Positions 1 through 58,870 of a DNA stretch of 58,870 bases are shown here, one piece after another (position 1 is the first letter of the stretch; each line of letters begins with the position of its first letter). Both the position numbers and the translations under genes were made by a program. The stretch comes from an uncultured Candidatus Bathyarchaeia archaeon (GTDB taxonomy: Archaea; Thermoproteota; Bathyarchaeia; Bathyarchaeales; Bathycorpusculaceae), in contig CAZJQR010000001.1 in assembly GCA_964548345.1 (NCBI GenBank), positions 1 to 58,870 of the forward strand, given 5' to 3'. Below the pieces are notes generated by a model. The model did no database searches, was not told where the DNA came from, and saw only the letters and a list, made by a program, of their open reading frames with translations.

Positions 1-1396
1 TCTTTTCCTCGATCATGCGCTTCTCGCCAGCTTTGAGTATGAAGCTGTGGATTTCGAGTTTGACTGGGCATGCTTGTTCGCAACGTCCGCAACCGATGCA
101 TTCCTCATACAGGTCAGTTAGCGGGACAAGGTTACCTTCAGCAGCTGCCTTCAGCGCAGATGGGATGTTTAGGTCTTGCGGACAGCTTCTCTGGCATAAG
201 TTGCATTGCCTGCAGGTCTTCGCAAGCGCCACGATTTCTTCAATTTTGGGCAAGATCGTCTTTTTCTTGCGTATGGGCGCTATTTGCTGCGCGACTTTGA
301 CCGAGACTTCACCGACTTTTTCAGGGTCAAGAATCAAAACGCCTGGGACTTTGCCGCTTACCAAATCTGCCACTATTTCGTCTGCAGGGTCGTTTGTGCG
401 GTTTTTGTAGCCTATGCAGTTCTTCTCTGACGCAGCTATAACTGGTGCGTTGACGCGTTCAGCCTCTAAGGAACAATCCGTTCTGACACATTGCTCGTCC
501 AAAACCACTACGTCGGCAAACCCGCCTCTTATGAAGCGGAGTTCCCAACTGATTGGACCGACGATTTTTGCTCGGTCAAAGTATCTTGTGTTGTCGATGG
601 CAGTGCAACATAATCCTACAACTTCCATCTTATCCTCGAGTTTGTTATCTTTCATGTAATCGATAATTCCAACCGAAGGCACGACGTTATGGCCGATGCA
701 CATGATGACTGGCTTTGACGTGTCAACTGTTCCGATGCCCATTTGAACGAGCGGGGCTTCAGGGTCAGCCTTTGGAAAGTCAAATGCGGAAATTTGAGCC
801 ATGTCCGCGACCTCCATGCCTACCTGGTCAACTCTCCCTGCGTGGAATGCCTTTGATTCAAAATCCAAGTTATTCGCTTCTTGACCTGTGTGTGCAGCAG
901 ATAGCAAATGTGTAACCTGTGTCTCGCAATATGTCAGAACTTCGTCTAAGTCTCCGAGGGTTTCAGGTCTTATTCCTGTAACAAGCCTAGTAACTGGAGC
1001 TTCAACCTTAACGTTTAAGCCGCCTACGTCGATAGGATACCTTCGACCATATTTTTCAATCAAATGATCAACAACGTGGCGAGCGTGTCCCGTATGGGTT
1101 GCTGCTCCTATGCTGCAAGCTATGAGCACTATACGGGATGACTGGGCACCTATGTCGAGCCCACAGGCTCCACGTTTTCCCGCGGTCAAATCGCACTTGC
1201 CATAAGTGCAAAGACAGCACAAGTCACAATCTGGCATGTAGAAAGGCTTGTACTTGTTAAGGAGCGTCATGTCCCAATCTCTTAACGTGGCAATGGACGG
1301 CATCGGTGTGGGTCCCATGGGTTCAGTCCAAGAGTCATTTACAACTTTGCCGATGGATAATTCAAGATTTTTAACAAGACCAGTGTTGGTCTTCAT
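1..1396 (-). CDS. cdhA: CODH/ACS (acetyl-CoA decarbonylase/synthase) alpha subunit CdhA, N-terminal ~465 aa; the gene runs off the left edge
   Basis: Absent from the ORF track because no stop codon lies in the window. Manual reverse translation from the ATG at 1396 gives MKTNTGLVKNLELSIGKVVNDSWTEPMGPTPMPSIATLRDWDMTLLNKYKPFYMPDCDLCCLCTYGKCDL, then GHARHVVDHL. A ferredoxin-like insert follows (CRQCNLCQRSCP ... CIGCGRCEQACP), typical of archaeal CdhA. The frame stays open to position 2. Confidence 0.8.
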   Translation of the reverse strand, partial: MKTNTGLVKNLELSIGKVVNDSWTEPMGPTPMPSIATLRDWDMTLLNKYKPFYMPDCDLCCLCTYGKCDLTAGKRGACGLDIGAQSSRIVLIACSIGAATHTGHARHVVDHLIEKYGRRYPIDVGGLNVKVEAPVTRLVTGIRPETLGDLDEVLTYCETQVTHLLSAAHTGQEANNLDFESKAFHAGRVDQVGMEVADMAQISAFDFPKADPEAPLVQMGIGTVDTSKPVIMCIGHNVVPSVGIIDYMKDNKLEDKMEVVGLCCTAIDNTRYFDRAKIVGPISWELRFIRGGFADVVVLDEQCVRTDCSLEAERVNAPVIAASEKNCIGYKNRTNDPADEIVADLVSGKVPGVLILDPEKVGEVSVKVAQQIAPIRKKKTILPKIEEIVALAKTCRQCNLCQRSCPQDLNIPSALKAAAEGNLVPLTDLYEECIGCGRCEQACPVKLEIHSFILKAGEKRMIEEK

Positions 1397-1569
1397 TTCA
1401 CCAATTTTTACGTGCACGTTTTTGCTGGTCAAATTCAAACAAACCTCTGTAAAGGTTTTACTAGTAACAACATTACAATGTTTTTAAACTTTTCCAGAAT
1501 TTTTTAGCAAAAGTCATGGTGCATCTATAGATGCGCAAGCTTCTTGAAAAAAGTAAACGAGAAGCAACT

Positions 1570-2334
1570 TTAGAGGTAGCCTGCGGTTTTCATGATTTCC
1601 TTCACCGAAGCATAAGCTGGATTGTCTGAAGGCAGCTCCAGCAGTGATTTTCCTTCAAGAACATACTCGTCCAAGGTTGCGTCTGCCATTATTTTTCCCA
1701 AATATTTGAAGTTCAGGGTGGTTTCTGCGTGAACGCCAAGTTCCGCGGGGAACCTGTACCCGCCTATGAGATAGAAGTTGTCAAACTGCATGTCAACTTC
1801 TTTGGCGATGCGATGCGCTCTTTTGACGTGGTCCATGGATTTCTTTGAGTGATCAAGAATGTCGAAAATGTCATTCACTTCTGATGTGATGCGCCGGTTT
1901 AAGTGTTCAAGCCCCGCCGGCGAATCGATAAGCACGTACTTGTAGTTCTTGGTTAACGATCCCAACGCGCCTTTCAGCGCCGAGTTTGGCATGCAATAGC
2001 ATCCTTCAACCCATTTTGTGCCAACCGATAAGAAGTCAAAGTTATCGCTTTCAAATAAGCCGTTCTCCCAAATCCTGTTCTCTATCCTTTCTGTGGGTGG
2101 AACCCCAACGGTTGTTCCGCCTTTTTCAATGAAAGTGCTGACGAGCAACTCGGCGATTGTGTATTTTCCAGCTTCTTTCAGGTCTATTCCCACCATCTCA
2201 GCCAAGTTCTGGTCAGGGTCAGCATCCACCAGCAGCAAAGGAGTTTGACCCGCTTCAACGAAACACTTAGTCATTAAAGCCGTGAAGCTGGATTTTCCTG
2301 TTCCTCCGCGACCAATCGTAACAAGCGTTTTCAT
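1570..2334 (-). CDS. cooC: CooC-type Ni-insertion/maturation ATPase (CODH accessory protein)
   Basis: The 254-aa ORF has a deviant Walker A (GRGGTGKSS) and the MinD/CooC-family layout including a CxC motif (EGCYCMP). It lies directly upstream of cdhA on the same strand. Confidence 0.8.
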   Translation of the reverse strand: MKTLVTIGRGGTGKSSFTALMTKCFVEAGQTPLLLVDADPDQNLAEMVGIDLKEAGKYTIAELLVSTFIEKGGTTVGVPPTERIENRIWENGLFESDNFDFLSVGTKWVEGCYCMPNSALKGALGSLTKNYKYVLIDSPAGLEHLNRRITSEVNDIFDILDHSKKSMDHVKRAHRIAKEVDMQFDNFYLIGGYRFPAELGVHAETTLNFKYLGKIMADATLDEYVLEGKSLLELPSDNPAYASVKEIMKTAGYL

Positions 2335-2355
2335 AAAAATGAAACCTCAATCGAC

Positions 2356-3135
2356 TTAAACGGTCTTCTTAAGGAGAACGTCGCATATATTGTCTATGGC
2401 GTGCATTGCCTTAATCTCCTTGTTCTTGAGTGGTGTTTCCCCGAGCATGTCTGCTTCAGTAACTTTCTCGTCAAACGGAATGAAAGTGAGAGTGGATAAA
2501 CCGTTTTTCTCTGCAAAACTTGTGACCGCTTCTTTCTGCGTTTCGTTCATGATCCTGTTTCCGATGAGATAGAGCTGTTTCAGCCCCGCGTTTGCCGCCA
2601 AATCATGTATGTGCTTCGCTATCTCAAGAGATTTCAGGTTTGAATCCGCAACAATCAGCAGAGCGTCTACTTGCCTCGCGGTTCCTCTGCCAATGTGCTC
2701 AACGCCTGCTTCCAAATCTAAAACCACAGCTTCGTTACGGTCCACGATCAAATGGCGGAGCAAAGCGCGGATAACGGCGTTTGGAGCGCACATGCAGCCA
2801 GAACCCATCGACTGCACCGTGCCCATGACTATCAGGTTCACGCCGAAAGGGGTGCTTACGGAATAGTCGCGAACTATATCATCAACAGTGAAGGATAGGC
2901 GATAAACGCCAGAATACCCTGTGCTAGTCTTGGATTCAACAAGCTCCTTGTTTTCAGATATAGGCACGATCTTACGTGTTTCTTCCGCGGATAAGCCTAA
3001 AGTTAACCCGAGATTTGGCGAAGAATCCGCGTCTATGGCCATCGTCTTCAATCCTCTCTCTGCGAACCCCCGAGCGAGACCCGCCGCGATTAGAGTTTTG
3101 CCGACGCCGCCTTTGCCAGAAACCGCAACCTTCAT
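2356..3135 (-). CDS. CooC/AcsF-type maturation ATPase, second paralogue
   Basis: The 259-aa ORF has the P-loop MKVAVSGKGGVGKT and a CxC motif (GSGCMCAP). It sits in tandem with the first CooC-like gene. Confidence 0.8.
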   Translation of the reverse strand: MKVAVSGKGGVGKTLIAAGLARGFAERGLKTMAIDADSSPNLGLTLGLSAEETRKIVPISENKELVESKTSTGYSGVYRLSFTVDDIVRDYSVSTPFGVNLIVMGTVQSMGSGCMCAPNAVIRALLRHLIVDRNEAVVLDLEAGVEHIGRGTARQVDALLIVADSNLKSLEIAKHIHDLAANAGLKQLYLIGNRIMNETQKEAVTSFAEKNGLSTLTFIPFDEKVTEADMLGETPLKNKEIKAMHAIDNICDVLLKKTV

Positions 3136-3264
3136 AGTGTTCTCCCCAGTGGAAAAATACTTTCATTTGATAGCTTATTTACGTTTCTTTGAAACAAGAA
3201 GGATTTGATCATGCAAAAGATTTTATATTCATTGCGCATTCTCTTTAGCCGAGATGATGTCGCG

Positions 3265-3990
3265 ATGAAAATACTAAACGAGTTTGTTCCAACACGCAAA
3301 TTTCTGAAACTTGCCGAGGAAATCAAAGATCTAGTGGATGGATGGAACGTCACCGACAGCGCTGCTGGTTTCCCAGCGGCTAGTGGCACAGCCGTTAGTT
3401 GCGTTCTTAAGTCTAAATACCCTGATAAAATAGTCGTACCCATATTCATACTGCACTACAAAGGTCCAGTGGAAGTGGGCGGCTTGGCTTTAGCGGCTGA
3501 CATCATGGGTGTTGACGGCTTAGCAATCACCATGGGTGACGTGCCCAAGTACGGCGAACCCATAAAGATGTTGAAATCCTCCGAAGAAGGTCGAGACTTC
3601 TTACGCGCAAACGTGAAGCTCAAGAATCTGCAGCTAGGCTGCTTACTAACGGCGCGGCGGTCTGTGGAGGATAATCTCGCGCGGGTTAGGGCTCCATGGG
3701 ACTTTATCTACTTCATGCGGCTTGAAGACAAATCCTTCCCCACACTGGAGCAGATAGCCAAAGAATGCAAACGCCTAAACAAACCCATCTACGCGTACTT
3801 CCTGGTGGGAACACCTAAAAACGTTGAGACTGTGAAGATGATTGGCTGGCCAACCGCCGCAACCATGGATACAGTTGAAGAAAAAGCAGCAAAGCTAGAT
3901 GGCCTCGTTGACGGCATAATCGCCACATGCGCCGGAGACGCTGAAGGCGACAAAGAGATGCTGCACAAACTGCAAAAGTTCAGAAGCTAA
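3265..3990 (+). CDS. Methylenetetrahydrofolate reductase (MetF)-like protein
   Basis: MTHFR-like signatures are present: NVTDSAAG...AASGTAVS ... VPIFILHY ... GVDGLAITMGD. I prefer the ATG at 3265 (MKILNEF) over the ORF-track start at 3205. The gene sits next to the CODH/ACS genes. The family assignment comes from remembered motifs only. Confidence 0.5.
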   Translation: MKILNEFVPTRKFLKLAEEIKDLVDGWNVTDSAAGFPAASGTAVSCVLKSKYPDKIVVPIFILHYKGPVEVGGLALAADIMGVDGLAITMGDVPKYGEPIKMLKSSEEGRDFLRANVKLKNLQLGCLLTARRSVEDNLARVRAPWDFIYFMRLEDKSFPTLEQIAKECKRLNKPIYAYFLVGTPKNVETVKMIGWPTAATMDTVEEKAAKLDGLVDGIIATCAGDAEGDKEMLHKLQKFRS

Positions 3991-3999
3991 ACAGCACAA

Positions 4000-6690
4000 T
4001 CACTGCAGAAATAGAGACTCTATAACCGTCTCTTCATCCAACGTTTCCACCTTAAATCCTTTTTTCTTGCATAACTGAAGCATCTTGTAGTTGTAAGCAC
4101 TCACGTAACCGTAGATTTTGTCCACACGCATGTCTTTGCCGATCTCAACAAGCAGGTTCATGAGCTTGGACCCAAGCCCCAAGCCTTGCCATTTATCGCC
4201 CACTAAAACGGCGAACTCACCACTTTTCCCTCCAGGCTCAGCAATTAACCGAACAGCACCGATTATTGGCTTGTTGCCTTCTTGAAGTTCGGTTACAACA
4301 GCGATTTCACGGTCGTAATCCAGATTGCAGTACCGCGTCAAAGCCTCATGGGACATTTCTTTTATGATCTCGAAAAACCTGAACCGCATAGATTCCGCAG
4401 AGAGAGACTTCAAAAACTCGTTGAAACGTTCCTCGTCTTCAGGCTTTATTGGGCGGAGCGACACGTGAGTTTCGTTTTTCAGCCGCCTCACGGCAACGTA
4501 TTTCTGGGGGTAAGAAGCGATGAGACGGTTGTCGTGATGCTCGGCAACCTCGCGCATCATCCTGTCCCACTCTATTGCGATGCGAGCGTCAACCGCCACA
4601 ACACCATTCCCATGAGCAATCAAGGGGTTTATGTCAACCTCTTTTATTTCCGGGAAATCGGTGGCAAGCTGCGAAAACTTCACCAGAATTTCTTCAAGAA
4701 GCTTAACATTTAAGGGATACCCGATGGATGAAGCGTGTTTGAAAACGGCGGTGTCTTCTATTAACCGTTTTGCGAGTGTCTGATTTAGCGGAGGAAAACC
4801 TATGGACACGTCCTTGAACAATTCAGTGGCGGTTCCGCCCATCCCGAAAATTATTGTGGAGCCGAACTGCGCGTCCTTCTTAGAGCCTAAGATCATTTCG
4901 TATCCCTTTTCGTGTATCATAGGCTGAATGGATACGCCTTGGAACTCAGCAGTGCTGCTGAAACTCTTGACCCTTTTAGCTATCTCTCCAAAGAGAGTTC
5001 TGGTTTCTAATGAAGAACAGACGTTCAGCAAGACGCCTCCGATTTTAGATTTGTGCGTAATCTGCGGAGATAGAGCTTTCAGGACTACGGGGTAGCCCAG
5101 TTCGGAAGATAAGGCGCTGGCTTCTTCAGGGGTACGTGCCACAAGCGTCTTCACGGCTGGGATCTTGTACGCTTCCAAAAAGCGCATGGATTCAGGTAAA
5201 GTAAGGACTTGCCGTCCCTCGCAGAAAGCTCGTCTGAGAATCCCCTTTAGAGAAGTTAAGTTGGGTTTTTCCACTGGTAGCTCTTCAGGAGTCTGATACA
5301 GAAGCTCCAAGTTTCGAGAGTAATCGTACATGTGCATGAAGGTTGAAACAGCCTCTTCAGGAGTTGCAAATGACGGAACACCGTTTCCTTGAAGGATTCG
5401 GCGAGCTTTTCGGCAATGGTCATCTTCACCCATAAGAGTCGTGAGGACAGGTTTCTTGGTCTGTTTTGCCAAGTCCACTATGGTCTTTGCAAGGGCAACA
5501 GGTTTTGTTGCGCCTTGAGGCGTGTATATAATCAGGAAGCCGTGGCCGTTGGGGTCTTTCAGGCTTATCTCCAGCACCTTTCTGAACCTGTCTGGAGTAG
5601 CCTCCTCGTAGAGGTCGATGGGGTTTGCTATGCTGCAGTAAGGGGGCAAAATATTTTTCAAGGCTTGAACTGCCTCGGTGCTTAACTGCGAGAGCTTTCC
5701 CCCTCGCGCGATAAGGTTATCTGCAGCCATTATCGCTGGGCCTCCCGCGTTGGTGATTATCGTCAAGTTTGGACCAGTCGGATGCGGCTGCATAGCCAAA
5801 GCTTCTGCACAGTTGAAAAGATCACGGATAGCCTCAACACGAACTATTCCGGCACGTCGGAAAGCAGCGTCGTAGACGGCGTCTTCTCCGCCTAAAGAGC
5901 CGCTGTGGCAAAGGGTGGCTTGGCTGGTTTCCTTGAAACGTCCCGCTTTAATCAGCACGATGGGCTTGGTTCGGGCGGAACATCGGGCTGCACTCATGAA
6001 TTTTCGACCGTCTTTTATTGATTCAACATAAACTAGGATGCTTCTGGTCTGGGCGTCAATTCCGAAATAGTCAATTAAGTCTCCGAGGTCCACATCAAGC
6101 ACTGAACCTGTGGAGACCACGGCGCTGAAACCAACTTGGGCTTCCGACGCCCAGTCTAAGGCTGAAGCGCATAAAGCGGCGCTTTGGGAGATGAACGCGA
6201 TTTTTCCAAGGCTTGCCTGCTTATCGGCAAATGTGGCGTAGAGATTGATTTTGGGTCTAATCACGCCGAAACTGTTGGGTCCGATTATACGTATGCCGTA
6301 CTTTCTTTGATGCTCCAGAAGCTGCTTCTCAAGGTCCGCGCCGTCTTCGCTTATTTCTTTTAAGCCTGCTGAGATTATTATGGCTCCAGCAACTCCAGCT
6401 TTTCCACATTCTTCGACGACCTGCGGGACCACATGTGCTGGGGTCGCTATAACCGCGAGGTCTATCTTGCCAGGAATCTTGCTGATGCTGGGATAAGCAG
6501 TTAGCCCTTGCACTGTCTGCCTGAAAGGGTTTACAGGAAAAACTGTGCCTTTGTAGCCTGCGCTTATGAGGTTGCTGAAGATTTTGGCGCCTATGGAGTC
6601 TTTTCTTTCGCTTGCGCCTATGACGGCGATTCGCTTAGGATTGAAAATGCGGTTGAGGTTTTCGATTCCCAAGTTTAGGTGTTCCTTCAT
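4000..6690 (-). CDS. ADP-forming acyl-CoA synthetase-like protein fused to a C-terminal GNAT acetyltransferase (Pat-type protein acetyltransferase architecture)
   Basis: A CoA-binding start (FNPKRIAVIGAS), succinyl-CoA-synthetase-like and ATP-grasp regions, then a GNAT motif A (KWQGLGLGSKLMNLL) at the C-terminus. The ORF runs to 6864, but Met59 (MKEHLNLGIENLNRIFNPKRIAVIGAS, ATG at 6690) matches the usual N-terminus. Confidence 0.8.
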   Translation of the reverse strand: MKEHLNLGIENLNRIFNPKRIAVIGASERKDSIGAKIFSNLISAGYKGTVFPVNPFRQTVQGLTAYPSISKIPGKIDLAVIATPAHVVPQVVEECGKAGVAGAIIISAGLKEISEDGADLEKQLLEHQRKYGIRIIGPNSFGVIRPKINLYATFADKQASLGKIAFISQSAALCASALDWASEAQVGFSAVVSTGSVLDVDLGDLIDYFGIDAQTRSILVYVESIKDGRKFMSAARCSARTKPIVLIKAGRFKETSQATLCHSGSLGGEDAVYDAAFRRAGIVRVEAIRDLFNCAEALAMQPHPTGPNLTIITNAGGPAIMAADNLIARGGKLSQLSTEAVQALKNILPPYCSIANPIDLYEEATPDRFRKVLEISLKDPNGHGFLIIYTPQGATKPVALAKTIVDLAKQTKKPVLTTLMGEDDHCRKARRILQGNGVPSFATPEEAVSTFMHMYDYSRNLELLYQTPEELPVEKPNLTSLKGILRRAFCEGRQVLTLPESMRFLEAYKIPAVKTLVARTPEEASALSSELGYPVVLKALSPQITHKSKIGGVLLNVCSSLETRTLFGEIAKRVKSFSSTAEFQGVSIQPMIHEKGYEMILGSKKDAQFGSTIIFGMGGTATELFKDVSIGFPPLNQTLAKRLIEDTAVFKHASSIGYPLNVKLLEEILVKFSQLATDFPEIKEVDINPLIAHGNGVVAVDARIAIEWDRMMREVAEHHDNRLIASYPQKYVAVRRLKNETHVSLRPIKPEDEERFNEFLKSLSAESMRFRFFEIIKEMSHEALTRYCNLDYDREIAVVTELQEGNKPIIGAVRLIAEPGGKSGEFAVLVGDKWQGLGLGSKLMNLLVEIGKDMRVDKIYGYVSAYNYKMLQLCKKKGFKVETLDEETVIESLFLQ

Positions 6691-6875
6691 TTCGGGGGAG
6701 TAACTTTTCTGAATGAATGTATAGCCTGCGCATGGTTTTAAAACTTCCCAAAATCGCAAATTTAGATCACTCAAGGCAAAGTGACCAAAAAGTTCCGAGT
6801 AAAAATTAACTTTAGGCCACTCTTTAAGGTAGATAACCTTAAGTCTTATTGCAGAGTTAGCCATTCAGCTTAGAA

Positions 6876-7649
6876 ATGAGGTTTGCAACTGTGGACGCTG
6901 TTGAAATAGTTGCTGTTGAGAATTTACCATTGATAACGAACGGGGACAACTTAGCTGAGCTTATATGCAACGCAGCTGAAAAACAGAACACGCCTATACA
7001 AGAAAAGGATGTGATAGTCATCACTCACGTTGCTGTTTCCAAAGCCGAGGGAAACGTGGTCAACCTTGATGATGTTTCGCCGTCGGAGCGGGCAACGGAA
7101 ATAGCGCAGCAAACCGGCAAGGAACCCGCTTTAGTGGAGGCAGTTCTGCGGGAGACAAAAGAAATAGTGCGCCTAGGTCCCAACAGCATAATCACGGAAA
7201 CCAAGAACGGCATAGTTTGCGCAAACGCTGGAGTGGACAGGTCCAATATTGAAGGAGAAAGAAACGTGGTGTTGCTTCCTAAAGACGCCGATGCGTCCGC
7301 GCAGAAGATCAGGCGAGAAATAAAGAGGCTAACGGGCTGCGATGTTGCCGTGATTGTTTCGGATACTCATGGGCGCCCATTTCGGATGGGGGAGATAAAC
7401 GTGGCGATAGGCGTAGCGGGAATCAAGCCAATAAGGGATAGGCGCGGAGAAAAGGACCTGTTCGGATACGTGCTTAGAATAAAGCAGACCTCTGTTGCTG
7501 ATGAATTGGCATCCGCTGCAGAGCTTGTGATAGGTCAGGCGAATGAGGGGATACCCGTTGCCATCATAAGAGGGTACAATTATCAGGCGATGGAAAACGC
7601 GTCGGCTGCTGAACTCACGAGACCGAAAGAGAAGGATTTGTTCAGATGA
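6876..7649 (+). CDS. cofE: Coenzyme F420-0:L-glutamate ligase
   Basis: 257 aa. CofE hallmarks are present: DVIVITHVAVSKAEG, GIVCANAGVDRSN, VIVSDTHGRPFRMG, AAELVIGQANEGIPVAIIRGY. Confidence 0.85.
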   Translation: MRFATVDAVEIVAVENLPLITNGDNLAELICNAAEKQNTPIQEKDVIVITHVAVSKAEGNVVNLDDVSPSERATEIAQQTGKEPALVEAVLRETKEIVRLGPNSIITETKNGIVCANAGVDRSNIEGERNVVLLPKDADASAQKIRREIKRLTGCDVAVIVSDTHGRPFRMGEINVAIGVAGIKPIRDRRGEKDLFGYVLRIKQTSVADELASAAELVIGQANEGIPVAIIRGYNYQAMENASAAELTRPKEKDLFR

Positions 7650-7670
7650 CTGTTTAGGCGGAAACAAGAA

Positions 7671-8303
7671 ATGAGCGCAAACACAATTAAAAATATCAGC
7701 GAGAGGATGGTGAAAGCCGGCAGGAAACTGCATAATCATGGACTGGTAAAAGGAACTGGTGGAAATATCAGCGCCAGAATCGCAGGCACAGATACGTTTC
7801 TGATAAAACCTTCGGGAGCCCGCATGGAAGCACTGGAGCCTGAAGAACTGGTGCTCGTGGATCTTCAAGGAAACAAAATCAGAGGAGAATCAAACGTTTC
7901 TATGGAGACGTTGATGCACGCGGCAATCTACAGAAAGCGAAATGATGCACAAGCGATCGTGCATTCACATGCACCCATAGCAACGGCTTTTGGAATCGCA
8001 AAAAGGGAAATTCTCCCATTACAAATAGAGATGTTTATGCTTCTCCCAAAAGGTGTTCCCGTTGTTCCTTTCAAGCCGCCCGGTTCTAAAGCGCTTGCGG
8101 AAGCAGTGCAAAAAAAGGTCGCGAACTACGACGCGGTGATTCTTGAAAACCATGGCATCGTAGCGGTTGGCTCAACTATTGAAGGGGCTTGTAGCCTGAA
8201 CGAGATGGTTGAAGAAGGCGCCAAGATTCAGCTTCTGACTACGCTGCTGACGGGTAGAGATGCAAGTAATTTGGCTGAGCTAAAGGAAAAGTTCAAAACA
8301 TAG
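7671..8303 (+). CDS. Class II aldolase/adducin family protein (fuculose-phosphate aldolase or MTRu-1-P dehydratase-like)
   Basis: 210 aa with GTGGNISAR, the metal-ligand region IVHSHAP, and ILENHGIVAVG. Confidence 0.75.
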   Translation: MSANTIKNISERMVKAGRKLHNHGLVKGTGGNISARIAGTDTFLIKPSGARMEALEPEELVLVDLQGNKIRGESNVSMETLMHAAIYRKRNDAQAIVHSHAPIATAFGIAKREILPLQIEMFMLLPKGVPVVPFKPPGSKALAEAVQKKVANYDAVILENHGIVAVGSTIEGACSLNEMVEEGAKIQLLTTLLTGRDASNLAELKEKFKT

Positions 8304-8344
8304 AATACTGTAGAATAGCAGAAAACAGTCAGGAAGATGAGGCA

Positions 8345-8677
8345 GTGACGGAGGCTAAAACGCCTAAAGAGTTTTTCGAAAAAGTGTTGCCCAGCAGATT
8401 CAACCCAGACAAAGCGGGGGGCATCGATGTTACCGTCCAAGTGAACATAGTTGGCTCCAACGGGGGAGACTGGGTAGTTACAATAAAAAACCGGCAGTTG
8501 AAAGCTGAAGAGGGAACGCATCCTTCACCGACGTTAGAACTCAAGATGACGGAAACGGACTATATGGATCTGATCAACGGTAAAATTAGCGGCGAAAAAG
8601 CCTTTTTAGCAGGGAAACTGCGGTTTAAAGGCAACATAGCTCTTGCTTTGAAATTAAGGGAAACGGGATTTCTTTAG
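8345..8677 (+). CDS. SCP2 (sterol-carrier-protein-2-like) domain protein
   Basis: 110 aa. The C-terminal pattern DYMDLINGKISGEKAFLAGKLRFKGNIALALKL is characteristic of SCP2 domains. Confidence 0.65.
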   Translation: MTEAKTPKEFFEKVLPSRFNPDKAGGIDVTVQVNIVGSNGGDWVVTIKNRQLKAEEGTHPSPTLELKMTETDYMDLINGKISGEKAFLAGKLRFKGNIALALKLRETGFL

Positions 8678-8879
8678 AACGGCAACTTTGCTTTTTGGTT
8701 TTGTTATCTGGTTTCAAAATATGGCGAGCAAGAAAGGAAAAGGTGGGCGGCAGAGTGTTGTTTTCTTCAATATTGATTAAGAACGTGTTCATTTCGTTTA
8801 TGCTTGGACTCATGCTACGTTTTGTATGTTTCCTGAAAGCGTCGTAAGAGGCGTAATCCTGGTGAAATGAAACTATCAC
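8625..8879 (-). CDS. Hypothetical ORF, possibly the detached C-terminal half of the upstream Lrp-like regulator
   Basis: GTG-started 84-aa ORF directly downstream of the 99-aa HTH gene. Its first ~45 aa look protein-like (VIVSFHQDYASYDAFRKH...MNTFLINIEE). The remainder looks random and overlaps the SCP2 gene's 3' end by 53 nt. Confidence 0.3.
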   Translation of the reverse strand: MIVSFHQDYASYDAFRKHTKRSMSPSINEMNTFLINIEENNTLPPTFSFLARHILKPDNKTKKQSCRSKEIPFPLISKQELCCL

Positions 8880-8911
8880 TGAGTCGTACCCTTAGCCAAT
8901 TCCGCGATGAA

Positions 8912-9211
8912 TTAAAACACCCCAAACGGCTTTTTACTCATTGTGTCAGGATGCGCCTGTCGAAAACCTTCAATTTCGTGTTCCGTTAGCTTCGGGTCTA
9001 ACTTGAAAAAATTCAGAGCCATGATGGTGTAGCCAATTTTGCTGAAGTTCGGAATTATCGTGTATTCTTTGACGTATCCTTCTTTTTCCAGTTTAGTCCT
9101 AAGCCTTGTCGTGGTTGTTTGTGAAGTGCCTATTGATTTAGCTAATTCCCTATCGCTTCTTCGAGAATTTTTCAGAAGCTCAGAAAGTAATTTCCGCTCT
9201 AAATCTCTCAA
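8912..9211 (-). CDS. Lrp/AsnC-type winged-HTH transcriptional regulator (short, possibly truncated)
   Basis: The N-terminal HTH is LLSELLKNSRRSDRELAKSIGTSQTTTTRLRTKLEKEGYVKEY. At 99 aa it is shorter than usual for the family. Confidence 0.65.
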   Translation of the reverse strand: MRDLERKLLSELLKNSRRSDRELAKSIGTSQTTTTRLRTKLEKEGYVKEYTIIPNFSKIGYTIMALNFFKLDPKLTEHEIEGFRQAHPDTMSKKPFGVF

Positions 9212-9436
9212 TTTTTATCGCCTTTCCCCTGATCGTAAACACTCTTAGTGCCACTACTGTACCGTTGAAAAATTATTCGCAACTTATTCCTTATTAACTT
9301 GCCGAAAAGAGACCTGCGACAAGAACTTGTACGATAAAGTCATTGCTTACTTATCTGAAAAACGGGTTTATGCGTTTCCGTTTCGGCACATTTTTATTCC
9401 GTCTCCAACAATCACAGGGTAAGTGGAGAATGAGTT

Positions 9437-10375
9437 ATGTTGAAGGATGTTGTCAAGGATTACGAGTTCCACGGGGACATGTCGGTGGAGGAGCTTGTCA
9501 GCCAGATGGAGCAGGCTTGGGGCTTCACCGCTGGCAAAGTCTCTGTGGGCGTAAGCATTCTGGAGCGCATGTTCAAAACGCGGGACTGCGTGAATTTTCT
9601 CTCGTTCACTGCAAACCTCGTGGCGACAGGCGCCCGCGGCGTGTTCAGAGAACTTGTGAAGCGGAAGCTCGTGGATGTTGTTATCACGGCGTGTGGGACG
9701 TTGGACCATGACGTGGCGAGGTGCTGGAGAAACTATTACAAGGGTTCCTTTGTCATGAACGACGCCAAACTGCACGAGCAGGGCATAAACCGTCTGGGCA
9801 ACGTGCTGGTTCCAAACGACAGTTACGGAACAATAATAGAGGAGAAGATGCAGGGGTTGCTGGAGAGCCTTTGGAAAGAGGGCGTACGAGAAATGTCAGG
9901 CAGCCAGTTGTGCCGGGAGATAGGAAAGCGCTGCTGCAACGAAACCTCAATACTGTACTGGGCAGCCAAAAATGACATACCGATCTACGTGCCGGGCATC
10001 ACGGACGGCGCTGTTGGCTACCAAACGTGGCTTTTCAGTCAAGACCACGATTTCAGGATTAACTTGTTGAAGGATGAGGGGGAAATAAGCGACGTGGTTT
10101 TCTCGGCGAAGAAGAGTGGCGCGTTGATTGTTGGCGGGGGAATCTCGAAGCATCATACGATATGGTGGAACCAGTTTAAAGACGGCTTGGATTATGTCGT
10201 GTACGTGAGCACAGCTGCCGAGTGGGACGGCAGTCTTTCTGGCGCGAGACCGCGGGAAGCGGTGTCTTGGGGGAAGATAAGTGAGAAGGCGAAGCGGGTG
10301 ATGGTTGAGGGGGATGCTTCGCTGATACTGCCTGTGATGATGAGCGCGCTTGTGGCTAGGCTTGGGAAGGCTTAG
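9437..10375 (+). CDS. dys: Deoxyhypusine synthase
   Basis: 312 aa with the motifs GTLDHD, VGGGISKHH and the catalytic-lysine motif EAVSWGKI. Confidence 0.9.
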   Translation: MLKDVVKDYEFHGDMSVEELVSQMEQAWGFTAGKVSVGVSILERMFKTRDCVNFLSFTANLVATGARGVFRELVKRKLVDVVITACGTLDHDVARCWRNYYKGSFVMNDAKLHEQGINRLGNVLVPNDSYGTIIEEKMQGLLESLWKEGVREMSGSQLCREIGKRCCNETSILYWAAKNDIPIYVPGITDGAVGYQTWLFSQDHDFRINLLKDEGEISDVVFSAKKSGALIVGGGISKHHTIWWNQFKDGLDYVVYVSTAAEWDGSLSGARPREAVSWGKISEKAKRVMVEGDASLILPVMMSALVARLGKA

Positions 10376-11436
10376 GATAAGCCCTTGAAGAGCCACGACA
10401 TGTCTGGCGCGTTGCGCTTGGTTTTGACCCTTTCGTTGAGCGCGTGCGTTATCAGCGGCAAAGCGATTGTGGCGTCGCAGTAGCACACAGCGCGGGTGCC
10501 GCTTTCACTGTTGATTTTGCCCCAGCTTATGGCTTCTTCCAGAGTGCAGCCTGACAAGCCGCCCCATTGCGGCGCATCGACGGTTATCTGTATGGAGTAT
10601 TTGTGCGGGTAATAGTACTCCTGCAAGCCTTTGCGGAGGTGCCCGTCTCTTCCAGATACGCCTTTATCGTTTGTTTTAGGCGAGACGGAAATGGCTATGA
10701 GCTGCGTTAAGTCTTTGGGCACTCCGCCGCCGATGTAGATTACGCCAACGTCTTTGGTTTTGGTGCCGATGGTGACAAACTGGTTGAATTCTTTTACGCT
10801 GTCGAGGATTACGTTATGTCCTTGGTTTTTTGCCATGAGAAAGGTTTCTCCGTAAGCGCTGTCAACCATGGCTGGGCTGAAGATTGGGACCGCGTTTCCG
10901 TAGGCGACCGCGGCTATGCTTGGAATTTTTTTCTTGCTAAGATATTTCCCCAAGAGATAGAAGAACTCTGCGGATGAGTAGGGATAATCGGTTTTCAGGG
11001 TCATAACGAAGTCGGTGACCAGTTCTTCCATTTTGCGGTAGTCGGTTTCTTTTCCGAAGACGTCGTAGTACCTGTTAATGTCTGCTTCTAACAGTGCCTC
11101 GTCGTCTACCATGTGGCTGCCCTGCCAGTAGCCGAAGCCCATCGCGTCAACTATGTCCTCGGACACGTTAGCGCCCGTTGAAACCAGCACGTCAATAAAA
11201 CGGTTCTCCATAAGCCAGTTAACTATAGTCCATTGGCCAGCGGTGCTCATGGAACCTGCCAAACCCATAACGATGGTCAAATCTTTTGCTTTGAACATAT
11301 TTTCCCAAACGTCAACTGCTTCGCCGAGTTTTCTTCCTTGATAAGCGGTTCGGCTCATTTCAGCCAGAAGTTGTGAAACGCTTTTTTCTTTAACCTTTAT
11401 CGGCTCTAGTTTTTTGTTAAAGTATGATTCGTTCAT
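10372..11436 (-). CDS. Deoxyhypusine synthase-family paralogue
   Basis: DHS-like throughout (LVSTGANVSEDI, YIGGGVPKD, EEAISWGKI). I prefer the ATG at 11436 (MNESYFNKKLEPIKV). The ORF-track start at 11697 adds 87 non-homologous residues and would run into the divergent hsp20 promoter region. Confidence 0.75.
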   Translation of the reverse strand: MNESYFNKKLEPIKVKEKSVSQLLAEMSRTAYQGRKLGEAVDVWENMFKAKDLTIVMGLAGSMSTAGQWTIVNWLMENRFIDVLVSTGANVSEDIVDAMGFGYWQGSHMVDDEALLEADINRYYDVFGKETDYRKMEELVTDFVMTLKTDYPYSSAEFFYLLGKYLSKKKIPSIAAVAYGNAVPIFSPAMVDSAYGETFLMAKNQGHNVILDSVKEFNQFVTIGTKTKDVGVIYIGGGVPKDLTQLIAISVSPKTNDKGVSGRDGHLRKGLQEYYYPHKYSIQITVDAPQWGGLSGCTLEEAISWGKINSESGTRAVCYCDATIALPLITHALNERVKTKRNAPDMSWLFKGLS

Positions 11437-11611
11437 GCGTTTACCCCGTTGTAGATTAGGCGACTTGTATATGAAATTTATCATTCTTGACCGTGTAGAC
11501 AAGGTGTACACTGCTCTTTCGCGGGTTCTTCTCGTTTTCGACAGAAATCCAAAAACATTTTTAGGAAACAACGTTGTTGAAATTATGGAGTTTTGAGGAG
11601 AATAATCTGAA

Positions 11612-11935
11612 ATGGCTAAGAAAAAAGTTGCCGAGAAAGAAGCTAAACCAGCAAAGCCAACTCTGGAGCCTGTCATGTACATGGACCATGATGACAAAAA
11701 TTACTATATTCAAGTGGAACTGCCAGGCGTTAAGAAAGAAGATGCAGAACTTGAAGTGTCTGACCAAAGCTTCTGCGTAAGAGGAGAAAGGAAAGACATC
11801 GAGTTTTTAGGCTGCTATATTCTAACGCACGCGGCAAACGTTGAAAAAGTTAAAGCAAAATTCGATAATGGCTTGCTGAACATCGAAATCCCCATAAAGA
11901 AGATTCTCAAAGGAAAGAAAATAACAATAGAATAA
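11612..11935 (+). CDS. Hsp20/alpha-crystallin small heat-shock protein
   Basis: 107 aa with an alpha-crystallin domain: YYIQVELPGVKKEDAELEV ... AKFDNGLLNIEIPIKK. Confidence 0.85.
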   Translation: MAKKKVAEKEAKPAKPTLEPVMYMDHDDKNYYIQVELPGVKKEDAELEVSDQSFCVRGERKDIEFLGCYILTHAANVEKVKAKFDNGLLNIEIPIKKILKGKKITIE

Positions 11936-11973
11936 ATGCTTCGAGCCTCTTTTCTTTTTTTATTCTTCAGAGG

Positions 11974-12426
11974 TCACGTAGGTTGGGCTGTTGATGCCTG
12001 TTGCGGTCTTGTTTCGCATCCTCGATTGCTGAATTTGCCCAGATACCCAAACGGATAGGATAGTAAAAAGATTTCAGGTACTCCAATAATTATGGAAAAG
12101 GGTACGCCTGTGATTGTTTGTATCATTAAATTGATGGTGGAGAAGATAAGTAGAAGGAAGAAGCCGTTGAGCCAGAATCCTATCTGCCATCCTTCACAGG
12201 CGTACAAACGATGAAGAACGGCTATGTTTAGCGCGCCTAATATCATCGGTTGAATGCCGTACATGATAAACAGGAAAATGGCGAATCCTATCGGAGCCAT
12301 GAAAAGAAGAAAGGAATCCTGAAAAGCATCCAGAAGGAGTTGAATGACGACTAGAGTAATTACTATGGCTAAGCCGTGAATGAAAACGGGTTTAGAAAGT
12401 TTAAGTGTTCTGCGCAATCCATTCAC
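11974..12426 (-). CDS. Small integral membrane protein (about 4 TM helices), function unknown
   Basis: 150-aa hydrophobic ORF that overlaps the 3' end of the upstream surface-protein gene by 26 nt on the same strand. I recognise no motif. Confidence 0.45.
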   Translation of the reverse strand: MNGLRRTLKLSKPVFIHGLAIVITLVVIQLLLDAFQDSFLLFMAPIGFAIFLFIMYGIQPMILGALNIAVLHRLYACEGWQIGFWLNGFFLLLIFSTINLMIQTITGVPFSIIIGVPEIFLLSYPFGYLGKFSNRGCETRPQQASTAQPT

Positions 12427-14752
12427 CCACTTTTTGTTCTGCGAGTCTCCCGCGTATTCCGTAAACGTTATCGACGCTGTTCCAGTAAACTATCCAGCAG
12501 CCCTTGAGCCCCATGCTTCTGAAGAGGTTGAGCCCACGAATTATGTAGTTGGCCTGTGCCGTGTTGTCGCTTGTTGACATGCCAAACTCTGAAATTACAA
12601 CTTGTTTATTGGTTATTTTTTGAAGCAGCTGAACCATGCGCGGGGAAAGTGCTAGAAAAGACTCCATAAAAACGTCGAACCCTATAAAATCGAGTTTCTC
12701 GCTAAATTGGACGGGAAGGTTTGTTCGAACCAAGAAGGCGGGTCCAAAGTTAGTGTAGTATTGTGCCGAAAGCCGATACTGTTCAACTATTGAGTAGACA
12801 TAATCAAATTTAGAACCTGCTTCATCATCAGTGAACAAGGCTCCCAAGTCCCATGATGACGCAACGTCAGGTTCATTGAGAACTTGAATGTAAGTAAGGT
12901 CGCTACCCCACCTACCAAGATAATAGTTTATGTTATCGGCGCTGTCGTGATTGTTGATTATAAGGGCGACTCTGATGCCAAGCTGCCTGACAGCACTGAA
13001 GAACACGTCCGTGAGCGTGTTTGAATACGAGTTTGGGCTTGTTGAGTCACAGACTATGTTAACGCGAATTACACTGAAGCCCAATTCGTTTATGTGGGAT
13101 ACTTGATCGTAGATTTGTCCGGCGCTGTCTTGTTCGTAAACGTAGGTTACGCCTACTTCAAATGCCGAGTTGGCGCTTCCAGACGAAATCGAATAGTAAG
13201 CGTAGGGAAAGAAAATTTGAGTGAACACCAGAAGGATAGATATACCGATTATCGTCAGCGTCCATAGCAGCCTGTTTTTTCCCAATGCTGCAAGGCGCTG
13301 TTTCTGGAATAAACTCGTTAAGCCTTTTTTCCTGTAATCCGAAAGGCTTTGTCGCTTAACGTAAGCCAGAAAAACTACAATGACAACGGCTGCAAGGGTT
13401 ATGCCTATGGCAACTAATTCTGTTGGGAAACGAGCCGCTATGGTGAACTGAATTGTGCCCGAAGAACCAACCAGTCCCCCTGTGTCCTGAGCGGAGACGG
13501 TTAGGTTGTGTGTGCCAATTGTTAATCCAGACAAGGTTGTGTTTCCAGTTATGGTTACTTCAGGTTGACCGTCAAGGCTGTAAGCAATCCATGAAAGAGG
13601 CTTATTTACGATAACTACTAACGGAACGTCAGTGGTTTCGTATGTTTTGCTTTGTGGGCTTGAGACTGTTATCACGGGAGGCAGGGTGTCAGGTTCTGGT
13701 GAAACCTTTATCATAAATGCGGTGTTGCCGAAAACTGCGCCAGCAACGACGTAGCCGCCATCTCTTGTCTTTATCAGGGACGACGATTGATAACTTGAAC
13801 CCCAGCCGCCACCACTGTTTAATGTTAATGCCCAGAGTTCACTGCCAGAAGAGTCTGTCCTTATCAACGTCGGACTGTTCCCTAGTGCTAATGCATAGCC
13901 GCTGTCATCGGTTTGCACTACTGCGTTGAAGCTGTCATTTAAAATATGCTCGTAATGAATGCTTATTTGTTCGTGTCCTTGAGAATCTATCTTGAGCAGC
14001 CAAGGAACGAGACCACCGCTCGCTTGATAGTCTCCAGTCCCCGCAAGCACAAATCCTCCGTCGTTGGTTGTCGCCATCGAGTGAACGATGTGCGCGTCTA
14101 GTGGTCCTCCGGAAGAGTAGGTTTGGCTCCATTGAAGGTTACTGTTAGAATCGATCTTGGCTAACCAAAAATCGTGTTGCCAGTTACCTGACAACGCGCA
14201 ACCACGATCGTCGGTCTCCACAACGGCATAAACAGTGAATCCGCCAGTAAAAGTTTTGTTCCATAGTAGATTACCTTGGACGTCAAACTTGTACAACCAA
14301 GCAAAGTAGTTCCCATCAATTCCTATGCTATTGCCCACCACCACGTAATCTCCGGCGCGAGTAACGAGGCCTTCCCGAGCGCCAATTGATCCAATAGAGA
14401 AACTCGACTCAAAGTCTCCATCAGCATTCGTTTTCACCACATGATCAGCGTAGAATAGCGCGTAGCCTAAATCACTAGTTTGCACAACCGATACCACATC
14501 GCCTTGTGTTTTTTGCCATTGGATATTACCAGACGAGTTTGTCTTAACAAACGTGGCTGCGTCAGGCGACGAGGAAGCTCCAGCTATAGCGTAGCCTCCG
14601 TCCGAGGTCTGAATGACAGATAACGCCTGTAAGTTGTTGTAGGTTTGTCTCCATTCAACTGAAGGTGCTTCGGCAGCGGCTGACGAAAGAACAGAAAAAA
14701 TCAAAACTAACGCAATAAATGCTACCGCAATGACAATTCTTATCGACTGCAT
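12401..14752 (-). CDS. Large envelope protein: signal peptide, 7 beta-propeller-type repeats, Ig-like domain, 2 TM helices, clan-A (GH5-like) glycoside hydrolase domain
   Basis: Seven repeats of about 45 aa share a TSDGGYAIAG / TDDRGCALSG / TNDGGFVLAG / TRDGGYVVAG core. The C-terminal TIM-barrel signatures are IQVLNEPD (acid/base Glu) and VVISEFGMS (nucleophile Glu). The start is taken at Met41 (MQSIRIVIAVAFIALVLIF, ATG 14752), which gives a normal signal peptide. Confidence 0.7.
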   Translation of the reverse strand: MQSIRIVIAVAFIALVLIFSVLSSAAAEAPSVEWRQTYNNLQALSVIQTSDGGYAIAGASSSPDAATFVKTNSSGNIQWQKTQGDVVSVVQTSDLGYALFYADHVVKTNADGDFESSFSIGSIGAREGLVTRAGDYVVVGNSIGIDGNYFAWLYKFDVQGNLLWNKTFTGGFTVYAVVETDDRGCALSGNWQHDFWLAKIDSNSNLQWSQTYSSGGPLDAHIVHSMATTNDGGFVLAGTGDYQASGGLVPWLLKIDSQGHEQISIHYEHILNDSFNAVVQTDDSGYALALGNSPTLIRTDSSGSELWALTLNSGGGWGSSYQSSSLIKTRDGGYVVAGAVFGNTAFMIKVSPEPDTLPPVITVSSPQSKTYETTDVPLVVIVNKPLSWIAYSLDGQPEVTITGNTTLSGLTIGTHNLTVSAQDTGGLVGSSGTIQFTIAARFPTELVAIGITLAAVVIVVFLAYVKRQSLSDYRKKGLTSLFQKQRLAALGKNRLLWTLTIIGISILLVFTQIFFPYAYYSISSGSANSAFEVGVTYVYEQDSAGQIYDQVSHINELGFSVIRVNIVCDSTSPNSYSNTLTDVFFSAVRQLGIRVALIINNHDSADNINYYLGRWGSDLTYIQVLNEPDVASSWDLGALFTDDEAGSKFDYVYSIVEQYRLSAQYYTNFGPAFLVRTNLPVQFSEKLDFIGFDVFMESFLALSPRMVQLLQKITNKQVVISEFGMSTSDNTAQANYIIRGLNLFRSMGLKGCWIVYWNSVDNVYGIRGRLAEQKVGEWIAQNT

Positions 14753-14994
14753 CGATGAAGAATGCGCAAGGCAGCAGCGTTTCAAAGACTCGCGAGCTCC
14801 ATTTAATAACACTATTGAGATTTGTTCCGCACTTATAATTTTTGGAAAGACCAACAACGAGCAACAAGACAAAAGAAAAACTACGAAATTTGCTCACTTC
14901 GAAAGACAAGAGGTCAACTTTTCTACAGTTAAACCCTGAAAACCGTCCCTAAAAATTTGAAAACGAAACAGACGTAAACAAAGTTCAGCACCTC

Positions 14995-15146
14995 AAAACA
15001 TCCGCCTTAACGTTCTTCAGAGCTATAAACAGTTTCTATATAAGGAGGGGCTATAGTCTGTTCCGAGCAGCTAGCCCAACGCCAGTCCAAACATCAGTTA
15101 CAGCTATTTGTAGTATAAATGAGGGGGCTATAGAAAAAAATCGCAA
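14995..15146 (+). repeat. Dispersed intergenic repeat, copy A (two G5-CTATAG boxes)
   Basis: The sequence cagtttctatataaggaggggctatagtctgttccgagca...gtagtataaatgagggggctatagaaaaaaatcgca aligns along its length with copies at 35420-35563 and 40971-41120 (rc). Confidence 0.8.
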
Positions 15147-15234
15147 TTTAGCCGCAAACCTCAAAAAAACAACGGTTAAAAACTCACGAACATACAGAAA
15201 TCTTTAGATAGCTAAACCATCTCTGGTAACATTA

Positions 15235-15852
15235 ATGCCAGCCTCAAAATTTCCATCCAGAAAATTCGTCTCCGTCAACCCAAGCAAATGCACAGGCTGT
15301 GGAATCTGCGAGTACGCTTGCGCTCTCGAAAAAGAAGAAAACAACATGAATCCAATCCGCTCACGAATCCGCGTTGTCCGCATGACTCCCATGTTCAATT
15401 TTGCTCTCGCCTGCAGGTTCTGCGAAGACGCCAAATGCGTGACCGCATGCCCAGAAAAAGCCCTAACCCAATCCGAACAAACTGGCATCATAATGGTCAA
15501 AGAAAAGAAATGCAAAGGCTGCGACTGGTGTGTACAAGCCTGTCCACATGGCGGTATTTCAATTAGCTCTGACACAGGCATAGCTGTAGCTTGCGACCTC
15601 TGCGATGGAGAACCAAAATGCGTCGAATTCTGCCCTGAAGAAGCCTTAGACCTCGTATGCACAGACGAAGAAGCTGAAAACCGTTTCAACGAAGCCTTAG
15701 AAAGACTTCCCGCAGAAACCGAACGCTTAACCAAAATGGTCAAGAACAAAGATTGGAACCCCCTGCTTGCTGAAGCAGAAGAAAGGTCAATGAGAGTCAA
15801 CGAAAAACTCGAAGCCTTGAACAAAAAAGCAAACGCCAAAAAACAAAAATAA
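15235..15852 (+). CDS. 4Fe-4S multi-cluster ferredoxin-domain protein with a charged coiled-coil tail
   Basis: Four Cys clusters: CTGCGICEYAC, CRFCEDAKCVTACP, CKGCDWCVQACP, CDLCDG..KCVEFCP. This is the electron-transfer beta-subunit type. The C-terminal ~70 aa are Lys/Glu-rich. Confidence 0.8.
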   Translation: MPASKFPSRKFVSVNPSKCTGCGICEYACALEKEENNMNPIRSRIRVVRMTPMFNFALACRFCEDAKCVTACPEKALTQSEQTGIIMVKEKKCKGCDWCVQACPHGGISISSDTGIAVACDLCDGEPKCVEFCPEEALDLVCTDEEAENRFNEALERLPAETERLTKMVKNKDWNPLLAEAEERSMRVNEKLEALNKKANAKKQK

Positions 15853-15916
15853 ACCTCAAAAATGCCAATCAGAAGCACCGCTTGGTCCAAAATAGTTTTT
15901 CCCTAATCGCACGTCG

Positions 15917-16768
15917 TTAAACAGTCTTTTCTTCGTAGCCAACCAAAAACTGGTCAATGTCTCTGCCGTTCTGCTCACCCATGTATCCGCCTTCCAAAAT
16001 GAAGAAAGTGGGCTTTCTAAGCATGCCGATTCTCTTACCTATTTCTCTGTAACTGTTCTCTGTCAACCCGAGAGACGCCAAATCTTTGCTATGCGCATCA
16101 AAACCCACCGAAACCGCCACAACCTCGAACTTGCCCACGTCAACCATGCCCAACGCTTCATCCAAAGTCTCCAGATACCTCTGCTCGCCACAATCAGCCG
16201 GCAACGGAAAATTCAGACAGTTACCCTCAGAAAAACCGCCAGTGCCAGGATAAAACGGGTAACGATGCAAAGAAACATAAACCACTTTCTCGTCACCCTG
16301 AAAAATCTCCTGCGTCCCATTCCCATGATGCCCATCAACATCCAAAATCAACGCCGACTTACCAACGGCTTTCACAGCAACCGCCACGTTATTCACATAA
16401 CAGAAACCTCGCGTGTAAACACCTAAGGCTGCACCGCTACGCCCTGCATGGTGCCCAGGTGGTCTCATAAGCGAAAAACCGTTAACCTCAGCCGCCAAAA
16501 GCGCTCCTCCAGCCGAAAGCCGTGCATACTCGTAAATATCCGCGTAAGCTGGCGTATCCGGATCCTCAACTAAGCCCTTCTTCAGTTTCCAAACATAGTC
16601 AGCTTCATGAACGCTCAGCACGTCTTCCTCAGAAGCTGGTGTTGGCTCCAGAAACTCATAGTTTTTTTTCTTCAAAAATTCATGCGCCATCTTCACTCTT
16701 TGAGGTCCTTCGATGTGCCAACCGCCATAGTTCAAACATTTTTCTGAAAAAACAATTTTAGTCTTCAT
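15917..16768 (-). CDS. Histone-deacetylase-family (class I/II HDAC, AcuC-like) deacetylase
   Basis: Motifs RPPGHHA, FCYVNNVAVA, LILDVDGHHGNGTQEIF, SLHRYPFYPGTGG. The start is taken at MKTKIVFSEK (ATG 16768). The ORF-track start is 16819. Confidence 0.85.
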   Translation of the reverse strand: MKTKIVFSEKCLNYGGWHIEGPQRVKMAHEFLKKKNYEFLEPTPASEEDVLSVHEADYVWKLKKGLVEDPDTPAYADIYEYARLSAGGALLAAEVNGFSLMRPPGHHAGRSGAALGVYTRGFCYVNNVAVAVKAVGKSALILDVDGHHGNGTQEIFQGDEKVVYVSLHRYPFYPGTGGFSEGNCLNFPLPADCGEQRYLETLDEALGMVDVGKFEVVAVSVGFDAHSKDLASLGLTENSYREIGKRIGMLRKPTFFILEGGYMGEQNGRDIDQFLVGYEEKTV

Positions 16769-16868
16769 TCCAGCTGCATCCATACATAGATAAGCTACGT
16801 TTTTCAAATTAAAATACACCTTCCTCTTAAAGGTTTACCGCACTCCAAAACCTCCGGAGAAAACAAAC

Positions 16869-18815
16869 ATGATTTCCGAAAACCCCTTTGACGACTTCCG
16901 AAAAGAATGCAAAACCGCATTAGCGCATGCCCTCAAGAAAACTCTGCCTGAAGTTAAAGTTGAAAACTTGGCATTCAATAAACCGCCGAACTCTGATTTT
17001 GGGCAGCTTGCCTCCTCATTGTGCTTTGAGCTGGCGAAAAAAATCCATCAGAAACCCGGTGACTTGGCTGCACAACTCGTCAAAGCCATTGGCAAACAAC
17101 GTTTCTTGCTGCTTGAGAAGGTTGCGGCTGTAGGCGGCTACGTGAATTTTCACGTTAACTTCCCCAAGTTTTCCGCGTTAACCCTCGAATCAATCAGGCA
17201 ACTGGATTCAGATTACGGTTTTGTCAAAACGGAAAAATCCGTGAAAATAATTGTTGAGCACACCAGCGTTAACCCACTTCATCCCATTCATATCGGGCAA
17301 GCCAGAAACCCGATGATTGGCGACGCTTTAGCTCGCATACTCAAGAGCAGAGGGCACACGGTGTCTAGTCATTACTATATTGACGATGTGGGACGCCAAT
17401 CCTCTGTTGTGGCATATGGTTACGCCAAGCTGGGTAAGCCCAAACCTGACGAGAAGGTGGACCATTTTGTGGGTAAGATATACACCACAACGAGTTGTTT
17501 GGTGGAGCTTAACCGTTTGACAAGAGAGCTTGAGCGTGCCAAGGCGGTTTCGTCTTCTGAGGAAGTAGCGAAGCTTACTAAGCAGGTTGACGAGTGGATG
17601 TCGATTGCTGCTGAGCTTGAAGGGAAGTTTCCTGTGCTTTTCGAGAAGCTTCTGGCAAAGATAGGGGAGGAAGAGAATCCTGAGGAGGAGATTAACAGGC
17701 TTAACCGTGCTTATGAGGATGGAGACGCTGAAGCTAAGCTGCTAATCAGAGAGGTGAGTGAGCTTTGTCTTAACGGTTTCAGGGAAACGCAGGAGCGTGT
17801 GGAGATTTGCTATGATTCGTGGGATTGGGAAAGTGATTTCGTGTGGAGCAGTCAGGTTTCAGAGGTTCTTCAAAAACTGAAAACTTCGCCGTTCGTTTAC
17901 AGCGAAGGTGGGGTGTTGGAGTTTGACGCTGAAAAGGTAGTGCGTGTTTTGGGGCTTAAGGCCAAGTTGGGTTTGAGGGAGGATTATGAGGTTCCGCCGT
18001 TGACGCTTGTGCGTGCGGATGGCACGACACTTTACACCACGCGTGATGTTGCTTACACTCTTTGGAAGTTTAGCCGAGCGGAAAGGGTGATAAACGTTAT
18101 TGGTATGGAGCAGTCGTTGGCGCAGTTGCAGCTGAAGATAGCATTGTACGCTTTGGGCTACGGGAGTTACGCTGACAATTTTGTTCACTTCGCTTACAAT
18201 CTGGTGACGCTTCCTGGGCATAAAATGTCCAGTCGGCGAGGAAGGTATATCACTTTCGACGAGGTTTTGAACGAAGCGGTTGAACGGGCTTACGAAGAGG
18301 TTTCGAAGCGTTCTCCCAAGTTGTCAGAAGAGGAAAAACGTGGCATTGCCGACTTTGTGGGGTTGGGTGCCGTGCGTTACGCTCTTGTTGATGTTGATAC
18401 TTCTAAACCGGTTATTTTCACGTGGGATAGAGTGCTGAATTTTGAAACCAACAGTGCTCCTTACGTGCAGTACACTCATGCTAGGGCTTGCAGTATCTTG
18501 CGCAAGGCGGCAAGGGAGCCTGAAAACGCGGATTTCGCGCTCTTGAAGGATAAATTGGAACGGGAGTTGGTTCTGTTTTTAGCGAGTTTTCCAGATGCCT
18601 TTGTCGAAGCCACAGAGTATCTTAAACCCAACATGATATCGGGCTTCACAAACGCGCTTGCTGACAGGTTTAACACGTTTTACAACGCGTTGCCCGTTAT
18701 CAAAGCCGAATCGAAGGAGCTTAGTGATGCTCGAATAGCGTTAACCGATGCAATTCGCATCGTGCTGCGTAATGCTCTAACGTTGATTGGTGTTGTGGCA
18801 CCTGAAAAAATGTAA
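16869..18815 (+). CDS. argS: Arginine--tRNA ligase
   Basis: 648 aa with a class I HIGH-type motif (NPLHPIHIGQARN), a KMSKS-type motif (HKMSSRRG) and a DALR-like C-terminal anticodon-binding region. Confidence 0.95.
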   Translation: MISENPFDDFRKECKTALAHALKKTLPEVKVENLAFNKPPNSDFGQLASSLCFELAKKIHQKPGDLAAQLVKAIGKQRFLLLEKVAAVGGYVNFHVNFPKFSALTLESIRQLDSDYGFVKTEKSVKIIVEHTSVNPLHPIHIGQARNPMIGDALARILKSRGHTVSSHYYIDDVGRQSSVVAYGYAKLGKPKPDEKVDHFVGKIYTTTSCLVELNRLTRELERAKAVSSSEEVAKLTKQVDEWMSIAAELEGKFPVLFEKLLAKIGEEENPEEEINRLNRAYEDGDAEAKLLIREVSELCLNGFRETQERVEICYDSWDWESDFVWSSQVSEVLQKLKTSPFVYSEGGVLEFDAEKVVRVLGLKAKLGLREDYEVPPLTLVRADGTTLYTTRDVAYTLWKFSRAERVINVIGMEQSLAQLQLKIALYALGYGSYADNFVHFAYNLVTLPGHKMSSRRGRYITFDEVLNEAVERAYEEVSKRSPKLSEEEKRGIADFVGLGAVRYALVDVDTSKPVIFTWDRVLNFETNSAPYVQYTHARACSILRKAAREPENADFALLKDKLERELVLFLASFPDAFVEATEYLKPNMISGFTNALADRFNTFYNALPVIKAESKELSDARIALTDAIRIVLRNALTLIGVVAPEKM

Positions 18816-18830
18816 CTGCTGTTACTGCGG

Positions 18831-18957
18831 TGCGATTTTTTGCTATAGCCCCCTTATTTAAAGTGTAAATAGGCTGAAACGCGGCGTCGAATAGACCCCC
18901 TCTATAGTTTTCTGCGATTGGCTATTAGACTCTAAATATAAGGAGACAGTTTAGGCG
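18831..18957 (-). repeat. Dispersed intergenic repeat, copy B (shortened, reverse orientation)
   Basis: tgcgattttttgctatagcccccttatttaaagtgtaaatagg ... atagaccccctctatagttttctgc ... ctaaatataaggagacagtttagg. The reverse complement matches box 2 and the terminal A-run of copy A, and the distal part of copy D. Confidence 0.7.
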
Positions 18958-18984
18958 TTGGGGCTTCGAATCGTCACTGATGTC

Positions 18985-20079
18985 TTATGAAGAAAAGAGT
19001 TCTTTCTGAATTATTTCCACGATTTTTTCTGCTGCGTTTCCGTCTCCAAAAGGAGACTTGTCAGGAAGTGGTTTACGCTTTGATAAGGCGGTTTCGATAG
19101 CCGCTAAAATGTCGTGTTTTTCTGTTCCGACGACTTGGGCGAATCCTGCTTCAACTGCTTCAGGTCTTTCAGTTGAGAGGCGAATCACTAGCACCATTTT
19201 CCTGATGCTCGGGGCTGTAGCCTCTTCTTGGATTCCGCCGGAATCTGTTATGATCAATTCGCTTTTTCTCATTAGCACCAGAAAGTCCAAATAGCCGACA
19301 GGCGGCAGAAGCTGAACGTTTCCGATTTTGCTGATTTGGGCGTACATCCTGTTCTGGCGCAATCTCTTTTTAGTGCGTGGATGAACTGGATAAACAACAG
19401 GCACAGGTGATTCCGCAAAAGCTTCTATGAAAGTGCTTAGAACTGCTTCGTCATCCACGTTTTCTGCCCTATGGGCTGTTGCTAAAGCAAACTTTTCAAA
19501 ACGAATTTTATCAAGTATCTCGGACTTTTTTTCTGCTATGGGCAAGTGCTGAATCACAGCGTCTATAACGGTGTTTCCAGTTACGTAGATTTTGCCCCAC
19601 ACGTTTTCCCTTTTCAGATTAGCCTTGGCTGTTTCGGTGGGGGCAAACAGGAACGTCGATAAATGGTCTGTTAGCCGTCTGTTGTGTTCTTCTGGCATGC
19701 GCAGGTCAAAACTTCTTAAACCAGCCTCCACGTGGCCGATGGGTATTTTTAGTTTGTTCGCCGCCACTGCTGCTGCGAATACGCTGTTTGTATCACCTTC
19801 AACTAAGACCACGGCAGGCGCGGTTTCCCTGAGCAGCTTATCCATGTACGCGATTATCTGCGCCGTCTGTGCGCCCGGTGAATCGACTTTGACTCTGTAG
19901 GCGTAGTCTGGCGCTGGCAGCTCAAGGTCTTCAATGAACTGCTGCGACATGTTGTAGTCGTAGTGTTGACCGCAGTGGACAAAGGTTGTTGGAATCTTGT
20001 TTTTCTGCAGTGCTCTAACAATCGGCGCCATCTTTACTATTTCTGGTCTTGTGCCAACAACAACCATTACTGTCTTCAT
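18985..20079 (-). CDS. wecB: UDP-N-acetylglucosamine 2-epimerase (non-hydrolysing)
   Basis: 364 aa. MKTVMVVVGTRPEIVKMAPI, HVEAGLRS and TDSGGIQEEA are typical WecB/MnaA motifs. Confidence 0.9.
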   Translation of the reverse strand: MKTVMVVVGTRPEIVKMAPIVRALQKNKIPTTFVHCGQHYDYNMSQQFIEDLELPAPDYAYRVKVDSPGAQTAQIIAYMDKLLRETAPAVVLVEGDTNSVFAAAVAANKLKIPIGHVEAGLRSFDLRMPEEHNRRLTDHLSTFLFAPTETAKANLKRENVWGKIYVTGNTVIDAVIQHLPIAEKKSEILDKIRFEKFALATAHRAENVDDEAVLSTFIEAFAESPVPVVYPVHPRTKKRLRQNRMYAQISKIGNVQLLPPVGYLDFLVLMRKSELIITDSGGIQEEATAPSIRKMVLVIRLSTERPEAVEAGFAQVVGTEKHDILAAIETALSKRKPLPDKSPFGDGNAAEKIVEIIQKELFSS

Positions 20080-20094
20080 GTTTCTTCTCTGTTC

Positions 20095-22131
20095 TCATGT
20101 TTTCTTCAAGTAACCTTCTCGGTGCTCATAGATGGTGCCTTCACGCAACAGCTGCCAGATCATTCGTTCAGTTTCAGCTCTTGGAATCTTGTGCTTCAAC
20201 TCTAACTCGCTTACGAGCACTGTCTTTTCAACCATACCTGTTTCTCTTTCCATTTCCATTAGAACTGAAAGAACTACCTGCATCTTGTCTCTGACGCTCT
20301 TGGGTCTTCCAGTCATTATTAAGTCAATGTCCATTTTGTATGAAGACAAGTCGATTCCAACCTCTCCCAAAGACCGCTTCATAATCGCTATCGCCGCTTC
20401 CGCATCCTCACCTGTAACTTCTTTTCTTAGCGCTACTCGGGCTCTTGCTTCAGCTATACGAACGAGAGACTCAAGTTGGCGCGCCGTTATTGCCACAGGC
20501 GAACCTTCCGTTTCGCTTGCCGAACGCATCGCCAAATAAAACTCGCTCAGATGCTTCAGCGCCCCCTTGCTCAGCACCGGCTTAATTGTTTTAGCGTAGC
20601 TCACGTATTTCCGAATCAGGTCTCCCTCTATTTGTGCTTCTACGGGGCTTGCTCCTCGCCTGTGAATTTCAAGGATATGCTCTGACATTTTCGCATCCGC
20701 CTCTTTGTCCGGCACATCTCTCAACACGAAAATCAAGTCGAAACGCGACAAGATTGTTACTGGAAGAGATATGTTCTCAGCCACGGTTCGATGCGGTTCA
20801 TATCTGCCTAAGGCCGGGTTGGCAGCCGCCAGCATAGCTGTTCGCGCGTTTAACGTGGCGACGATGCCACCTTTTGCCACTGAAACGGTGTGCTGTTCCA
20901 TGGCTTCATGTATCGCAACCCGGTCTTCAGGACGCATTTTGTCCATTTCGTCAATACACGCTATTCCCTTGTCGGCTAGCACCAGCGCGCCCGCTTCAAG
21001 GCTCATGCCGCCTCCTTTCTCCCGTATTACGGCTGCCGTTAACCCAGCCGCGGTGGTGCCACGCCCCGACGTGTACAAACCGCGTGGCGCTATTTTCGAC
21101 ACGTACTGCAGGAGCTGCGATTTTGCCGTGCCGGGGTCGCCGATTAAGAGAGCGTTCATTTCCCCTCTTATGGTGATATCGGGCAGGCTTTTTGATACGC
21201 CGCCAAAAAGAAGGTACATGATAGCTTCCTTTATGTGCTCGTAGCCGTAGATTGACGGCGCTATCGAGTTCATTATCTTCTTATGAACCTCAGGGTCTTT
21301 TGCAAGTGCAAGGATTTTCTCTTCCTCTTCTGGCGATGGGGGTCTTGCCTCTGGCTCTTTGCCTAATACTTCTATTGAATTGGCGTCTAAATGCAAAATG
21401 AAAATGCGCAGTTTCCCAATTCCAGGCCGCGACGGCGCGAACGCTTGAACTATTCCAACTATTGAAACGTGATCGCCAGGTCTGGCAAGATCAACTATTT
21501 CGCTTCCAACAAGCTTCACGTTTAACGTGCGTGGAAGCTGACCGGGCGGTAGGTCTTCGGGTCTTTCTTGAAGTCGCAGGTCTTGTGAATCTATGAACGT
21601 GGACTCGTCTTGAACGAATTCGAATGGACCGTCTCTTCCGCAATCTGGACTGGCACATACGGGAGGTGCCTTCAAGAACTGCCCTGTTTGCTCCACATTG
21701 TTTATTGTTCCGCATCGTTTGCATCTGAAGGCAGCGTTCATTACCATGGGACGGACGGGAGTTGCTCGGACAACTATGCCTTCGACCATAACCAGTTTGC
21801 CCATTTGCTTGGAGCCGAGTTTGCGCAGCTGCTCCTTACCCAACAGCCTTACAAACCTAACAGTTACTTTCTCAATTTTCCCAGCGTATTCCGCATCTTC
21901 GATCCCGAGCTGGGCGTAAGCCGCGTTGCCCGCATACTGCAAAAAATCGTCTGGTTTTTCCATAAGCCTCTCTGCGAGTCTCTGGTCAAACCCGAAGAGT
22001 TCCTCAAAATCAACTGTTATTGATTCTGTTCCAGTTATGGCCATCTGCGAGATTTTCTGACGGTACTTTTCTCTTTTGAAGAACTCAAGGAACCGTTCTT
22101 GAGGGTCTACCGTTGCTAACTCTCGCGCCAT
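20095..22131 (-). CDS. mcm: MCM replicative helicase
   Basis: 678 aa with a Zn finger (CKRCG...CASPDCG), Walker A (GDPGTAKSQ), Walker B (CIDEMDKM), the arginine finger (SRFDLIF) and a C-terminal winged helix. The length shows no intein. Confidence 0.95.
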   Translation of the reverse strand: MARELATVDPQERFLEFFKREKYRQKISQMAITGTESITVDFEELFGFDQRLAERLMEKPDDFLQYAGNAAYAQLGIEDAEYAGKIEKVTVRFVRLLGKEQLRKLGSKQMGKLVMVEGIVVRATPVRPMVMNAAFRCKRCGTINNVEQTGQFLKAPPVCASPDCGRDGPFEFVQDESTFIDSQDLRLQERPEDLPPGQLPRTLNVKLVGSEIVDLARPGDHVSIVGIVQAFAPSRPGIGKLRIFILHLDANSIEVLGKEPEARPPSPEEEEKILALAKDPEVHKKIMNSIAPSIYGYEHIKEAIMYLLFGGVSKSLPDITIRGEMNALLIGDPGTAKSQLLQYVSKIAPRGLYTSGRGTTAAGLTAAVIREKGGGMSLEAGALVLADKGIACIDEMDKMRPEDRVAIHEAMEQHTVSVAKGGIVATLNARTAMLAAANPALGRYEPHRTVAENISLPVTILSRFDLIFVLRDVPDKEADAKMSEHILEIHRRGASPVEAQIEGDLIRKYVSYAKTIKPVLSKGALKHLSEFYLAMRSASETEGSPVAITARQLESLVRIAEARARVALRKEVTGEDAEAAIAIMKRSLGEVGIDLSSYKMDIDLIMTGRPKSVRDKMQVVLSVLMEMERETGMVEKTVLVSELELKHKIPRAETERMIWQLLREGTIYEHREGYLKKT

Positions 22132-22136
22132 TCTTC

Positions 22137-22691
22137 TTATCGTTCTCCTTCAAAGTCCAGTATCTGTGCTTTCCACTCAGTGATTATCTTACCAAGCTGC
22201 TCGTAAATGAAACGCTCCTCACACGTAAATTTTTTCTGTAACTGCCCAGTTTGAGCTGGTCCTGAAGACAAAGCAATAATCTTTTTTAATCTGGAATTCA
22301 CGATGTCCCACGCTAAGTGCTTAGCCTTCTCGTAATCCTGCGCTTTCTCCGGATGCTTTACTATTTCTGCTTTAATGCTTGCGAGGTATCGGCGGAGCTT
22401 CGGGTAGAAGTCTTCAGTGAGCTCGGATATTTGACCCGCTATCTGAACCCGTTCTTTCCATTGAATCTTGTAGAGTTTGGTCGCGTCTAAATCGTCGTCT
22501 TCACGTAAATGTGCAATTCCCGACGCTGCAAGCTCCTGCGCAATCCAGTAGTAAACTTCATATTCGTTTCCTTCTTCGAAAGGACCTACGGATAACCCCG
22601 CAAGATTGATCTCAGGATGATTTCTATCAGCCATAATTCTTACAAGTGAATTTGCAAAGCAAAAATCCATTTTCTCAATTTGCACAGCCAT
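22137..22691 (-). CDS. GINS subunit, Gins23-type (B-domain first)
   Basis: 184 aa, 5 nt upstream of mcm on the same strand. The domain order is small beta domain then helical domain. The gins23-mcm synteny is known from Sulfolobus. Confidence 0.7.
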   Translation of the reverse strand: MAVQIEKMDFCFANSLVRIMADRNHPEINLAGLSVGPFEEGNEYEVYYWIAQELAASGIAHLREDDDLDATKLYKIQWKERVQIAGQISELTEDFYPKLRRYLASIKAEIVKHPEKAQDYEKAKHLAWDIVNSRLKKIIALSSGPAQTGQLQKKFTCEERFIYEQLGKIITEWKAQILDFEGER

Positions 22692-22698
22692 GTCCCTT

Positions 22699-22768
22699 GT
22701 TTCTCCCCTCTATCCTTTTCGATATTACAGTATAGTGAAACAGGATATAAGGAGCACAGTTTAAAGGT
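22699..22768 (-). repeat. Possible partial copy (E) of the dispersed repeat
   Basis: gtttctcccctctatccttttcgatattacagtatagtgaaacaggatataaggagcacagtttaaagg resembles copy B's atagaccccctctatagttttctgcgattggctattagactctaaatataaggagacagtttaggcg. It overlaps the gins23 ribosome-binding region, so part of the match may be coincidental. Confidence 0.4.
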
Positions 22769-22806
22769 TTAGAGCCAACAATTTGCGAGTTTTGATAGCT
22801 CGAAGC

Positions 22807-24054
22807 TTATGGCCACAGACCTAGGGTTCCTATTGCGTGGGCAACTCTTCCCACTCCAAGCATTAAAGCTGCAGTTCTCATATCGCTTTCCTCTTTTTTC
22901 GACAACTTGTACACATCATAGAAGGATTTGGTTATCTTGTTTTCCAGCTTCTGGTTAACTTCTTTCAGTGTCCAGTGTTCCCTTGTCAGGTTTTGAACCC
23001 ACTCGAAGTAGCTCACCGTTACGCCTCCAGAGTTAGCGAGAATGTCTGGAATCAGACACGTTCCCTTTTCGTAGAGCGCCTTGTCTGCTTCTGGGGTTGT
23101 GGGTCCGTTTGCGCCTTCCGCCACTATCTTCGCTTTGATCTTGTCCGCGTTGTCCTTAGTTATCTGGTTCTGTAAGGCCGCTGGAACTAGTATGTCACAT
23201 TTCGTTTGCAGCAGTTCCTCGTTGGTTATGTTGGTGCAGTTTTTGTAGTTTATCACCGAACCCGTTTTTTCCTTGTGGGCGTACACATCAGCGGGCACTA
23301 ATCCATCCGGGCAATAGATACCACCTGACGAATCGCTTACCGCGACGACCTTGCAGCCCAAGTTGTGCATTATGCTGGCGGCGTTGTATCCGACTTTGCC
23401 ATAACCTTGCACGGCTACCGTGGCGTTTTTCATGTTTAACTTCAAAAGCTTGGCTGCTTCTTTCGTAACTAACGCTACACCTAGCGATGTTGCGCAGGTT
23501 CTGCCTTCGGAACCGCCTATTTCAATGGGTTTTCCTGTGACGCTTTCGGGAACGCTGTAGCCTCTAAGCTGGCTGTACGTGTCCATAATCCATGCCATTG
23601 TCTGCTCGTTCGTATAGACGTCTGGCGCTGGAATATCCCGGTGCGGTCCGAGGTAATTAAAAATCAGGCTTACGTATCTTCTGGTGAGTCGTTCCAGCTC
23701 GTTCTGCGACATCTCTTTGGGGTTACAACATATTCCACCTTTCGCTCCGCCGTAGGGCAGATCGGCGATGGCGCATTTCCACGTCATCAGCATCGAAAGC
23801 GCGGTCACATCATCTAACGTGACGCTTGGGTGGTATCTTATGCCGCCTTTGAAGGGTCCTTTCACGTCCCAGTGCTGCACGCGGACGCCGTGGAAGACGC
23901 CTATGGTGCAGTCGTCCAGCTTTATGGTGACTGAAACTCTGATGGAACGTTTGGGGTTTTTCAGAATTTCATGTATTCCTGGATCTAAATCCAGTTTTTC
24001 AGCGGCTATCTTAAGTTGTTCCTGCGCCACTGTGAGGGCTGTGTGGTGAGCCAT
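22807..24054 (-). CDS. gdhA: Glutamate dehydrogenase
   Basis: 415 aa with the catalytic Lys region PYGGAKGGI and the dinucleotide fold VQGYGKVG. Confidence 0.95.
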   Translation of the reverse strand: MAHHTALTVAQEQLKIAAEKLDLDPGIHEILKNPKRSIRVSVTIKLDDCTIGVFHGVRVQHWDVKGPFKGGIRYHPSVTLDDVTALSMLMTWKCAIADLPYGGAKGGICCNPKEMSQNELERLTRRYVSLIFNYLGPHRDIPAPDVYTNEQTMAWIMDTYSQLRGYSVPESVTGKPIEIGGSEGRTCATSLGVALVTKEAAKLLKLNMKNATVAVQGYGKVGYNAASIMHNLGCKVVAVSDSSGGIYCPDGLVPADVYAHKEKTGSVINYKNCTNITNEELLQTKCDILVPAALQNQITKDNADKIKAKIVAEGANGPTTPEADKALYEKGTCLIPDILANSGGVTVSYFEWVQNLTREHWTLKEVNQKLENKITKSFYDVYKLSKKEESDMRTAALMLGVGRVAHAIGTLGLWP

Positions 24055-24178
24055 AAAACATCACTATAAGTTAGGTGTCTAACTTAAGCTATTAAGAATT
24101 GCTTTTTTGGCTTTGGGCACCTAGAAAAGGAATAACGGAGTCGGGGAAACAAAATGGAGGGATGGAAGGTTGGGTGTT

Positions 24179-25768
24179 TTATTCCTCCAAGATTTTGTTT
24201 GCTTCTTCGCTATATGCGTCCATCACGTAGGGTATGCCTGAGATTCTTGATGCTTCCTCGGTTAACGTCATGAGGTCCTTGCGGGATATGGTTGAGAGCC
24301 TAAAGTTTCTGCTTCCAGCCATCAGCTGCTGCAGTCCAACCTTGAACCTTTGACAGTAAGTGTAGATGCCCACCGCACCCAAAGGTATGTCCTTCATCCT
24401 TGAACCGAATTTCTCTTCAAGTTCCGAGTAGGCAACAAAGATTTCGCTAGCGCTATTGCCGTACTTGGAAACCGAGGTGGGCAACTTGCCTTCAGCTAAC
24501 CAGTTACCGATGTTCTTTCCAACCATACCAGGTATCATCAAGCCTCTTCCCATGCAAACCGCCTTAACGTAGGGGGTGCCCATGGCAAGCGCCTTGAACA
24601 CGCCATCCTCTGACGAGAAGCCCCCAGCCATGGCAAGGTCAGGAACTCTTATGCCCTTTTTCGAGAGTTTTTCGCAGTACTTGTACGTGAGCGCCTGCAG
24701 ATAGAACGTTGGAATTCCCCATTCGTTCATCATCGGCCACGGACTCATTCCTGTGCCGCCGGGAGCACCATCGATTGTAAGCAGGTCCAGTTTCGCTTCA
24801 GCACCGTAACGCAGCGCCATAGCCAGTTCCAACGCGGAGTAAGCACCAGTCTTAAGTGTAATCCGCTTGAACCCTAACCCTCGGAGGCGGTCAACTTCCT
24901 CCAAGAAGCCTTCTTTGGTTACGAAACCTAGGCGCGAGTGCCTCTCAAACTCTTTCAGAGCTCCTTTCTTGAAGGCTGCCTGGTTTTCTTGGAGCGTAGG
25001 GTCGGGTGAGACAACGTAGCCTCTCTTTTTGAGCTCGGCTGCTCTTTCCAAGGTTTTCAGTTTAATCTCTCCGCCGATGCATTTGGCGCCCTGACCCCAT
25101 TTCAATTCGATTATCTCAAGGTTATGTTTTGATGAAACGTACTCTGCCACTCCAAATCGTGTGTCTTCCACGTTCATCTGGACCAGAAGTTCCCCGTAGC
25201 CTTCATAGAACTTCCTGTAAACCTCTATGCGCCTGTCCATCTCGGGTGACTTTGTGATCTTGCCGTTGCCGTCCAACTCAAGCGCCGGGTCGATTCCGCA
25301 AACGTTTTCTCCGCAGACAAGCGTGATGCCTGCGATGGCGGCGCCTATGGCGAAGTGCTCCCAGTTCTTCCGCGCTATCTCCGTGGAGCCTAATGCACCA
25401 GTGAATATGGGGACTCGTAGCTTAACTTTTTTGTCCCATCCGTACTCTGTTTCAGTGTCCACTTTTGGGAAAAGGGCGGTGTCTGGACCCCCTTCTACTC
25501 CTTCGGGAAGACCTTTTGCGCCTCGGGCGTAGCCTTGAATGTTCAGGTGGGAGTAGTCCACGGGGTAGTTTTTGTCTGCGCCCGCGGTCATTTCCCCGAA
25601 GGGTCCAGGGTAAAGTACTTCACGGCCTCTAAATGACGATAACCAAATTTCGCAACCGCCTCTACATCCATCGATGCATCTTGAGCAGATGCCGGACATG
25701 GGAGCGACATCTCTTGATCGATTGAATGTGCCGGTTGACTCATCCGAGTTGGGTCTTCTCAAATTCAT
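24179..25768 (-). CDS. FMN-binding glutamate-synthase-family protein (GltB domain-2-like)
   Basis: 529 aa with an N-terminal Cys cluster (CSRCIDGCRGGCE), and a TIM-barrel FMN domain with GAPGGTG and MAGGF motifs. It is adjacent to gdhA. Confidence 0.8.
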   Translation of the reverse strand: MNLRRPNSDESTGTFNRSRDVAPMSGICSRCIDGCRGGCEIWLSSFRGREVLYPGPFGEMTAGADKNYPVDYSHLNIQGYARGAKGLPEGVEGGPDTALFPKVDTETEYGWDKKVKLRVPIFTGALGSTEIARKNWEHFAIGAAIAGITLVCGENVCGIDPALELDGNGKITKSPEMDRRIEVYRKFYEGYGELLVQMNVEDTRFGVAEYVSSKHNLEIIELKWGQGAKCIGGEIKLKTLERAAELKKRGYVVSPDPTLQENQAAFKKGALKEFERHSRLGFVTKEGFLEEVDRLRGLGFKRITLKTGAYSALELAMALRYGAEAKLDLLTIDGAPGGTGMSPWPMMNEWGIPTFYLQALTYKYCEKLSKKGIRVPDLAMAGGFSSEDGVFKALAMGTPYVKAVCMGRGLMIPGMVGKNIGNWLAEGKLPTSVSKYGNSASEIFVAYSELEEKFGSRMKDIPLGAVGIYTYCQRFKVGLQQLMAGSRNFRLSTISRKDLMTLTEEASRISGIPYVMDAYSEEANKILEE

Positions 25769-26039
25769 TTTAACACCTTTTCAAATTTTTAACTAAGTGT
25801 ATATGCTTCATATATATCATTATTTACCATCATATATATGCGAAAAATGGTATTCATATGAAATAAATGAACATTCAAGAAAAACAGCGTTTTGATAAAT
25901 GATTTTATTTATACCTTTTATATAAGTTTGAATGTTTATAGGCTATGCGAAGCGCGTTCCGCCAGAAGCAAAATGGTAATTAACGTCAGCATTTATTAGC
26001 CCTTGATCATAATGTTACACGAAATGGAGGATTTGCCCT

Positions 26040-27011
26040 TTGAGTTTTGAAATGTGGGCTGAAAAATACAGGCCGAAAAGCCTAGGCGCCATGGCAAACC
26101 AGAAAACGATTGTTGAACGCTTAATAAGCTTCGTTAAAGCAAGAAACGTGCCTCACTGCATATTCGCTGGACCACCAGGAACGGGCAAGACCACCGCTGC
26201 CCTGTGTTTGGCGCGTGACCTTTACGGTGAAGGTTACCGTGAACACCTTATGGAGTTAAACGCCAGCGATGAACGAGGCATCAACGTTGTCCGAGAAACC
26301 ATAAAGACTTTTGCGCGGTCTCGCTCCATCGGCGAGATTCCCTTCAAAATCTTGATTTTGGATGAAGCTGACAACATGACCTCTGATGCGCAGCAGGCTT
26401 TACGGCGCACAATGGAAAGATACACTGAAACATGCCGGTTTATCATGTGTGCGAATTACAGCGGCAAGATAATTGAGCCGATTCAGTCTAGATGTGCCCC
26501 TTTCAGGTTTACTTTCTTACCCCGAGAAGAGCATGACAACTACATTAAACACATTGCTGAATGTGAAAACGTCCAGTTACTGCCTGATGGTGTAGATGCG
26601 ATATTTGAGGTTTGTGGCGGCGACCTCAGGAGGGGGATTAATAGTTTGCAAGGTGCTGCTTCGATGAACAAGCCTGTAGATGCCAAACTGGTTTATTCTG
26701 TAGCTGGCAAAGCCAGTCCTTCCGACGTGCAAAAGATGTTGACCACCGCCATCAACGGTGACTTTTCAGGCGCAAGGAAACAGCTGCGCGATATGCTTCA
26801 AAAGTACGGGGTAGCCGGCGTTGACATTATCAGGCAGGTTCACAGGGAGATTTTCAAAACCGAGATTCCTGAGCGTTTAAAAATAAAGCTGGCAGGCATC
26901 ACAGGCGAGGTAGATTTCCGCCTTGTAGAGGGTTCAGACGAAGAGGTACAATTGAGCGCTCTGCTAGCAAAGCTCGTTGAAGCGGGTTATGAAATGAAAA
27001 AACTGAGCTAG
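26040..27011 (+). CDS. rfcS: Replication factor C small subunit
   Basis: WAEKYRPKSL, Walker A GPPGTGKTT, DEADNMT, SRC motif (QSRCAPFRF). The start is the TTG at 26040, 9 nt after ggagg. An alternative ATG lies at 26052. Confidence 0.9.
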   Translation: MSFEMWAEKYRPKSLGAMANQKTIVERLISFVKARNVPHCIFAGPPGTGKTTAALCLARDLYGEGYREHLMELNASDERGINVVRETIKTFARSRSIGEIPFKILILDEADNMTSDAQQALRRTMERYTETCRFIMCANYSGKIIEPIQSRCAPFRFTFLPREEHDNYIKHIAECENVQLLPDGVDAIFEVCGGDLRRGINSLQGAASMNKPVDAKLVYSVAGKASPSDVQKMLTTAINGDFSGARKQLRDMLQKYGVAGVDIIRQVHREIFKTEIPERLKIKLAGITGEVDFRLVEGSDEEVQLSALLAKLVEAGYEMKKLS

Positions 27012-27021
27012 GTGCCCGTTT

Positions 27022-28281
27022 TTGTACGCGGCTTGGACCGTTAAGCACAAACCGAAATCTCCCGCTGAAATAGTAGGCAACCCCAGCGCCCTCAAAACCT
27101 TAAGTGACTGGCTTCAATCTTGGAGCAAAGGCATACCCAAAAAGAGGGCGGCTTTTCTCTACGGGTCACCTGGAGTTGGAAAAACCGTCTCAGTTGAGGT
27201 TTTGGCTCGCGACTTGCACATGGAGCTTGTGGAAAAAAACGCCAGTGACTACAGGACAGAAGACGCCATAAACCGTTTCGCAGGTTTAGCCTCGCAATAT
27301 TCGTCCTTGTTTGGCGGACAAAGAATCGTTTTGCTTGACGAGTTAGACGGGTTGATGGGAAATGCCGACAAGGGCGGTGTCAAAGCAATCACTAACGTTG
27401 TTAAAACGGCTCGGTGCCCAGTGGTTTTGATAGCTAACAACGCTTATGACCCGCGGTTCAGGACTCTCCGCAGCTATTGTCGCCTTATAGACTTCAAAAA
27501 ACCTATTGCAAGCAGCATAGCCAAACGCTTGCAGCACATTTGCGAGCGTGAAGGAATTCAAGCCGATGAGAACGCCCTAAAGTTTCTTGCTCAACGGTCA
27601 GGAGGCGATGTGCGCTCTGCGGTTAATGACCTTCAGGCTCTAGCTCAAGGAAAGAAACATCTAACATACAAGGATGTTTCATGGCTTGCCTACCGTGACA
27701 GGCAAGAATCGATTTTCAATGTTCTCAGGATGATTGTTTACGGCAGAACAGCTTACGGCGCGAAACAAGCCGTGGACATGGCTGACATGGACTTGGATAT
27801 GCTCTTCGAATGGATTTACGAGAATGCCCCCGCGCATATCACTGACCCACATGACTTAGTTCAAGCCATGGACGCTCTTGCCATGGCTGATGTCTACCGC
27901 GGCAGAATCCGCGCGTCCCAAGATTGGAGTTATCTGCGTTACGTGATTGACTTCATGACGGCAGGGGTGGCTTTGGCTAGGCAGAACTCCAAAGTTAGCG
28001 GGTGGATTCCGTTCAAGTTTCCAAGCCGCATTATGATGCTGTCCCGGTCCAAGGCTCAGCGGGCGCTGCTAAAGCGCATAGGTCTCAAAATCAGGCGCAA
28101 ATGCCACATCTCCGCCGCGCGCGCTTCGAAAGAGGTTTTGCCTTACCTGCGGATCATTTTCAAAAACAATGTCCACATGGCTGCTGGAATCGCGAAGTGG
28201 CTTGACTTGGACGAAGAAATGGTGGAGTACATTGTTGGAACCAAAGCTAAAGCGGGAAAAATCACCGCGTTTCTGCCCTAA
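27022..28281 (+). CDS. rfcL: Replication factor C large subunit
   Basis: 419 aa. WTVKHKPKS, Walker A GSPGVGKT, LDELDG. TTG is the only possible start after the in-frame TGA at 27004. The gene follows rfcS by 10 nt. Confidence 0.85.
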   Translation: MYAAWTVKHKPKSPAEIVGNPSALKTLSDWLQSWSKGIPKKRAAFLYGSPGVGKTVSVEVLARDLHMELVEKNASDYRTEDAINRFAGLASQYSSLFGGQRIVLLDELDGLMGNADKGGVKAITNVVKTARCPVVLIANNAYDPRFRTLRSYCRLIDFKKPIASSIAKRLQHICEREGIQADENALKFLAQRSGGDVRSAVNDLQALAQGKKHLTYKDVSWLAYRDRQESIFNVLRMIVYGRTAYGAKQAVDMADMDLDMLFEWIYENAPAHITDPHDLVQAMDALAMADVYRGRIRASQDWSYLRYVIDFMTAGVALARQNSKVSGWIPFKFPSRIMMLSRSKAQRALLKRIGLKIRRKCHISAARASKEVLPYLRIIFKNNVHMAAGIAKWLDLDEEMVEYIVGTKAKAGKITAFLP

Positions 28282-28291
28282 AAATTAGGGC

Positions 28292-28627
28292 TTAGCGGAT
28301 TTTGCTGCCTTCTGCAACATCTTTTTCTGGCTGCAACACCACAACGTTGCCTTCGTCGTCTTCAGCCGCCAATATCATGCACTGCGACTCCACGCCCATC
28401 ACCTTGCGCTTTTGAAGGTTAAGGATGAAAACGCATTTTTTGCCGACCAAGTCTTGCGGTTGGTACCACTGCAGAAGCCCAGCGACCGCCTGCCTTTTTT
28501 CCGTTCCAAAATCAACCATGATTCGTATGAGGTTTCTCGAACCAGGAATCTGGTTTGCTTCCGTAATTTTTCCTATGCGCAAATCAAGTTTTTGAAATTC
28601 TTCAAACGGGATTTCCACTTTAAACAC
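28292..28627 (-). CDS. tRNA-binding domain protein (Trbp111/CsaA/EMAP-like OB fold)
   Basis: 111 aa. F.KLDLRIGKI..A..IPGS..L....VDFG...RQ.V.G... ILAAED is the classical free-standing tRNA-binding domain pattern. Confidence 0.8.
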   Translation of the reverse strand: MFKVEIPFEEFQKLDLRIGKITEANQIPGSRNLIRIMVDFGTEKRQAVAGLLQWYQPQDLVGKKCVFILNLQKRKVMGVESQCMILAAEDDEGNVVVLQPEKDVAEGSKIR

Positions 28628-28643
28628 CTACCGCAAAGGTTTT

Positions 28644-29336
28644 TCACTTGACTAAAATTAAGGTTTTGTGTTTTGCTTGCACCCTTTTTCTTTCTTCTGT
28701 AGCTATCTTATGAGCTTGCCAAATCGGTTCAGGAAGTTTACTGTTGCGCACACAATGTTTTGCGATTTTCACAGCTGTCTCAAGCGATACTAAATGGCCA
28801 ACGCTGACGTAGACAGGCTTCACACCCTCTCTCGTCGTAACAACCGCGCCAATAATTCGACCTTTTTGAACCAAAAAGACTTGACCCGCAATCGTCGTGG
28901 GCTCACCGATCAGTCTGCTTTTTGCCACTCCAATGGTGGGTTTTCCCACGGCTAGCCCGAGGTGGCTGGCGAAACCACATCCATACGGGTGTGCCAATCC
29001 TTGACCGTCAGCAAGCAACACGTCAGGCTGTAGCCTCAGCTTTTTAATGCATGCAACTGCAGGCGGAATCTCCCTGAAGGACAACAACGTCGGAATGTAG
29101 GGGAACTTCACTTTAATCGTTGCCGCTTGCCGCTCTAAAAGTTCGAGGGACGCAAAATCCAAAACTGCAGCGGCGCCTATTGCTAACTCGTCGGTGTATG
29201 AGACGTCAACACCAGCGACACGCATAATCTTTCGAGGCAAACGGTCTTCGATAACGATTCGCTGAGCCAAACGCAACTGCGCTTTGTGGGCTTTCGAAAC
29301 AGAAAAGTTGGGCGGGGCGGCAACGGTAGGATGCAT
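28644..29336 (-). CDS. nfi: Endonuclease V
   Basis: 230 aa with VAGVDVSY, YIPTLLSFRE, LLADGQGLAHPYGCGFASHLG and PVYVSVGH. Confidence 0.9.
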   Translation of the reverse strand: MHPTVAAPPNFSVSKAHKAQLRLAQRIVIEDRLPRKIMRVAGVDVSYTDELAIGAAAVLDFASLELLERQAATIKVKFPYIPTLLSFREIPPAVACIKKLRLQPDVLLADGQGLAHPYGCGFASHLGLAVGKPTIGVAKSRLIGEPTTIAGQVFLVQKGRIIGAVVTTREGVKPVYVSVGHLVSLETAVKIAKHCVRNSKLPEPIWQAHKIATEERKRVQAKHKTLILVK

Positions 29337-29339
29337 GGG

Positions 29340-29993
29340 TTAACCTTTTCGGGGCTGGCGCTTTCGTCTCTGCGCTTGTTCAAACTGTTTCAGGTAATTC
29401 TCCAGCGAGTTTCTCCGCACTTCTTGAGTGATGTCGCCTCGCGTAGTTTCAATAATTCGACGCGCCACATCGCATTTTCTCCTAAGCCCAGAAACAAGCA
29501 TATACGCTTCATCCATAGCCATTAATTCAATGTAAATTTCATCCATGATTTCCAGGCATTCCTCACCTTTTGCGGCTTTCCCTTCACGCAGCGCGTCCAA
29601 AGCCAAGCGGCGGTATTCGCCTATAACGTCGGCTAACCCCAACACGTAATCCACCGTTGGCACGTTGATCTCCTTCCGCGTGACAAAACGCGCTTCTTGG
29701 ATTAGTCCCAAAAGTATGTTGGCTTCGGAGTACTCTTGTAGAGCCGCGCTGAACATGCCGCTGTAGATTATGTCGGGGTATTCCCTCGCTGAATCTTGGA
29801 GTCTGGAGATCAGTTCTTTCGCGTTTTCAACTAGTTTTACGGCTTCTTCATGCTTTTTTTGGTGCATAAGAAGTATTGCTTGCTTGGACAAGCTAGTTGC
29901 CTTTCGCATGCTTTGCTGTGCGTTTTCTCGCACTTTGTCTTTTTCCGCCAGCTCTTTTTTCACTTCTTTCAAAATAGATTTTAAAGTTCCCAA
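29340..29993 (-). CDS. Translin-family protein (archaeal COG2178-type predicted RNA-binding protein/RNase)
   Basis: 217-aa all-helical protein with the translin-type segment DYVLGLADVIGEYRRLALDAL. It lies 3 nt upstream of nfi. Confidence 0.6.
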   Translation of the reverse strand: MGTLKSILKEVKKELAEKDKVRENAQQSMRKATSLSKQAILLMHQKKHEEAVKLVENAKELISRLQDSAREYPDIIYSGMFSAALQEYSEANILLGLIQEARFVTRKEINVPTVDYVLGLADVIGEYRRLALDALREGKAAKGEECLEIMDEIYIELMAMDEAYMLVSGLRRKCDVARRIIETTRGDITQEVRRNSLENYLKQFEQAQRRKRQPRKG

Positions 29994-30089
29994 GTTTTCA
30001 CCATTCTAACTTTGTAAAATACACTGCTATTTATTAAATCACTGTTGAAAAAATTGGATGGGGAAAGAAAAGTTACCTTTCTTGTTGTT

Positions 30090-30296
30090 CTATTCTTCTT
30101 CCGGTTCAGGCTCCACCCATCTTTCTATCAGGAGTTTGTCGTCTTTCAGTTTGAAGCTTACTTTGACGAATATGGAGTCTGCTCCTTTAAATGGGAACAT
30201 GCTGTCTTCCGCCAGGTCTTTCGGTATGTAGATTAGGTATTTGCCGTCCTTTCTCCTGAACAATCGTCCTCTTCCTTCACTAACCATTGTCACCAC
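30090..30296 (-). CDS. Small conserved-looking hypothetical protein (68 aa)
   Basis: The ORF has plausible protein character (GRGRLFRRKDGKYLIYIPKDLAEDSMFPF..., acidic tail) in an otherwise empty gap. It might have an AbrB-like swapped-hairpin fold. No firm family assignment. Confidence 0.4.
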   Translation of the reverse strand: MVTMVSEGRGRLFRRKDGKYLIYIPKDLAEDSMFPFKGADSIFVKVSFKLKDDKLLIERWVEPEPEEE

Positions 30297-30436
30297 CCCT
30301 TAAATTAAATCTAAAATTCAAGGAAAGGTGTCTGCCAAATAACTATTTAAGGCTATATCTCAAAGTTTCCATCATCACCTTATTAGCCGTATCAGATACA
30401 GTTTAAAATTGAATTATTTGCATAATCCACTGTCGT

Positions 30437-31426
30437 TCAGGCAGGTCCAAAACGTATAGGCTTCTCACGTTTACTTAATAACACAACTCTACTCTCAAAC
30501 GACTCGTCTATTATCGAATAACCCGTTCGCTCTGCTAAACGCGTCGCAAAATCGCAAACCTCTCCATGTGCAGGCATATTCGCATAACCTAAACGGAGAC
30601 CCGAAAAACCAACATGCATGTACGCCTTGGCTTCAATGTACGTGGGATTGGCTCTTTCAACCAGCTCCCCGTAGCCCTCAACCGCCTCCATGTTATGCCC
30701 TTTCACCAACGTCGTGCGTATCACGGTGGGACATCGGAAACTCGGCAGCAAGCTCAGCGTCTCCTTCAACTTTGCCCAAGCGTGGGGCACCTGGGGACGG
30801 CAAACACGCCTGAACACCTCTTCACTTGGAGCACAGACAGAGACGTAAAGCTGCGTTGGCTCTTCGCTTAATTCTGAGAGTTTAGATGGCGCCGTACCGT
30901 TAGACACGAGGAACGTAGTAAACCCCTTACGGTGAAAAACGCGAATCAGCTCGCCTAGAGGACCGTAAAGCGTTGGTTCACCAGCCAAACTTATGGCAAC
31001 GTGTCTAGGCCTCAAGGCTTCCGTGAGCTTCTGCCAGTTTGTTTTCGGATTTCCAGTGTAACCACTCAAAATCTTGGCTTGCGCCTTCAAGCTTTCCTGG
31101 GCAATTTCTTCCGCCGAATCCCAACTCGGCAGCTTCATCTCGTCCCATTCCATTTGCAAGTCCCCGCTCTGCGCTCTCCAACAAAACAGGCACTGTTGTG
31201 TACAGTAAAAAAGCGCGGGCGTCATTTGGATACACTGGTGCGATTTTATCCCGTAAAACTTCTGCTTGTAGCATACGCGGTCATGAATTAAAGATTCGTA
31301 AAGCCACTTACACCTTTTAACCGCTGAATGTCTACCCACAAAATGATATTTTTGCTTCTTCAAGGCTTGCACGAGCAAAGGCGAAACCAAAGTCTCCAAC
31401 ATACTCTCACTTGTCCAAGTCAGCAC
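30437..31426 (-). CDS. taw1: tRNA 4-demethylwyosine synthase (radical SAM, Taw1/TYW1)
   Basis: 329 aa with YGIKSHQCIQMTP and the radical-SAM cluster CTQQCLFCWR, plus an N-terminal extra Cys region as in Taw1. Confidence 0.85.
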   Translation of the reverse strand: MLTWTSESMLETLVSPLLVQALKKQKYHFVGRHSAVKRCKWLYESLIHDRVCYKQKFYGIKSHQCIQMTPALFYCTQQCLFCWRAQSGDLQMEWDEMKLPSWDSAEEIAQESLKAQAKILSGYTGNPKTNWQKLTEALRPRHVAISLAGEPTLYGPLGELIRVFHRKGFTTFLVSNGTAPSKLSELSEEPTQLYVSVCAPSEEVFRRVCRPQVPHAWAKLKETLSLLPSFRCPTVIRTTLVKGHNMEAVEGYGELVERANPTYIEAKAYMHVGFSGLRLGYANMPAHGEVCDFATRLAERTGYSIIDESFESRVVLLSKREKPIRFGPA

Positions 31427-31650
31427 TGTTTCACTTTCACAATCAACTATAGAATCGTTTTATAAAAACAGTCACGCCACAAAAAAAAATTAGTAATGCT
31501 CGAAACCGAATTAACCTGTCCATTTCAGGCTTGCCAACTGCTTCTTGCCGAGCCGAGTCTTTTTGGCTTCCACAGCATTCTAGGATAGCGGCGCCATTCT
31601 GGAGTGTGTTTAATGAAAAGGCAAAGTTTAAAATGGTCTCTTAATAGTAA

Positions 31651-33786
31651 ATGTTCAATCGCAATGAAAGTCGGCCGAACACGGAGAAGTCTTGTTTGAA
31701 GAATAAAGCGGCAGTTATCCTCCTCATATTGATGGGCGTGTCTTTTCTATTCATGCCGCTCTCGATAGTTCTAGGGCAGCAAGGCGTGAGCATAATTTTA
31801 GTGTCTCCTCAGGAAGCGGGAGTTGTGGGTCAAGAAGTTAACTTTCAAGGCACCATAGAGACCACAGATGGCGAGTACCAAATTTGGTTTGGCGACAAAC
31901 TTGTTGTAAGCAACAGTTCGGAAGGGTATTATGTGAATACAAACTTCACAATTCCTGAACTTCCAGGAGGAGACTACTCTATAACGCTGAGGGATTTCAG
32001 CAAAAACATTAACGACACCTACCCCTTCACCGTGTCCATAGCCTACTACATTGAAGCCCTTGAACCTTCTTCGCCCGCGCAATTGCAGGAAGGAAGTGAC
32101 GTTGTTTTGAACGTAAGAGTAACTGGAATTCAATCAGGCACTTCATACTACGCGAACGTTACGGTTGCGCTTCCGGCACCGCTCAGCACGAGGTATTCGC
32201 AGGCAGTTGAACTCGCCGTTTCAAGCCAAGAAGCAGTTGCAACTGGACAGGTCACTTATCCAAGCGCCGCGTTCCAACCTGAAGGTGCACTTACAAACTA
32301 TACGGGTTCATACCAAGTTTACTTTAACGAGACTCAACTGTTAGGAGCGGAAGACCAGTTTTTCGTGGGTTTCACAGATTCGAGCGAGTATCACAGAGGC
32401 GAATCCGCGGCGATAGACGCGATTGGATATCAACCTGACGAAAACACAACATTTTCCATTAAATATGCGGAAACCGGCTCTAGTGTGCATTCTGAAACGG
32501 TGACTGCCTCAAGCGGAGGGATAATTAATTCTTCGTGGATCGTGCCATCTGACGCGTTAATTGGTGATTATAACATAACCATAACACCAGAGAATACGGC
32601 TAAGCTCATACCTGATTCACAGCTCTTCACTGTTCCAGGTTATCTCGTCAAGATCCGAACGTTAAATTTGGCAGGTGAGCCTGTGCCTCAAATAGAGATT
32701 GACGCCCTTGACCAAGCCACAAACAAGGTGTACAACGGTACAAGCGGAAGTGATGGAATAGCCAGTTTGAACCTTGAAAAGGGTAATCACATTATAAGCG
32801 CGTTCTGGAATGGCGTGAAAGTCGGCGAAATTAACGCGACCGTGACTGGAGAAAGTACTTTTGATCTGATGTGTGAGTTGACCAATCTTGAAATAACCGT
32901 TCAAAACGAAAACGGGAATCTAATACCTTTCGTTAACCTAGACATCACATATCAATATGTTACAACAAAAGGAAGCTCATCGAAAACGGGGCATGCCTCC
33001 GGACAAACAGGGCTCTCGGGAACTTTTGTTTTGAACTCTAGTCTACCGGGAATAAGTTACACCCTGAACGCTTCTCTTTACGGCGTAGCTTTCAACGCGG
33101 GCAACAGCACCGTCACCGACCTGCCAGCGCAGCCAATTTACAACGTAATAATATTGTGCCCAAGTCGAAGGCTGACCCTTAAGATAGTCGATTATAACCT
33201 AGCAGCCATTCCTGATGCGCGTATAGAACTGTTTGAGGTGACAAGCGGTTTATTCAATAGCGCTGCGACTGACGCTACGGGGACGGTTACTGTGGAAGTT
33301 ACGTTCGGAAAGTATAGGCTACGCGTTTACAAGGATGATATTTTGTTGAATAAAACCTTTGTTGAGGTTTTCAGCGACACCCAAAGTGAAATCCGTTGCA
33401 GTCTCTACAACATTAAGGTATCAGTTAAGGTGGTTGACTATTTCGAGCAGCCGATTCCCAACGTAAACGTTAGGCTCCATGGTCCTGGAATAGGAACGCT
33501 GTCGGATACGACGAAGACCAACGGAATCACAACATTCAGCAATGTAATTGGCGGCAGCATGCAAATTATAGCCTATCCAGAAGGCGTGGAGAACTCTTAT
33601 GAAGCCCGGAACCTCCAAGTCGAGGAGTCGACAACAATACAGATTCAAATGTCCAAGTACGTTCTTTTAGGACCGTTTCTGATTGAGAGCAGTGTGCTGG
33701 CAACTTTTATCGTAATTTTGGTGGCTGTTATATTGTTTGTCTCTATTGAGGTTTACAGGAGAAAACGAGCAAAATCTGCTAAGTGA
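31651..33786 (+). CDS. Large secreted surface protein with a C-terminal TM anchor (repeated Ig/carboxypeptidase-regulatory-like beta domains)
   Basis: 711 aa with an N-terminal signal/TM (AAVILLILMGVSFLFMPLSIVLG) and many N-x-S/T sequons. The C-terminus is LGPFLIESSVLATFIVILVAVILFVSIEVYRRKRAKSAK, that is motif + TM + basic tail. Confidence 0.65.
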   Translation: MFNRNESRPNTEKSCLKNKAAVILLILMGVSFLFMPLSIVLGQQGVSIILVSPQEAGVVGQEVNFQGTIETTDGEYQIWFGDKLVVSNSSEGYYVNTNFTIPELPGGDYSITLRDFSKNINDTYPFTVSIAYYIEALEPSSPAQLQEGSDVVLNVRVTGIQSGTSYYANVTVALPAPLSTRYSQAVELAVSSQEAVATGQVTYPSAAFQPEGALTNYTGSYQVYFNETQLLGAEDQFFVGFTDSSEYHRGESAAIDAIGYQPDENTTFSIKYAETGSSVHSETVTASSGGIINSSWIVPSDALIGDYNITITPENTAKLIPDSQLFTVPGYLVKIRTLNLAGEPVPQIEIDALDQATNKVYNGTSGSDGIASLNLEKGNHIISAFWNGVKVGEINATVTGESTFDLMCELTNLEITVQNENGNLIPFVNLDITYQYVTTKGSSSKTGHASGQTGLSGTFVLNSSLPGISYTLNASLYGVAFNAGNSTVTDLPAQPIYNVIILCPSRRLTLKIVDYNLAAIPDARIELFEVTSGLFNSAATDATGTVTVEVTFGKYRLRVYKDDILLNKTFVEVFSDTQSEIRCSLYNIKVSVKVVDYFEQPIPNVNVRLHGPGIGTLSDTTKTNGITTFSNVIGGSMQIIAYPEGVENSYEARNLQVEESTTIQIQMSKYVLLGPFLIESSVLATFIVILVAVILFVSIEVYRRKRAKSAK

Positions 33787-33906
33787 AAGTTAAATGTGTA
33801 ATCAAGAGTCTGGAATAAAAATATTTATATGGGTTTCAAGAGAAATACATTCTTGGGAATGCATTGCAACATTGAATTTTATTGATTAACAATAGAGGTG
33901 TATCTA

Positions 33907-34194
33907 TTGGCTCAAACAAAAACCTGTTCTCCCACATGTCAATTCTTCAAATGCGTTAAAAACTCCGCGTTCTACCGCCGCGACGCTGTATGGTGCAGAT
34001 GGACTGATGATGTCTGTAACGTTGCGAACTGTACTTATGCTCTCTGCGTTAAGAGGCGTTTGCTGCCGCGGGGAATCTGTGGAGAAACCGTGAAACGCAA
34101 AACTGTTGAAAGGGAACCTGAAGAGGTAATAAACCAGACGATAAAGCTTCGGGGAAAGGCGTTACGCAAGATCGGGGACAGAGAAATCTTTTGA
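33907..34194 (+). CDS. Cys-rich small protein (8 Cys in the first 60 aa, basic tail), function unknown
   Basis: AQTKTCSPTCQFFKCVKNSAFYRRDAVWCRWTDDVCNVANCTYALCVKRRLLPRGICGE... The ORF track starts at GTG 33898. I prefer TTG 33907 because gaggtg lies 6 nt upstream. Confidence 0.45.
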   Translation: MAQTKTCSPTCQFFKCVKNSAFYRRDAVWCRWTDDVCNVANCTYALCVKRRLLPRGICGETVKRKTVEREPEEVINQTIKLRGKALRKIGDREIF

Positions 34195-34259
34195 AGACTA
34201 AGGTAAAAGCAAAAAGCGTTGTTTAACTCGTGAATTCGTGAGGTTCGTGCAACCTCTCT

Positions 34260-34421
34260 TTATTTGGCTTGTACACGTTTAACTACTGGCGGTTTTACCT
34301 TTTTTAGAATTCTGTAGCCGCAGACTATGCATTTTGTTTCTCCGCCGCGCATTTCCAACTCTTCAGAGGGGACTTTTGCGCCGCATCTTATACATTCGTA
34401 AACAATTCCTGTGTTTTCCAA
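34260..34421 (-). CDS. rpoP: DNA-directed RNA polymerase subunit P (Rpo12/RPABC4)
   Basis: Below the ORF-track size cut-off and found by hand: (L/M)ENTGIVYECIRCGAKVPSEELEMRGGETKCIVCGYRILKKVKPPVVKRVQAK. It has the CxxC...CxxC zinc ribbon plus the R-I-L-x-K-x-R/K-P tail typical of RpoP. The TTG start lies 10 nt after ggag. Confidence 0.75.
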   Translation of the reverse strand: MENTGIVYECIRCGAKVPSEELEMRGGETKCIVCGYRILKKVKPPVVKRVQAK

Positions 34422-34503
34422 TGGAATTTACTCCTTTCTACAAAGGAAAAGTATTTTGCTTTTAAATGTTTCCGATTATCTCTTTGTTAATGAAGGGTGA
34501 AGT

Positions 34504-35025
34504 TTGAGGAAACAGCTACGCAAGACCCTTTCAAGCGTTCTTTCTTCCGAAGACCTATGCAAAGTTTACAATTCCTTTGATGTTGTAGGCGACATAGCCA
34601 TATTCAGGTTGCCCCGCACCTCGTCGGTGAACGCAAAAGCCGCCGCAGAGGCAATAATGCCTCGTCATAGGAACGTGAAAACAGTTTTACTTCAATCAAT
34701 CCCTGTGGCTGGAGACCTTAGGCTCCGCCGCTTAACACATGTAGCTGGCGAAAACAAAACAAGCACCATTCATAAGGAATCTGGCTGCTTATTCGCCGTC
34801 GACGTGGCAAAATGCTATTTTTCTCCCCGGCTTTCCCACGAAAGAATGCGAATCTCAAGGCAAGCTGAACCCAACGAAAACGTGATCAACATGTTCGCGG
34901 GCGTCGGCTGTTTTTCCATAATAATCGCTAAACACTCAAACGCGGCGAAAGTGTTTTCCATAGACGTTAATCCCGCGGCAATTCAGTTCACCCAAGAGAA
35001 TGTTAGGCTTAACAGAGTACGGTAA
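34504..35025 (+). CDS. trm5: tRNA (guanine37-N1)-methyltransferase Trm5/Taw22 family, N-terminal fragment (frame A)
   Basis: FDVVGDIAIF, CYFSPRLSHER, SAM motif I (NMFAGVGCFSI) and SIDVNP. It ends at a TAA straight after ENVRLNRV, where homologues continue. Confidence 0.75.
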   Translation: MRKQLRKTLSSVLSSEDLCKVYNSFDVVGDIAIFRLPRTSSVNAKAAAEAIMPRHRNVKTVLLQSIPVAGDLRLRRLTHVAGENKTSTIHKESGCLFAVDVAKCYFSPRLSHERMRISRQAEPNENVINMFAGVGCFSIIIAKHSNAAKVFSIDVNPAAIQFTQENVRLNRVR

Positions 35026-35350
35026 AGTAACGCCGCTGCTGGGTGACTCAAAAGAAATCATCAACAACTTATTGCAGCATGTAGCAGACCGCGTGCTGAT
35101 GCCTCTGCCCGTAAAAGCCCTCGGATACTTGCCCTGCGCCGTTTCCGCACTCAAAAAGTCTGGAGGCTGGATACACTACTACGGTTTTGAACACGCCGCC
35201 AAAAAAGAAAGCCCCACTGAAAAGGCTAAGCTGAAAGTGGCAAAAGAGCTTGAGGCTTTAGGCGTAGATTTCGAGGTTACCCTTGTTCGCGTTGTGAGAA
35301 GCACTGGTCCAAACTGGTTCCAACTCGTTGCTGATATACATGTTATGTGA
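35000..35350 (+). CDS. trm5: Trm5/Taw22 family, C-terminal fragment (frame +1)
   Basis: From about 35021: GKVTPLLGDSKEI...ADRVLMPLP...GGWIHYY. This is the missing Trm5 C-terminal half, including the catalytic-loop motif LMPLP (NLP/NPPY-like). It reads +1 relative to the preceding ORF. Confidence 0.7.
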   Translation: MLGLTEYGKVTPLLGDSKEIINNLLQHVADRVLMPLPVKALGYLPCAVSALKKSGGWIHYYGFEHAAKKESPTEKAKLKVAKELEALGVDFEVTLVRVVRSTGPNWFQLVADIHVM

Positions 35351-35419
35351 ACGTGCGGTCAGATTACCATAAAAAGAAACATGAAGACCATTGTTCCGAG
35401 TAGACAGTCAAAACGACTT

Positions 35420-35563
35420 AAAACATAGACACCTGCGCTTCCCCTCAGAAATTTATGCAGTTTCTATATATAAGGGGGCTATAGACTGCTCCGAGCACTA
35501 GAGCGCAATAGTCTAATCAACAATTCAAACTGTTTATAGAGGGTGTATAATTTTTTTCACGCG
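35420..35563 (+). repeat. Dispersed intergenic repeat, copy C
   Basis: ctgcgcttcccctcagaaatttatgcagtttctatatataagggggctatagactgctccgagcactag...ctgtttatagagggtgtataatttttttcacgc is collinear with copy A. The second box is degenerate. Confidence 0.75.
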
Positions 35564-35678
35564 CGCGCCAGAGAACACTCTCTCAAAGCATAACACCTCG
35601 CTAAATTGCTGTGCATGCCAGCCGCTTTGACAAATCTTAATAACCATCTCTGCGCTATCTGTGAACACGTGAAGCGTA

Positions 35679-35951
35679 ATGAAAAAAAAGTTGATGGAAA
35701 TACTCGCTTGCCCAATAGACAAGTATCACCCGCTTGAACTCCACGTTTTCGAAGAGAAAGAGGAAATAGTGGAAGGCTTAATCGTTTGCCCCAAGTGTTT
35801 ACGATGGTACCCAATACGCGATGAAATCCCAGAAATGCTGCCTGATGAACTGCGCAAAGAAGCGGAAGATTTGCCGTTCCTGAAAAAATGGAAAGCCAGC
35901 ATACCCGAAAAAATCGTGCATGAAGGCAAACCCTTCAGTTTAAAGCGTTAA
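35679..35951 (+). CDS. trm112: Trm112-family zinc-finger protein (methyltransferase activator)
   Basis: LMEILACPIDK...LIVCPKCLRWYPIRDEIPEML is the Trm112/UPF0434 signature. About 30 aa of C-terminal extension follow. Confidence 0.8.
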   Translation: MKKKLMEILACPIDKYHPLELHVFEEKEEIVEGLIVCPKCLRWYPIRDEIPEMLPDELRKEAEDLPFLKKWKASIPEKIVHEGKPFSLKR

Positions 35952-35967
35952 AGCGTAAGGCAAAGTT

Positions 35968-36915
35968 CTATTTCAGTTTTACCACCTTATTTTTCGCCGA
36001 AGACCGCAACGCAGCCTCAGCGATTTTCAAGGCTTTCAAACCGTCAACCCCCGTTATCACGGGCTTCTTCTTTTCTAATATGCAGTCTGCGAAGTGCTGA
36101 AGCTCAAGTTTCAAGGGTTCCTGCCAAGGAAACCTCGGCTGCAAGTTTTCCTTCGCATCCTCTATCCACAACTCCTGTGTTATATAATCCAACCGCATTA
36201 TCGCTTCGCTTCCCGTGACCGTGAGAATCCGCGTTTTGTAAGGCGTAATCCAGTTGGATTCTATGAAAGCGCTTTTTCCATCCTCAAAAGTGAGCATTAT
36301 CTGCGCGTAATCCTCAAATTTCCTATGTCTCATGCTCCCTGTTTTCGCGTACACGCTCATTGGGTCTTCACCAGATATGAAACGCACAACATCTATATCA
36401 TGAATCGCCGTATCTTTGACCACACCCACATCACCAATCCTCTCAGGCCACTGAGAAACCCGCTTGGCAGTGGCGCACACGAGTTCTCCGATCTTCTTGT
36501 TTTCAACCGCCTCTCGAATATGCCGCAACCCAGGAATAAACCGCATCAAAAAACCCACCGTCAAGTGCAGACCATTGCTTTCAGCAATATCCAGAAGCCT
36601 CTCTGCCTGCTTCGTGTGTGTAGCCATAGGCTTCTCAACTAAAACGTTCCTTCCCGCCTTCAAGGCCTTAAGCGCTTCCTTCGCAAGTTTCGTTGACCAC
36701 GTACACACGCTTACCGCTTCTATCTCTTCATTCTTCAGCATCCGAGAGCTGCTTGTGTAAGCCTTCACGCCAAACTGGTCAGCTACCGCTTTTGCTCTCT
36801 CGCGGTTCACATCGCAAACGGCCACAAGTTCAGTTGACTCCAGTTCCCCGTAGACTCTGGCATGGTTTTTCCCCCAGAATCCCGTACCTACCACTGCCGT
36901 ACCCAGCTTTTTCAT
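35968..36915 (-). CDS. Gfo/Idh/MocA-family NAD(P)-dependent sugar oxidoreductase (UDP-sugar 3-dehydrogenase-like)
   Basis: 315 aa with the Rossmann start GTAVVGTGFWGKNH and an EKP motif (VLVEKPMA). It is the last gene of the sugar operon. Confidence 0.8.
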   Translation of the reverse strand: MKKLGTAVVGTGFWGKNHARVYGELESTELVAVCDVNRERAKAVADQFGVKAYTSSSRMLKNEEIEAVSVCTWSTKLAKEALKALKAGRNVLVEKPMATHTKQAERLLDIAESNGLHLTVGFLMRFIPGLRHIREAVENKKIGELVCATAKRVSQWPERIGDVGVVKDTAIHDIDVVRFISGEDPMSVYAKTGSMRHRKFEDYAQIMLTFEDGKSAFIESNWITPYKTRILTVTGSEAIMRLDYITQELWIEDAKENLQPRFPWQEPLKLELQHFADCILEKKKPVITGVDGLKALKIAEAALRSSAKNKVVKLK

Positions 36916-38267
36916 CTCTTCTCCACTCCACTTCCTAAACCACGAAATGCAAAACCGTTGCGTTCAACTTTTTTAGGCTCAATCATTCCTGTTAAATCAA
37001 CCATTGCCGCAGGCATTTTCATTACAGCACGAAGCTTCTTAAGATTTAGCCGTTTAAACCGATCCTGCTTAGTCAACATTACCACGCAGTCTGCGCCTTC
37101 CACCGCCTCTTTCAAGCTTCTTTTAAACATACGCGCCATATTTGCCAGATCAGTTTTGGGAAGCAAAGAATCGTAAAGACTTACTTTCGCACCTTTTTTT
37201 TCCAACATTTTCACAAACAGCATAGTCGTGGGTTTCGCTGAACCTAGCACAGCAACTCGCGCTCTTCTTAACGTCTTACCACAACTCCGCAAAGCCGCTC
37301 TTGTTAATTTAATTGCGTGCCTAACCATGTCTTCATTTATTGTTCTAGCCAACGCAGGAAGCCTAAGCTTGGCATTCAGGTTCTCCCCGCTTTCCAGCAA
37401 GAGATACGCTTCTCTTCCACTATCTTCTGCCGCTTCAACCTTCGGCGAAAAACTTGATTCCTGAGCGTCAACAAGTTTTAAAGTTTCAAAAAAATCTATG
37501 CCAGCGCTTTCACAGAAAACAGCCAACTCGTTAGCCAAAGCCAAGTTCGCATCTTGTTTGGCAATTGTGAAAAGCAAAGCGGCTTCCGCTGTTTTAACGT
37601 CTAAAATCTGCTTCACACCTTTTCCCGTTATGGCTCCCAGAACACTCACAGCCGAGTCCAAACTGGTTCTATCCGCTGCGGCAACCTTCAACTCCTGATC
37701 CGCAATCGAAACTAAAGGTTGCTCACCACCAAAAGAATGGATAAGGCTGTAAACCAAACCAAAGTCTTCCCCCACTCGAAGTCCTGACGTGTCCTCCAGA
37801 GTTTCCTTGACCAAGCCCTCGGTGAAACCTAAACCCGCTACGCCTCCATAAACAAACAATGCACCTCGGCGAATTGCCGTCCCAACCTGCTTGCAGGCGC
37901 TTTCCACATCTAAATAGTCAGCATGCTGCTTTCCGTCAATTTTCGCAGTAAGTGTCATAACAACTATGTCGCTCTGGGAAACCGCGTTTTTTAACTCACT
38001 TGTAACGCTTAAGTGTCCCCTTCTCAAAAAACTCTTCAACTTAGATTCTATTTCTCGGTCATAAAACATGGTTTTTCCTTTCGCTAAACGTTTCACCAAA
38101 GTTTGATCCGCATCTGTGCAGATGACTTTGAACCCTGCACCAGCGAAAGCCATAGCGTAAAAAACACCTTTTTCCTCGCAGCCTATAACACTTACAGTGT
38201 ATTTTCCCCGTTTCTCGTTCGTATCCATTTCTTCAGGTTTCAAGTGTAGGACATCGGGCATGAACAA
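36912..38267 (-). CDS. Nucleotide-sugar (UDP-glucose/GDP-mannose family) dehydrogenase, WecC/WbpA-like
   Basis: 451 aa with a three-domain UDPGDH layout. It overlaps the downstream oxidoreductase by 4 nt. The catalytic Cys region around FCESAGID is present. Confidence 0.8.
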   Translation of the reverse strand: MFMPDVLHLKPEEMDTNEKRGKYTVSVIGCEEKGVFYAMAFAGAGFKVICTDADQTLVKRLAKGKTMFYDREIESKLKSFLRRGHLSVTSELKNAVSQSDIVVMTLTAKIDGKQHADYLDVESACKQVGTAIRRGALFVYGGVAGLGFTEGLVKETLEDTSGLRVGEDFGLVYSLIHSFGGEQPLVSIADQELKVAAADRTSLDSAVSVLGAITGKGVKQILDVKTAEAALLFTIAKQDANLALANELAVFCESAGIDFFETLKLVDAQESSFSPKVEAAEDSGREAYLLLESGENLNAKLRLPALARTINEDMVRHAIKLTRAALRSCGKTLRRARVAVLGSAKPTTMLFVKMLEKKGAKVSLYDSLLPKTDLANMARMFKRSLKEAVEGADCVVMLTKQDRFKRLNLKKLRAVMKMPAAMVDLTGMIEPKKVERNGFAFRGLGSGVEKR

Positions 38268-38301
38268 GTATTCTCCGTCTCAAATGCAAACTCGACACGC
38301 G

Positions 38302-39669
38302 CTAAACAGCGGCAAGGATTTTGTTAAGCGTTATACTGTACTCTTTGACTAGCTTTAATGCTTTTTCTTGATTTTTTGCTTCCGCATACAACCTATAAAC
38401 GGGTTCTGTCCCACTGGGTCTCACCAGAATGGCGCTTTTGTCTTCAAACCAAATCTTCACTCCGTCAATAGTGCTTATATTTGCGCCCTTCACCTGCTCA
38501 ACCAGTTTCGCAAGCACCATTCCCTTTTTATCCTCGGGACACTCGACCTTTCCCTTCTCAAGAAAATACTGCGGCTGCTCAGCGATTAGCGCCGAAAGCG
38601 TTTCCCCCGTCTTAGCCATAATACCCAAAACCAAAGCGGTTGTCATGGCTCCATCACGAACTGCCTGATGAGGACCGTAAAAAACTCCGCCGTTTTCTTC
38701 CCCACCCAACTTGGCTTTCACCTCTTTCATCGTCTGCGAAACCGTTACGCTTCCCACCTTAGTCCACACAATTTCGCCCTGGTAAGCTTCTGCAACATCC
38801 CTAACAACCGTCGAAGAACTCACAGGAGTAACAATCTTTTCACCAGGATTTTCAACAAGGAAGTACTTTTCAATCAACGCAAAAGTTTTATCTCCCCAAA
38901 AAATCTCCCCGCTCTCACCAACAAATATGGAACGGTCAGCATCACCATCGAAAGCCACACCAAAATCCGCGCCCACAGCCTTCACAACCGCAGCCAACAC
39001 CCCCAAATTTTCCGGACGCGGTTCCGGCAGTCTTCCAGGAAATGTTCCGTCAATGTTTGCGTTTATGGTTGTGACCCTGCAGCCTAGTTCTCTCAGAAGC
39101 TTTGGCGCTGCTAAGCCTCCTACGCTGTTTGCTGCGTCTACGACGACATGGTAGTGTTTTTCGGCTATTTCGGATGTGTTTACGTGTTTCTTTATGGCTT
39201 CGACGTACTCGTCATTTACCACTACGAATTCCTGTTTTGCGCCTAGCTTGTTCCATTCCGCGAATTCGGGTTTGTCTTTGAAGTAGGTGTTTTCTATTTC
39301 AGTTTCTTGTTCGTGTGAAATTTCTATGCCGTCGTTCCAGATGACTTTTATGCCATTATATTCTGGTGGGTTGTGGGACGCGGTGATTATTACTCCACCA
39401 CCCATGCAGTGATTTTTCACGGCGTATTGCAGTGCGGGTGTGGGTGCCATTCCGGCGAAGAACACGTTGCATCCTGTGGCTGTTAACCCTGCGGTGACTG
39501 CTTTGGCGAGCATTGGGCCGCTGGTTCTGGCGTCGTGACCTACGAGTAGGTTCTTTTTTGCGAAAAATGTTCCGATTGATGCGGCTATTTTTGTGGCTGT
39601 TTCCGGTGTTAGTTCTTTGTTGACGATTCCGCGGATGCCGTTTGTTCCGAAAAGTTTTTTCGTCGTCAG
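38302..39669 (-). CDS. glmM: Phosphoglucosamine mutase / phosphomannomutase family enzyme
   Basis: Phosphoserine loop TASHNPPEYNGIK and Mg loop FDGDADR. The conserved N-terminus TTKKLFGTNGIRG lies upstream of the first ATG (39513). The only plausible start is CTG at 39669. Confidence 0.85.
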   Translation of the reverse strand: MTTKKLFGTNGIRGIVNKELTPETATKIAASIGTFFAKKNLLVGHDARTSGPMLAKAVTAGLTATGCNVFFAGMAPTPALQYAVKNHCMGGGVIITASHNPPEYNGIKVIWNDGIEISHEQETEIENTYFKDKPEFAEWNKLGAKQEFVVVNDEYVEAIKKHVNTSEIAEKHYHVVVDAANSVGGLAAPKLLRELGCRVTTINANIDGTFPGRLPEPRPENLGVLAAVVKAVGADFGVAFDGDADRSIFVGESGEIFWGDKTFALIEKYFLVENPGEKIVTPVSSSTVVRDVAEAYQGEIVWTKVGSVTVSQTMKEVKAKLGGEENGGVFYGPHQAVRDGAMTTALVLGIMAKTGETLSALIAEQPQYFLEKGKVECPEDKKGMVLAKLVEQVKGANISTIDGVKIWFEDKSAILVRPSGTEPVYRLYAEAKNQEKALKLVKEYSITLNKILAAV

Positions 39670-39687
39670 TGTTTTTTCTCTCCTTGT

Positions 39688-40776
39688 TTAACAGATAATT
39701 TTGGATTTTAATATGTTTTCAGAGATTTCCTTGCCTGGACAGACAGTGGTTTCCTTTGCGAGGGTGATGTTGTCTCTGACTTTTGCTTGGTCGCCGATTA
39801 TGCAGTCTTTGCTGATTCTGACTTTTTTTCCGATTGATGCGTTTTCGCCTATTATGGCTCCGTTTATGGATGTAGAATCGTCTATTTTTGCTTCCGATAA
39901 TATTACGGATTGGCTGATGCGTACGTTTTTTCCGACGGCGACGTTTTTTCCCAGAATCGTGTATGGACCGATGATTGATTTTGCGCCTATGTGAACGCCT
40001 TTGCCCATGGCTACAGGATTTTTTAACTTGAACTTGTCTGCGTTTTTGGGTTTTTGTGTTTTGGCGAGTGCGTCGAGAAGGTTTTTGTTTGCTTGCAGGT
40101 ACTCTTTTGGTTTGCCTATATCCATCCATAAACCTTGGAAGACATGCCCGTAAAGTTGTCCTTCTTGGGCTAGTTTTGGGAAGACTTCTCGTTCCATTGA
40201 AACCTTTTTTCCTTTTGGGAGGTACTGGAAGATTTTGGGGCTTAGAACGTATATTCCAGCGTTTATGAGGTTGGTTGGCGCTGTGCCTTTGGCTGGTTTC
40301 TCTATGAACCTTTTCACGCGGCAATTTTTGTTTAATTCCGCTACTCCGTATCTGCTTGGGTCTTCAACTTCGTGAAGCGCAATCGTGACCAAGTTGCCTC
40401 TTTCCTTGTGTTTCTTCAGAATTTCTGTGTAACTCAAATCGGCGAATATGTCTCCATTCAAAACCATGAAAGTCTCCGAGTTTCCAATGAACTTTTCAGC
40501 GTTTTTTATTGGTCCTCCAGTTCCCAGAGGCGTTTTTGGTGGGTCGATGGAGTATTTTATGCGTAATCCGTGTTTTGGGATTCGTTTCTGTTTTACGTAG
40601 AACGCTGTTAGCCCGTTAACCGCTAGTATTGCTTCTTCAATGTTGTTTTTGGCGATTCTTTCGAAAATCCATTCCAGAAGTGGCTTGTTGACTATGGGGA
40701 AAAGGGTTTTGGGTCTGGTGCAGCTTAATGGTCTTAGTCTGGTGGCGAATCCGCCTGCGAGAATTACAGCTTTCAG
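39688..40776 (-). CDS. glmU: Bifunctional sugar-1-phosphate nucleotidylyltransferase/acetyltransferase (archaeal GlmU-like)
   Basis: (M)KAVILAGGFATRLRPLSCTRPKTLFPIVNKP, then a left-handed beta-helix hexapeptide C-terminus. The codon at the Met position is CTG (40776), preceded directly by an in-frame TAA. The ORF track only reports from Met104 (40467). Confidence 0.85.
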   Translation of the reverse strand: MKAVILAGGFATRLRPLSCTRPKTLFPIVNKPLLEWIFERIAKNNIEEAILAVNGLTAFYVKQKRIPKHGLRIKYSIDPPKTPLGTGGPIKNAEKFIGNSETFMVLNGDIFADLSYTEILKKHKERGNLVTIALHEVEDPSRYGVAELNKNCRVKRFIEKPAKGTAPTNLINAGIYVLSPKIFQYLPKGKKVSMEREVFPKLAQEGQLYGHVFQGLWMDIGKPKEYLQANKNLLDALAKTQKPKNADKFKLKNPVAMGKGVHIGAKSIIGPYTILGKNVAVGKNVRISQSVILSEAKIDDSTSINGAIIGENASIGKKVRISKDCIIGDQAKVRDNITLAKETTVCPGKEISENILKSKIIC

Positions 40777-40970
40777 TTAGTGTCAACCTCTTTGCGTTTA
40801 AGAGGCTATATTATCTGCGCGTTTTAATATAAACAGTTATGGTGAAAGACGGCTTGCTGAGTTCTACAGATTGATTGCGGAAGCAATTTGGTTACAGCAA
40901 GTTGCCGCTTGTTATCGAATGCGCTTTTGCTGCTGTCTGAGTTGGGGTATTCTGGTGCGGGCTGAACTGA

Positions 40971-41195
40971 TGCGCAATTTTTTGTCTATACCCCCTTATT
41001 TAAACTATAAATAGATACATTTGAAGCGTTGACTAGCGCGACGGTTATGCTCGGAAAAGACTATAGCCCCCCTATAAATAGAAACTTTAAATGGTTCTGA
41101 AAGAAGCGTGGCAGATAAACCCCCTATAGGTTTCTGCATAGTATTTCTATTAGGATCCAAATATATTGAGTGAATAGCGGGTTTTAAAGAAAGTT
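40971..41195 (-). repeat. Dispersed intergenic repeat, copy D (longest copy, three G/C5 boxes)
   Basis: tgcgcaattttttgtctatacccccttatttaaac...ctcggaaaagactatagcccccctataaatagaaact...ataaaccccctataggtttctgc...ctattaggatccaaatatattgag. The reverse complement is collinear with copies A and C. The distal part matches copy B. Confidence 0.8.
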
Positions 41196-41304
41196 GGCTT
41201 CGCATGTGCCCAAGTTTTCATGGAAGATTTTTAGGCCGAATGCACATCCTTTTTTAAACCGAAACGCACCGTTATTAGTGTCAATTTGGTTTGGTAGCAT
41301 AAGG

Positions 41305-42333
41305 ATGCAAAGGTTGCTGTCGTTTCTTAAAGAGCATGAGAATGCGCTGTTGAAGTTGTTGCCGTTAGTGGCGTTTGCTGTCCCGCTTTTGTGGCTGTAT
41401 CTGCTAGACGCTGGTTCGTTTGAGTTGATGTGGAAGGGCAGGATTTTTCAGCTGTTTTTCGTGTGGCTTATAGCGTTAGAGTTGATTCTCGGCTGGGAAA
41501 ACCTCCAACCAAGCAAGATCGCCAAGACCTTTTCCGTTAAAACGTTCGCGTTCATTGCCGCGCTAGCGCTTCCCACATTGTACGTGGTATCAGGTCACTA
41601 TCTGGGACGTAACACAGCTATCATTGAGGCGTCGGGGCAAAATCGAATCCCATTCGCGGATTCAATGGCGCTCTCAACCGAATACCTCGTCTTCGCCGCG
41701 CTCTTCTGTCTGATGGTTTTCTTGCAGTTCGGAAAAAAAGGGCTGAAGGACTTCTCTGTTCCCGCCGTCTTCCTCGGCCTAGTCGGAATCCTGTACACAA
41801 TCGACAACGTCTTTCCTTACGGGCAATTCACACCGTTCCAGCTGCTGGTGCCCACCACAGCCGCCCTCGCAGCTTCCGCGCTAAACCTGATGGGGTACCA
41901 AACAAGCTTAGCAGTCGCAGGCGCCATGCCACGCCTAACCGCAACGGACCCCGCCAACTCTCTGCGAACCGCCACTTTTGACATAGCATGGCCCTGCGCA
42001 GGCATCGAGAGTTTGCTCATTTTCACCGTGGTGGCATTACTGTTTTTGAAACGTATGCCCATCAGCTGGAAAGCTAAAACAGCCTACTTCGCAGTCGGCG
42101 CCGCAGTCACCTATATCATTAACATTCTAAGAATAGCAACTATTTTCACCATAGGAATGGATGGTGGAGACGTGCAGATGTTCCACTTTTACTACGGTCC
42201 GCTATACTCAATCGCATGGATCATGTCGTATCCGCTACTGGTTCTAGGAAGCCGAACGCTATGGCAAAAAATCACCAATAAAAATGCCTCAGCGGCTAAG
42301 GAACCTCAACCGCCTCAGCCAGACCCTTCTTAA
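41305..42333 (+). CDS. Archaeosortase/exosortase-family integral membrane protein
   Basis: Polytopic protein with a conserved Cys (FDIAWPCAGIESLLIF) and Arg (YIINILRIATIF), as in EpsH/ArtA-type sortases. The start is taken at ATG 41305 (MQRLLSFLKEHE). The ORF track starts at 41194. Confidence 0.65.
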   Translation: MQRLLSFLKEHENALLKLLPLVAFAVPLLWLYLLDAGSFELMWKGRIFQLFFVWLIALELILGWENLQPSKIAKTFSVKTFAFIAALALPTLYVVSGHYLGRNTAIIEASGQNRIPFADSMALSTEYLVFAALFCLMVFLQFGKKGLKDFSVPAVFLGLVGILYTIDNVFPYGQFTPFQLLVPTTAALAASALNLMGYQTSLAVAGAMPRLTATDPANSLRTATFDIAWPCAGIESLLIFTVVALLFLKRMPISWKAKTAYFAVGAAVTYIINILRIATIFTIGMDGGDVQMFHFYYGPLYSIAWIMSYPLLVLGSRTLWQKITNKNASAAKEPQPPQPDPS

Positions 42334-42853
42334 TCAAAATCTTGGCGTTCTCAACAGGCACCGACCCAACATCCTCAGCCAAAAAAGGCCCATAAGTCTT
42401 CATGTCCACACCCACAACCGCCGGAATATCCTTCAAAAACCTCAAGGCGACCCTCTTGTGAACTTTGTGATGCTTGGCCACGGCTACCTCTGAAACCTGA
42501 CCTTGCAAAAGTTTTTTAGCAAAACTTTGATACGCTTCAACGAAAGAAAGAAAGCCTTCACATAACTCGGCTTCTTCAGCCACTAACAAATCCGCAGGCA
42601 CCTTCTGACTTCCCGTGAGCAACCTTACCAGCTTTCTGTACCGCGCCCACACCAACTCGTCAACAATACGCTGCACATGTGCCAGCTCACGCTCAAGAAG
42701 CCCCACCTTCACCGCCTTCTTATCAAGCATCCTGCGTTCTTCCTTAATCCTTCGCACGTAATCCGCAACGCGAGCGTAAAAATCTGGAGACAAGCCTCCC
42801 AACTCAACGTTCTCGACCTCAAACCGCCACGCAGCAAAAAGTTCATCATACAT
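42296..42853 (-). CDS. GINS subunit, Gins51 (Gins15)-type
   Basis: 185 aa. The helical A domain comes first (LFAAWRFEVENVELGGLSPDFYARVADYV). The beta B domain comes last (LRFLKDIPAVVGVDMKTYGPFLAEDVGSVPVENAKILIKKGLAE). It lies 1 nt downstream of priS. Confidence 0.75.
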   Translation of the reverse strand: MYDELFAAWRFEVENVELGGLSPDFYARVADYVRRIKEERRMLDKKAVKVGLLERELAHVQRIVDELVWARYRKLVRLLTGSQKVPADLLVAEEAELCEGFLSFVEAYQSFAKKLLQGQVSEVAVAKHHKVHKRVALRFLKDIPAVVGVDMKTYGPFLAEDVGSVPVENAKILIKKGLAEAVEVP

Positions 42854-42854
42854 G

Positions 42855-44090
42855 CTAACTCGCCACCTGAGCCCTACCCTTGCAGATCAGAAACACAGCC
42901 GCGGCTGTCGGAACCTCAACCGTTTGACTTCTGTAAGGACCCAACACGCTCCTACCCAACCTAAATTCTGGCACCTCAGAGACAAACACTTTCACGGCGC
43001 CCTCTTTAAAAGCTACTGCCTCCTCAAACGGGTCAAAATCCGCGAGGCGCTTAACTGGAAACTCCACTTTTTTTAAACCTGTTTTACCGTGTAAAGTGCC
43101 GTTCATCCGTATCAAGCGATGTGTATCCGTGGTCACAACCGTGTCGATTTTAGACGATTCAAGGTCCTTCACGTACTCAACTAGTTTCCTCCAAGTTCCA
43201 ACGCTGACGCCTTTAACGCTGCTCCACCTGCCTTCCTCAAGGCACCGCTTCAGAATCAACTCTTTGTTCCGCAAAATGACCGCGGAGTTTCTTTTAACTC
43301 CAGCGTTTGTCAAGTTCTCTTTTGTGGCGTTCAAAATGAAGTTTCTAAGTCCCAGTTTTAAGCGTCTGTTCCAACCGAAATTATGCAAACTAAAACTGCG
43401 AGAACGACGACGCCTCTGTGACCTTCCCTTTGCTTCACCACCGAACACTGCTAGGCCCAGCCCAGTAACGTAATCAACGATTTCCTTGCGAGCCATGGCA
43501 TCCAGCGTCTTAACGGCTTCGTTCTCAACGTGAACGTGGTATCCACGGTGACCGGAAAAAAACACATGCAGCTCCTTATCGGAAAACCCAAAGTCCGCGC
43601 TCAACATGTCGATTAGCTTAGCGGTTTCATCTTTGGCTGATTCCAAACAGAGGTCACACGCCCACGTTTTAGTTTCAAACTTTTGACCGTCACAGACGGG
43701 GCAAGCTTCAGGAGTAATACCCTTTCCGCTGAAACCGCATTTGTTGCAAACCCATTTGTCATGGATTTTATTACATGATGTGGGAATGTGATCAGCGTCT
43801 ATGTCAAAGACAAGGTCAGCGCCAAGCCAGCCTTTCTTATCCATCTCAGCCTCAGGATTTTCGTAATAAGCACAAGAGCGGTAAACATCTGAAGGAACCG
43901 CCTCGCCGAGAAACAACCGGAGGTCACTTATGCGCGCAAAAACCCTATGCCGTAGCATTATTCGTTCCTTAAAGAGAAGGAAACCGAGTTCCCTCTGGCC
44001 GAGCGAAGAGGGAGAAGGAATAACTGTGGACGAGGCATTGTAGAAGTCAGAAAATTTTCCATAAACGAAGTCTCTGGAAGACACAGTCAC
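42855..44090 (-). CDS. priS: DNA primase small (catalytic) subunit
   Basis: 411 aa with the catalytic DLVFDIDADH, a zinc knuckle (CNKCG...CPVCDG) and FFSGHRGYHVHV. Confidence 0.9.
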   Translation of the reverse strand: MTVSSRDFVYGKFSDFYNASSTVIPSPSSLGQRELGFLLFKERIMLRHRVFARISDLRLFLGEAVPSDVYRSCAYYENPEAEMDKKGWLGADLVFDIDADHIPTSCNKIHDKWVCNKCGFSGKGITPEACPVCDGQKFETKTWACDLCLESAKDETAKLIDMLSADFGFSDKELHVFFSGHRGYHVHVENEAVKTLDAMARKEIVDYVTGLGLAVFGGEAKGRSQRRRRSRSFSLHNFGWNRRLKLGLRNFILNATKENLTNAGVKRNSAVILRNKELILKRCLEEGRWSSVKGVSVGTWRKLVEYVKDLESSKIDTVVTTDTHRLIRMNGTLHGKTGLKKVEFPVKRLADFDPFEEAVAFKEGAVKVFVSEVPEFRLGRSVLGPYRSQTVEVPTAAAVFLICKGRAQVAS

Positions 44091-44186
44091 CTCTCCGCTT
44101 CCCCCTGCTTTATCGAGTAGATGATTTCACTTCCCCAAATTTAACCATTAACCTCGCGCCTGAAATTCGAGATTATTTAAAAACGA

Positions 44187-45881
44187 TTAGAGACCTAACA
44201 CTCTTTTCCAGCCGTCCAAAACGTGCAATGGATCAAAAGAAATCCCGCTGAAAGAAAGCACAGCAACCATAAAGATCAGCCAGATCATCGTGACCTCCAT
44301 GTCTCTCTTTTGCTGAGGAATTAACGCGTAGCAAAAGAAGAACGGCAGATACCAAATTTGGAAAAAAGGCATGGTAAAACTAGGTAACAGGAGGAAAATT
44401 ACAGACAGGGAAATCAAAGGGTTTCTGTTGCGCATGTAAATCGCAAAAAGCAGAGTTACAGTTAGAGTTAATAACACCGCAGACGACTGTAGCGCCCAAG
44501 GTATCTGCACGTGAGAGCTGAAAGCGTTTACCCCGTTACTCACAAACTCTGGTCTTGTTGCTATCAAAAAAGGCGCGCTTAAAACAGCCGTAAACACGGC
44601 GAATCCTACAAGAACAGCAGCGGCGATAACCGCTTTGTTTCTAATTATGCTGGAGTACCCATGCTGCTCAAAAAGCTTCAGCACCCCCATTATCATGAGA
44701 GGCAACAGGAAAATGGCTGTTTGATATTTAAAAGTCACAGAAAGGGCCATAAACAAAAAGAAATAGTCATATCGCCCATCCAAGAACAGGCTTATGGCGA
44801 CTAAGGACAACAGGAAGGGAACGGCATCAAACATTCCATTAGCCGCGTAAACAATCAGAGGCACGTATAAAGCGTATACCCCCACCAACTTCAACAGGGG
44901 AAACATTTTCTGCTTCCAAAAGCGCTCAAGAAAATAGTACAAGCTAAAGTTAGCAAACAAAAGGAAAACAGCTATTTCCATTTTGAAGACAAAAAACTGA
45001 TTGACACCGCCCTGAAGCAAAAAACCGAAGGGAAGAAACAAAAATATGCTGCCCAAGGGATAGAGGTGCGACATCTGAGACCAAGTTACAAACTTGTAAT
45101 AGGAACTGTCGCCACTGGCTAATTGACCCATGGGAGTGTCAAAAATGGAAAAACCAACTTTTGTGAACAAGCTTGAGGCGTATGAGTGCCGCGCGTGGTC
45201 CGTGTACCAATTTTCAAATGTTGCGAGAGGAGTAGGGTTTACTGCCAGAAGGAAAAACCAAAAAGCTAAAGACAAAAGTATCAAAATTAACAGTATCCAA
45301 CGGCCTTTTTGGCTTAAAAGCTGCGCTTTATGTTCGTCCGCCCTAAGCACAGAGTATCTGCGGAGCGCGGGTTTCAGCAACAACAGCATGATGGAGCCCA
45401 AACTAAAGAAGAACAAGACTTTGGCAGGAGTGTTAACCCACGAAAAGGGAAAAAGAACCGTGGGTTTCTGAACAGACACTTCAAGGTGAAGTTCGTTGGC
45501 AGTGTTTAAATCGGTAAAGAAAACTACCTCATAATATTCAGCGTCCGCAGTGAATGAATACTCAATGTCCGCTGGTGACACGTTAGAATAGCACGTGCCG
45601 TTGTAGGTCTGTATTGAAAAGTTGAGTGGAGAATTTGCCAGGTTACGGACTGAGATTGAAATGTTCTCGCCGCCTTGAAAAGAACCTAGACCGTGGCTTC
45701 GCATTTCCAAAGGCGTTAACCTAAAGGAATCATCAATGATAACATGGGTTTCAATGTCATTGGTGGCGACGGGGAAAAGGCTGACAACCGCAAGAACTAC
45801 GCTTGACACGAGCAATAACAGAACCACAAAAAGAAGAACCTTGGCCGCTTCAAGCTGCTTCATCGAAACCGTCCTCTGCAT
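44187..45881 (-). CDS. Polytopic membrane protein with an N-terminal extracytoplasmic domain, possibly a GT-C-type glycosyltransferase
   Basis: 564 aa: one TM, a soluble domain of about 130 aa, then about 12 TM helices. It is a neighbour of a Dol-P-sugar synthase-type GT2. The function is inferred from topology and context only. Confidence 0.5.
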   Translation of the reverse strand: MQRTVSMKQLEAAKVLLFVVLLLLVSSVVLAVVSLFPVATNDIETHVIIDDSFRLTPLEMRSHGLGSFQGGENISISVRNLANSPLNFSIQTYNGTCYSNVSPADIEYSFTADAEYYEVVFFTDLNTANELHLEVSVQKPTVLFPFSWVNTPAKVLFFFSLGSIMLLLLKPALRRYSVLRADEHKAQLLSQKGRWILLILILLSLAFWFFLLAVNPTPLATFENWYTDHARHSYASSLFTKVGFSIFDTPMGQLASGDSSYYKFVTWSQMSHLYPLGSIFLFLPFGFLLQGGVNQFFVFKMEIAVFLLFANFSLYYFLERFWKQKMFPLLKLVGVYALYVPLIVYAANGMFDAVPFLLSLVAISLFLDGRYDYFFLFMALSVTFKYQTAIFLLPLMIMGVLKLFEQHGYSSIIRNKAVIAAAVLVGFAVFTAVLSAPFLIATRPEFVSNGVNAFSSHVQIPWALQSSAVLLTLTVTLLFAIYMRNRNPLISLSVIFLLLPSFTMPFFQIWYLPFFFCYALIPQQKRDMEVTMIWLIFMVAVLSFSGISFDPLHVLDGWKRVLGL

Positions 45882-46008
45882 GTGCCGTATTCGAAAGCAT
45901 ATGTTTACTGCGTTATTTTAATTTCGTGTAATTCCAAAGTTTAGCCAGCGACGCCGCGCCTAAAAATTTACAGAAACAAGGCTTCCTTGGCGGGTGAAAA
46001 TTCATTTT

Positions 46009-46758
46009 TTACCTGTTTCGCCCACGCAACGCTGTTTTAAAAACGTATGAAACGTAACTCTGAATCTCCGTCAACGAAAGCTTGGACTTGCCCCTTTTCC
46101 TGTTGACAAACAGTATGGGGGTTTCTTTTATAACAAAATTTCTAGAAAGGGCCTGCCGCAGGGTTTCAATCTGAATTTCATAGGTTTGGCTGTGCAGACT
46201 GCCAATTGCCGCTCGTATGAAGCTGGTGGAGTAGCAACGGAAGCCACTTGTACAATCATTAAGCTTCAAGCCAACTAAAAATTTAGCTACAATGTTCGCC
46301 GTTCGACTGATGATTTTTCTTGTGCACGACCACCCAGATATTTCGCCGCCGCGGCAGTATCTGCTACCTATCACTATTCCACAGCCCGCTTGCATTTTTG
46401 ACAAAAGCTGCGGTATCGCTTTCGGGTTATGCGAATAATCGGCATCCATAGCGATTATAAATTTCGGCGGGAGCTTTAATGATAAAAAGATTTTGAAGCC
46501 GTCTGTTATAGCGGTTCCTAACCCGCGCTTTTCTGGCCTAACACAAAGAAGAATGTTACCGTACTTCTTCTGCAGATTTTTAACGACCTCTGCAGTCCTG
46601 TCCGGGCTGGAGTCGTCTACCACGAGGATTGAGGGTTCTATCGGAAGGGTTTCAATTTCCTCAATCAAGCTGGCTATGTTTTCCGCTTCACGGTACGTAG
46701 GCAGAATCACACCAACATCTAAGGCGCCCCTTAAGTCGCCCGTTAACTGAAAGGACAT
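46009..46758 (-). CDS. GT2-family dolichyl/polyprenyl-phosphate sugar synthase (DPM1-like)
   Basis: 249 aa with ILPTYREAENI, VVDDSSPD, the DxD motif (MDADYSH) and SGFRCY. Confidence 0.85.
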   Translation of the reverse strand: MSFQLTGDLRGALDVGVILPTYREAENIASLIEEIETLPIEPSILVVDDSSPDRTAEVVKNLQKKYGNILLCVRPEKRGLGTAITDGFKIFLSLKLPPKFIIAMDADYSHNPKAIPQLLSKMQAGCGIVIGSRYCRGGEISGWSCTRKIISRTANIVAKFLVGLKLNDCTSGFRCYSTSFIRAAIGSLHSQTYEIQIETLRQALSRNFVIKETPILFVNRKRGKSKLSLTEIQSYVSYVFKTALRGRNR

Positions 46759-46851
46759 TAAATCCGCCTCAGCTCATAAGCAGTTGCTGTTAACTAATAA
46801 AGCTTAATAAAAAAGCCAGAAACAACCTCGTTTTTAATGTATTTTATTGGT

Positions 46852-47880
46852 TTATCGCTTCAGTTTACGTCTGTAATAAGCTAAGGGATGGCGAACCTGG
46901 CGACATAAAGCATCGCTGTTCACGCAAACGCCGTGAGTCTGCAAAGTCGCACACTGAGGCGGGGTGTACCGCGTTCTGGAACCTCTTTCTCCTGCGATGT
47001 GCTCGATTTGATAGCGCGTTAGCCTCTCGTTGTAGTCGGAGAAGCTCTTGAACAGCTCGTTCACCTTTTCCGAAGGCATGCCGATGCTTACGAGGAAGGA
47101 AGTTAACGTGAATCGGCCCACGTGTGAAAGATGATGCCCCTTCGACACAGCTTCTTGAAGGGCGACAATGCACGGTGGAAAAGCGGATTGCGCCACAACC
47201 TTGGGAAAGCCCTCCATCTCTTCTTGACCGATGCGTTCCTTGGCTAATTCCACTAGCCGCTCTGCCATATCCGTTATTTCTTCTGGAAAGTTTGGAAGCT
47301 CCTTTGCTTCCAGCCTACTTTCTATGCGTCTTTGAACCTCTTCTTGCAGAAGCCTCGCAACGTCGTGCTGGTTTAGGTAAACTTTCCCATCCACCAAAAT
47401 GCGGTTAACAAGCTTCCACTTCTTGTCCCGTAAATGCGCCGTGTTCCGCAAGTAGTCGGCAAAATTGACCTCAAACTCGAGAGGTATCATAGAGCCTCGA
47501 TTAGGTGCAAGATTCCAACCGAAGTCCAGCGCAATCGCCACAATTCTGTCACGGGTTTCAAGTTGCAGGTCGCTGAAAGCCTGTTTTGCCTCGGCTAAAG
47601 CGTAACGTTTCTTGATGAAGGAGTTCTTGGTGGCAATCGCTAACATGATTGCAACAGGAAAAGACGGAATTTCCACGTAGCTTTCGCGTTTTTCGCCAAC
47701 GGAAATGAATAAGATGGCGTTTTCAACTCTTTCACCCGCACGGCTCAGAACCTGAGCCATCTCAGGATTTGCCAAGTCTTCAATTTTCAAGCCTAGTTTT
47801 TTCATGTGCTCTGCGGTTTCTTTCAGAAAAGGGTATTTCGCCAAGTCGTTTTGGGTGAACCGTACCGTTTCCATTTGCAT
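46852..47880 (-). CDS. priL: DNA primase large subunit
   Basis: 342 aa. The C-terminal Fe-S domain has PPCIVALQEA..., YTPPQCATLQTHGVCVNSDALC and HPLAYY. Confidence 0.9.
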   Translation of the reverse strand: MQMETVRFTQNDLAKYPFLKETAEHMKKLGLKIEDLANPEMAQVLSRAGERVENAILFISVGEKRESYVEIPSFPVAIMLAIATKNSFIKKRYALAEAKQAFSDLQLETRDRIVAIALDFGWNLAPNRGSMIPLEFEVNFADYLRNTAHLRDKKWKLVNRILVDGKVYLNQHDVARLLQEEVQRRIESRLEAKELPNFPEEITDMAERLVELAKERIGQEEMEGFPKVVAQSAFPPCIVALQEAVSKGHHLSHVGRFTLTSFLVSIGMPSEKVNELFKSFSDYNERLTRYQIEHIAGERGSRTRYTPPQCATLQTHGVCVNSDALCRQVRHPLAYYRRKLKR

Positions 47881-47889
47881 GTTAGATCA

Positions 47890-48645
47890 TTATTCGGTTT
47901 CGATTCTTGGCGCGAGGAAGAAAGTCAGTTTTCCCTCTTTTGTCTGCTGAAAGTCTATCCGCACGGGCATGTCGGTTGAAAATTCAAGCGTGGCGATGTC
48001 AGATGTAGCTGACGCAGCCTTTATGATTTCGGACAAGTAGCTTAGGCTGAAAGTCGCCTTTGAATTCTCTTTTGCTTCCAAGTCGAGCAAGGCGTCGCTT
48101 CCCTTCTGAAGAGTTATCGTTGCACCCATCAAGTCGCCTGCGGCGTTCAAAACCAGTTTCTCCGCATCCGCCTCTATCCGAACGTGGTCGCTCACGAGTT
48201 GAGCGTCCGCTATTGCTTGGCTCAGCCCCTGCGTCGTGGTTTTAGCTTTTATGTTGAAAGCTATTTTCGGGGTAGGAACCTCTTCTTCTGATGCCTCAAG
48301 CGTGGGCATGTTGAAGTTGCGGCTGTACTTTCCTGTTATTTTGATTTGGAGACGCCCAGTTTTATCGTCTAGAGACAGCTCTACTGCCTCATCCTTGCCG
48401 GCGCGCTTGAGCAGCTTCAACAATTCGCTTATGTTTATACACATCTTTGAAGGCGCTTCGCACACGTACTCCTCGAAGATTGTTTTAGGCCATTCGAAAT
48501 CAATCATGGCGACGCGAGAAGGGTCCATCGCGCGCAGTTTCAAGCCTTCAGGTTCAATTTTGAAGGTGGCTTCATCTACGAGAATGGAGATGGCAGTAGC
48601 CATGTCTCTTAAGAGTTTAGCGTCAGATACTTTAAGCTTAAACAT
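47890..48645 (-). CDS. pcn: DNA polymerase sliding clamp (PCNA)
   Basis: 251 aa. MFKLKVSDAKLLRDMATAISILVDEATFKIEPEGLKLRAMDPSRVAMIDF is the classic PCNA N-terminus. The gene sits next to priL. Confidence 0.95.
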   Translation of the reverse strand: MFKLKVSDAKLLRDMATAISILVDEATFKIEPEGLKLRAMDPSRVAMIDFEWPKTIFEEYVCEAPSKMCINISELLKLLKRAGKDEAVELSLDDKTGRLQIKITGKYSRNFNMPTLEASEEEVPTPKIAFNIKAKTTTQGLSQAIADAQLVSDHVRIEADAEKLVLNAAGDLMGATITLQKGSDALLDLEAKENSKATFSLSYLSEIIKAASATSDIATLEFSTDMPVRIDFQQTKEGKLTFFLAPRIETE

Positions 48646-48734
48646 GTCCGTTTTCCTCGCTTAATGCATGTGCTATGGGATATAAAAGACTTACACTAAA
48701 ATCTTTGCGCCCCACAAGAAAGCATCTATAGTTG

Positions 48735-48777
48735 AAAAAACAAGCAGCCCAGAGTCAACAGGCTGTATTTAGCCTGT
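48735..48777 (-). terminator. Putative terminator after tfs
   Basis: On the minus strand, 20 nt after the tfs stop, a perfect 7-bp hairpin (acaggct-gtattt-agcctgt, 48758-48777) is followed 17 nt later by T6 (48735-48740). Confidence 0.35.
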
Positions 48778-48796
48778 GCACGAGATGAAACTGGCC

Positions 48797-49150
48797 TTAG
48801 CTGTATTCTCTGAATGTGTAGTTGCATTTTGTGCAACGGAGGAACTGGGTTGAAGATTCGTCAGCGCTTCTTGTCTGCACTTGCCAGACGTAAGCGGTGT
48901 TGTTTCCGCATTTTGGGCACTCGATTCGAACGGTGGGGAGTGTTCGGAGCTTTTGTTCTTCCTTGCCTATCACGGCTACAAACTGTTGTGGATTATGCTG
49001 AATTACTTTGCCGATTTTGGGTTCGACCTTCTGGGCTGATTCCTGCTTTTTGTATCCGCATTTCGGACAGACCAGCATCAAGGATGACTCCTTGCCTGTC
49101 TTCGGTTTCTTAAACTCGAGGCGAGAACCACATTTCGGACAGAATTCCAT
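48797..49150 (-). CDS. tfs: Transcription factor S (TFIIS/RpoM-like cleavage factor)
   Basis: 117 aa with an N-terminal Zn ribbon (CPKCGS...CPKCG) and a C-terminal ribbon (CPKCGN...QTRSADESSTQFLRCTKC) carrying the acidic hairpin. Confidence 0.9.
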   Translation of the reverse strand: MEFCPKCGSRLEFKKPKTGKESSLMLVCPKCGYKKQESAQKVEPKIGKVIQHNPQQFVAVIGKEEQKLRTLPTVRIECPKCGNNTAYVWQVQTRSADESSTQFLRCTKCNYTFREYS

Positions 49151-49220
49151 ATACGATACTCCGTTATCCGTTTGCGATTCACTTTGCAGGGTCTCTTTTA
49201 AACTTTTTCTAATTCCAAGG

Positions 49221-49808
49221 CTACAGACCGCTTATTCCAGACGCAATAAGATGTGCCACACGCAACGCTTCCGGAATGTTGCTTCGGGTTGAGGTCAACC
49301 GCAAGATTTTTTGCGCATCCCCTTTTGAGACACCAACAGTCTGAATATAGACTTTCGCCTTCGTGTCTCGGGTAGAGACCCCAATGGGTTCTCCCGCGTT
49401 AAGAATTGTTTTCCAGCGCTCTTCGCTGTGAGGGAGATTTTGGAGCGCTTTGCGGATTTCTGCGAAGTCAGGTTTTCCACGCGTCACCGTTATAACAGGC
49501 AGCTCTGTCTCCGCATTGAGCGCTTTAACATCCACTATGTTGAAGCCAGCAAATGTTATGCCGTTCAACATTATCACCCGTAACTGCTTGTAGTGAGGTG
49601 AACTGGTTATCATGAATGATATCCTGTCTGTGGCATCGAAGCCATCTACAGCTATTTTGGTGTGCATGAAGCCGTCAAGCCAGTAGCCTCCTCTGAACAC
49701 CACGCCAACTACTGGAACCTGACCCTTCACGTGCGGGATGAATGCGCCGTCATCTACCCCTAAAACTCGGATTTCAGGTTTTATCACGCGGAAGCTTTTG
49801 CGGTTCAA
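49221..49808 (-). CDS. UPF0215/DUF99 family protein (EndoV-fold)
   Basis: 195 aa. IRVLGVDDGAF...VVGVVFRGGYWLDG...ITFAGFNIVD matches the DUF99 pattern. Starts are TTG at 49808 or GTG 8 codons in. Confidence 0.75.
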   Translation of the reverse strand: MNRKSFRVIKPEIRVLGVDDGAFIPHVKGQVPVVGVVFRGGYWLDGFMHTKIAVDGFDATDRISFMITSSPHYKQLRVIMLNGITFAGFNIVDVKALNAETELPVITVTRGKPDFAEIRKALQNLPHSEERWKTILNAGEPIGVSTRDTKAKVYIQTVGVSKGDAQKILRLTSTRSNIPEALRVAHLIASGISGL

Positions 49809-49960
49809 AACGGTTTTTCCTTGGAGGTTTGGATGTTAAGTATCTTGTGCGCGTGTTATAAGTTTAAGTGTTTTCTTAAGTCTCGAAGGCTATCATCCTT
49901 GCTGAGGCTCTAGAACACTACAGGAACTGAGCGGGGGTACTTTCGCTTAAAAACTAAGGA

Positions 49961-50251
49961 TTAAGCTTTGAGAGCTTTCTTTAGTTCCTTACCGAAGGCT
50001 TTGTTCGCTTCGCGGGCTTTCTCTGCAGCTTTAATCAACGCGTCTTCAGGTTTTGCTGATCCTTTCATCCTGACATAAATTACGGGGCTTGATGCTAAAG
50101 GATGTGGCACGTCGTAGCCAGCTAAGTCCACTCTCTCATCTTCCAAGAGCTTTTTCTGCAGCAGGTTACAGAGACCGTGACCTGCACCTTCAACTTCTAT
50201 TTTAAGTTCATTTGCCTCTTTCTTTAACACTCTGACCTTCAATTTGCTCAT
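49961..50251 (-). CDS. rpoL: DNA-directed RNA polymerase subunit L (Rpo11)
   Basis: 96 aa: LKIEVEGAGHGLCNLLQKKLLEDERVDLAGYDVPHPL. Confidence 0.9.
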   Translation of the reverse strand: MSKLKVRVLKKEANELKIEVEGAGHGLCNLLQKKLLEDERVDLAGYDVPHPLASSPVIYVRMKGSAKPEDALIKAAEKAREANKAFGKELKKALKA

Positions 50252-50829
50252 ATCTCCTCTTTTCCATAATCCAAAGTAATTTTGCGCCTTTCAATGTTAC
50301 CGCATTTCGGGCACTGCATCTCATGCCGTTTTGGCTCCAGCAAACTTGAACAACGGGAACAAAAAGCGTACACTACGCCTAAATCTTTATCCTTAGTGGA
50401 GAGATGAGAAACCTGATTCTTGTTGCTTATAACCTTAGTCCGTATTATGTCGCCCGGCTTGCACACTTCATTCATAGATGTAACATATCTCTCCTGCACA
50501 TCAGAAATATGCAGGATGCCCGTGAAGACACCTGAAAGCTTCTTAGGACCTATCTTGAAAATTCTAACCAGAACATTGTCGGATTGAGCGTTGCCAACTT
50601 GGCCCACGACTGTAGCTGAGACATTCGGAACGGACGCCCCCGTAATCAACGGGTAAACCGAAACACGCTTGCTAACTAAATCCATTAACGTGCGACCAAC
50701 AATTTTGGAGTAGATTACACCGTCTTTCACGTACGTTCCAGAATCTGGAATGAACTCTTCAATAACACCTAAGCGTTCTCCAGGCAACACTAGATGACCG
50801 CTTTTATGTTCAGATGCTTTCAAACTCAT
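50248..50829 (-). CDS. csl4: Exosome complex RNA-binding protein Csl4
   Basis: VLPGERLG, an S1 domain (GILHISDV...PGDIIRTKV) and a C-terminal Zn ribbon (CSRCSS...CPKCGN). The start is taken at ATG 50829. It overlaps rpoL by 4 nt. Confidence 0.85.
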   Translation of the reverse strand: MSLKASEHKSGHLVLPGERLGVIEEFIPDSGTYVKDGVIYSKIVGRTLMDLVSKRVSVYPLITGASVPNVSATVVGQVGNAQSDNVLVRIFKIGPKKLSGVFTGILHISDVQERYVTSMNEVCKPGDIIRTKVISNKNQVSHLSTKDKDLGVVYAFCSRCSSLLEPKRHEMQCPKCGNIERRKITLDYGKEEI

Positions 50830-50941
50830 GCTATTTTCCCTTACTGTGAAATATAAGCGATACAGAGACATTCTCTGAACGGGTATATCCTAAGTTTCTA
50901 CGCTGCTCAATAAACCTTTTGATTATTCGCTCCAAGAAACA

Positions 50942-51640
50942 TCAGCTTTTCTTTATAACGTACAAGTCAACTACAAAATCGTGTTTTATTTTAGTGTGGA
51001 AGTCAAACATGCGTGGAATGGTCATGAGCATGGCGTAAACTGCCTTAACCACGCCTTGGTGGCGCTCAACAAACTTCTCGATAAAAGGCGATGGAACAAC
51101 CTGTAGCAGACTTGCCGGGTTTGCTTTCAGCTTTTTTATCAACTGTTTGTCTGTTTGCGGGTGATTATGAAGCGAGTAAACCACTTTTCCAACTTCCAAA
51201 GCTTTTTCCAAAAACTTTCTGTCGGCAGCCCTTTTTTGCACGCCGAAAGGAGGATTCTGCAACACAGTATCAAAGCTGCCCGTTATCGCGTTGATACCAC
51301 CAATGACCCATTGAACATTGGCTTTGAACCCTGCCTTTTCCGAATTTTCAGACGCCGCTTTTATCGCTTTTTTATCGATGTCAACACCTACAACAAGCTC
51401 CGCTCCCAAATAAGAAGCGGCGAAAGCGAGACGCCCAGTGCCGCAGCCCAAATCTAAAACTGTTTTACCAGTAATATCGCCATTTGTGTAAGCAGCTAGG
51501 TAAAGCACTGTCGCCGCAACCGCTTCTGAGACCGTGTACTGCTCAAGACTCACTTGAGGAGATGGATGAGGCTCTATTTGTGATAGAAACCGTTCCAAAT
51601 CTAGTTTTCGAACAAGCCTTTTTTGAGCAGGTTTTCCCAT
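50942..51640 (-). CDS. METTL5-like class I SAM methyltransferase (N6-adenine type, NPPF motif)
   Basis: LEQYTV..., motif [18 protein letters not shown], motif [10 protein letters not shown]. It belongs to the conserved dph2-methylase-csl4-rpoL gene string. Confidence 0.75.
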
Positions 51641-52602
51641 GAAGATTCGCCGCAGACCACCATAAACTCGTTAACGGTTAACACAGGCTTTAAGAATTTC
51701 GAAGGAGCATCAAGAGATACACGTGGACAAGCAGTGTTCACATACGCGTCGACAGAGGGAAACTCCATCAGCGCCTCGGGCAAAATTTCCTTAATTGCAA
51801 AAAGGAAAGCCACTTTTCCGTTTTTTTCAGCGATCTCCTTGATTTTCAGCGCGTCCTCCAGACGCTTTTGACCCAGTTTCAAGCCGACTAATACACCAAA
51901 GGCTTTGGCATGTCTGGCTTCTTCGACGCAAGCCCATCGTTGCTTAAGGATTTTCTGTGCCTCTTCATCTATAGAGTAAGCCCTGTTTTCATAGGGGTCT
52001 GCGATTATCGTGGGTTTAGATGTGCTGAGAGCTATGCCTAACGCGTGGAACCGTCCACCACCAACAAAGAGAAAAGCCTCAACGCCGTTGGCTACAGACC
52101 TGACGTTGCTGTAGTCGCAGCCCATCACCTGCCCCGGGTAAATCACTCGCCCAGCGTCCCCTACCACCACCGTTTTTCCAGCTCGAACAAGAATTTCTCT
52201 AGCCTCATCAAGCGTCTGCACATGCTGCACCGTGGTTGCCAAGCCTATTTTGCCATATTTGCTCAGCAGCGGAACGGACTTCTTGACCGACCCAGCAACT
52301 GTCACCGTTGCCCTGGCTTCAACGTAAACAGTGGGAACCTGCTCATGCTTCACCAGTTTCGCATGCCCGACGTGCACTATCAGGTCTATTCCTAAGCGTT
52401 CTGCTTCAGCAGTCGCGAGGTCGCAAGCGCCGTAGCATGGGTCAGCAGAGATTATGGGAAGCGCACCCGTTTTCTCGATAATCTTGGCTAAACGGGGAGC
52501 TTCAGGTTTTAAGCCTTCAGGTAACTGCAACAGAACGCGTTTTGCCGCAAGCTTGGCGATTTCCTGTTTTATTCGTTCTTCCTCAAAATCGATGCCTTTC
52601 AT
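51601..52602 (-). CDS. dph2: 2-(3-amino-3-carboxypropyl)histidine synthase (diphthamide biosynthesis Dph2)
   Basis: [27 protein letters not shown] and FVGGGRFH. The start is taken at ATG 52602 (MKGIDFEEE). Confidence 0.9.
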
Positions 52603-52685
52603 AAATATGCGCCAACAAGATGCCTTTACGCTGAGCAACTGAAAAAGGAAAAGGTCAACGTTTGCACTGTTTGAGGTCTACAAAG

Positions 52686-55118
52686 CTAAGGTGTCCATTT
52701 CCAGTCTTGAACGGGTTTTTTTAGGGGACACCCCTTTGCTATAGCAGCTTGCTCCGCGAGACGCTCAAGAATCATCTTCTGTTCTACGCTTGCAACATGC
52801 TTTTTCGTGGCGACAATGGCGTCGTTATTGACGGATATGCTGTCGATTCCAGCGCGAACGAGGAACTCGGCGAAGTCTGGCAGGTTTGACGGACCTTCCC
52901 CGCATATCGAGATGGTGCAACCGTTCTCATGAACCACCCTGATGAGGTGAGCGATTATCCTTTTCACCGCAGGGTCTCTTTCATCGAAGTAGCCCATTTG
53001 ACCCAACCGCTCAGAGTCTCGGTCAATCATGAGGACGCCCTGGGTCATGTCATTTGAGCCTATGGAAAAACCGTCAACCATCTTGGAAAACTCGTCCGCC
53101 ATTATAGCTATGGAAGGAGTTTCCGCCATGAACCAAACCTTAAAGTCACGAGACCGTTCCAAGCCCTCCTCCTTCATGATGGCGAGAACTTTCTCAGCTT
53201 CCCAAAGGGTCCGCACCATCGGAAGCATAACCCAGACGTTTTTGAGACCCCACTCCGTGCGGCACTTCTTGATTGCTTGGCATTCAAGCCTGAAAGCTTC
53301 CTTGTACCACTTGCTTATATAGCGACTACAGCCTCTCCAGCCCAGCATCGGGTTTTCTTCAACAATCTCGTACTTGTCGCCGCCTTTCAGGTCTCGGTAC
53401 TCATTGGTTTTGAAATCGCTCAAACGCACCACGACGGGGCGGGGTTGAATGGCTCTCGCCACCGTGGCTACGCCCTCTGCCAGTTTATCCACGAACTTTT
53501 GGCCTTCTCCAGTTTCAACAAAATGCAGCGGGTGTTCGCCTATAGCGCTAGCCAGAATGAATTCGGTGCGCATTAGTCCGATGCCTTCGAAAGGCAAATT
53601 CTTGTAATCCTCTATTTTTTCTGGAACACCGAGGTTCATGAGTATCTTTGTCGCCGTTACAGGCACAGAGTCTGCAGTTACCGCAACTGCTCCTGCGGCT
53701 CCGGGCATTGTTGCCTCTGCGGCTTCGCGCAAAATGCCTTCGTAGATTATCCCGTTTCTCGAGTCTACGGTGTACTCTTTACCCGTCTTCATGACTTGTG
53801 TAGCTGTTTCGGTTCCCACAACACAGGGAATGGCAAGTTCACGGCTTACGATGGCGGCGTGTGATGTGATTCCTCCCTTGTCGGTCACTATTGCGCTGGC
53901 TATTTTCATGAACGGGACAAAATCGGGGTTAGTCATATCTGTTACGAGAATGTCTCCTTTCTGCATCTTTTCGGATGCTTCGTCTGGTGAAAGAACAACT
54001 TTTGCTACACCCACGCCGTAACCTCGCTTACCCGCCGCGGATCCTTTCACAACAACCTTAAGTTTTTCTTCAGGCTTTTCTCCTTCAACTTGCGTGACCA
54101 TTTCCATGGGTTTGCCGCTCCAAACTGTTTCTGGACGAGATTGAACTATGAATACGTCCTTTGGAAAAGATAAGTCTTTGTCAATCGCCCATTCAATATC
54201 TTGGGCGCTTCCGTAATGCCGCTCAATCCGCTTCGCCAGTTCTGCGAGTTTCAAGATTTCCTCTTCGGTCACGCAGGGTTGCTTTTGCTTATCTTCAGGA
54301 ACATCTAGGTGAACCGTTGCGCCAGTTTTTGGGTCGCGTATGTACTGAACCGTTTTCCTTGCTATTCGCCTTTCTTTTATTTTTAGGGTTTTTTTGTCAA
54401 CAACAAAGTCATCAGGATTTACCGCGCCTGAAACCACGGTTTCGCCTAAGCCATAGTTGCCTTCAATCACAATTTCGTCCGTGTCGCCGGTTACAGGGTT
54501 CAATGTGAACATGACTCCTGCGGCTCTGGAGTTGACCATCTTTTGAACCCCAACGCTTATGAAGACTTTGTCATGCGCAAAGCCTTGTTCGTTACGATAA
54601 AAAATTGCGCGCGGAGTAAAAAGACTGGACCAGCACTCTACAACTTTCTCAATAAGCTCATCCGCACCTTTAATGTTCAAATAAGTTTCTTGCTGGCCTG
54701 CGAAAGACGCACCAGGCAGATCCTCAGCCGTAGCGCTTGACCTCACAGCAACAAAAACATCCTTCAAATTGAGACGTTTATTTAGTTCTTTGTATGCGGA
54801 TTTCACCGCTTTCTCAATTTCCTCCGGCACAGCGGATTTCTCGATAAGTTTGCGTATTTTCTTTGAAGCTGCGTCATACTGTTTTGGATTGTTTTTGTCG
54901 GTGACGGTTTCGTTGATTATCTCGTATATTTTTTCGGCTATGTGCGTGTCTTTTATGAATTTTTCGTAGCTGTAGGCTGTTACGGCAAATCCGGGAGGAA
55001 CGGGTAATTCAGCGCTTATCATTTCTCCGAGATTCGCGTTCTTGCCGCCTACCAAAGGAATATCTGTTTTTCTTAAATCGTTAAACCATATAACCAGTTC
55101 TTCTTTTCGCGCGTTCAT
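52686..55118 (-). CDS. ppsA: Phosphoenolpyruvate synthase
   Basis: 810 aa with an ATP-grasp N-terminus (VGGKNANLGEM), the phosphohistidine swivel (GGITSHAAIVSRELAIPCVVG) and a PEP-utilising C-terminus (GIGLMRTEF, FSIGSNDMTQ). Confidence 0.95.
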   Translation of the reverse strand: MNARKEELVIWFNDLRKTDIPLVGGKNANLGEMISAELPVPPGFAVTAYSYEKFIKDTHIAEKIYEIINETVTDKNNPKQYDAASKKIRKLIEKSAVPEEIEKAVKSAYKELNKRLNLKDVFVAVRSSATAEDLPGASFAGQQETYLNIKGADELIEKVVECWSSLFTPRAIFYRNEQGFAHDKVFISVGVQKMVNSRAAGVMFTLNPVTGDTDEIVIEGNYGLGETVVSGAVNPDDFVVDKKTLKIKERRIARKTVQYIRDPKTGATVHLDVPEDKQKQPCVTEEEILKLAELAKRIERHYGSAQDIEWAIDKDLSFPKDVFIVQSRPETVWSGKPMEMVTQVEGEKPEEKLKVVVKGSAAGKRGYGVGVAKVVLSPDEASEKMQKGDILVTDMTNPDFVPFMKIASAIVTDKGGITSHAAIVSRELAIPCVVGTETATQVMKTGKEYTVDSRNGIIYEGILREAAEATMPGAAGAVAVTADSVPVTATKILMNLGVPEKIEDYKNLPFEGIGLMRTEFILASAIGEHPLHFVETGEGQKFVDKLAEGVATVARAIQPRPVVVRLSDFKTNEYRDLKGGDKYEIVEENPMLGWRGCSRYISKWYKEAFRLECQAIKKCRTEWGLKNVWVMLPMVRTLWEAEKVLAIMKEEGLERSRDFKVWFMAETPSIAIMADEFSKMVDGFSIGSNDMTQGVLMIDRDSERLGQMGYFDERDPAVKRIIAHLIRVVHENGCTISICGEGPSNLPDFAEFLVRAGIDSISVNNDAIVATKKHVASVEQKMILERLAEQAAIAKGCPLKKPVQDWKWTP

Positions 55119-55654
55119 GTTGTCTCCGTCTCCGCTTTATCGGCTAAATCTGGAGATTTTATTTTTTCAACTGTTATTTTGCAGGGGATAGGGAGTTTTG
55201 CGCTTCCTCTTTTCAGGGATTCTTTAGCCGTCTCTACGGCGTTGGCTTTCACTTTGACCGTTATGAGTGTTTGGTCGGGTTCTACGCGGGCTGCCGTGCC
55301 AATGGCTTTTCCAAAGGACCTGCGCATACCCTGTTGAAGCCGGTCAGCGTGAGCCCCGAAAATCATCTTGTTCTCTCTTAGAATAATATGCGGGTATGGA
55401 CGAATCTGCAGGAGATAATCGTTGACGAGCTTATCTATGAGTACGCGGTTCGTCGCTACCCGTGCTGCTTCCAAGGCGACATGGCGAATTTGAGCTCTTT
55501 TTAACGCTATGAGTTTCGCTTCGACTTCAAAGGTTCCCTTCGTGTCCCCCATGGTGAACTTGACTATTTTTGGGGGTGGAAAACCTCTAGCGAACTTTTT
55601 TCTCGTGTAAGCCTGTCCTTTTACAGGTCGATAATTTCTTGCGTGCATGGGCAT
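55115..55654 (-). CDS. rpl10e: Large-subunit ribosomal protein uL16 (L10e)
   Basis: 179 aa: ARNYRPVKGQAYTRKKFARGFPPPKI...RMRRSFGK. Confidence 0.95.
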   Translation of the reverse strand: MPMHARNYRPVKGQAYTRKKFARGFPPPKIVKFTMGDTKGTFEVEAKLIALKRAQIRHVALEAARVATNRVLIDKLVNDYLLQIRPYPHIILRENKMIFGAHADRLQQGMRRSFGKAIGTAARVEPDQTLITVKVKANAVETAKESLKRGSAKLPIPCKITVEKIKSPDLADKAETETT

Positions 55655-55811
55655 CCCTTTTTTAGCATACAGCCTAAGCGATATTTAAACGATTTGTAAC
55701 TAAATCATTTCGAATTGTGAACGATTTTCAAAGTTTTCGGTTAAGCGAGGCGTGTTCTTTTGAAGCAAGAGCGCTTATCAGCTTATATATGTAGTAACGG
55801 CTTTAACACAC

Positions 55812-57119
55812 GTGAGAATGCCAACCCAAGTCTTTATTCCAGGGAAGAATTGGAGATTGTCGCTAGCGGAGCTTGTCTCGTTACTGGAGGCAAGAAAAGC
55901 CAAGTTTAACGTGTACTCGTTTTCAAAAGAGTTCTTGGTGGTCAGAAACGAGGAGGATAGGGGCTTCTGGGCTATTGCGGATTTGGGTGGCTTCATAAAA
56001 ATCGGGGACGTAGCTGCGAAGTTTTCAACGGAGAGCGTGAAACAAGCGTTCCTTCAGAAAAGCAGAGAGGCGAAAGATCAGATAAGCAGGGATGTTGCTT
56101 CCAGCGGTCTAATCGACGGCATGGTTAAAGCAGCTTCTGGAAAAACTGTTTTTGGCGTGAGCGTTTACTGCGCAGAAAGCTCTTTGCGTTCAGTTTCCAA
56201 GAGCGTCCAACGGTTTGTGGGAAGCGCTGTGAAACGTGAACTGGCGGGGCATGGCAAGAAATCGAAGTTTATGGGGTTCGCCAAAGACCGAAAGCACCCT
56301 CAGTTGAGCCATGTTGAGGTTCTGAAGAAAAACTTGGTTGAAAACAAGGCGGAGGTACTGTTCTGTGTTGGCAAAGAGCAGACGTTTGTTGCCGCGACTA
56401 CGGCGGTGCATAACCCGTTTGAGTTTCAGAAGCGTGACGTGGGTAAACCTGTCCAGCGCAGGATTTTCGGCATTCCGCCAAGGCTTGCACGGATTATGGT
56501 AAACTTGGCTGCTTGCACAGAGGAAAAAGTTTTGTTGGACCCGTTTTGTGGAGTTGGCACGATTCTTCAAGAGGCGCTGTTATCTAAGGCGAAAGCGATT
56601 GGCGTTGACATTAACAGGTGGTGTGTTGAGGCAGCAGAGCGGAACCTAGAGTGGTTGAAGTCCGAGTATTCGCTGGAAAACGCGGAGTATCGTGTTCTTC
56701 AGGGAGATGTGCGCAGACTATCCCAGAAGATAGGGTGGGAACAGGCTGACTGCATCGCAACAGAACCTGATTTGGGTCCTGCACTGCGTCAAGTTCCTAC
56801 CACATCATACGCCCTAAGAATTACTGAAAAATTAGAGCCACTGTATTATGGTTTGTTAGAAGAGGCGTACAAGGTGCTGAAGAAGGAGGGACGTTTGGTG
56901 TTGGTGGCGCCGTACATTAAGACCCGTTCAGGGAAGCCGGTTAATATGGGAATTGAGGAAAAAGCGCTGGAGACAGGCTTTGAAAAAGTTGATCCTTTCA
57001 AGAGAGAGCGTTTCGCAGAAGCTTCCATGGTGCCAGAGAAGCTGATGACTATGGCTTCGTTCGTTGACGTTGAAGAGAGACACAAAATCGGCAGGGAAAT
57101 TCACGTTTTTCAAAAGTGA
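55812..57119 (+). CDS. Trm11/TrmG10-like (UPF0020-type) SAM-dependent methyltransferase with an extended N-terminal domain
   Basis: GIPPRLARIMVNLA, motif I LLDPFCGVGTILQEA, and GVDIN. Motif IV is variant (CIATEPDLGP instead of D/NPPY). The N-terminal LSLAELVSLLE segment is as in Trm11. Confidence 0.6.
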   Translation: MRMPTQVFIPGKNWRLSLAELVSLLEARKAKFNVYSFSKEFLVVRNEEDRGFWAIADLGGFIKIGDVAAKFSTESVKQAFLQKSREAKDQISRDVASSGLIDGMVKAASGKTVFGVSVYCAESSLRSVSKSVQRFVGSAVKRELAGHGKKSKFMGFAKDRKHPQLSHVEVLKKNLVENKAEVLFCVGKEQTFVAATTAVHNPFEFQKRDVGKPVQRRIFGIPPRLARIMVNLAACTEEKVLLDPFCGVGTILQEALLSKAKAIGVDINRWCVEAAERNLEWLKSEYSLENAEYRVLQGDVRRLSQKIGWEQADCIATEPDLGPALRQVPTTSYALRITEKLEPLYYGLLEEAYKVLKKEGRLVLVAPYIKTRSGKPVNMGIEEKALETGFEKVDPFKRERFAEASMVPEKLMTMASFVDVEERHKIGREIHVFQK

Positions 57120-57172
57120 AATGAAAGGAAAAGCTACAAGAAACAGAGGTTGTTTAGATTTATTAGTTTGTT

Positions 57173-57697
57173 TTGCAAACTATGTTTAAGCCGTGCAGGA
57201 AGGGAGAAGCATTGACTGACGAAACAAGACCTGATTGGGACAGGTACTTCTTGGACCTCTGTGAAGCGGTGGCTAGACGTGCTACGTGTGACCGGGGAAA
57301 GTGCGGTTGTGTCATCGTTAAAGACAAGCGTATTATGACTACAGGTTACGTTGGAGCGCCTGCGGGTTTACCTCACTGCGATGAGGCAGGTCACGACATG
57401 CGTAAAGTAATTGATTATAACGGTAATATTAGTCAGCATTGTGTGCGTACGCTGCATGCGGAGCAGAACGCGATTATTCAAGCGGCTAGGTTTGGCATTC
57501 CTTTGGAGGGGGCAACGCTTTTCTGCAAGATGACACCGTGCAGAACCTGCGCGATGATGATAATAAACGCGGGGATTAAGCGTGTGGTTTGTGAGAAGCG
57601 GTATCATGCGGATGCGGACACCATAGAACTGTTTAAGCAGGCTGGCGTGGAGCTGACTATAATGAATGATGAAGTCGAAGAGTACGAGCAACAGTGA
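57173..57697 (+). CDS. dCMP (deoxycytidylate) deaminase
   Basis: WDRYFLDL, zinc ligands HAEQNAI and PCRTCAMMIINAGIKRV. Confidence 0.85.
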   Translation: MQTMFKPCRKGEALTDETRPDWDRYFLDLCEAVARRATCDRGKCGCVIVKDKRIMTTGYVGAPAGLPHCDEAGHDMRKVIDYNGNISQHCVRTLHAEQNAIIQAARFGIPLEGATLFCKMTPCRTCAMMIINAGIKRVVCEKRYHADADTIELFKQAGVELTIMNDEVEEYEQQ

Positions 57698-57719
57698 AAA
57701 GCAATTTGGTAACTTTTAG

Positions 57720-58424
57720 TTACGGCTTATTACCAGCTGTGCGCTTTGACGGATTTGTGAAATTTTTAGCGCGCGCGCTACCTGAAAATTCTTGCATACT
57801 TCGTATATTGGCTTCAGCGTTAGATCGGAATAATGTCCACGGATTAGGTTTCCTCTTTCGAAGACCTTTTTTAGGCAACACTGGCACATAAATCTTTGAA
57901 TCAGCTCTAGAAGCATCCTTTATTATTGATGCAAAAGTCACCTTGAAGAAATCTCGTATAGCATCATTATCAATTGTCTGAATACATTCATTAATTTTAG
58001 CTAATTCAATAATTGTCCTTTTCGTGAACCAAAAGCCCAAGTTTTCAAATGAAGGCAAAGCACAGTCTTTATCTTTTTCCACCTTACAGCTTTCTTTCAA
58101 AAAATTATACGTTTTTTCCAGTTCAGCTATTGATAGCGTAGTGGTTTTCACTTTGGCAACAAGAGCTGTAACTGGGTTAATCTCTATACCGACAGAGTTC
58201 CAACCATTATGAAGAGCCTCAACCATCACAGTACCTGTTCCACAAAAAGGGTCTAAAACTTTTGAATCAGAACTTTTTCTTCTTATTTGACTTAGAAAAT
58301 AATATGGGATATGGGGAATAAGTTTAGCTGGATAAGGATACAATCCATGAGTCGAATATCTAGTTCCACCGACTTCAGGACACATTTCCCTGAAGCTTAC
58401 TAGATTCTTATTTTCTAACATCAA
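57720..58424 (-). CDS. DNA (N6-adenine/N4-cytosine) methyltransferase, apparently 3'-truncated (no motif IV)
   Basis: HGLYPYPAKLIP...VLDPFCGTGTVMVEALHNGWNSVGIEINP covers motifs X/I/II. No (D/N/S)PPY motif follows before the stop. The gene is visibly more AT-rich than the rest of the window. Confidence 0.6.
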   Translation of the reverse strand: MMLENKNLVSFREMCPEVGGTRYSTHGLYPYPAKLIPHIPYYFLSQIRRKSSDSKVLDPFCGTGTVMVEALHNGWNSVGIEINPVTALVAKVKTTTLSIAELEKTYNFLKESCKVEKDKDCALPSFENLGFWFTKRTIIELAKINECIQTIDNDAIRDFFKVTFASIIKDASRADSKIYVPVLPKKGLRKRKPNPWTLFRSNAEANIRSMQEFSGSARAKNFTNPSKRTAGNKP

Positions 58425-58870
58425 TTATTATTCATCATGTTTCTTTTTAAATTTTTCAAGAGCGTTGAGAGTAATAAGCCAAAAAAGGGGAGGGGCTGTG
58501 AGGGATACATCGCTTTGATGTCGTCTTTTTCTAGCTTCAGTTTAGCTGTCTTCACTTTCTGCCCTTCTTGATTTGATTCCCAGTCACCACGTTTCAAGTT
58601 CAGCTTCAGGCCGTTTCTGCCAAAAAAGGAAGCTACGGGGATAAGCTGTGATTTGATTGCGATTGGGCTTAAGGTGCCACGGTTTTCAAGGTGTGCTTTG
58701 TAGGCTCTGAACTTCTGTTCAAAATACATTCGGTCAGCCATGCTGTCACTGCTTGTGTCTTTTAGTCGCTTTTCAATCATCTGTGTGGGGGTCATACCAA
58801 TGAAAGCATACCAATCTGCGAAGCCTTCAAGGTAGTTCAGCCGTGTTCGTTCACTTAGCCCCACTAACCA
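58421..58870 (-). CDS. Tyrosine-recombinase (integrase) N-terminal SAM-like/core-binding fragment; the 5' end may lie beyond the window
   Basis: LNYLEGFADWYAFIGMTPTQMIEKRL...FRAYKAHLENRGTLSPIAIKSQLIPVASFF resembles the phage-integrase N-terminal domain. The ORF stops about where the catalytic domain should begin. The frame is open to the window edge. Confidence 0.45.
   Translation of the reverse strand, partial: WLVGLSERTRLNYLEGFADWYAFIGMTPTQMIEKRLKDTSSDSMADRMYFEQKFRAYKAHLENRGTLSPIAIKSQLIPVASFFGRNGLKLNLKRGDWESNQEGQKVKTAKLKLEKDDIKAMYPSQPLPFFGLLLSTLLKNLKRNMMNNN

Follow-up and report, generated by a model that had tools for sequence, protein, structure and literature searches.

We analyzed a window of 58,870 nucleotides (by which we mean the whole stretch of DNA under study) from contig CAZJQR010000001.1 of an uncultured Candidatus Bathyarchaeia archaeon (assembly GCA_964548345.1). 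The window has a GC content of about 47% and carries archaeal genes, including those for GINS, Trm112, TRM5/TYW2 and an exosortase/archaeosortase-family protein, and contigs of Candidatus Bathyarchaeia MAGs are syntenic with it at 77-84% nucleotide identity. Several of its intergenic regions contain a short element, the copies of which are termed A to D below. An earlier note on this DNA had reported these copies as members of a dispersed repeat family, and the sequences that it quoted are present where it placed them.

The family is real by several measures. With no more than one mismatch, GGGGGCTATAG occurs five times in the window (15046+, 15123+, 18843-, 35474+ and 41061-) against an expectation of 0.40, and none of 100 shuffled sequences reached five matches. 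A repeat search within the window aligned 15016-15069, 35445-35497 and 41048-41101(-) at 79-81% over 53-54 nt, and 15104-15145, 18831-18872(-) and 40966-41014(-) at 76-86%. A profile HMM of the main module type (M1), trained on 114 copies from other genomes, found three full copies in the window with E-values of 1e-15 to 1e-11, and it also matched the second boxes of copies B, A and D. At the loci named in the earlier note there are thus three full copies, together with three to five variant modules.

Table 1. Modules and related features in the window
Feature	Coordinates	Strand	Sequence or remark	M1 HMM
Copy A, module M1	15033..15074	+	TTTCTATATAAGGA-GGGG-CTATAG-TCTGTTCCGAGCA-GCTAG	E=1.2e-11
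Copy A, second module, M2 variant	15104..15145	+	TATAAATGA-GGGGG-CTATAG-AAAAAAATCGCA	E=0.003
Copy B, M2 variant	18825..18872	-	TTTAAATAA-GGGGG-CTATAG-CAAAAAATCGCA	E=1.5e-5
Copy B, M0-like module	18881..18943	-	CCTTATATTTAGAGTCTAATAG...GCAGAAAA-CTATAGA-GGGGG-TCTAT	
Weak partial match of the earlier note, non-member	22703..22762	-	likeness to the M0 of copy B limited to AAACTGT(G)CTCCTTATAT and ATAGAGGGG	negative
Copy C, module M1, top family match in the window	35461..35503	+	TTTCTATATATAA-GGGGG-CTATAG-ACTGCTCCGAGCA-CTAGAG	E=1.3e-15
Copy C, degenerate second module	35530..35563	+	CTGTTTATAGAGGGTGTATAATTTTTTTCACGCG	negative
Downstream T-module	40867..40906	-	hairpin plus TAACCAAATTGCTTCCGCAA; about 100 nt past the last module of copy D	
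Copy D, M2 variant	40967..41014	-	TTTAAATAA-GGGGG-TATAG-ACAAAAAATTGCGCA	E=0.16
Copy D, module M1	41044..41084	-		E=9e-13
Copy D, module M0	41106..41166	-	ATATTTGGATCCTAATAG-N-GCAGAAAC-CTATAG-GGGGG-T...	

The M2 module of copy A lies 77 nt past its M1 and about 90 nt ahead of the ATG of a ferredoxin gene (15235). Copy B occupies the intergenic region between the convergent argS and UDP-GlcNAc 2-epimerase genes, where its M2 is directed at the 3' end of argS, the stop codon of which is at 18815. The degenerate second module of copy C can be likened to the CTATTTATAGAGGGGGTATAG...CACGCG second modules of three loci in other genomes (L070, L082 and L083). A further region, 22699-22768, had been taken for a weaker copy; the HMM is blank there, and the likeness is confined to the TATA and leader part of the M0 of copy B. 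The segment lies immediately ahead of the GINS start codon, where the GINS promoter and leader are expected. The T-module downstream of copy D has lookalikes at 57694-57726(-) and 18804-18825(-), and it is found on the same strand downstream of 12 of the 114 M1 copies, compared to 1-3 occurrences in three control regions.

Structure and distribution of the module

The recurring unit is a single module of about 45 nt, C-TTTATATAA-GGGGG-CTATAG-N13 ending in GCA and followed by YAGAG. The alignment of 114 copies on their core gave the M1 consensus C-T(T/A)TA(T/A)A(T/A)AA-GGGGG-CTATAG-(T/A)CT(G/T)(C/T)TCCGAGCA-(N)Y-A-G-A-G-C; these copies were retrieved by a pattern that fixes 20 core positions, so that the invariance of those positions is in part a product of ascertainment. 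Counted from the first G, conservation extends from about -11 to +30 and falls to background on either side, which is why we define the unit as one module rather than as the pair of boxes from which the earlier note had built the element. Tandem modules account for about 10% of the family (10 pairs among the 114 copies, spaced 54-79 nt apart). Positions -10 to -2 read T, T/A, T, A, T/A, A, T/A, A, A, with the commonest base at 54-88%, and thus contain the 8-bp A/T-rich TATA box that characterizes the archaeal core promoter.

Two further module types accompany M1. M2 retains the TATA box, a run of four to six G and (C)TATAG, and ends in (G/C)GCA or ACGCG with YAGAG after it; the 8-10 nt in between are swapped for equally long A-runs, T-runs or mixed low-complexity sequence. 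Across 24 variant modules, the distance from CTATAG to (G/C)GCA/YAGAG stays at 13 +/- 2 nt despite the replaced sequence. M0, with the structure ATATTTGGAnCCTAATAG-N9-GCAGAAAC-CTATAG-G5, stands ahead of M1 in copy D and ahead of M2 in copy B; some of the other loci also have it in front of M1. The conservation of about 35 nt upstream of the first box, which had been reported for the element as a whole, holds in one subfamily, where it represents the linker between M0 and M1, but does not hold as a general feature.

The earlier description of the element as lacking an ORF, lacking terminal inverted repeats and not forming a CRISPR array is upheld. A small ORF through the module (ATG CAG CC...TAG) was considered and rejected, as its reading frame differs between copies. 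We also considered a relation to tRNA or split-tRNA genes, as GGGGCTATAG resembles the 5' end of tRNA-Ala. ARAGORN detected no tRNA gene in the surrounding 200 nt or so of any module, the tRNA promoters are ordinary, and the literature matches to this 10-mer are unrelated to the element.

To follow the family beyond the window, an exact-pattern scan with GGGGCTATAGNCTNNTCCGAGCA was run on one genome for each of 185,579 species. It returned at least 109 stretches, and among the matches listed all belong to MAGs of Candidatus Bathyarchaeia/Bathyarchaeota, from at least 20 assemblies. The MAG CAWDXS holds at least 19 copies in 2.06 Mb and the MAG CAYGVV at least about 33 loci; the number of copies per genome ranges from dozens to probably hundreds. 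A viral origin was rejected, as none of the 2.9 million viral contigs of IMG/VR contains a copy. A search of the window and 18 loci against Rfam 15 at the gathering score gave no match other than tRNAs, a permissive search on copy D (E up to 10) gave only a chance snoRNA match at E=6.1, and our literature searches found no description of the family. It therefore appears to be undescribed, as had been proposed.

Gene context and persistence of copies

The gene context of the copies was assessed with our own codon-usage-scored ORF caller, a crude tool that was checked on the window. Only 3 of the 114 copies fall inside ORFs. The next downstream ORF is co-oriented with the module in 58 and opposed in 42 of 100 copies, so that module orientation is only weakly tied to the genes, and the earlier observation that the unit points toward a start codon does not extend to a general rule. 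For 81 copies both neighbors were called: 28 lie co-oriented between co-directional genes, 14 lie antisense between co-directional genes, 18 are in divergent and 21 in convergent regions. Convergent regions hold 26% of the copies compared to 18% of the intergenic length, and of the copies that oppose the next ORF, roughly one in two is no more than 50 nt away from the stop codon ahead of it. Where the next ORF is co-oriented, a further TATA-like 8-mer intervenes before the start codon in 43 of 55 cases, so that the module is frequently not the proximal promoter, and, given the orientation counts as well, it is not simply the promoter of the next gene. The co-oriented downstream genes include those for AlaRS, CysRS, TiaS, a Hel308-type helicase, L1, the proteasome, AOR, Ftr, GuaA and S30e. 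No envelope or glycan theme was found among them, and at 20 sampled loci they are housekeeping genes, which lends no support to the link with envelope and glycan genes drawn in the earlier note.

The intergenic DNA adjoining the modules is compositionally asymmetric, with C exceeding G and A exceeding T on the module strand irrespective of the orientation of the neighboring gene. Downstream of the module, C exceeds G in 38 of the 53 cases with a co-oriented gene and in 21 of the 24 with an opposed one; upstream of it, the counts are 38 of 43 and 27 of 37, respectively, compared to frequencies of 0.195 for C and 0.214 for G in gene-upstream DNA in general. A G-poor, A/C-rich RNA cannot fold, and the downstream asymmetry thus fits transcription in the direction of the module into unstructured leaders or non-coding RNAs. 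A start at the module does not by itself explain the upstream asymmetry.

Copies are retained at orthologous sites in different species. Two tandem modules precede the ferredoxin gene in the window (copy A) and in L038 (pair at about 2040-2180), M1 precedes the TiaS gene in two species and the Hel308 gene in two species, and M0-M1 composites adjoin the archaeosortase gene both in the window (copy D) and in L064, where the arrangement is M0-M0-M1. In three species (the window, L038 and L089), a module is directed at the 3' end of argS, and the gene on its other side differs; in L038 and L089 it is of the M1 type and has the same place and orientation as in copy B. The flanking intergenic sequences of the orthologous pairs that we measured are 0.54-0.65 identical, against 0.57-0.59 for unrelated pairs. 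The copies have therefore persisted while their flanks were randomized, which implies either selection or continuing conversion. Together with the strand asymmetry, this retention argues for a function and for a polarity of the module. Three syntenic loci compared for a clean empty site (L034, L014 and L101) are rearranged at the relevant points and yielded no such site.

The family also behaves as a propagating repeat. Five aligned copies in CAYGVV share about 170 nt of additional upstream homology with sharp ends in unrelated gene contexts, and the M0-M1 composite of copy D is 84% identical over 118-130 nt to those of L069 and L066, which are non-syntenic loci in different species. By analogy with the "promoter reuse" described in bacteria (PMC3575422), such propagation is compatible with a promoter function.

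A predicted core promoter and its alternatives

The distance from the center of the 8-bp TATA box to the A of GCA is 28.5 nt, and the last TATA adenine lies 23-24 nt upstream of that A, which forms a pyrimidine-purine step with the conserved C before it. In published archaeal promoters, the TATA box is centered about 27 nt upstream of the start, which has a pyrimidine at -1 and a purine at +1, and an A/T-rich element lies near -10 (PMC5316973); the start is 23 bp downstream of the last TATA adenine (PMC6640164). The spacing in the module appears to fit this geometry, from which we infer a transcription start at the C-A step. Near -10 of this predicted start, M1 has TCTTTT or ACTGYT, and in the variants an equally long run of A6-7, T5-6 or mixed A/T takes this place. 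The conserved span, about -31 to +8 in these coordinates, equals a pre-initiation footprint in size, and a complex that depends on spacing predicts what the variants display, a spacing kept with the spacer swapped. In these respects, the anatomy is consistent with the earlier suggestion of a portable promoter/operator module.

No A-rich BRE was found on either side of the TATA box among the 114 copies: positions -17 to -12 from the first G show T at 0.5-0.6 (at -17/-16) and no enrichment of A, and the G5 run occupies the other side. Moreover, the tRNA genes at the same loci have ordinary promoters, with an A-rich upstream stretch, a TATA box and no G5-CTATAG, and M1 thus constitutes a special class rather than the general promoter of the lineage. 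In L101, the stretch of approximately 190 nt from M1 to the guaA ATG is made up almost entirely of A and C, which leaves M1 as the sole possible TATA box upstream of guaA.

We consider it moderately probable that the module is a lineage-specific core-promoter cassette without a BRE, in which G5-CTATAG is read by TFB or by a dedicated factor and which launches G-poor leaders of housekeeping genes as well as short or antisense RNAs. TBP would sit on the TTTATATAA box, and GGGGG-CTATAG, at about -22 to -12, would set the orientation in place of the absent A-rich BRE; it may also, or instead, be an operator for a lineage-specific factor. Following a low-complexity stretch of fixed length, which may be T-, A- or pyrimidine-rich, RNA polymerase would initiate at the C-A of GAGCA/CGCA and yield an RNA with YAGAG at its 5' end. 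The transcripts would then enter A/C-rich, G-poor intergenic sequence and remain unstructured. For just over half of the copies, the product would be the long 5' leader of a housekeeping gene, and for the remaining copies it would be a short non-coding or antisense RNA that enters a convergent gene from its 3' end. Where modules stand in tandem, they would provide multiple start points. The protein reader of G5-CTATAG is itself putative. Against this reading stand the 42 of 100 copies directed at the 3' end of their next ORF and the 21 of 81 between convergent genes, where a plain gene promoter should not be found, as well as the missing A-rich BRE, the TATA-like 8-mers that often intervene before the start codon, and the excess of C over G upstream of the module. 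T5 runs are not enriched downstream of the modules, and there are therefore no obvious terminators that would define short RNAs; a role of the downstream sequence as terminator was rejected for the same reason. As a bolder and rather doubtful extension, the modules could form a separate promoter class, a counterpart of an alternative-sigma regulon, in which the downstream G5-CTATAG replaces the BRE and has a dedicated TFB/TBP paralogue or a global regulator as its reader. Such a system would co-ordinate about a hundred or more units, comprising housekeeping genes with long unstructured A/C-rich leaders and programmed antisense RNAs at gene 3' ends, for example at argS.

The strongest competing account treats the family as a non-autonomous mobile repeat, selfish or neutral (MITE-, REP- or SINE-like, or a "putative mobile promoter"), whose copies multiply through duplication or gene conversion and whose promoter-like look is incidental or only occasionally exploited. 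The copy numbers in CAWDXS and CAYGVV, the abruptly ending homology of the five CAYGVV copies, the 84% identical composites at non-syntenic loci, an orientation relative to genes that is near random with all intergenic types occupied, and the many contigs that end at a copy or a few tens of bases from one are all in line with it. It is weakened by the absence of terminal inverted repeats in the window, and of both such repeats and target-site duplications at the boundaries of the long subfamily. No neighbor or transposase recurs (the largest cluster comprised 6 of 198 proteins in the 776 kb examined), and the inward-facing pairs in L001 and L003 enclose housekeeping genes only, findings for which we also rejected IS or transposon ends. 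The lack of viral copies and the persistence of orthologous copies amid randomized intergenic DNA weigh against it too, and mobility alone leaves unexplained both the conserved spacing with replaced sequence and the strand-asymmetric flanks. We regard this account as unlikely, although as an account of how the copies arose it is compatible with the promoter reading. Still less can be said for degenerate mini-CRISPR arrays, in which the modules would be the repeats and the 35-45 nt that separate tandem modules the spacers. The period of the tandem pairs (54-79 nt) and the lengths of their repeats (about 40 nt) and intervening segments (about 35-45 nt) do fall in the CRISPR range. Instead of at least three near-identical direct repeats with unique spacers of constant length, the family comprises mostly single copies (about 90%) and ten diverged pairs whose modules are 60-76% alike. 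The intervening segments are semi-conserved between loci (GCTAGCC...GTCAAC...GTTGAC), the modules contain a TATA box and promoter-like spacing, and a Pfam scan of 10 window and 20 locus proteins detected no cas domain. We regard this option as extremely improbable.

The position of many copies at gene 3' ends could instead point to a DNA-level boundary element, with stably bound TBP (plus a factor) or another protein on G5-CTATAG acting as a roadblock, insulator or terminator where transcription units end, or as a chromosome-architecture site, and not as a productive promoter. The excess in convergent regions and the closeness of about half of the opposed copies to a stop codon would be accounted for, as would the position and orientation kept after argS in three species and an operon in L003 that has one co-oriented copy upstream and another facing its 3' end. 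M2 variants form T6-T7 runs on the opposite strand, and that of copy B lies about 20 nt past the argS stop; the M1-type copies after argS in L038 and L089, by contrast, have no T-run on the argS strand, and the variants carry A/T runs on either strand, which a melting region fits better than a strand-specific terminator. Nor would a roadblock have a role for the conserved C-A and YAGAG at fixed spacing, and we know of no archaeal precedent for a TBP roadblock. A 1.69-Mb contig hints at an arm polarity, with 10 of 12 matches on the plus strand before 1.05 Mb and 4 of 4 on the minus strand after it among the matches listed, a post hoc observation drawn from those matches only, and orientations are mixed within 26 kb of the window. 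We judge a boundary role to be distinctly improbable. A structured small RNA, a riboswitch-like leader or an RNA processing signal, with TATA, G5 and CTATAG as RNA motifs, has a very slim chance of being correct. CTATAG is self-complementary, an inverted repeat TATTGGC-N8-10-GCCAATA follows M0 and is kept in 16 copies (in one via G-T pairs), and some loci have conserved hairpins downstream of the module in common. Elements A, D and C nonetheless fold no better than shuffled sequences (z = +0.12, +0.31 and -1.27), RNAalifold found no consensus structure in 20 M0 regions, the M0 stem is nearly without compensatory change, the sequence after the module is unconserved even at orthologous loci, and the Rfam searches revealed no RNA family beyond tRNAs and the chance snoRNA match. 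The small-RNA gene that the earlier note had offered as an alternative to a promoter is thus not supported in the form of a structured RNA.

Bathyarchaeia are among the most abundant uncultured archaea of sediments and soils, and our literature searches turned up no study on transcription signals in this group. If the promoter reading is true, the 45-nt cassette would give a direct handle on promoter recognition in this lineage, where the stretch from TATA box to start that is weakly conserved in model archaea is near-invariant. It would be a candidate strong promoter for future genetic tools and would allow the starts of transcription units to be marked in the annotation of MAGs. G5-CTATAG would represent a specific DNA-protein contact testable with recombinant factors, and the copies that face gene 3' ends would be a test case for antisense transcription in archaea that is selected rather than accidental. 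The repeat is also a likely breakpoint of contigs in Bathyarchaeia assemblies.

Comparison with known systems

The eukaryotic BREd, rich in G and T, directly follows the TATA box and makes contact with a TFIIB/TFB-type factor. Its consensus RTDKKKK is loosely matched by AAGGGGGCT, and a contact of TFB with this part of the module is putative. Haloarchaeal rRNA promoters occur as tandem direct repeats of whole promoters, whereas the tandem modules are not located upstream of rRNA.

The bacterial dispersed intergenic repeats of the Correia/CREE, ERIC, REP/BIME and REPIN types, which carry promoters or bind proteins, have terminal inverted repeats or strong palindromic hairpins, and REPINs are associated with a RAYT transposase. 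The module differs from them in being polar and in lacking inverted termini and excess folding; by the z-values given above, no stem-loop of the REP/BIME kind was found in the elements tested. It resembles these elements in being short, abundant and extragenic and in occupying all intergenic contexts, including gene 3' ends, and such elements can supply promoters (cited in PMC3575422). Putative mobile promoters (Matus-Garcia, Nijveen and van Passel 2012; PMC3575422) are closely similar stretches of non-coding DNA upstream of unrelated genes, and the module resembles them in an identity of roughly 80% or above across some 50 nt or longer, within and between genomes, and in having no recognizable mobile element. 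The family qualifies under the threshold of at least 80% over at least 50 nt upstream of non-paralogous genes, with 79-81% over 53-54 nt in the window, 84% over 118-130 nt between copy D and L069/L066, unrelated flanking genes, and only part of its copies upstream of a gene. That survey used windows anchored on translation starts, yielded only bacterial examples and saw no transfer between Archaea and Bacteria (PMC3575422). It found mostly pairs, in contrast to a family with dozens to probably hundreds of members per genome, present in at least 20 species-level MAGs and also at non-promoter positions.

The archaeal core promoter, as mapped by dRNA-seq in Thermococcales (PMC5316973, PMC6640164), differs from the module in its A-rich BRE and in the weak conservation of the stretch between TATA box and start, except for the A/T-rich proximal promoter element near -10 (PMC5316973). 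The module has a near-invariant 11-nt G5-CTATAG block and is mostly invariant up to +1; many modules do not lie upstream of a gene, and the tRNA promoters of the same genomes are of the ordinary type. What the two have in common is the 8-bp A/T TATA box and conservation that falls within the span of the pre-initiation complex; the pyrimidine-purine step 23-24 nt from the last TATA adenine and the low-complexity region at about -10 of the predicted start may be further parallels.

A second dispersed motif and the sequences downstream of M1

A second dispersed motif, the T-module, consists of a short hairpin (GTAAC-N4-5-GTTAC) followed by CAAWTTGCTTCYGCAAAC. Beyond the window, it was found in L022, L019, L094, L103 and further loci (L-numbers designate loci from other Bathyarchaeia MAGs that carry copies of M1, the ~45-nt proposed core promoter module). 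Of the 114 aligned M1 copies, 12 are followed at a distance of 25-220 nt by a T-module on their own strand, compared with 1-3 occurrences in each of three control regions. It may be a module for 3' ends or termination; alternatively, it may be another promoter.

In L101, the ~190 nt that separate M1 from the start codon of guaA are composed almost entirely of A and C, and contain neither a T-containing TATA box nor a Shine-Dalgarno sequence. As predicted from its sequence, this region is an extreme unstructured leader. In L014 and L019, which represent two species, ~80 nt directly 3' of M1 are conserved and include an 8-bp hairpin, TTTCCGCG...CGCGGAAA. This block had no match in Rfam, and is a candidate small RNA.

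Features in the window and at other M1 loci
Feature	Location	Position	Strand
823-aa ORF (ORF call)	window	12401-14872	-
T-module or similar sequence	window	18804-18825	-
T-module or similar sequence	window	40867-40906	-
T-module or similar sequence	window	57694-57726	-
GlmU-like nucleotidyltransferase gene	window	39688-40770 (start region 40740-40770)	-
M0 core	window	41141-41170	
M1-to-guaA interval	L101	1311-1500	
Conserved post-M1 block	L014	~800-925	-
Conserved post-M1 block	L019	~7460-7560	+
Palindrome near M0	L005	~6390-6470	
Palindrome near M0	L041	~2400-2450	
Palindrome near M0	L069	~1940-2020	

Neighboring genes and strand distribution

Relatives of the 823-aa ORF, which has no Pfam match, are the most frequent single M1 neighbor (6/198 neighbor proteins), and lie on the upstream side of M1, in either orientation. 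The GlmU-like gene opens with CTG, immediately preceded by an in-frame TAA; the Pfam domain alignment already starts at residue 1 of this frame, and the L101 ortholog has GTG at the equivalent position. The CTG could be a genuine start, a sequencing error or the mark of a pseudogene.

On the 1.69-Mb contig CAWDXS010000003.1 (loci L101, L075, L019 through L020), the 16 M1 copies among the matches listed are on the + strand in 10 of 12 cases before 1.05 Mb and on the - strand in 4/4 cases thereafter, with the split point chosen post hoc. This distribution could reflect chromosome-arm polarity, against which the mixed module orientations within the window count.

Palindromes and inverted repeat at M0

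In M0, the relative of M1 with CTATAG before G5, the core ATATTTGGATCCTAATAG is almost palindromic in the window and other copies, becomes a perfect palindrome, CTATTAGGATCCTAATAG, in L041, L073, and L087, and is followed by an inverted repeat, TATTGGC-N8-10-GCCAATA. A divergent archaeosortase gene lies ~40 nt from the window copy. The M0 core could serve as a bidirectional TATA element or an operator. Just upstream of M0 modules, frequently as two copies, is a 16-bp palindrome, GTCAAGAnnTCTTGAC, which looks like a dimeric transcription-factor site.
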